Source: a virus
Lineage: Duplodnaviria > Caudoviricetes
IMG/VR virus record: IMGVR_UViG_3300005524_000111
Coordinates: 1 to 28,456 of that record
Strand: one strand, 5' to 3'
Length of the DNA stretch: 28,456 nt
Part shown: in pieces, positions 1-28,456 of the stretch
Layout: each line of letters starts with the position of its first letter
Numbering within the stretch: the first letter of the stretch is position 1
Made by a program: the position numbers and the translations under genes
Notes under the pieces: model-generated
Databases searched by the model: none
What the model saw: only the letters and a program-made list of their open reading frames with translations
Told to the model about the DNA's origin: nothing

Positions 1-120
1 CGCAGGGCGAGCGGCACGAGCCCGGAGGCGCAGCCGGGAAGCGAGGCAAGGCAGGCGAGGAGCCTGCCGCCGCCGCGCGCAGACGTCCACGCGCGCAGGG
101 CGAGCGGCACGAGCCCGGAG
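1..120. repeat. Intergenic REP-like direct repeat (27-nt unit at 1-27 and 94-120) with an internal hairpin
   Basis: CGCAGGGCGAGCGGCACGAGCCCGGAG occurs exactly twice, 93 nt apart. A GGCAGGC/GCCTGCC inverted repeat lies at ~51-68. It sits just past the stop of the 127..645 gene and may continue left of the window. Confidence 0.6.
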
Positions 121-126
121 CGCTTA

Positions 127-645
127 TTAATCAGTCGGCGGCGTAACCTTGCTCGGCTCGTACTTGCTCGGATCCTCGACCGGTGCGGCGCCCTCGGCGG
201 AGCCTTTGCTGACCGCGAGGCTGATCGTCGTCTTGCCGCCCTCGGATGACACCATCACGTTGGCGTCCATGTCTTCCCGGGCGGCGGAGAGGTTCACCAG
301 ATTGCCGGTGCGCTGCCGGGTATCCACCTTCCAGCCCCGGCTCTTGAGCTGGTCGACGTAGAAGGCGCTCACCCGGTCGGCCGGGTCCGTCGAGGAGAGC
401 ATGAGGAAGCGCGAGCGCTCGGCGTCATCGCCGCCCTGAGCCGAGACCGAGCCGGTGGTGGTAGCCTTCGGATAGATGGGCAGCGGAAAATCCTTCGGGA
501 TCGAGCCCTGCCCCTCGGCAAAAGTATGGGTCATGCCGCCCGAGGTAAATGAGATCTCCTTGTTGCCCGCGCCGCAGCCGGCAAGCAGGATCGTAGCCGA
601 AAGAAGAGCCATGCCGGAGGTGGTGGCCGCGATTTTCCCTGTCAT
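127..645 (-). CDS. Putative lipoprotein
   Basis: Start chosen at ATG 645 (GAGG upstream). Hydrophobic stretch ending in lipobox LLAGC, followed by a 'PKDFPLPIYP...FY..QLKSRGWKV' domain seen in many uncharacterised lipoproteins. Confidence 0.7.
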   Translation of the reverse strand: MTGKIAATTSGMALLSATILLAGCGAGNKEISFTSGGMTHTFAEGQGSIPKDFPLPIYPKATTTGSVSAQGGDDAERSRFLMLSSTDPADRVSAFYVDQLKSRGWKVDTRQRTGNLVNLSAAREDMDANVMVSSEGGKTTISLAVSKGSAEGAAPVEDPSKYEPSKVTPPTD

Positions 646-738
646 CTCGAACCTCATCGCCATTTCTGCCGTAGCATGTATTTTACCTTCCGAAATGGGA
701 TTATTGTATTGTGAGCGCGGCAGGAAGGACCGGTCCAC

Positions 739-1869
<1,131 letters not shown>

Positions 1870-2779
1870 CCTCCAGCCAGCCTTCCCCGAGCAGGTTCAC
1901 GGCAAGCACGAGGGCCGATATCAAGATTCCCGGCGTCAGCGCCGCCCACCAGTTGCCGTCGATCAGGCTCATCTGAGCGGATGCCACCATCTGCCCCCAG
2001 CTGGGGATGCCCGGGCCGAGCCCGAGCCCGAGATAGCTGAGCCCCGCCTCCATGAGCACGGCGTCCGACACGAGCAGGGTGGCCTCCACGACCAGGGGCA
2101 CGGCGGCGTTGGGCAGCAGGTGGCGCAGCAGCATGCCCAGCCGCCCCACGCCCAGGGACCGGGCGGCCAGGACGTACTCCTGCGACCTGATGGTCATCAC
2201 CTGGGCGCGGGCGAGGCGGGCGGCCTCCAGCCAGGTGGTGGCGCTTATGACCAGGACGATGGTGGCCAGCGGCATAAGCCCGTGCGACCAGGGGCTGACC
2301 GCCAGCCCGGCCAGCACCGCCGGCGGCAGCACGGCGGTTAGCTGCGGCGAGCTCATGAACGACTGCAGGGCGAGCACCAGCACGAGGGCCGGGATGGACA
2401 GGAGCCCGTCCACCACCCGCATCATCACCGCATCGACGGCGCCGCCTGCCAGCGCGCTCATCGCTCCCCAGAGCGAGCCCACGCTCACCGCTATGCCGGC
2501 CGCCAGAATGCCCACGGCCAGCGAAGCCCGCGCGCCCCACATCGACTCGCACAGTATGTCCCGCCCGAGAAAGTCGGTGCCCAGGAGGTGACCCGCGGAG
2601 GCGGGCGGCAGGTTGGCCAGCGAAAGGTCCACGTCGATCGGCGTGTGCGTCCCGGTGAGCGGCCAGACGCCGGGGGCCAGGAGAGCCATTACAGCCAGCA
2701 GCGAAAGCAGGAGGGCACCGCCGGCGGTGCGCAGCCCCGGGCGCAAGCGTTTGCCGGACCGCCGGCGCCTGCCGCCCAT

Positions 2780-3802
2780 CTATGCCGCCCCCGTCCCGCC
2801 CGGCGCCGGCCGGGTGCCGGGCGCCATCGCCTGCTCGCGCACGCGCGGATCGGCCAGGCAGGAGAGCACGTCGGCAACCAGATTGGAGGCGACGACGATC
2901 GCCCCGTAGACCACAATCAAGGCCAGGATGACCGGATAGTTCCTGCCGAAGGTGGCGTCGACAGCCAGCCGCCCGATGCCCGGCCAGCCGAAAACGGTCT
3001 CGATCAGCACCGAGCCGCCGAACAGCGCCGGCAGCGACAGCCCCAGCAAGCTTATCACCGGCGGCATCGTGTTGCGGAAGATGTGGCGGGCGACCACCGC
3101 CGTCTTGCTCAGCCCCTTGCTGCGGGCGACAAGCACATATTCCCGGCCCATCTCGTCGAGCACCTGCGCCCGGACAAACAGCGCGATCTTGGCCGCCTTG
3201 CGGCTGGCGAGCAGCAGCGCGGGCAGCACGACGTGCTGGAGGGCGTCGCCGAGCTGGTCGCCGCTTCCCGCCCGGTGCGGACCGAGGATCGGCCAGCCCG
3301 GCAGCCAGCGCTCGACGGCAAAGATGGCCAGGAAGGCAAGCCAGAACGTGGGCGCCGAATAAAGGAGGAGGGCGGCGACGGCGCAGGCTCGCTCGAGCAG
3401 CCGCCCGAGCGAGCTCCAGGAGAGAACGGCCATCGCCGTCCCCAGCGTGATGCCCCCGGCAAAGGCCAGCGCCACCGCCGAGCCGACCAGAAGCAAGGTG
3501 GTCGGGCAGCGCTCGGCGATCACGCAAGCCACCGGTCTGCCGTCCTTGTACGACCGCCCCAGCTCGCCGGCGCCCCACCAGCCGGCGACCCAGTTGAGAT
3601 ACTGCCTGGGCCAGGGCCGGGTGAGCCCCATCTCGCGGCGCAGGGCCAGCGCCTGCCCGGGGCTCAGATCCCGCTCCGCGTTGCCGATAAGCACATCGAC
3701 AGGGTCGCCGGGCACGGCCTTCATGAGCAGAAAGGCCATCACCGAGACCACAAAGAGCAACGGCACGGCAGCGAGCGCGCGTCTGATCACTATCCCTGTC
3801 AT
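2780..3802 (-). CDS. dppB: Peptide/nickel ABC transporter permease, DppB/OppB type
   Basis: PGDPV, LGRSY, EYVLVARSKGL, HIFRN, IETVFGWPGIGRL, RNYPVI motifs. Confidence 0.93.
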   Translation of the reverse strand: MTGIVIRRALAAVPLLFVVSVMAFLLMKAVPGDPVDVLIGNAERDLSPGQALALRREMGLTRPWPRQYLNWVAGWWGAGELGRSYKDGRPVACVIAERCPTTLLLVGSAVALAFAGGITLGTAMAVLSWSSLGRLLERACAVAALLLYSAPTFWLAFLAIFAVERWLPGWPILGPHRAGSGDQLGDALQHVVLPALLLASRKAAKIALFVRAQVLDEMGREYVLVARSKGLSKTAVVARHIFRNTMPPVISLLGLSLPALFGGSVLIETVFGWPGIGRLAVDATFGRNYPVILALIVVYGAIVVASNLVADVLSCLADPRVREQAMAPGTRPAPGGTGAA

Positions 3803-3925
3803 CGAAGTGTAAAGCCCTGTTGCACGATTGCCCCGGTTGATTATAGAGGCAGGCTCGGGCGCCGGGGCGCCCGAGCCCCATGGTCCGGCGGGCCCTTGTG
3901 CTAGTATCTATACGACCGGCGTCGC

Positions 3926-3997
<72 letters not shown>

Positions 3998-4001
3998 TGA
4001 T

Positions 4002-4030
4002 TTGCCTCCCGCTTCGGGTCACGATACAAT
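4002..4030 (+). promoter_or_regulatory. Sigma70-type promoter of the interrupted tRNA gene
   Basis: TTGCCT (4002-4007), 17-nt spacer, TACAAT (4025-4030), 12 nt upstream of the tRNA 5' fragment. Confidence 0.7.
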
Positions 4031-4042
4031 GGTGACCTGCTC

Positions 4043-4068
4043 GGACGGTTGGCGCAGTTGGTAGCGCA
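4043..4068 (+). pseudogene. Orphan 5' fragment of a tRNA (acceptor strand plus D-arm), probable attL junction
   Basis: GGACGGT-TG-GCGC-AGTTGGTA-GCGC-A aligns to tRNA positions 1-26 and to the 5' end of the tRNA-Val at 4113. No T-arm or 3' acceptor strand follows. Confidence 0.75.
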
Positions 4069-4108
4069 AAACTCCTGCATTTAAGGAACTTCGGGGGTAA
4101 CGCGGACG

Positions 4109-4660
4109 ATGTGGGCGGCTAGCTCAGTTGGTAGAGCACTTCCTCGACACGGAAGGGGTCACAGGTTCAAGTCCTGTGCCGCCCAATTCTCGCTTGCCGC
4201 CGGTTTCGCAGTCTCGTGCGCGTGGCCCTGCGCGGGCCAGCTGCCCGAGCCATCGCCGCAACCGACGCAAACGAACGCACGGCGCCCGGAGCCGTTTGCG
4301 CTCCAATTTATGACCGCCGAGATGCAGGCGCAGACGGACTCGTATAAGGAGGAGCTCGGTCAAAAGCCGTCGCATCCAGAGACGGTTCGGAGGCTTGCGT
4401 CTCTGTACCGCGCGTCCACGGCCGATGCCGACCTCAGCGACTCGATCGTCGCGAGCAGCCTGGTCGACTTCTATCGGGGTCAAGCGGAGGCCCAAGGAGC
4501 GATCCAGGACGTCCAAGCGACCCTCGATTCGATGATGCGCCTGGCGGTCCTGAACTATGCGCAGAACCAGCACATTATCGAGCTGCTTGAAGTCATTGCG
4601 GGGCGCCGGGCCGCCTCGGCAGTGCCTCATGTGGAACATCCGCGGACAGGAGGAAAATGA
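4109..4660 (+). CDS. Hypothetical helical protein; start uncertain (ATG 4109 reads through the tRNA, alternative ATG 4310)
   Basis: Long open frame with protein-like composition ending immediately before the HTH gene. Signal-like segment FSLAAGFAVSCAWPCAG just after the tRNA. Confidence 0.55.
   Translation: MWAASSVGRALPRHGRGHRFKSCAAQFSLAAGFAVSCAWPCAGQLPEPSPQPTQTNARRPEPFALQFMTAEMQAQTDSYKEELGQKPSHPETVRRLASLYRASTADADLSDSIVASSLVDFYRGQAEAQGAIQDVQATLDSMMRLAVLNYAQNQHIIELLEVIAGRRAASAVPHVEHPRTGGK
4113..4185 (+). tRNA. tRNA-Val(GAC), complete, CCA not encoded
   Basis: GGGCGGC/GCCGCCC acceptor, GCTC/GAGC D-stem, CTTCC-TCGACAC-GGAAG anticodon arm, ACAGG-TTCAAGT-CCTGT T-arm, discriminator A. Confidence 0.93.
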
Positions 4661-4900
4661 ATGGCGAGATACACGAATAAGCCTATTCATCCGGCGATGC
4701 GCGACCTGATGCTTGCAATGGGCTGGGGAAGTCTTGCGGATGTATCAAAGGGAACTGGGATAAGCCTGAACACAATAAGGGGCATCGCAGTGTGCGGCAC
4801 GCGGCCGACGCTTCCGACGCTGGAGAAGCTCGCAGCCGCCGGGGGCTTCTCGGCGCAGGATTTGATGGTTCGCTTTTACTTTGGCGACGGCGAGGTTTAA
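4661..4900 (+). CDS. Small XRE/Cro-C1-like helix-turn-helix regulator (candidate repressor)
   Basis: AGGAGGA RBS. 'SLADVSKGTGISLNTIRGI..CGTRPTLPTLEKLA' matches the HTH_3 pattern. Confidence 0.8.
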   Translation: MARYTNKPIHPAMRDLMLAMGWGSLADVSKGTGISLNTIRGIAVCGTRPTLPTLEKLAAAGGFSAQDLMVRFYFGDGEV

Positions 4901-5040
4901 CCGCATCTAATGCGGCAGACAAGGACCGCTCATATATAGGATGTGCCGCTAGCGAGATTAAAGTAGTGATATGCAGGCTGTCTGCCTGCGCTACTCTGGG
5001 ATGTCCAGAAGATATTAACACTTTCGTATCGTCGAGGGGC

Positions 5041-5069
5041 TAGACAATAGCGCCGGCGCTCGGTACTAT
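5041..5069 (+). promoter_or_regulatory. Phage early promoter with a palindromic spacer
   Basis: TAGACA (5041-5046), 17 nt, TACTAT (5064-5069). The spacer contains the palindrome AGCGCCGGCGCT (5049-5060). Confidence 0.75.
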
Positions 5070-5074
5070 TCCAC

Positions 5075-5370
5075 CCAAAGGCAGAGCCGTCCCCCGGTGA
5101 CACCGCCGGCGGTGATTGGATAAAGATCACCAATTTTGATCCCGAGCCAACCGCAGCAATGCGGGGGCTCTGCCTTGGAGACCTGGGCCTGTGCTTGGCT
5201 GGCGATGCGACGGAACATAGGTTAAGCAGCCCCGGACCGTCACACAAGCCGCGAAGTACAGGGCTGGAGTCGAAGGTCCGTAGGAGATGGGCCTACCGCT
5301 GGGAGCGCGGCCCATCTCCTACGGACCCTAGACAGACATGACGGGGGCGTCACCGGATACGGTGGCGGAC
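5075..5370 (+). ncRNA. Structured leader / candidate ncRNA of the early operon
   Basis: Three consecutive stem domains starting at the predicted TSS, including a GCAA tetraloop hairpin and a perfect 19-bp stem (5275-5293/5309-5327). No convincing ORF. Confidence 0.6.
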
Positions 5371-5375
5371 AGCTT

Positions 5376-5849
5376 ATGGCAGACTTGCATCCGGCGGTAA
5401 TAGAACGATTCTGGTCGAAAGTCGACCGGAGCGCTGGCCCTGATGCGTGCTGGCCGTGGATGGCCGCGCGCGATGATCGCGGCTACGGCAACTTCGCGCT
5501 CCGGAAAGGCGAGACGCGCAAGGCGCATCGGGTCGCATATGCGATCGCCAATGGCGTCGCCCTCGGCAAGACCGAGAACGGCTGCCACTCCTGCAACAAT
5601 CCACCATGCTGCAATCCGAAACATATCTTCGCGGGCACGCAAAAGCAGAACATGGAGCACGCAGTCGCGACGGGCATTATTCGCAAGGGGGAAGCCCGGC
5701 CGGAGTCGAAACTGACGGAGAACGAGGTCAGACTAATCCGGCTGATTGGCGAGCATGTACCGGATGCGAGGATCGCGGCCGCCCTCGGCGTCGCCAGGAC
5801 GACCGTGCTGTCGGTGCGCAATGGCAAGACATGGAGGCACGTATCATGA
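5376..5849 (+). CDS. Phage HNH endonuclease with C-terminal HTH-like DNA-binding segment
   Basis: RFWSKVD...CWPW...YG, AHRVAY, CHSCNNPPCCNPKH...GTQKQNM, then KLTENEV.LIR...IAAALGVARTTV..VRNGKTWRHV. Confidence 0.9.
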   Translation: MADLHPAVIERFWSKVDRSAGPDACWPWMAARDDRGYGNFALRKGETRKAHRVAYAIANGVALGKTENGCHSCNNPPCCNPKHIFAGTQKQNMEHAVATGIIRKGEARPESKLTENEVRLIRLIGEHVPDARIAAALGVARTTVLSVRNGKTWRHVS

Positions 5850-6190
5850 CCTGTAGTCACATCGGCGGCATCGTCTGCGACGCGTGCCCGACATGGCGCT
5901 CGCGCCAGACGCCGACGCCGGACCAGCGCGCCGAGCAGCGCCAGAGCTTCACATATAAGCGATGGGCGGCGCTCGAGACGGAGGTCGCGGACGCTCACGA
6001 GGCGCTCGACAATATCGCGCACTGCGCCGCGTCGCTAGTCGAACGCGTGAGGGAGGCTGTACGCCGCTACCATCAAGCTGAGGCAATGCACGCGGCCGCG
6101 CTCGCGCAGATCGAGATTTACAAGACGGAGATCTCGACGCTGCGCTGGGATCGCGACCGCCTAGCTGCAAGCACGGGAGATAAGCCGTAA
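5846..6190 (+). CDS. Hypothetical protein (N-terminal Cys motif, coiled coil)
   Basis: ATGA-coupled to the HNH gene with GGAGG RBS; begins MTCSHIGGIVCDAC. Confidence 0.65.
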   Translation: MTCSHIGGIVCDACPTWRSRQTPTPDQRAEQRQSFTYKRWAALETEVADAHEALDNIAHCAASLVERVREAVRRYHQAEAMHAAALAQIEIYKTEISTLRWDRDRLAASTGDKP

Positions 6191-7224
6191 TGGACGTTAT
6201 TATCACTGATGCTGTAAAGAAACAAGAGAGGGCGCGGGTCCTGCTAGTGGGTCGCGCGGGCAGCGGCAAGACCTACACGATGCTGAACGTGGGGCAGCAC
6301 ATGGGCGCGCGGCTGGGTGTGATTGATTCGGAGCATCGGAGCGCCGCGCTGTATGCCGACGAGTTCCGCTTCCGGCACGTTGACATGGTCGAGCCGTCGG
6401 TCGACAACTACATCAAGGCGATTAAGGCCCTGGAGGCAGACGGCTGCGACGTAATCGGCATCGACAGTCTCTCGCATCCGTGGGAGTGGTTGACCGCGTG
6501 GGTCGATGCGGAAGCCATCCGGACAAACACGAGGAACACGGTCTCGCTCTGGAATCGTGCCGGCAAGAAGTGGAAGCAGCTATTTGACGCGATCCTTTCG
6601 AGCCGCGCGCATATCATCGCGACCGCGAGGGCCGCGACCGAATGGTCTATGGGCCGCGACGAGCAGGGAAAGCTCGTGGTTGAGAAGCTCGGTACGAAGC
6701 CGGCGATCCGTCGGGACTTCGACTTCGAGTTCACCGTAACGGGTGATCTCGACCATGAGCACACGCTGCGGATCGACAAGACGCGATGCCGGCGCCTCGA
6801 CCGGGCCGTATTCGAGCTTCCCGGCCAAGAGTTCGCGCAGATCCTGCTCGACTTCTTGAATGCCGGAGAACAGAATGGCGCGCAAGAGCCAACGCGGCGG
6901 CCTCCGGTGAACGATGCAAAGCCTCCGGTGAACAAGAAGACGCAGCCCGTGAACGAGGCCCGCGCGGGTGTGAATAACGCACAGTCTTCCGTGAACGCGC
7001 AGGATGCGAGAGAGACACATGCCGCCGTTGGCGCGCCAGCAGGCGAGAAGGCCGTCAATAGCTTCTTGTTCCGCGTGACGTCGAAGACCGGCCCCGGCTG
7101 GTCAGTCGCCCAGGTCAAGAAACTGGCGTCCGCGGAGCTGGGCGAGAGTTGGAAGTCCACGGCGACGGCCGATCAGATTGCGGCGCTCGAGGAGCGCATT
7201 AAGAATGGAGGGCGAGATGCCTAA
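6190..7224 (+). CDS. Phage AAA ATPase, Sak4/AAA_24-like recombination protein
   Basis: Walker A GRAGSGKT, VIDSE, Walker B IGIDSLSH.W, FEFTVTGDLD, IDKTRC. C-terminal linker with 7-residue 'VN' repeats. Confidence 0.85.
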   Translation: MDVIITDAVKKQERARVLLVGRAGSGKTYTMLNVGQHMGARLGVIDSEHRSAALYADEFRFRHVDMVEPSVDNYIKAIKALEADGCDVIGIDSLSHPWEWLTAWVDAEAIRTNTRNTVSLWNRAGKKWKQLFDAILSSRAHIIATARAATEWSMGRDEQGKLVVEKLGTKPAIRRDFDFEFTVTGDLDHEHTLRIDKTRCRRLDRAVFELPGQEFAQILLDFLNAGEQNGAQEPTRRPPVNDAKPPVNKKTQPVNEARAGVNNAQSSVNAQDARETHAAVGAPAGEKAVNSFLFRVTSKTGPGWSVAQVKKLASAELGESWKSTATADQIAALEERIKNGGRDA

Positions 7225-8446
7225 GAAGAAAACCGCTACCAAGCCAGCGAAGGGCACCACGACCGCATTTGAGCCTGACGCATACGTCATCCGCACAAGC
7301 GCGGCGGACGGCCGCTCGCACAATGGATTCATTTGGCCACGCGAGATCGGCGCGACCGTCGAGTGCCCGGACTGGGCGCCGACAAATGAATGTGGCAATG
7401 GCCTGCATGGCTGCCTAGACGGCGTCGGCGACTGGTCGCTATTGAGCTCGGCCCCTGACGCGCTGTGGTGGGTTATCGGTGTTCGCCGGGAGGAGTGCAT
7501 CGACCTGGGCGGCAAGGTGAAATTCCCGCGTGGGAAAATCGCTTACGCTGGCGGCATCAATGGCGCACTGCGGCAGATTGCGCAGGAGTGGAAGAGGATC
7601 GCCGACGAGGCGACCAAGGCGGCGAACGCTTCCGATGAGGCGCACACGACGGCTGATAACAGCCACGCAAGCACCGCCGGAGAGTGCAGCCATGCAAGCA
7701 CCGCCGGTAGGTACAGCCACGCAAGCACCGCCGGTAGCTCCAGCCACGCAAGCACCGCCGGAGAGTGCAGCCATGCAATCACCGCCGGAGAGTGCAGCCA
7801 TGCAAGCACCGCCGGTTGGTCCAGCCATGCAAGCACCGCCGGTAGGTACAGCCATGCAAGCACCGCCGGTAGGTACAGCCATGCAAGCACCGCCGGAGAG
7901 CACAGCCATGCAAGCACCGCCGGTAGGTACAGCCATGCAAGCACCGCCGGATATTCCAGCCATGCAAGCACCGCCGGTGTGTGCAGCCATGCAAGCACCG
8001 CCGGATATTCCAGCCATGCAAGCACCGCCGGAGAGTCCAGCCATGCAAGCACCGCCGGAGAGTCCAGCCATGCAAGCACCGCCGGAGAGTCCAGCCATGC
8101 AAGCACCGCCGGTAGGTACAGCCACGCAAGCACCGCCGGAGAGTGCAGCCATGCAAGCACCGCCGGTAGGTACAGCCACGCAAGCACCGCCGGTAAGTCC
8201 AGCCATGCAAGCACCGCCGGTAGGTACAGCCACGCAAGCACCGCCGGAGCAGGCTCCGTGTCCTGTGGCCTTGGCTTCGCCAATGCGGCACGCGCCGGCG
8301 CGGGTGGGGCGATCTGCCTCGTGCATCTCGGGGCGGATGGCGAGATCATTGCGATCCGCGCCAGCAAGGTCGGCGAGAACGGCATAAGGCCGGACGTGCT
8401 CTATCGGCTGTCCGCCGCAGGTGAGTTCGAGGAGGTCGACTCATGA
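7217..8446 (+). CDS. Phage repeat protein (DUF7666-like N-domain, 22 SHASTAGxx repeats, conserved C-cap)
   Basis: N-domain 'S.NGF.WP...ECGNGLHG...GGKVKFPRG', central nonapeptide array, C-terminal 'ASKVGENGIRPDVLYRL...GEFEEV'. Start MPKKK at 7217 after GGAGG. Confidence 0.8.
   Translation: MPKKKTATKPAKGTTTAFEPDAYVIRTSAADGRSHNGFIWPREIGATVECPDWAPTNECGNGLHGCLDGVGDWSLLSSAPDALWWVIGVRREECIDLGGKVKFPRGKIAYAGGINGALRQIAQEWKRIADEATKAANASDEAHTTADNSHASTAGECSHASTAGRYSHASTAGSSSHASTAGECSHAITAGECSHASTAGWSSHASTAGRYSHASTAGRYSHASTAGEHSHASTAGRYSHASTAGYSSHASTAGVCSHASTAGYSSHASTAGESSHASTAGESSHASTAGESSHASTAGRYSHASTAGECSHASTAGRYSHASTAGKSSHASTAGRYSHASTAGAGSVSCGLGFANAARAGAGGAICLVHLGADGEIIAIRASKVGENGIRPDVLYRLSAAGEFEEVDS
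7661..8247 (+). repeat. Coding tandem array: 22 copies of AGCCAYGCAAGCACCGCCGG at a 27-nt period with 7 variable nt
   Basis: Units start at 7661+27n through 8228; one unit reads HAITAG. Confidence 0.97.
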
Positions 8447-8961
8447 GCGGACCGGGAAAGACGCTTGCCGAGCTCGCGGCCAAGGCGCGAGAGGAGCGGA
8501 AAAACCGCCCGATGCCAGAGAGCGGATGCGACCCAGACGCGACGCCGCTCTTCCCCGGCACGGATGAGCTCTCGCTTTTGTACGCGCGCGGAGCCGAGCT
8601 GGGAATGTCCCAGGACAAGGTCGATGTCATGCTGCGCGATGCCGGCACGTTGATGCGGAACGACGACGCAGGACCCGTCCTATACAACGCCGATGGATTC
8701 ACCTGGGAGCGTTACAACTCGGTGCTTGGCCGTCTCGGGGAAGGGCCCTCTCGCGAGTCCGCGCAGAAAGCTCCTTGCTGGAGCATTGACGAGGATGCGT
8801 TCGGAGCGTGGTACGCGGAACAGCCACCCGACGTCCAGGAGCTCTTGCCGGTCCGGCTCGAGGAACGCATTGTCGTGGTGGTCGACGACTGGGAGCCGAT
8901 CCTGGCAATGGCCGCTGAAGGGCACGAGATAGGCGGCGTCACGCCGAAGGAGGCGTCATGA
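8443..8961 (+). CDS. Hypothetical phage protein
   Basis: ATGA-coupled, GGAGG RBS, 172 aa. Confidence 0.7.
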   Translation: MSGPGKTLAELAAKAREERKNRPMPESGCDPDATPLFPGTDELSLLYARGAELGMSQDKVDVMLRDAGTLMRNDDAGPVLYNADGFTWERYNSVLGRLGEGPSRESAQKAPCWSIDEDAFGAWYAEQPPDVQELLPVRLEERIVVVVDDWEPILAMAAEGHEIGGVTPKEAS

Positions 8962-9299
8962 ATGACATATACGAGCGGGCGCTCGCGGTCGCAAGGATAG
9001 TCGCATTCGGGTACGGGTATGCCATCGGGCTGCATGGGTCGGGCGTGCGCGACTTGGATTTGATCGCAGCGCCCTGGACGGATGGCGCGATAGACGGGCA
9101 CGACTTCGTCCGGGCCGTGGCGTGCGCCTACAAGTTTGAATTTCCGAACGCATATTTGCACGACGCAGATGAGGCGCTTAAAGACCCGTCCTGGCCGGCG
9201 CCAGCACAGAAGCCCCACGGCCGCGTCGCTTACACGATCCATTTGAGCCCTAACCTGCACGTGGATATATCGGTCATGCCAAGAATGGAGGCGTCATGA
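8958..9299 (+). CDS. Minimal nucleotidyltransferase-like phage protein
   Basis: hGS-x-DxD motif 'GLHGSGVRDLDLIAAPW' and a third Asp in 'HVDISV', matching the Pol-beta NTase pattern. Confidence 0.6.
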   Translation: MNDIYERALAVARIVAFGYGYAIGLHGSGVRDLDLIAAPWTDGAIDGHDFVRAVACAYKFEFPNAYLHDADEALKDPSWPAPAQKPHGRVAYTIHLSPNLHVDISVMPRMEAS

Positions 9300-9679
9300 G
9301 ATCGCAGATCGAAGCAGACATCGGCGGCCCGGGCCCGCAGCTGCGCCCGTTCGTGGCCGCATTCGCCGCCGAGATGGAGCGACGGCTCGTCGAGGCTGAG
9401 ACCGTCAGTCAGGGCACAAGCGTGGACCTGTGCGCCGAGACGGTCCCGCGGCTCATCAACCTTGTGCAGCTATCCTTTCGGCGGCTGCTCGAGGCCGGGC
9501 ACGACCCCGACCTGCGCGAAGTGCTCGCGCTAATGGCCGATTGCGCGCTGTGTTGCGCAATCATCGCGAAAAAAGAAGGAGCGATAACTCATGAGGTATG
9601 GAAACTGGGTCAAAGCCGTCGACCCTCACAGGAGCCCGAGCCGGATCCGGATTGGGACCCGCGCGCTAATTGTATTTAG
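9296..9679 (+). CDS. Hypothetical protein, distantly like phage MazG-type all-helical proteins
   Basis: 'FAAEMERRL ... MADCALCCAIIA' echoes the EAADVANFAMMIAD-type motif, but acidic residues are degraded. Confidence 0.5.
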   Translation: MRSQIEADIGGPGPQLRPFVAAFAAEMERRLVEAETVSQGTSVDLCAETVPRLINLVQLSFRRLLEAGHDPDLREVLALMADCALCCAIIAKKEGAITHEVWKLGQSRRPSQEPEPDPDWDPRANCI

Positions 9680-10136
9680 CCTTTGCCTGTCGCTCGCATC
9701 GCCGGCGGTCGCGAGCGGGGGCGGAGCCGGATGCGCGGGCTGTTTTTACGGGAGACCGCTATCGCAGGTCCAGGACCTCCGCGGGTCGAACGCGCCCGAC
9801 GACCAGGACGAGGTCGCCGGCTCAAAAACGACCATCAGCAACGGCGTCTTCAGAAACAAGATGACGATCTTGGGGCTGGTGCGCACGCATCGCAGGGCGC
9901 GGTCTTGGAAGACGGCCAAGCTGGTCCCCGGGAAAGAGACGGCCTGGTTCTATACGGTCCTGAAGCCGGACGGCTCGGTAATTACGAAGGAAGCGGATCA
10001 CCGCTTGCCCGGCGTGCGCGACGACCGTCCCTGGAAGGAGCGGCGACCGAACTGCTGGACAGTATGGCAGCTCTTGACGTTCAGCGTCCCGCCGACGGTC
10101 GGACTGGGCGCGGGCTTTTTGGCAGCAAGAAGGTAA
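9591..10136 (+). CDS. Hypothetical exported/membrane protein
   Basis: AGAAGGAG RBS, hydrophobic ALIVFSLCLSLASPAVA, hydrophobic C-terminus ending RR; overlaps the previous gene by 89 nt. Confidence 0.6.
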   Translation: MRYGNWVKAVDPHRSPSRIRIGTRALIVFSLCLSLASPAVASGGGAGCAGCFYGRPLSQVQDLRGSNAPDDQDEVAGSKTTISNGVFRNKMTILGLVRTHRRARSWKTAKLVPGKETAWFYTVLKPDGSVITKEADHRLPGVRDDRPWKERRPNCWTVWQLLTFSVPPTVGLGAGFLAARR

Positions 10137-10145
10137 GGAGGAACG

Positions 10146-10457
10146 ATGCAGACGACACCCACGGCTGAGACGGTCTCGGCAGCTCTCGACTCGATCAATC
10201 GATATCACGGATTGCTGACGCAAGCCGACGGACGCAGCGCCTACATGATCCTGGACGACGCGCGCGACGCATACAACGGTCTCCGGCGAGCCGTCGGCCC
10301 GTTCAGCGGAGCGCTCGACGAGCTGCTCACGCGGCTGGACGGCGGCGACGTGTCGCCGGAGCTGGCCGGGCTGATCGAGTCTCTTAAGGCGGACACCGCA
10401 ACGATGCTCGAAGGCGTCCGCGCCGTGGGTCTTGCTCTCGCGGGAGAGGCGGCATGA
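10146..10457 (+). CDS. Hypothetical protein
   Basis: TAAGGAGG RBS, 103 aa helical, coupled to rusA. Confidence 0.7.
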   Translation: MQTTPTAETVSAALDSINRYHGLLTQADGRSAYMILDDARDAYNGLRRAVGPFSGALDELLTRLDGGDVSPELAGLIESLKADTATMLEGVRAVGLALAGEAA

Positions 10458-10939
10458 TCCGCATCGAGGTCGTCGGAATCCCGCAGCCTGGCGGGAGCAA
10501 GATCGGCGGCGTGAACAGGTCGACGGGGCGGATGTTCGTGCGCCCGGATAACCCGAAGACGAAATACTGGCGAGGCGACGTCCAGGCGGCCGCCGTCGCG
10601 CAGTATTCAGGCGCTCCGGTAGACGGCCCGCTCGCCATGAGCTGCAAATTCCGCTTCCCGCGTCCGAAGTCCCACTTCCGGACCGGAAAGAACGCACACC
10701 TGCTGAAGGAGTCGGCGCCCATATGGCACGTCACGAAGCCCGACCTCACGAAGATACTCAGATCAACGGAGGATGCGCTGACAGGCATTACCTGGCTCGA
10801 CGATTCACAGATCGCGTCACGCGAGGCGGAAAAGCGCTATTGCCTGCCGGGCGAGCGGCCGGGCGTGACCATTGAGATCCATCGGATGCAGACGAAGACG
10901 GTCGCGGAGGCTGTCAAAGGAGGCGACATTGGGGATTAA
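10454..10939 (+). CDS. rusA: RusA-family Holliday junction resolvase
   Basis: G.PQPGGSK, F.FPRPKSH, KPDLTKILRSTEDALTGITWLDDSQI, KRY motifs. Confidence 0.92.
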   Translation: MIRIEVVGIPQPGGSKIGGVNRSTGRMFVRPDNPKTKYWRGDVQAAAVAQYSGAPVDGPLAMSCKFRFPRPKSHFRTGKNAHLLKESAPIWHVTKPDLTKILRSTEDALTGITWLDDSQIASREAEKRYCLPGERPGVTIEIHRMQTKTVAEAVKGGDIGD

Positions 10940-11375
10940 TGCATACAACGACATTCTGAAGCGCCAGGCAGCGCGCAAGGCGATTAGGAAGTGTCTGGCC
11001 GAGCTGCCGACGCCACTCATTACTGATGAGGATGCAATCAAGGAACACGCAAAGTCCATCCAGAAGCTGCGCTCGGCGTACCTAGATTGCTGCAGCTTCG
11101 TCGACTGGGACATCGACGTCCTGCGCCGCGCGATCTCCAATATCGTGCCGCGCGACAAGGACATCGAAAACCTGGTAGGCATCGCGCAGGACGAGGTCCC
11201 GCTTGACGCGAAACTGCGCGAGAAGCTGGAGAAGGCCGAGGCGGATGACGCGAAGAAGACCGGCGACGTGCCGGGACAGACAAAACTCGACTTCAAGTCC
11301 GGAAAGGGCAAGGTCAAGGACGACGGCGCGACGGCGGAGGCGGCTGGTCCGGTGAAGACTGGCAAGCTGGCATAG
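10929..11375 (+). CDS. Hypothetical protein
   Basis: TTG start at 10929 after AAAGGAGG; charged helical protein. Confidence 0.65.
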   Translation: MGINAYNDILKRQAARKAIRKCLAELPTPLITDEDAIKEHAKSIQKLRSAYLDCCSFVDWDIDVLRRAISNIVPRDKDIENLVGIAQDEVPLDAKLREKLEKAEADDAKKTGDVPGQTKLDFKSGKGKVKDDGATAEAAGPVKTGKLA

Positions 11376-11382
11376 CCGCGTC

Positions 11383-11427
11383 CAGGACCTCCAGGACGAT
11401 CTGCCGCTGTCGATCCTGGAGGTCCTG
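11383..11427. other. Strong intergenic hairpin (perfect 14-bp stem)
   Basis: CAGGACCTCCAGGA (11383-11396) / TCCTGGAGGTCCTG (11414-11427); no U-tract on either strand. Confidence 0.75.
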
Positions 11428-11556
11428 CCGGAGCTCCGAGACGTACGCCAGCCCAATGAATGCGAGCTCAATCCGAAATCTCAGAATGTCTAGATCCCCA
11501 TCCACATTGTCAATATTCCCGCCGCAGCTGCCGGCAGAGCCAGAAGGAGATTAAAA

Positions 11557-11805
11557 GTGGAACTCGCTCCCAGGCTCTGCGCCGTGTGCCAGCGCCCCTT
11601 CGACCATAAAGAAGAACGGCTCGAGTTCGGCGAGACCGCGTTCTTCCACGTTGATGACGGGGAGAAGTGCATCCGGCGATCCGAGCGTCCCCAGGAGCGC
11701 ATTCCGCTCTGGGCGTGCGCCCAATATGGAGGCATGCACCTGCCGCATATGTGCAGGACCTGTAACCGGGCATACGACCGATTCAAGGAGGAATTTCAGC
11801 GATGA
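11557..11805 (+). CDS. Small Cys/His-rich hypothetical protein
   Basis: AGAAGGAG RBS, GTG start, CAVC...C...C...HMCRTC. Confidence 0.65.
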   Translation: MELAPRLCAVCQRPFDHKEERLEFGETAFFHVDDGEKCIRRSERPQERIPLWACAQYGGMHLPHMCRTCNRAYDRFKEEFQR

Positions 11806-12074
11806 CGCGATCAAGGGGCGAAAAACGGGGCGGCATGACCGTCTCGCGCGAAGTGGGGCACAGGATCGCGAGGGCGCGGCTGTATGCCGGACTCACGCAG
11901 CTACAACTGGCGGCCAAGATCGGCGTCGTCCGCCAGACGATCCAGGAATGGGAGAACGGACATACGTCCGTCAGCGTCGATCGGCTCTTCCAGGTGGCCG
12001 AGGCCCTGGGCGCGGATCCTGCGACGCTTCTGCCGGCAGCGGCGCCCATTGATGGCGGGAGGGCGGAGCCATGA
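11802..12074 (+). CDS. XRE-family HTH transcriptional regulator
   Basis: VGHRIARAR..AGLTQLQLAAKIGVVRQTIQEWENG...VAEALG. Alternative start at 11835. Confidence 0.9.
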   Translation: MTRSRGEKRGGMTVSREVGHRIARARLYAGLTQLQLAAKIGVVRQTIQEWENGHTSVSVDRLFQVAEALGADPATLLPAAAPIDGGRAEP

Positions 12075-12460
12075 GAGAAGTGGTCGAGGTCCTGGGCGTG
12101 TCGCTGCTCGTCGAGGCGCCGAACAAGGGGTACTCGCGCATCGTGATGCTGTCCGATGCGGCCAGGCTCGCGAAGCGCTATCTGCGACTGAAGTTCCCGT
12201 CGGCGAAGTTCAAAATAAACACGCGACGCCTTTCCGTGCCGACCGCGCACGGGAGTGAGCGACGCTCATGGCTCTTCGTCCGTTTCCACAGCCCGCGGGT
12301 CACGCGCGAGGAGGTCGAGGAGACGCTCTGGCCATTCATCGGATATCAGGGACCGGCCGAGAGCCCGCGGCTGCTCGCGGTCGGAGGCAAGAAGTTGTTC
12401 TCGCCGATCGACCACGTCGAGGTGGTCAATTCGGCAGATCTGTTGAGGGCAGGGGCATGA
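12071..12460 (+). CDS. Hypothetical protein, LPD29-like
   Basis: 'AARLAKRYLRLKFPSAKFKI...VTREEVEETL..F.G' resembles the LPD29 pattern from memory; unverified. Confidence 0.5.
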   Translation: MREVVEVLGVSLLVEAPNKGYSRIVMLSDAARLAKRYLRLKFPSAKFKINTRRLSVPTAHGSERRSWLFVRFHSPRVTREEVEETLWPFIGYQGPAESPRLLAVGGKKLFSPIDHVEVVNSADLLRAGA

Positions 12461-12660
12461 ATCCGGCGTTCTCGGCGCAGCGAGTCGTCGGCGGCGTCCT
12501 CGAGAAGCGCTGTCCGAAATGCCGCGAATGGCTGCCGGCCGACCGCGACTTCTTCTTCGCGAACCGGACCGCAACCCTCGGGTTGTCGGTCTATTGCAAG
12601 CCTTGCCAGACCGAATACGTCGCAGCGGCGAGAACGCGCAAGGAGGCGATCGCATCATGA
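12457..12660 (+). CDS. Small zinc-finger protein
   Basis: KRCPKC.EWLP...FF...GLSVYCKPC, the zinc module often found N-terminal of phage nucleases; ATGA-coupled on both sides. Confidence 0.75.
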   Translation: MNPAFSAQRVVGGVLEKRCPKCREWLPADRDFFFANRTATLGLSVYCKPCQTEYVAAARTRKEAIAS

Positions 12661-12944
12661 CTTCCGCCGATGCCCTCCGGATCATCCAGGACGCCGTCGA
12701 CTTCGCCGCGTCGGCCATCGAGCCGCACGAGGAGAACGAGCTCCGGGCGGCCTGGGCGACCGTCAAGGCGGATCACCTGTTGATCGAAAAGCTGCGCACG
12801 CTGCAGCCGGGCGCATCCATCGGTCGGAACGAACGTGGCGAGTGGCAGATCAAGAGCCTGCGCAGGGCGGGCCTGTTGATCGTAAAGGACATCGAGGGCG
12901 CAATCCGCCACGCGCGGACGTACTGCGAGGGCATAATTCAGTGA
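12657..12944 (+). CDS. Hypothetical protein
   Basis: AAGGAGG RBS, ATGA coupling, begins MTSADALRII. Confidence 0.65.
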   Translation: MTSADALRIIQDAVDFAASAIEPHEENELRAAWATVKADHLLIEKLRTLQPGASIGRNERGEWQIKSLRRAGLLIVKDIEGAIRHARTYCEGIIQ

Positions 12945-14413
12945 AGGGACAGGCACAAGTGGAAGCCAGGGGCCAAGAGCAGGGACGCGAGGACCGTGTC
13001 ATTCGCGCGCCACACTCCGCGGAGACGGAGCGCGCGGTGCTCGGGGCTCTCCTCGTCCTCGGCTCGATCGAGCGCGTCTCGTCCATCCTTAAAGCAGAGA
13101 TGTTCTTCGCCGCCGGGCACCGCCGGATCTATGAGGCCATGGAGGCGCTCACGGAGATTGGCGAGCCGATCGACTTCATCTCGCTAGCTCGAGCGTTAGA
13201 GATCCACGATTGCCTGGAGACCGTCGGTGGCCGCCTGTATCTCGTCGGACTCGCGGACGCGGTGCCGACGACCGCCAACCTGGAGTTTCATGCGAAGGCG
13301 GTGCGGCGTGACTGGGTCCGGCGCGAGCTGATGCGCGACGCGGTGAAGCAGAAGACGCAGGCCCTTAACTGCGGGGACGACGAGCTGCAGGACTTCCTCA
13401 ATAAGCGGGCAGCGACGCTTTGCGAGTTCTCCGCCAAGGCGCTCGGTGGGGGCGCCGGCGGCACGGAGGACCAGGTCGGCCGATGGCTCGATCTGATCGA
13501 CCGACGGTTCGAGAAACAGGGCGAGCTCTTGGGCGTCGCCAGCGGGTTCATCGACGTCGACAAGATTACCCATGGCTTTCAGCCCGGTCAGCTCGTGATC
13601 ATCTTCGGTCGACCTGGAATGTGCAAGACTGACGTCGCGACGTCGATCGCGGCCAATATCGCGCTTCGTGGTCCGAGCACGGATTACGTCGCGTTCTTCT
13701 CGCTGGAGATGTCCGAGACCGAGATCGTGGACCGCCTGGCCTGCGCCTACACGCCGGTCCAGAAGGAGCGGCTCAAACTGGGGCAGCTCGACAAGGACGA
13801 CTTCGACGAGATTCACCTCTTTGCCGACAGGCTGTCCCGCAGCAAGCTGGAAATTATCGCGGAGGGCGTCTACACGGTGCCGGACGTTGAGGCGGCTATC
13901 CGGCGTATGACGGCGCGGGACCGGAAGCCTTGCGTCGCAATCATTGATTACTTGCAGATCATGAAGGGTGAACGGCGCGAGAACCGGCAGGTCGAGGTCG
14001 CGGAGATCGCCAAGGACCTGAAGGACCTGGCCAAGCGTCTCAAGATACCGGTCATCGCGCTCGCCCAGGCGTCCAGGGCGTGCGAAGACAGGCAGGACAA
14101 GCGGCCGCTGCTTTCGGACCTGCGGGAGAGCGGCGATCTCGAGAACAACGCCGACATGGCGATCGCCATCTACCGCGATGAATACTATTACGAGGACACG
14201 CCCAGGAAGGGCATCGTCGAGCTGATCTTTCGGAAGAATCGCGACGGCGCACCCGGGACCGCCTATTTGAGGTATGACCCCTCGCGGGCCTTTCTCGGCG
14301 ACTGGGACCCGGCGTTGCCGGTCCCGGAGCCGCACCGCGAGAAGCCGGCGCCGAAGAAGCGCAGGGGTAAAGGAAACGCGGGGGCGGATTATGCCACCGC
14401 AGATGATGACTGA
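12941..14413 (+). CDS. dnaB: Replicative DNA helicase, DnaB family (phage-encoded)
   Basis: PHSAETERAVLGALL N-domain, FFSLEMS, IIDYLQIM, LKDLAKRLKIPVIALAQ, RPLLSDLRESG.LE..AD, KNRDG. GTG start coupled to the upstream TGA. Walker A reads GRPGMCKT. Confidence 0.95.
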   Translation: MKGQAQVEARGQEQGREDRVIRAPHSAETERAVLGALLVLGSIERVSSILKAEMFFAAGHRRIYEAMEALTEIGEPIDFISLARALEIHDCLETVGGRLYLVGLADAVPTTANLEFHAKAVRRDWVRRELMRDAVKQKTQALNCGDDELQDFLNKRAATLCEFSAKALGGGAGGTEDQVGRWLDLIDRRFEKQGELLGVASGFIDVDKITHGFQPGQLVIIFGRPGMCKTDVATSIAANIALRGPSTDYVAFFSLEMSETEIVDRLACAYTPVQKERLKLGQLDKDDFDEIHLFADRLSRSKLEIIAEGVYTVPDVEAAIRRMTARDRKPCVAIIDYLQIMKGERRENRQVEVAEIAKDLKDLAKRLKIPVIALAQASRACEDRQDKRPLLSDLRESGDLENNADMAIAIYRDEYYYEDTPRKGIVELIFRKNRDGAPGTAYLRYDPSRAFLGDWDPALPVPEPHREKPAPKKRRGKGNAGADYATADDD

Positions 14414-14433
14414 AGTCATCGAAGGGGGTAGAA

Positions 14434-14655
14434 ATGCATAAGAAAGTGCTTATTTCTTTGCCACCAGGCTTGCTCGAGCGGATCGACCTCGTGGCCCAAT
14501 GCGAGCACCGGACCCGGAGCGATCTGGTCCGCGAGTCGCTGCGCCGTTACATCGACAATTTCAAGCAGCAAAACGCGCCGCGGTCGTCCGCCCCGGCGTC
14601 CGGGTTTGGCGCGAGCACGGACGGATTCCGGATATTTGAGACGGTGCCGGAATAA
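14434..14655 (+). CDS. Ribbon-helix-helix (CopG-like) regulator
   Basis: KVLISLPPGLLERIDLVA..E.RTRSDLVRESLRRYI. Confidence 0.88.
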   Translation: MHKKVLISLPPGLLERIDLVAQCEHRTRSDLVRESLRRYIDNFKQQNAPRSSAPASGFGASTDGFRIFETVPE

Positions 14656-14665
14656 AGGAGGGATC

Positions 14666-14872
14666 GTGAACAATCAATCGCTGTGCCGCTCGTGCGGCGC
14701 GCAGATCATCTGGTTTAAGACTGATGCAGGAAAGAATATGCCCGTTGACGCTGAGACCGTTGAGGTCGGCGACCTGGAGCTTGACCTGACCCGTCATGTC
14801 AGCCACTTCTCGAGCTGTCCCGAGGCGGCTAAGTGGAGGAAGGGAAAGACCGCGGCGAAGGCCGCCGAATAA
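14666..14872 (+). CDS. Small zinc-binding phage protein
   Basis: AAAGGAGG RBS, GTG start, CRSCGAQIIW.KT.AGK.MPVD...SHFSSCP.A.KWR. Confidence 0.8.
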   Translation: MNNQSLCRSCGAQIIWFKTDAGKNMPVDAETVEVGDLELDLTRHVSHFSSCPEAAKWRKGKTAAKAAE

Positions 14873-14883
14873 GGAGGATCTAC

Positions 14884-15081
14884 ATGCTTTTCAAAATACT
14901 TCACTGGACGCTGCTCCCAATCTTCGCCCTGGGCGGCACGGCGCTCGGACAGGCTTTCGGGCCGTTCATCGGGTTCGGCGTCGGCGTGGCCGGGTGGGAG
15001 CACATGGGCGAGGCTCATGACCAGGCGATCGCCGAGAAGAAGGCGAAGACGGAGACGGAGGAGAAAGCAAGTGAACATTGA
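14884..15081 (+). CDS. Small membrane protein
   Basis: TAAGGAGG RBS; hydrophobic Gly-rich N-terminal ~37 aa and a charged tail. Confidence 0.7.
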   Translation: MLFKILHWTLLPIFALGGTALGQAFGPFIGFGVGVAGWEHMGEAHDQAIAEKKAKTETEEKASEH

Positions 15082-15262
15082 GATGGAGCGCAGGTGGAGG
15101 CGGGTCGAGCTCAACCGCAGCGCCGTGCGCGTCGACGTGAGGCTCAAAGGGCTTGAAATGGAGACCGAGCGGCTACTGCGCGAGCGGGAACATTACCTTC
15201 GGCGTTGCGAGCGGATTGGCGCGATCCGGAGGTGGGTGCGGGAGGAGGCTGCTGATGTTTGA
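15071..15262 (+). CDS. Small coiled-coil hypothetical protein
   Basis: GGAGGAG RBS, GTG start, fills the gap between coupled genes. Confidence 0.55.
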   Translation: MNIEMERRWRRVELNRSAVRVDVRLKGLEMETERLLREREHYLRRCERIGAIRRWVREEAADV

Positions 15263-15629
15263 ACGCATGACGGAGCTCGAGAAATATCGCATCCGCGGCG
15301 GCGAATGGGGGACAGAAAGTGGCGAACGGTGCGGGGCCTTCCTTGTTCCTTCGCCGGTCGGCTCGGCCTCGTTGCGGATTCTTGCCTGCAGCGCCGACGC
15401 GCAAGGGAACGAGAGCGATTGGGATCATGCCAGCGTGTCCGTCGGTGGTTCGCGAACGCCTAATTGGAGAGAAATGTGTTTCGTCAAGGATCTTTTTTGG
15501 CGCGAGGATGAGGTCGTCATGCAGCTCCACGTCGCGAAAGATGATCACGTGAATAGACATGAGTATTGCCTTCATCTTTGGAGGCCCGCGCGGGAGGCTA
15601 TTCCGTTGCCGCCGAAGGAAATGGTATGA
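15255..15629 (+). CDS. Conserved phage protein (DUF7694-like)
   Basis: WDHASVS...RTPNWREMCFVKDLFW.EDEVVMQLH....HVN.H.YCLHLWRP...IPLPP. Confidence 0.8.
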   Translation: MFERMTELEKYRIRGGEWGTESGERCGAFLVPSPVGSASLRILACSADAQGNESDWDHASVSVGGSRTPNWREMCFVKDLFWREDEVVMQLHVAKDDHVNRHEYCLHLWRPAREAIPLPPKEMV

Positions 15630-15645
15630 CAGCCGGGGAGGAGCC

Positions 15646-16239
15646 ATGAGAGAGAGAAAGAGAGAGAGAGAGAGGGCGGGACGCATGGAGCCGGGTATAG
15701 ACGCGCAGCTCGGCGACATTCGCGAGCGATTGATGCTGCTGCTGCTTAGCGCCCTGGGCGAGGCCGTCGCTCGGCTGTCTGAAGAGGTCGGTCCATCCGC
15801 CCCGATACCTCGAGGCGCGGAGACCGCCGCCGCGAAACCCGCCTCCTCGAATCAGCCGGCTGCCAGCCGCGGCGAACGCGCCAAATGTGCAACGTGCGGA
15901 ATAAGGCGTCCGAACAAGCGCAGCTCATCTGGGATCTGCGCGACGTGTCGTCGGGTGAGCAGCCGGTCGCGGTACAACGCGCAGGCCCCTGGTCCTGCCG
16001 CGGACGAGCGCGAGGAGTCCGAGCCGGTCATGGACGCAACGGTTCCCGCGCCTGTCCCGTTCCTCACTCGCGGCGCCCCGCTCCGCAAGTGCGCCGGCTG
16101 CTTGTGCCGCACGCTCGACATCCGGACCGGCATCTGTCGCGTCTGCACCGTGGAGCCCGTAGGCGAGCTGCCTGTGAAGAAGCTCGAACCTGGCGTGAGC
16201 GAAGGCGCGTATGAAATCTATCCGGGCATAGGGTATTAG
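15646..16239 (+). CDS. Hypothetical protein with two CxxC...CxxC zinc modules; last gene of the early operon
   Basis: GAGGAG RBS before ATG 15646 (alternative ATG 15685); CATC..CATC and CAGC..CRVC. Confidence 0.6.
   Translation: MRERKRERERAGRMEPGIDAQLGDIRERLMLLLLSALGEAVARLSEEVGPSAPIPRGAETAAAKPASSNQPAASRGERAKCATCGIRRPNKRSSSGICATCRRVSSRSRYNAQAPGPAADEREESEPVMDATVPAPVPFLTRGAPLRKCAGCLCRTLDIRTGICRVCTVEPVGELPVKKLEPGVSEGAYEIYPGIGY
15649..15674 (+). repeat. (AG)4-AA-(AG)8 simple sequence repeat
   Basis: Read directly from the sequence, immediately after ATG 15646. Confidence 0.9.
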
Positions 16240-16799
16240 TGCATATCGACCGGCTTCACCCAGCTGTAACCCATCGACGCCAGCCTCTTCGTTAACCGAT
16301 CCTCGCTCGCCGAATCCCTGGCGACGATAAGCTCGCCGGTCAGATAATAGAGGACGTCGGTGAGGCGCCGGCGCCACAATCCGAGCAAATGCCGGTGACG
16401 GCATCCGCAGTCGTAGAGCGGCATCGCCATGGCGGCGCTGCGCTTATTGCCCTTGTTGTGCTGTATGCCGGGACTGCCGACAAGCGGCGCCGTCCCGCAG
16501 TTGTATAGCAGATCGACAAACGCGCCGAGCTCGTGCCGGTCCGCCTTCCGGATAAGAGTCTGCGCGAGCCGTATGCGCGGCTTGAGGTCCTCCAGGAGCA
16601 GCTGCTCCGCCTCCTCGACAGTTAGCCCGTCCTTGAAGCGGCCGGTCCGCACCTCGTCCCGGCTCAGTACGTGCCCGAATCCGACGGTAAGGACGCCGGG
16701 CGCGTCGGCGGCGCCGTGATACGGATAAGACTTGCCTCCGATGACCCCGCCGCCGAAGGACTCGTATCCTTTGATGATGGCGATCAACGGATCCGTCAT
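16236..16799 (-). CDS. Endolysin, GH24 phage lysozyme
   Basis: IIKGYES (Glu), D-x5-T in DAPGVLTVGFGH, LTVEEAEQLL.EDL, AFVDLLYNCG, LLGLWRRR. No N-terminal signal or SAR segment. Confidence 0.92.
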   Translation of the reverse strand: MTDPLIAIIKGYESFGGGVIGGKSYPYHGAADAPGVLTVGFGHVLSRDEVRTGRFKDGLTVEEAEQLLLEDLKPRIRLAQTLIRKADRHELGAFVDLLYNCGTAPLVGSPGIQHNKGNKRSAAMAMPLYDCGCRHRHLLGLWRRRLTDVLYYLTGELIVARDSASEDRLTKRLASMGYSWVKPVDMH

Positions 16800-16811
16800 G
16801 AGAGCCCCCGA

Positions 16812-17441
16812 TCAGCGCAGGTCTGGCTTCGAGCCGAGGATCTTCTTGTCGACGTAGTGCCCAGTTCCGAGCAACGCGCCGGGCACCGCCAGCGACAGGA
16901 CCCACTCGGGGATCTTGTACGAGTGCTGATAATACATCTGCGATGCACCGTCGATTATCAGGCAAAGCAGGATGGCGGCGGCGCTGCTGTAGCCCGCGAG
17001 TCTGATATGCCTTGGCGTGGCCTCCGCCTGCAGGCGCGCCTGGATCCTTCTCTTGTGCTCTTCGACGTGTCGCGGGCGGTTGCTCAGGCCGCACCGCAGG
17101 ACGAGTTCGACGAGCTCCTGGTCGTGGAACGGTTTCTTCGTGATAAACCCTGCTGCTCCGCTATTCATACACTCTTGCTTTAACTCCTCATTGTGCGATC
17201 CGGTGAGAACGATGACGGGGGTACTGGTCCTTTCGACGATCCGGTGAAGCGTTTCGAGTCCCTGGCTGTCCTTCAGCCCCAGGTCGAGGATGATCACGTC
17301 ATAGCGCTTGTCTCGTAGCTTCGTGAACACATCCGCCACGGAATCGGCTGTGTCGACCTCGAAGCCGTCCTCCTTCCTGAAGAAGAGCTTGACCAGGAGC
17401 GCGAAGGTGTCGCTGTCTTCAGCAGAGAGGATTATTAGCAT
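16812..17441 (-). CDS. Response-regulator receiver domain fused to a two-helix membrane segment (candidate REC-holin)
   Basis: REC residues ~1-117 with E8-D9, D53 (VIILDLGL.DSQGL), T80 (PVIVLTG), K102 (GAAGFITK). Hydrophobic segments at ~148-166 and ~177-197, then a charged tail. Confidence refers to the domain architecture; the holin function is inferred. Confidence 0.85.
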   Translation of the reverse strand: MLIILSAEDSDTFALLVKLFFRKEDGFEVDTADSVADVFTKLRDKRYDVIILDLGLKDSQGLETLHRIVERTSTPVIVLTGSHNEELKQECMNSGAAGFITKKPFHDQELVELVLRCGLSNRPRHVEEHKRRIQARLQAEATPRHIRLAGYSSAAAILLCLIIDGASQMYYQHSYKIPEWVLSLAVPGALLGTGHYVDKKILGSKPDLR

Positions 17442-17734
17442 TACCCGAGGGCCCCGAGCTCCTGGGCGACCTCGGCGACGTCCTTGGCGATCTCAGCCGC
17501 CTCGGCCGCTGCGGCCTCAACGGTGGCGATCTCCGCGGCATCGAATGGGCTGCCGAGCAAGTCGTTCGCCGCGACCAGCAGCTTATTGACCCAGCCGGCG
17601 GGCAGCTTGGCCGCCAGCGGTGCCAGGCGCGTCTCGATCGCCTCGATCTTCGCGATTATCTGCGGGAGCTTCGGATGGTCTTTCAGGAAGGACCGAAAAA
17701 AGGACTTGAGCATGCCTGTGGCGGATAGAAACAT
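17441..17734 (-). CDS. Small Ala-rich helical protein with a cationic amphipathic N-terminus (lysis-cassette accessory?)
   Basis: TAAGGAGG RBS; its TAA overlaps the ATG of the REC gene; MLKSFFRSFLK. Confidence 0.7.
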   Translation of the reverse strand: MFLSATGMLKSFFRSFLKDHPKLPQIIAKIEAIETRLAPLAAKLPAGWVNKLLVAANDLLGSPFDAAEIATVEAAAAEAAEIAKDVAEVAQELGALG

Positions 17735-17743
17735 GGTGCCTCC

Positions 17744-18004
17744 TTAGTTTGAGGGCGGCGCGACGTATGCCGGCTGCCCGCTCGCGTTCAACGGATAGTT
17801 GTCGATGACCTTGTAGGTGTCGGACGGGTCGATCGTCCAGACGAAAGTGGCCGCGCCGGCGGGGAGTCCGGTCGGTGCGGTGTCCGAGACCAGGAGCGTC
17901 GCCGGCGCAGTGCCGGGTGCGGTCGAATAATAGACCAGATACCGCTCGGCGCGGGCCGGCGCGGCGAGCATGATGGCTGCGAGTGAAGAAAGAATTAAAC
18001 GCAT
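17744..18004 (-). CDS. Small secreted protein (Sec signal peptide)
   Basis: GGAGGAG RBS, MRLILSSLAAIMLAAPARA with an A-x-A cleavage site. Confidence 0.7.
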   Translation of the reverse strand: MRLILSSLAAIMLAAPARAERYLVYYSTAPGTAPATLLVSDTAPTGLPAGAATFVWTIDPSDTYKVIDNYPLNASGQPAYVAPPSN

Positions 18005-19347
18005 GGCGGCAGCTCCTCCCAGTCTCCAATGCAATAGCCGGCGGTCGATTCTTGCCCGGCGGAGACGCCCAGGCACATCTGATCGAACGTGCGCTCGTCA
18101 CGGACGACCTGGCGGTCTTCCGCCGTCATCGTGAGCCATCGGTCGTATTGCTCGACCGGCGAGAGCTTGCGTCCCGTTCCGCATTCGATGCCGGTCCGGT
18201 ATTCGCGGAAAGCCGTCGCGAAGCGGGATTGCTCATCGTTGCGCTTGAGGGCGATCATCTGCGCGGCATTCAGGCGCTCGTCCATGCAATACGGCTCGGT
18301 CTCGGTCATCATGCCCAATGCCCGGAGCATTTGGCAATGTGCGACCATGAAGCCGCCGTACTGCGCATGGAGATCAGAGGACCTTTTCAGGGCGATAAAC
18401 GGAACATTGGGGGTCGTGGACAGGTTAATCGTGACGCCCGCGAAGCCAGACTGCGCGGCCAATGTCGCGGAGCCGATAAATCCTGCCGCCCCGCCTGACG
18501 TCGTGATCGTGCCCAACGTGTTCGAGGGAGACTGGACGAGGCAGATGCCTCCGCCTCCGCCTCCGCCAGCTCCGCCCGAGGTGCTGGCCGCGCTGCCGCC
18601 GTTGCCGCCGTTAAGGAGCACGCTCCCGCTATTGGTGATGGACACAGCGCTGTACAATCCGAATGTTCCGCCCGCGCCCCCACCGCCGCCGCCCGCTTGT
18701 CCACCTGCAGCTGGAAGGCCGCCGCCGCCCCGGGATCCCAATGTCCCGCCGATCGAGATGGCGCCTTTCGCGATAAATCGCACGAAGGCCCCGCCGTACC
18801 CTCCGCTCCCGCCGTTGTTGCTAGAGTCGCCCATACCCGCGCTGCCGCCGCTCCCTGCGCCAAGCGCCAGGTTGACGGGTCCCCCTCCCCGCGGAAATAC
18901 GGTCGCGTTGGGGCTTCCGCCGTTGCCGCCGGCGCCCCCGTTACCGCCTCCGGCTCCTCCGAACGTGGACGTACTGATCGCGGAGTCGCCGACGGTAACG
19001 CCGCCGCCCGACGGGCCGCCGCCGCACTGGCTGCACTGGAACGCGCTGGTGCCCCATTTCCCACCCACCCCGCCCGAATAGCCGTTCCCGTCGCCGAGCA
19101 CCGTGCCGCTGATGGTGATCGTTCCCGTGGCGTTCACGACCGTCCCGGTGAACACCGTCCAGGTCGTCGACGCGGACTGGACGAAATTGGTCGAGTTTAT
19201 CTGCCGCGGCGAAGTGTCGGTCACCGCACCGACGGTGACGGCGCTATCGCTGCCGTCGCCGCCGATGCGGGCAGGGTTGGCGACGAGCGCCAGCGCAGGC
19301 CCGGCGCAGAGAATGGTGGCGAGCACTGCCGCGAGAATCTTTGTCAT
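17995..19347 (-). CDS. Glycine-rich tail-fibre/adhesin-like protein with an N-terminal signal peptide
   Basis: MTKILAAVLATILCAGPALA, then GGDGSD...GGAGGGNGGAGGNGG...GGGGGGAGG blocks, and an unrelated ~130-aa charged C-terminal domain. Confidence 0.8.
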   Translation of the reverse strand: MTKILAAVLATILCAGPALALVANPARIGGDGSDSAVTVGAVTDTSPRQINSTNFVQSASTTWTVFTGTVVNATGTITISGTVLGDGNGYSGGVGGKWGTSAFQCSQCGGGPSGGGVTVGDSAISTSTFGGAGGGNGGAGGNGGSPNATVFPRGGGPVNLALGAGSGGSAGMGDSSNNGGSGGYGGAFVRFIAKGAISIGGTLGSRGGGGLPAAGGQAGGGGGGAGGTFGLYSAVSITNSGSVLLNGGNGGSAASTSGGAGGGGGGGICLVQSPSNTLGTITTSGGAAGFIGSATLAAQSGFAGVTINLSTTPNVPFIALKRSSDLHAQYGGFMVAHCQMLRALGMMTETEPYCMDERLNAAQMIALKRNDEQSRFATAFREYRTGIECGTGRKLSPVEQYDRWLTMTAEDRQVVRDERTFDQMCLGVSAGQESTAGYCIGDWEELPPCV

Positions 19348-20240
19348 TACCCTGTCCTCATCCAGTTTGCGCCGTCGCTCGTGAACTCAAAGAAGTCGTT
19401 GACGACGTTCGTGCTGAGACTCGTGCTTCCGTCGCAGTTCTGCCCCGACGTGAACGCGAAAGTAAGCGCGTTGCCGGCAGTCCCCAACTTGACGCGGATC
19501 GATTGACCCGCGCAGCCGACCGCCGTCGGCAAGGTGCACGTTACGGCTCCCCCGGAAGTGTCGACCTTGTAGACGTTGCCGACCGCCGCCGAGAACGACG
19601 CCGTGTGCGAGTTGTATCCCCACGCCGGGGCGTTCGTCGACCACGTCGGCACGCCGCCCGAGAGCGCGAGTACATTGCCATTCGTGCCGCCGCCCGTGTT
19701 CTGGATCGTGGTCCCATCGGTGTAGAGCACCCCTCCGGCGGTAGCGGCGAGGGCGGCGTTCCAGATCCCGAGTCCCAGAAACGAACGGAACGACGTCTTC
19801 TGGTTGCCGTAGCTTCGGAAGATCTCGGTGAACGTGCCGGCGGTCGAGTCGTAGATGTAAAGACAGAACTGCGACGGGTCGGCGAGTACGAAGTCCGCGG
19901 CGTCCATGTTCAGGATCTGCCCGGCTCCGCCGTTCGCGTGGTGCACGGTGATCGGGCCGGTGGCGCTCGCGGGCGTGAGCATTATCACGCGGCCGTCGCC
20001 TACATTCGTTGCGGCAATATTCTTGAGCGTATCCGGACTGCTGGCGACAGACGGGCTGACGACGAACGTGCCTTGCCCTGCCGCGGGCGTGAAGGCGTTG
20101 GCCGAGAGCGTCACCGCCGCCTTGGAAGAACCCCCAAGCATCTCCGCGATGACCTGGCGAACTTGCGCGATCGCGGTCTGATACTGCCCTGTCGTTGTCG
20201 TGGCGCCGTCGAGGACGCCGACCGCCGGTAACGCTGTCAA
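19347..20240 (-). CDS. Tail fibre / receptor-binding-like protein
   Basis: TTG start at 20240 after GGGAG (MTALP...). T/G/S-rich; C-terminal 'VDTSGGAVTCTLPTA...FTSDGANW' module typical of fibres; directly downstream of gpJ. Confidence 0.75.
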   Translation of the reverse strand: MTALPAVGVLDGATTTTGQYQTAIAQVRQVIAEMLGGSSKAAVTLSANAFTPAAGQGTFVVSPSVASSPDTLKNIAATNVGDGRVIMLTPASATGPITVHHANGGAGQILNMDAADFVLADPSQFCLYIYDSTAGTFTEIFRSYGNQKTSFRSFLGLGIWNAALAATAGGVLYTDGTTIQNTGGGTNGNVLALSGGVPTWSTNAPAWGYNSHTASFSAAVGNVYKVDTSGGAVTCTLPTAVGCAGQSIRVKLGTAGNALTFAFTSGQNCDGSTSLSTNVVNDFFEFTSDGANWMRTG

Positions 20241-20313
20241 AAGATAATGCTCCCGCAGCAAGCTGGGAGCTCGGGTATATTTTGCCCCATCCGGGGCGTC
20301 AAGTCAAAGGGAA

Positions 20314-23300
20314 TCAATAGCCCTGGACGAACGCATCTATAGTGGCGCCTACCGCCGAGCCCGTCTTGTCGAAGCACTGCACGAGCGGACCGGAGACGCT
20401 CTTGTCGAGGACCTGGCAGGAAATTGCGGCGGAGCCGACCCCGCCCGAGCCCAGGATCGTCGGGTTGACCGTAGTTATGGACACATATACGTTGGATAGC
20501 GGCAGCCTGCCGCCGGCGGCGGGCACCGAGAAGCCGATCACGTTTTCGGTCTTGTCCGGCACGTCGAGCACGATGTCGAACTTCGATATCTCGCCTTTGG
20601 CCAGGCTGCTCTCGGCTGTCGTCACCTTGAAGCTGTAACGTGTGATGGTGCCGGTCACGTAACCTGGCCACGGAACGTAGGAAGAGTTATCCGTGTAGAA
20701 ACTCGAGCCCGTGTCGGAATTGTAGAAAGGCGTCGACGACGCGAGCGGCCCCTGGGCGTAAAAACAAGACGTGCCGTGCTCCATGTATTCGACCTTGTAG
20801 CTCTCGCCGGTGATCGCCGTGTCAAGAGAGATGCTGAACGGCTGCGGCGTGTCGGCGTCCGGCTCGAACGTCTTCTCGAAGCTCATCTCGAGATAAGTGA
20901 TCGTATAGAAGTCGTTGCTCGGGACCGGGCTGTACATGAGCGCCCCGGTGTCCGCCGTGTAGAATAGGCCGCCGTTGTCGGTCGCGGAGATTATGCCGCC
21001 CGAGACCGTCCCGTTCGTGATCGTGCCGTCGGAGTACGCAGGGCCCGAAGAAATGGTGTCGATCACATTCTCGACCGGCGCGTCGCCCAGGTTGCGGATG
21101 ATATAAGCTGGATTGCCGCTCGACTCGTTGCCGCTCGTGTCGACCGCCTTGACCATGACAGTCACGATGCCGAGTGGCATGTTCTTCATGTCCCATTGCG
21201 TCGCAGTGATCAAGTCGGCGGCAACGTGGCCGCCGTCCCAGTTGACGCCGGCGCCCTGCAGGTACTTCACGCGAAAGCCTGCCAGGTCTGGCGGCACGGG
21301 CTGCCCGAGCGCGGTCTCCGAATATTGCCAGTAGACGCTCGTCGGGTTGCCTTTCGTATCGAAAAGCATGTTGATCCCGACTGGCACGGGCGGCGGCGTG
21401 GTCTTCCCGATCACGAGGATGCCGTCAGCCTCGACCCAGTCCGACGTGAAGCCATCTGCGTCGAGGCTGCGGACCTGGACGTCGTAGGTGAGCATGTCAC
21501 TGACGCCGGTGATGTAGACTGCCCCGGTGGTGACGGGTGTGTCGTGCACGGGTCCCCAGAGACTCGAGCCGGTGCGCCGCGATCGGGCCTCGAAATATTT
21601 GACACTCGCCGGCGGTGGGTCCATGACGAGCTGGATGCGGCTCTGAAGCGAGCCGTCCGGGTCGCGGAAGAGGACGAGCTCGTCTGTCCGGATGTTGTTA
21701 ATGGACGGCGCGGGCAGTGTCTTCTGCTGAAAGACCGGCTGTGTGATGTTGCTCACGAAGTCGGGGATCGTCCCGCTGTCCGCCGCGTATACGTCCGGGC
21801 TATAGTCGATGGCGGTGATAAGGGCAGCGAGGTCCTCGTGCGGCTCGATGGCCGAGACGAGGAGCAGCTGCTCTTTGCCCGTCTCGAAGACGAGCACCAG
21901 GTCGCCGTTATGCGGCGCGCTTGCCGGGTCGAGCGGCGTCTGGAAAGTAAGCGTGCGTCCGGTGCCTCCGAGCGTCAGCGCCGCGCTCACGGTGTCGCCG
22001 AAGTAAGAGCGGATCCTGACCGAATAGCTCTTGTTCGCGTCGAGTGCGATCTCGTTATCGAGGGTGACCGCTAACACATTGTTTGACGCGTCGAGGATGA
22101 CGTCTGTTATCCGTCCCGCACCGGCACCCCAGAGCATCGTGTCGGTCGTCATGGAGATCAGGTCGCCGCGGGTGACCGCCAGGTTCTCGACGTCCGTGGT
22201 GAACTGATAGACGTACGGCCTGAGGCGTCTGCACGCCAGATGATACCGGCCGAGCTTCCAGGCTTGCGCGTGGCTCGTTACACCGGGCAGATCGAGCGAC
22301 TCGAACTTCGTGGCCGTGCTCGCGTCGTAGCCGTCATCGTAGACGACGATCGTGTCCTGCTGGTATGACGTGTCGGCATTGACGAAATTGACCTTCAGCG
22401 CATGCACGGGATAAGGGAACTGCTTCGTGAACCGGAACCCGGACGAGTTGAGTGGCGTAAAGCATTGCGCGACAGTGTCGCGCGGCTTGTCGACGATGAC
22501 CGTGAAGACGCCGTCCCGGATCGCCCAGGTCGCGCGCCCAGCGGCTGTGACTTCCTTGACGGCGTCCAGGACGGTGACGGATTGATCGTAGATCTTGTTG
22601 AACGTGAAGCCGCTGGCATCGCAGAAGTTTGCCCAGTCGAGGAACGCGGCCAGGTCGAGCGAGCTCGCGCTCACGCATTTGCGGGCGTAATCCGTCTTCA
22701 ATATATCGGCGAGGATCCAGGCGGGATTTTGCGTGTCTGCTGCCGCGGTCCAGCTTGAGCCGTTCCATGCGGGGAGTTGGCTCGTGACATCGCAGCCGAT
22801 CTGCTGGAGCGCGCCGCTTACTACGGAGCTGGGTTTGACCTGCATGGCGATCTGCGCGAGATAGACCGGATTGCCGCTCTGGTCCTTCAGAGACGGCATC
22901 GGGCTCTTGAAATTGATCGCCCTAGACGCTATCCACTGGCAATAGTTGACGGTCGTCGTCCCGTCGCCGTCTCCTGTGACCTTCTCGACCTGGATGTCAT
23001 AGACGCCATTCGGGACTGTCCACTTGACCGTCCTGGTGAGTGACCCGGAGGTCAGGTCAGAGACGGAGACGGCGCCGACGGACGTCCACGCGCCGCTCGA
23101 TCCCGCGAGCCGGTATTTCACGTTGAAGCTCACGGACGCGGCCGCCTGGACGTTCGGCGTGACCGTCGTAACGGACGGCTGCAGGCTGGCGAGCGCGCCG
23201 CCCGGGCCGTACGGGCTCCCCGGCGGCTGCGGGATCTTGTACGTGTTGACGACCGTGGTGACAGTGTAGAGCCCGAGCGGGAACTGGATGTCGATGGAAA

Positions 23301-23991
23301 GCTCGTCGGCCGCACCGATCGCGGTCCGTTGCTGCACTTGCCCACTCGCAAGCGGCAGGATGAAGTCGTCCTCCTGGATGTCTTCCGTGTAGAGCGTGAT
23401 CGGCGCGTCGCTGGCGGTGCCGGCGGAGATCTCGCTGAGAACCGTGCCGGCCGGGTATTGGGCGAGCGGCCTCTGCCCGATCTCGACGTTCTGGATGTTC
23501 AGCGGCCCGGGCCCGAGGCACAGCAGGATAGACCAGATCTGCTCGCCGTTCTGCGTGAACGAGTATGGCGTCGCGCCGTTGCTGGGGTACATACGATATT
23601 TGCCGTATACGCGCGGCACCATCTCGTAGGGCGCGCTGCGGTTCGTGATACCAGTTATCTGCGGGACGAGCGCGTGCGATGGGCCGCCGACCTGCGGCAG
23701 CGGCTGCGGCTGAGTCGTAACGGGCGGTCCAAGCGGCACGGCGGCGAATGGTTGGCTCTGCACGGTGTTGGCCGTGCCCGACCGAGACAAAGCCGCCAGT
23801 CCGAAGGCAGCCCCGATGCCGATAGTCGCGGCCGCGAGCGCGCCGACGACGCTCGTGAACCCGAGGCTCGAGAACAGCGGCGACGTGCCGGCGAAACCGA
23901 CCGGCGGCCCGTTGCCCAGTCCGTAGAACGGTTGCGGCAAGTAGCCGTAAGGCTGGAACGAGCCGGTCGCGGGGTTGAAGGAGAGGCTCAT
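20314..23991 (-). CDS. Tail tip / host-specificity protein J (central fibre) with FN3-like domains
   Basis: VPRVYGKYRMYP, LCLGPGPL, DIQFPLGL, TQNPAW, LPGVTSHAQAWKLGRY, RGDLI, YDVQVRS, GKTTPP, VKAVDTSGNES. Confidence 0.92.
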   Translation of the reverse strand: MSLSFNPATGSFQPYGYLPQPFYGLGNGPPVGFAGTSPLFSSLGFTSVVGALAAATIGIGAAFGLAALSRSGTANTVQSQPFAAVPLGPPVTTQPQPLPQVGGPSHALVPQITGITNRSAPYEMVPRVYGKYRMYPSNGATPYSFTQNGEQIWSILLCLGPGPLNIQNVEIGQRPLAQYPAGTVLSEISAGTASDAPITLYTEDIQEDDFILPLASGQVQQRTAIGAADELSIDIQFPLGLYTVTTVVNTYKIPQPPGSPYGPGGALASLQPSVTTVTPNVQAAASVSFNVKYRLAGSSGAWTSVGAVSVSDLTSGSLTRTVKWTVPNGVYDIQVEKVTGDGDGTTTVNYCQWIASRAINFKSPMPSLKDQSGNPVYLAQIAMQVKPSSVVSGALQQIGCDVTSQLPAWNGSSWTAAADTQNPAWILADILKTDYARKCVSASSLDLAAFLDWANFCDASGFTFNKIYDQSVTVLDAVKEVTAAGRATWAIRDGVFTVIVDKPRDTVAQCFTPLNSSGFRFTKQFPYPVHALKVNFVNADTSYQQDTIVVYDDGYDASTATKFESLDLPGVTSHAQAWKLGRYHLACRRLRPYVYQFTTDVENLAVTRGDLISMTTDTMLWGAGAGRITDVILDASNNVLAVTLDNEIALDANKSYSVRIRSYFGDTVSAALTLGGTGRTLTFQTPLDPASAPHNGDLVLVFETGKEQLLLVSAIEPHEDLAALITAIDYSPDVYAADSGTIPDFVSNITQPVFQQKTLPAPSINNIRTDELVLFRDPDGSLQSRIQLVMDPPPASVKYFEARSRRTGSSLWGPVHDTPVTTGAVYITGVSDMLTYDVQVRSLDADGFTSDWVEADGILVIGKTTPPPVPVGINMLFDTKGNPTSVYWQYSETALGQPVPPDLAGFRVKYLQGAGVNWDGGHVAADLITATQWDMKNMPLGIVTVMVKAVDTSGNESSGNPAYIIRNLGDAPVENVIDTISSGPAYSDGTITNGTVSGGIISATDNGGLFYTADTGALMYSPVPSNDFYTITYLEMSFEKTFEPDADTPQPFSISLDTAITGESYKVEYMEHGTSCFYAQGPLASSTPFYNSDTGSSFYTDNSSYVPWPGYVTGTITRYSFKVTTAESSLAKGEISKFDIVLDVPDKTENVIGFSVPAAGGRLPLSNVYVSITTVNPTILGSGGVGSAAISCQVLDKSVSGPLVQCFDKTGSAVGATIDAFVQGY

Positions 23992-24497
23992 TTAGACACC
24001 CCGGCCGTCGGGTCGGCAGCAAACAGCCCTGGGAAGAGGTCGGGAGTGTAGCTCCAGCCGAGCAGCGGCTCGTTCAAGACCGGCGGTCCGAGCAGCACGA
24101 GCCCGAGGTCCGAGTCCGTCCCGACGACTTGCTGGACGTCAAACGTCATTGGGCCGGCAGTTATCTCGGGATCGTTGATATTGTTCGAGACAGCGACATA
24201 GATCACAGCCTGCGGAGGAGTAATTTGCGCGTTCAGAATGTCTTCGGTGAGCGTCTGGTCTGCATTGTCGATCGACACCTGCAGCTGTCGGAGCTGATCG
24301 TCCGCGTCGTAAGGAAGCGTGATCGACATCCGAGTCGCCTTGTACGTCTGCCCGCTGATCGTGACGTCCGTGCTGTTCTGGACGAGATAATGCGTCTGCG
24401 CGAACTGCACGTGAGAAAGCTCGAGCAGAAGGAGGACGACGTCTGATGTCTCCCTTGCATGAACGGCCTTCTGGGCTATAGCGGTCAGCGTGCGCAC
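23988..24497 (-). CDS. DUF1833-family tail tip protein (gpL-like)
   Basis: ETSDVVLLLLELSH, ITLP, QVSIDN, YTPDLFPGLF; position between distal tail and gpJ. Confidence 0.85.
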   Translation of the reverse strand: MRTLTAIAQKAVHARETSDVVLLLLELSHVQFAQTHYLVQNSTDVTISGQTYKATRMSITLPYDADDQLRQLQVSIDNADQTLTEDILNAQITPPQAVIYVAVSNNINDPEITAGPMTFDVQQVVGTDSDLGLVLLGPPVLNEPLLGWSYTPDLFPGLFAADPTAGVSK

Positions 24498-24860
24498 TTA
24501 GGGCAGAATCTCCAGCGTGTAGGTGAGCAGCCAGTACGTCGTCGACACCGGCGAGAGTTGCGGCATCGCCCGCATGCGCGCGGTGACGTTATTGCCCGTG
24601 TCTGGATCGGCGACGTCGAACGACAGGAAGCCGTTCTGAAGAGTATTCTGCCAGAAGTTGAGGAACGACGCGCGTTGTGCGGCGGTAAGGTACATCTTGC
24701 AGTTGGTGTAGATCGACCACTGCGAGTTGTAGATGAAGCGTGGTCTGACTTTCGCAGGTCCGGCGCCGACTTGCGACTCGATCATCGAAGTCTGCAGCGT
24801 GTTCGTGTATCCGGGCATCGGTCGCTGCGGGATGTCACCTGGCCAGCTGATTCCTGCCAT
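24498..24860 (-). CDS. Distal tail protein (gpM-like)
   Basis: MAGISWP..IP, SQVGAGPAKVRPRF, F.NFW.NTL.NG.LSF, LEILP; ATG overlaps the tape measure stop. Confidence 0.85.
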   Translation of the reverse strand: MAGISWPGDIPQRPMPGYTNTLQTSMIESQVGAGPAKVRPRFIYNSQWSIYTNCKMYLTAAQRASFLNFWQNTLQNGFLSFDVADPDTGNNVTARMRAMPQLSPVSTTYWLLTYTLEILP

Positions 24861-27800
24861 CAGAACCTTACCCCCGCTCCAGATCTCAGCGCGAACTTGC
24901 TCGCGATCGCCTTGGTGGTCTTGCCGCCGGCGGTAATCTGGCCCGCCATGATCTCGTCGATGATGAAGGCGATCTGCCTTCCTTGCGGCGTCTGCATTAC
25001 CTGACCGCTCACGTTCGCGCTCGAGACGTTGTTGGTGATACTGACGTGCACGTCGCCGCCGCCGATCGCGCTGTTTGGCAGCACGGTGCCGGCGCTGTCC
25101 GGAACGAAGAGCTCGGGACCTTTCTCGCCGACGAGCGCAATCTGCCCGGGCGTGGGCCGCCCGCCAGAGGCGAAGCCGGGATATGACCCGTCGGCCGGTC
25201 CTGGGAATCCAGCGTAATAGTCGCCTCCGGAGCGCTGGTTCATCCACCCGCCGTACGGCGTACCGTAATTGATCTGCGATGCATAGTCCGAGCCGTCAGC
25301 CGGAGACCAGGGAAGCGAGACGGGCACGCTGCCGCCCTGTCCGAAGGGCGTCGCCGGCAGCGAATTGTCGCCGTAATAGGTGACGCCGTTCCAGCCGCTA
25401 CCAGCAGGCGGCGCAGAGTTCGGCGTGCTGAATGGCGTGTACGAATTGAACGGCTGCCACTCCGCCGGCGGAGGCGATTCCGGCAGATATGGCGAGCCGA
25501 TCATCGGCGGAAAGACCGGCATTCCCTGGCCGAAGCCGGGAGGCGGCGCATATCCGCCGAAGCTGTAGGTCTGATACGGTATCGCCGAGTTGGGTCCGAG
25601 GACATCCTTGACGAAGACGCCGGGCATGCCGTAGACGGGAATCGGCTGCGATTGGCTGCCGCCGCCGGGTCCTCCGGCACTGAACTGGCTTAGATCGTAG
25701 GGATAGCCGCCGCCCAGGGCGGCCCCTTGCAGGCTCGGAAGAGTTGGCGCGCTGCCGGCCCAGCTCGTGAGCCCGGGCGTCGACGGGCCGACGCCGCCGA
25801 AGAGATCCTGCCCGTTGAAGTCAGTCCAGGGCATGCCGTAACTGATGCCGTTGAAAATTTCCCCGGCCAGTGGCGGCCCGAAGCCACCGCCGCCGGTGGG
25901 CAGGCCGCCACTGGGTCCGGGGTAGCCGGCCGGTGGAACGCCCGCCGGCATACTCGGGAAGCTCTGAGGGCTGGCGCCGCTGCCGCAGCAGAGACCGTTC
26001 ACGCCGCCGGTGAAGTTCACCGGGCCGCTGTATGTGATGTTGCCGAAGTATTCCGCGTTGCCGTTGAAGTAGGCGTCCTTCTCGATCATCAGGTCGCCGT
26101 CGACAAACATCGGGCCCTTAAGCGTGCCAGCGAGATCGATCGGGCCGTTAAAGTAAGACGTTCCTGAGTATGTGACATTGCCGGTCGATGTGACCGGGCC
26201 GCCCAGGTTCATCGGGTTCGTGTTTCCGATCGGCTGGAATCCTGCGCCGCCAGGGCGGCCTGCAGCCGGAACGGACAGCGGGCCCAGGAAGCCCCTCTGG
26301 CCGCCTCCTTGACCACCGCCCGAGAACGGCCACCCCGACGGCTGCCCGAAGCCGCCGCCGTAGCCCTGCCCAGCGCCTTGCGGGATCCGCGGGCCGAGCA
26401 GGTACTTGAACGGCATCTGCAGCAAGCTGGATATTCCCTGCTGCAGCGGTTTTTCGATCAGGTTCTTCTCAAAGATGCCCAGCACGTCTTTCGCCAGCCC
26501 CTTCATGGCGTCCTTAAAGTTGCCGCCCTTCTGGATTACCTTGTCGAATGCGTTCGTGAAGGCGCCGGCGATCTGGTCCGCGGTCTGCTTGACCTGCTGC
26601 ATGGCCGGGTCCGCCTGCAGCCACGCCTGCCTGTACTGCTCGACGGTGAGAAGCCCCTTCTGGAACAGATCGTTCAGCTCCTGCTGCTTTCCCGCCCACT
26701 CCGAGGTCTTGTCCTTCAGCCCGTTTATGACATCTTGCGCCTTCTTCTGATCGTCAAGCTGCTGCTGCGCCGCGGACTGTTGCTGGCTGTAATATTCCAG
26801 CATTTGCTCCTCGTCCGGGAGGAGCTGGTCGCGGTATAGCGGGTCCTGGTCGCTCAGTCCCTTATTGATCTCCTTCAAGTAGTCGAAGCGCATCTTCGCC
26901 AGGTCCGCTCCTTGCTTGTCGCCCTGGGCGATCAGCTGGCCGATCTGCGCTTGCTGCTCGAGCTGGCGCGTCTGCGCCTGGAGGTTGTCGAGATAGCTCT
27001 TCGATCGGCTGAGCTGATCTAGCTGCTGCCCCTGCCCGACTTTGCTTATGATGGCGCCAGCCTGCTCATCCGTCAGGTTCGGGTTCTCTCGCCGCGCCTT
27101 GTCCAGGGCCTGTTGAACCTCGAGCTGCGACTTCGTTAGCGTCAGCTGCTCTTGCTTCTTCTGGTTCTCCTCGTCGAGCTGCTTCAGGTACTTGTCCGTC
27201 GCGTCGCGCTGCTTCTTGAGGTTCTCCTCCGCGGTCTTCAGGTCATTCGTCTGCTTCGTCTGCGCCGCAAGCACCGCGGTCAGGTCGAGGATTTTCTCCT
27301 TCTGCGCAGCCGTGAGGTTTATCCCATCGCTCTGCAGCTTCGATATCGTCTGAAGGCCCGGGATCTCGTCCTCTCGCCCCTGCCTTATGAGCGTCTGCTT
27401 CTGCTTCTCGAGATCAATCTCTCTCTGAAGGCGGTTTATTTCGTCGTTGACCTTGATCGTCGCCTTCAGCTTCTCTTGCTGCGCGATCAGGTCCTTCAGT
27501 GATTGGATGAGCCCGGGGTATTTTTTGGTGAGGGCATCGACGCTCTCGCCGGTCTGCTGCTCGAGCTGCTGCTCCGCCTGGAGAAGCGGGATCCGGTCCT
27601 TGTGCCCCTGCGCCTCGAGCTGCAGGACGGTCATCGAGTCCTTGAGTTTGTCGAGGTACTTCTGGATCTTGTCCGCGGCCTTGTCCGCCGCCTGTCCGTC
27701 CTGATCGGCAATCGCGCCGAACGACCCGCCGGACGACATCGCGGCCTTGGCCTGCTTCGCCTGCTCCTGGAGCTGCTGCGTTATCTGCGCCGCGCGCGCC

Positions 27801-28456
27801 ATGATCTCCTTGCCGGCGGCATCCATGCCAGACGTCACCTTCTCGACGAAGCCGGTCGACATCGACTCGCTGAACGCCTGCGTCGCGGCTGCGAACGCGT
27901 GGCCGACGTCGTGAGTCTGCCAGAAGGTCGACAGGAACGCGCCCAGTCCCGAGAAAGCCGAGATGACCAAGTTCACGTCATTGAGGACGGCATCGAGCCA
28001 GGTCGCGAGCAGCTCTTTCCCCAGTGAGACGAAGTCCGGGAGATTCTTGCCGAAGAACCCGCCTATTGACTCGGCCATCGCCTGGACATAAGGCACGACG
28101 GCCGCGGTGACCTGCTCGAAGACTGACTGGATCTCCTCCCAGGTCGCCTGGACGATCGAGCCGAGCGTCGCCTGCTGGCCGCCGACGTCGACCATCGTGT
28201 CCTTGAACATGACGAGCGCGCCCACAGCCACCGCGATGCCGGCAGCGACCCAGGCAGGAGGGCCGCCGGCGGCGAACGCGGCGAAGGCAGCCGTTGCGGA
28301 GCCGGCGATCTGCTCGAAGATGCGCGGCATCTGGGCGGCCGCCAGGACCGCGCTCGCCGCGGCGATCCCGAGCAGGCCGTCCGAGACCTCCTTGGCGTGC
28401 GTCCGGACGAAGTCGAAAGCGCCAGAGAGCCCCTCGAGCGCGCCTCGGATGCCGTC
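24860..28456 (-). CDS. Tail tape measure protein (5' partial; frame open to the window edge)
   Basis: Ala-rich amphipathic region, long Q/K/E coiled coil, C-terminal FASGG..PGQIALVGEKGPELFVP..AG.VLPN motif. No stop codon in the 42 codons between 28331 and 28456. Confidence 0.93.
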   Translation of the reverse strand, partial: DGIRGALEGLSGAFDFVRTHAKEVSDGLLGIAAASAVLAAAQMPRIFEQIAGSATAAFAAFAAGGPPAWVAAGIAVAVGALVMFKDTMVDVGGQQATLGSIVQATWEEIQSVFEQVTAAVVPYVQAMAESIGGFFGKNLPDFVSLGKELLATWLDAVLNDVNLVISAFSGLGAFLSTFWQTHDVGHAFAAATQAFSESMSTGFVEKVTSGMDAAGKEIMARAAQITQQLQEQAKQAKAAMSSGGSFGAIADQDGQAADKAADKIQKYLDKLKDSMTVLQLEAQGHKDRIPLLQAEQQLEQQTGESVDALTKKYPGLIQSLKDLIAQQEKLKATIKVNDEINRLQREIDLEKQKQTLIRQGREDEIPGLQTISKLQSDGINLTAAQKEKILDLTAVLAAQTKQTNDLKTAEENLKKQRDATDKYLKQLDEENQKKQEQLTLTKSQLEVQQALDKARRENPNLTDEQAGAIISKVGQGQQLDQLSRSKSYLDNLQAQTRQLEQQAQIGQLIAQGDKQGADLAKMRFDYLKEINKGLSDQDPLYRDQLLPDEEQMLEYYSQQQSAAQQQLDDQKKAQDVINGLKDKTSEWAGKQQELNDLFQKGLLTVEQYRQAWLQADPAMQQVKQTADQIAGAFTNAFDKVIQKGGNFKDAMKGLAKDVLGIFEKNLIEKPLQQGISSLLQMPFKYLLGPRIPQGAGQGYGGGFGQPSGWPFSGGGQGGGQRGFLGPLSVPAAGRPGGAGFQPIGNTNPMNLGGPVTSTGNVTYSGTSYFNGPIDLAGTLKGPMFVDGDLMIEKDAYFNGNAEYFGNITYSGPVNFTGGVNGLCCGSGASPQSFPSMPAGVPPAGYPGPSGGLPTGGGGFGPPLAGEIFNGISYGMPWTDFNGQDLFGGVGPSTPGLTSWAGSAPTLPSLQGAALGGGYPYDLSQFSAGGPGGGSQSQPIPVYGMPGVFVKDVLGPNSAIPYQTYSFGGYAPPPGFGQGMPVFPPMIGSPYLPESPPPAEWQPFNSYTPFSTPNSAPPAGSGWNGVTYYGDNSLPATPFGQGGSVPVSLPWSPADGSDYASQINYGTPYGGWMNQRSGGDYYAGFPGPADGSYPGFASGGRPTPGQIALVGEKGPELFVPDSAGTVLPNSAIGGGDVHVSITNNVSSANVSGQVMQTPQGRQIAFIIDEIMAGQITAGGKTTKAIASKFALRSGAGVRF

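Follow-up and report, generated by a model that had tools for sequence, protein, structure and literature searches.

A prophage late gene joining a CheY-like receiver to a hydrophobic tail beside the endolysin: a candidate phosphorylation-tuned lysis protein

Organization of the receiver-tail gene

The gene P0001, located on the minus strand of the window (the whole stretch of 28,456 nucleotides analyzed, from the IMG/VR virus record IMGVR_UViG_3300005524_000111), was found to encode a complete CheY-like receiver continued in the same chain by a hydrophobic hairpin, and to lie directly before the endolysin gene. This fusion is real and unusual, and its tail matches no described holin family. 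Judged from its sequence, P0001 is likely a variant of holin-endolysin lysis control, behaving like a holin or a holin regulator with a built-in phospho-switch. The more specific proposal, that it occupies the place of the holin and that its triggering is tuned by host phosphorylation of Asp53, was given an even chance of being correct. The parts of the gene are the following:

16812..17441, minus strand: P0001, 209 aa, composed of a receiver, a linker of helical type, a hydrophobic hairpin and a charged tail (ORF translation, Pfam)
17100..17432, minus strand: residues 4-114, forming a CheY-like receiver domain with D53 (17283-17285) as phospho-acceptor (PF00072, residue check, Atlas model matching receivers)
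17001..17081, minus strand: basic linker, residues 121-147, predicted helical at 123-139 (charge count; low-confidence single-sequence model)
16944..17000, minus strand: hydrophobic segment 1, residues 148-166, likely transmembrane (KD19 1.74)
16848..16904, minus strand: segment 2, weakly hydrophobic, residues 180-198, containing G188-x3-G192; it is uncertain whether it spans the membrane (KD19 0.96)

The Pfam profile PF00072 matched residues 4-114 almost from end to end (E=6.7e-23; score 81.4 bits, cut-off 30.2; the match runs from position 1 to position 110 of a profile of 111). The original prediction had described a receiver with all of its phosphorylation residues intact, and E8, D9, D53 (codon GAC), T80 and K102 were indeed found, together with F99 as the aromatic switch. 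D9, D53 and K102 were invariant across the 18 receiver sequences aligned, the conserved lysine of P0001 falling on K102 or K103 depending on the alignment, and the D+4 position was occupied by Lys57 instead of the usual Pro. As had also been predicted, no DNA-binding or enzymatic output domain follows: after residue 114 only weak noise was obtained with Pfam, PHROGs, Atlas and a search of representative sequences. CheY, Spo0F and DivK are single-domain response regulators; P0001 shares with them a complete receiver and the lack of an output domain, but it differs in having a hydrophobic hairpin at its C-terminal end and in being encoded among the late genes of a phage.

The linker (8 K/R and 3 D/E between residues 121 and 147) is basic and the C-terminal tail (4 K/R and 2 D/E between residues 197 and 209) is charged, in agreement with the prediction. 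Of the two hydrophobic segments that it proposed, the first is likely transmembrane, whereas the second is doubtful. The single-sequence fold of the protein had a pLDDT of 46 overall, and the helices that it placed at 153-173 and 179-192 were below 50. The tail matched none of the described holin families in Pfam and PHROGs. Separate initiation of the tail was unsupported, the linker having no in-frame start.

Within the late operon, as predicted, the gene is closely linked to its neighbours: its start shares one base with the stop of the upstream 97-aa gene (TAATG), and 12 nt separate its stop from the endolysin start. The identical P0001 sequence was present in three other assemblies, and contigs of runs X3 (16321-17223) and X4 (16421-17151), from an independent study, bridge receiver, tail and lysin with zero differences over the pieces covered; the fusion is therefore no assembly artefact. 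One A14E-type difference appeared in a single shallow contig and may be an error. The GC content was 0.561 in the receiver part, 0.626 in the tail and 0.633 in the lysin, and the lower value of the receiver part suggests later acquisition. No sigma-70 promoter was found at the locus, and the sole terminator-like match was within chance.

The endolysin and the membrane proteins of the prophage

The window belongs to a provirus record (G001) of 40,922 bp and 93% completeness, the remaining late operon of which carries terminases, portal, protease, capsid, connector and tail genes; an integrase is also present. The endolysin closes the late operon and faces the early operon. The genes that bear on lysis besides P0001 are the following:

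16236..16799, minus strand: GH24 endolysin, 187 aa, last late-operon gene, no N-terminal hydrophobic anchor (PF00959, phrog_7)
17441..17734, minus strand: 97-aa amphipathic gene, in the position that the DxDxDG-motif gene occupies in related cassettes, with weak homology to it (hhalign probability 1.6%, E=0.03)
17744..18004, minus strand: 86-aa gene, signal-peptide-like N-terminus, no family (ORF list, Pfam, PHROGs)
17995..19347, minus strand: 450-aa Gly-rich gene, signal-peptide-like N-terminus, upstream edge of the cassette, no Pfam family (KD19 2.47 at residue 4)
14884..15081, plus strand: 65-aa early-strand ORF, two hydrophobic segments (KD 1.57 and 1.17) and charged tail, the only alternative holin candidate found (phrog_126 holin/antiholin, E=0.066)

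The endolysin matched PF00959 (E=5.4e-12; 46.6 bits against a cut-off of 22.3), and its residues E13, D32 and T38, invariant in six homologues, correspond to the pattern Glu, Asp-x5-Thr, which we take to be the GH24 triad. Neither a signal nor a SAR segment had been expected in it, and this was upheld: the catalytic Glu stands at residue 13 and the best KD19 window reached 1.05 at residue 91. A soluble endolysin without a hydrophobic N-terminus needs a holin, and the lysin of this prophage, which has no such N-terminus, must therefore be served by one.

The ORFs of the prophage between 35 and 260 aa with KD19 of at least 1.5 were screened for this function. Besides P0001, the real late-strand genes reaching this value were the 86-aa gene with the signal-peptide-like start and two structural genes of marginal score, and no better late-strand holin candidate than P0001 was found among the ORFs screened. 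The original prediction had seen no other clear holin in the cassette; the sole alternative found is the 65-aa ORF, which lies outside the cassette and on the opposite strand. Its presence, together with the weak second segment of P0001, lends some weight to a different role for P0001, namely that of a phospho-controlled regulator of lysis (an antiholin or a late accessory holin) binding a partner such as the 65-aa ORF or the 97-aa protein. This role is considered unlikely: the 65-aa ORF belongs to the early strand and is distant from the lysin, its match reaching only E=0.066, and the 97-aa protein has no segment of transmembrane grade (KD 1.08).

The likely host

The HtrA gene flanking the prophage was 100% identical to that of a genome labelled Proteobacteria (G002) and 46% identical to that of a genome labelled Ca. 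Obscuribacterales (G003). The relatives drawn for G002 fell within the class draw of G003 in 10 of 10 cases, and 8 of 10 were among the matches listed for the order of G042, a protein of which is named Ca. Obscuribacterales. From these identities and this placement we infer that the host group is likely the Obscuribacterales. G002 contains 48 HisKA matches and 42 receiver matches, its best receivers being about 35-38% identical to that of P0001, but the P0001 gene is absent from it. The prophage itself has no match to the kinase ATPase domain (HATPase_c) in the whole provirus record, which extends the earlier statement that the window encodes no histidine kinase.

The same position in related prophage cassettes

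A search with the lysin alignment gave two non-self metagenome loci. One of them (L033), with a 42%-identical lysozyme, was rejected, its context being chromosomal and no cassette being present. The other (L034) belongs to a prophage with the order tail fibre, 104-aa amphipathic gene, 76-aa two-TM gene and lysin. When 401 genomes of the host class were searched, 44 had a lysozyme match. This search gave 30 loci, many of which were not phage genes, and no receiver was found within 1.5 kb at any of the 30. Further cassettes were obtained by searching 107 genomes of the host order with alignments of the amphipathic proteins and of the membrane proteins that follow them (hereafter slot proteins).

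In total, an amphipathic gene of the DxDxDG type was found beside a stand-alone two-segment membrane gene in eight cassettes (L034, L065, L066, L067, L069, L101, L104 and L113). The lysin was of the GH24 family in six of them; another had a weak SLT match, and the last cassette ran off its contig. L065 also has a counterpart of the 304-aa upstream gene of the window (E=1.7e-25); among other matches to this gene (L114-L117), no cassette was present at L114, L116 and L117 as examined. Most matches to the amphipathic family corresponded to a chromosomal paralogue and not to cassettes. The slot proteins, like the tail of P0001, matched no described holin family.

P0001 occupies the position between the amphipathic gene and the lysin just as the slot proteins do, the 97-aa gene being a weak match to the amphipathic family, and the synteny of the eight related cassettes lends support to its identity as a holin-slot protein. 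The class II-like holin tail of the original prediction is in this way strengthened by position; it is weakened by the absence of a family match, by the poor second segment and by a homology that is suggestive only (see below). An extra small gene lies between slot protein and lysin in four of the eight cassettes, a point in favor of the regulator role; against this role, the slot protein of L034 overlaps the lysin start directly, with no other membrane gene between them.

No receiver was found in the eight cassettes, although for L034 this was established by inspection only. The tail might accordingly be the holin and the receiver a passenger, brought in by a recent chance fusion and phosphorylated with no effect on timing. 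None of the eight related cassettes needs a receiver, the provirus has no cognate kinase, and the searches gave no divergent orthologues that could show selection, all of which fit such an origin. Nevertheless, we hold it to be very unlikely, given that all the catalytic residues have been kept, though the nearest host-like receivers are only about 35-38% identical, and that the pairing of a receiver with a membrane protein recurs in unrelated phages.

The amphipathic DxDxDG protein, of 100-130 aa, was present in all eight related cassettes (for example at L034 3309-3623, L065 7359-7664, L066 6758-7102, L067 5497-5898 and L069 6855-7184) and has chromosomal paralogues (L075-L100); 32 of the 107 genomes of the order were matched. 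No spanin was recognised in the prophage, and for this reason the amphipathic protein is a candidate outer-membrane disruptor. The stand-alone slot proteins, for their part, carry acidic N-terminal extensions with Cys and His where P0001 has its receiver (L077 1776-2147, L107 1486-1872, L065 7684-8007, L069 7278-7574 and L079 1141-1386). These extensions are possibly a metal- or redox-sensing input.

Comparison of the tail with the slot proteins

The tail was ranked against 2536 distinct ORFs from 93 loci. The slot protein of L077 came first (z 7.1), its score being reached by 0 of 3000 full shuffles and 5 of 3000 windowed shuffles, and that of L065 came seventh (z 4.1). Both alignments ran collinearly from the linker through segment 1 and the loop into segment 2, and the segment of the slot proteins aligned to segment 2 had KD19 values of 1.36-2.11, compared with 0.96 in P0001. 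A profile seeded with the tail and the L077 and L065 proteins led to a new cassette, L107/L113 (E=3e-18). When the tail was compared by hhalign with three slot proteins, E was 3.5e-4 and the probability 37%.

Other comparisons were negative. In the reverse test, a slot profile built without P0001 ranked it 8th of 2537, which was not significant (E=4.2); the score against this profile was reached by 43 of 3000 windowed shuffles, though by only 1 of 3000 full shuffles. A five-sequence slot profile did not match the tail (probability 0.2%). The L107 slot protein, 56% identical to that of L077, had no resemblance to the tail (z -0.2), and the other five of the seven slot proteins in the ranking were near background; the slot proteins differ from one another to the same degree (z about 3). 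A resemblance of the tail to the 76-aa protein of L034 (E=0.25, z 1-3) was discarded, being no better than that of the PB15 holin used as a control. The case for a common origin of tail and slot proteins is hence suggestive only.

Close relatives were sought in several collections. No true homologue of the tail was present among 1.84 billion representatives, where it found itself and two repeat-driven matches, and the Atlas search gave no usable match. A protein search with full P0001 returned itself and 13 generic receivers, and one with the L065 slot protein returned itself alone. Searches of viral contigs with P0001, the lysin, the lysin alignment and the alignment of the 304-aa gene all led to the same prophage. 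Stand-alone two-segment proteins occupy the slot in related cassettes, while the exact fusion is a singleton in the searches made.

Receivers beside lysis genes in other phages

Eight annotated phage records obtained from receiver searches were opened. In four of them (V22, A5, PB15 and XX1924, all from Alteromonas phages) the lysis cassette contained or adjoined a stand-alone receiver, which has a coiled-coil membrane gene as its neighbour and, unlike in P0001, is not fused to it; in print these receivers are treated only as auxiliary genes. The receivers of the other four were host-type two-component genes and were not linked to lysis. The order in V22 and A5 was coil gene, receiver, Rz-like gene, overlapping lipoprotein-like ORF and two-TM gene. 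In A5 the annotated endolysin comes next, and relatives of V22 among the viral contigs kept this order with different lysins. P0001 and V22 have receivers that are only about 29% identical. The order found in PB15 and XX1924 was coil-plus-anchor gene, receiver, M15 peptidase or DUF5675 gene and holin (GTA_holin_3TM in PB15). The genes annotated as hypothetical around the CheY-like gene of V22 and A5 (L007 4603-6272, L013 3631-5745) resemble an unannotated lysis cassette.

A motif scan of IMG/VR for the receiver subfamily of P0001 gave 24 loci, of which 11 without a complete motif ORF were dropped and 13 kept. The gene after the receiver encoded a coiled coil with a C-terminal anchor in 11 of the 13, compared with a background of 18 in 499 ORFs, several of these loci appearing to be related. 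A phage kinase was present in seven, and holin, amidase, hydrolase or Rz-like genes lay within 2.5 kb in at least three (Pfam on 50 hand-picked ORFs of the 89 listed). In none of the 13 was the receiver fused to a membrane part. A profile of the receiver partners found those of PB15 and XX1924 (E 7e-5 and 3e-4) and ranked the N4 pinholin gp63 4th of 2539 (E=0.016), where coiled-coil bias is possible. With the same profile P0001 was not reported at E values up to 50, which places its tail outside the coil-plus-anchor partner family. By this comparison, P0001 would be a separate solution, in which the receiver has been joined to a different membrane protein.

Some viral contigs had features of their own. 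Seven (L122, L127, L129, L133, L139, L140 and L141, six of about 170-240 kb and one of 62 kb) contained a histidine kinase and receivers, followed in six by a coil-plus-anchor gene. Receiver-PAS fusion genes came directly after Rz-like, lipoprotein-like and amidase/hydrolase genes at L126 2342-3250 and L134 1687-2691. In a 191-kb viral contig (L019 2543-3426), the coil-plus-anchor gene overlaps the receiver, and no lysin was seen nearby.

These surveys bear on two of the alternatives. The regulator role keeps some weight because receivers coexist with separate holin genes in PB15 and XX1924, as they also do in V22 and A5, and because two-protein holin systems are documented in the available texts on N4 gp62 and mycobacteriophage LysF1a. 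The other alternative is that P0001 acts as a membrane-anchored phosphate sink, or decoy, on host two-component signalling, and that the lysis region is simply a common landing place for extra genes. That the fusion is a singleton and that the GC of its receiver points to later acquisition would agree with this, as would the fact that, in the text available, the receivers of V22 and A5 are classified as auxiliary genes of class II and their neighbours as hypothetical (PMC7289586, PMC10579305); besides, seven of the 13 viral receiver loci have their own kinase and most showed no nearby lysis gene among the ORFs scanned. The idea is distinctly unlikely, nevertheless: the prophage would then be left without a late-strand holin, the slot in which the tail lies is conserved, two of its occupants being collinear with the tail on alignment, and the gene is coupled on both sides in the late operon.

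Proposed mechanism and relation to known lysis systems

The timing of a holin is generally attributed to its own sequence, to membrane energy and, in a few phages, to superinfection signals. Under the preferred proposal of a phosphorylation-tuned holin-slot protein, the hairpin of P0001 would insert N-in/C-in, the receiver staying in the cytoplasm according to the positive-inside rule. The protein would accumulate and form holes large enough for the soluble GH24 lysin. D53 could be phosphorylated by one of the many kinases of the host, to judge from the HisKA matches in G002, or by acetyl-phosphate, and dimerisation of the receiver would be relayed through the helix at 123-139 to the hairpin, shifting the trigger time. 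As for the direction of the shift, a marginal preference was given to phosphorylation holding a pre-trigger dimer and so delaying lysis. The fusion itself looks like an event particular to one lineage, uniting two components that are encoded side by side, as separate genes, in other phages. In a wider view, whose probability we put a little short of even, this one-chain phosphorylation-gated holin is the fused form of a widespread and undescribed module, made of a receiver and a holin- or pinholin-like membrane protein and accompanied in some cases by a phage kinase, which has wrongly been counted among the auxiliary metabolic genes.

Class II holins are small, with two transmembrane segments and a charged C-terminal tail, and are encoded beside a soluble endolysin without a signal. 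P0001 shares with them the adjacency to the lysin and the charged tail, but it has no family match and its second segment is weak. The timing of T4 holin T and antiholin RI is controlled by a signal on a soluble domain; P0001 would likewise couple lysis timing to a soluble domain, although in T4 the signal is periplasmic. We know of no class II holin, nor of any T/RI system, with a phospho-acceptor domain.

The N4 system offers a closer parallel as far as the available text describes it (bioRxiv 10.1101/2025.11.12.688109; PMC12642591). There, gp63 is a pinholin formed by a coil and a C-terminal anchor, in which a cytoplasmic helical domain beside the membrane anchor controls lysis timing, and gp62 is a late-triggering holin with two TM segments, N-in/C-in, that adjoins the lysin. 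The "Receiver domain" of gp63 in version 1 was a functional label, later changed to "LIN domain" (PMC12642591). Unlike P0001, the gp63 domain does not have a CheY-like fold and N4 uses a SAR endolysin, and the tail of P0001 resembled neither gp62 (z -0.05) nor gp63 (z 0.67). In mycobacteriophages, LysF1a and LysF1b are presented as two cooperating holin-like proteins, and LysF1a, a two-TM N-in/C-in protein of the lysis cassette that is neither pure holin nor antiholin, resembles what is proposed for P0001; in the text available, the pair differs in having no receiver and in the envelope of the host (PMC13056207). For phage R8W, an endolysin (g43), a holin (g46) and a "PhoB" (g48) are given in the accessible part of PMC8228385. 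A cREC domain is named in a figure legend of PMC7824862, in the available text of which the word "holin" is absent. The literature searched in full text, most of it outside subscription journals, contained no description of a receiver-holin fusion or of a phosphorylation-gated holin, in line with the novelty that the original prediction had claimed.

If the proposal is true, host phospho-signalling would be a new post-translational input to the lysis clock. A role in lysis would be predicted for the receivers of the four cultured Alteromonas phages, which are genetically tractable, and a signal-controlled lysis part would become available for the engineering of laboratory strains. Moreover, cassettes have been outlined for the phages of a little-studied bacterial group.

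Other features of the prophage

The prophage borders a tRNA-Val(GAC) gene at 4112-4186 of the window. Its other end, before the integrase (L003, about 2385-2450), has a diverged tRNA-like stretch in place of an exact repeat, and a single 28-nt probe did not reveal an exact att core. On the plus strand, positions 7178-8446 of the window encode a protein of 422 aa whose N-terminus is DUF7666-like and which contains many HASTAG repeats, each of 11 residues, arranged in tandem. Finally, signal-peptide-like starts, which are odd for virion proteins, were observed on late tail-region and Gly-rich genes just before the lysis cassette, both in the window (17995-19347 and 17744-18004, minus strand) and in related Obscuribacterales prophages (L065 3096-4664 and 5379-6860, L069 3859-6120, L104 5475-8603 and L107 2300-3118).
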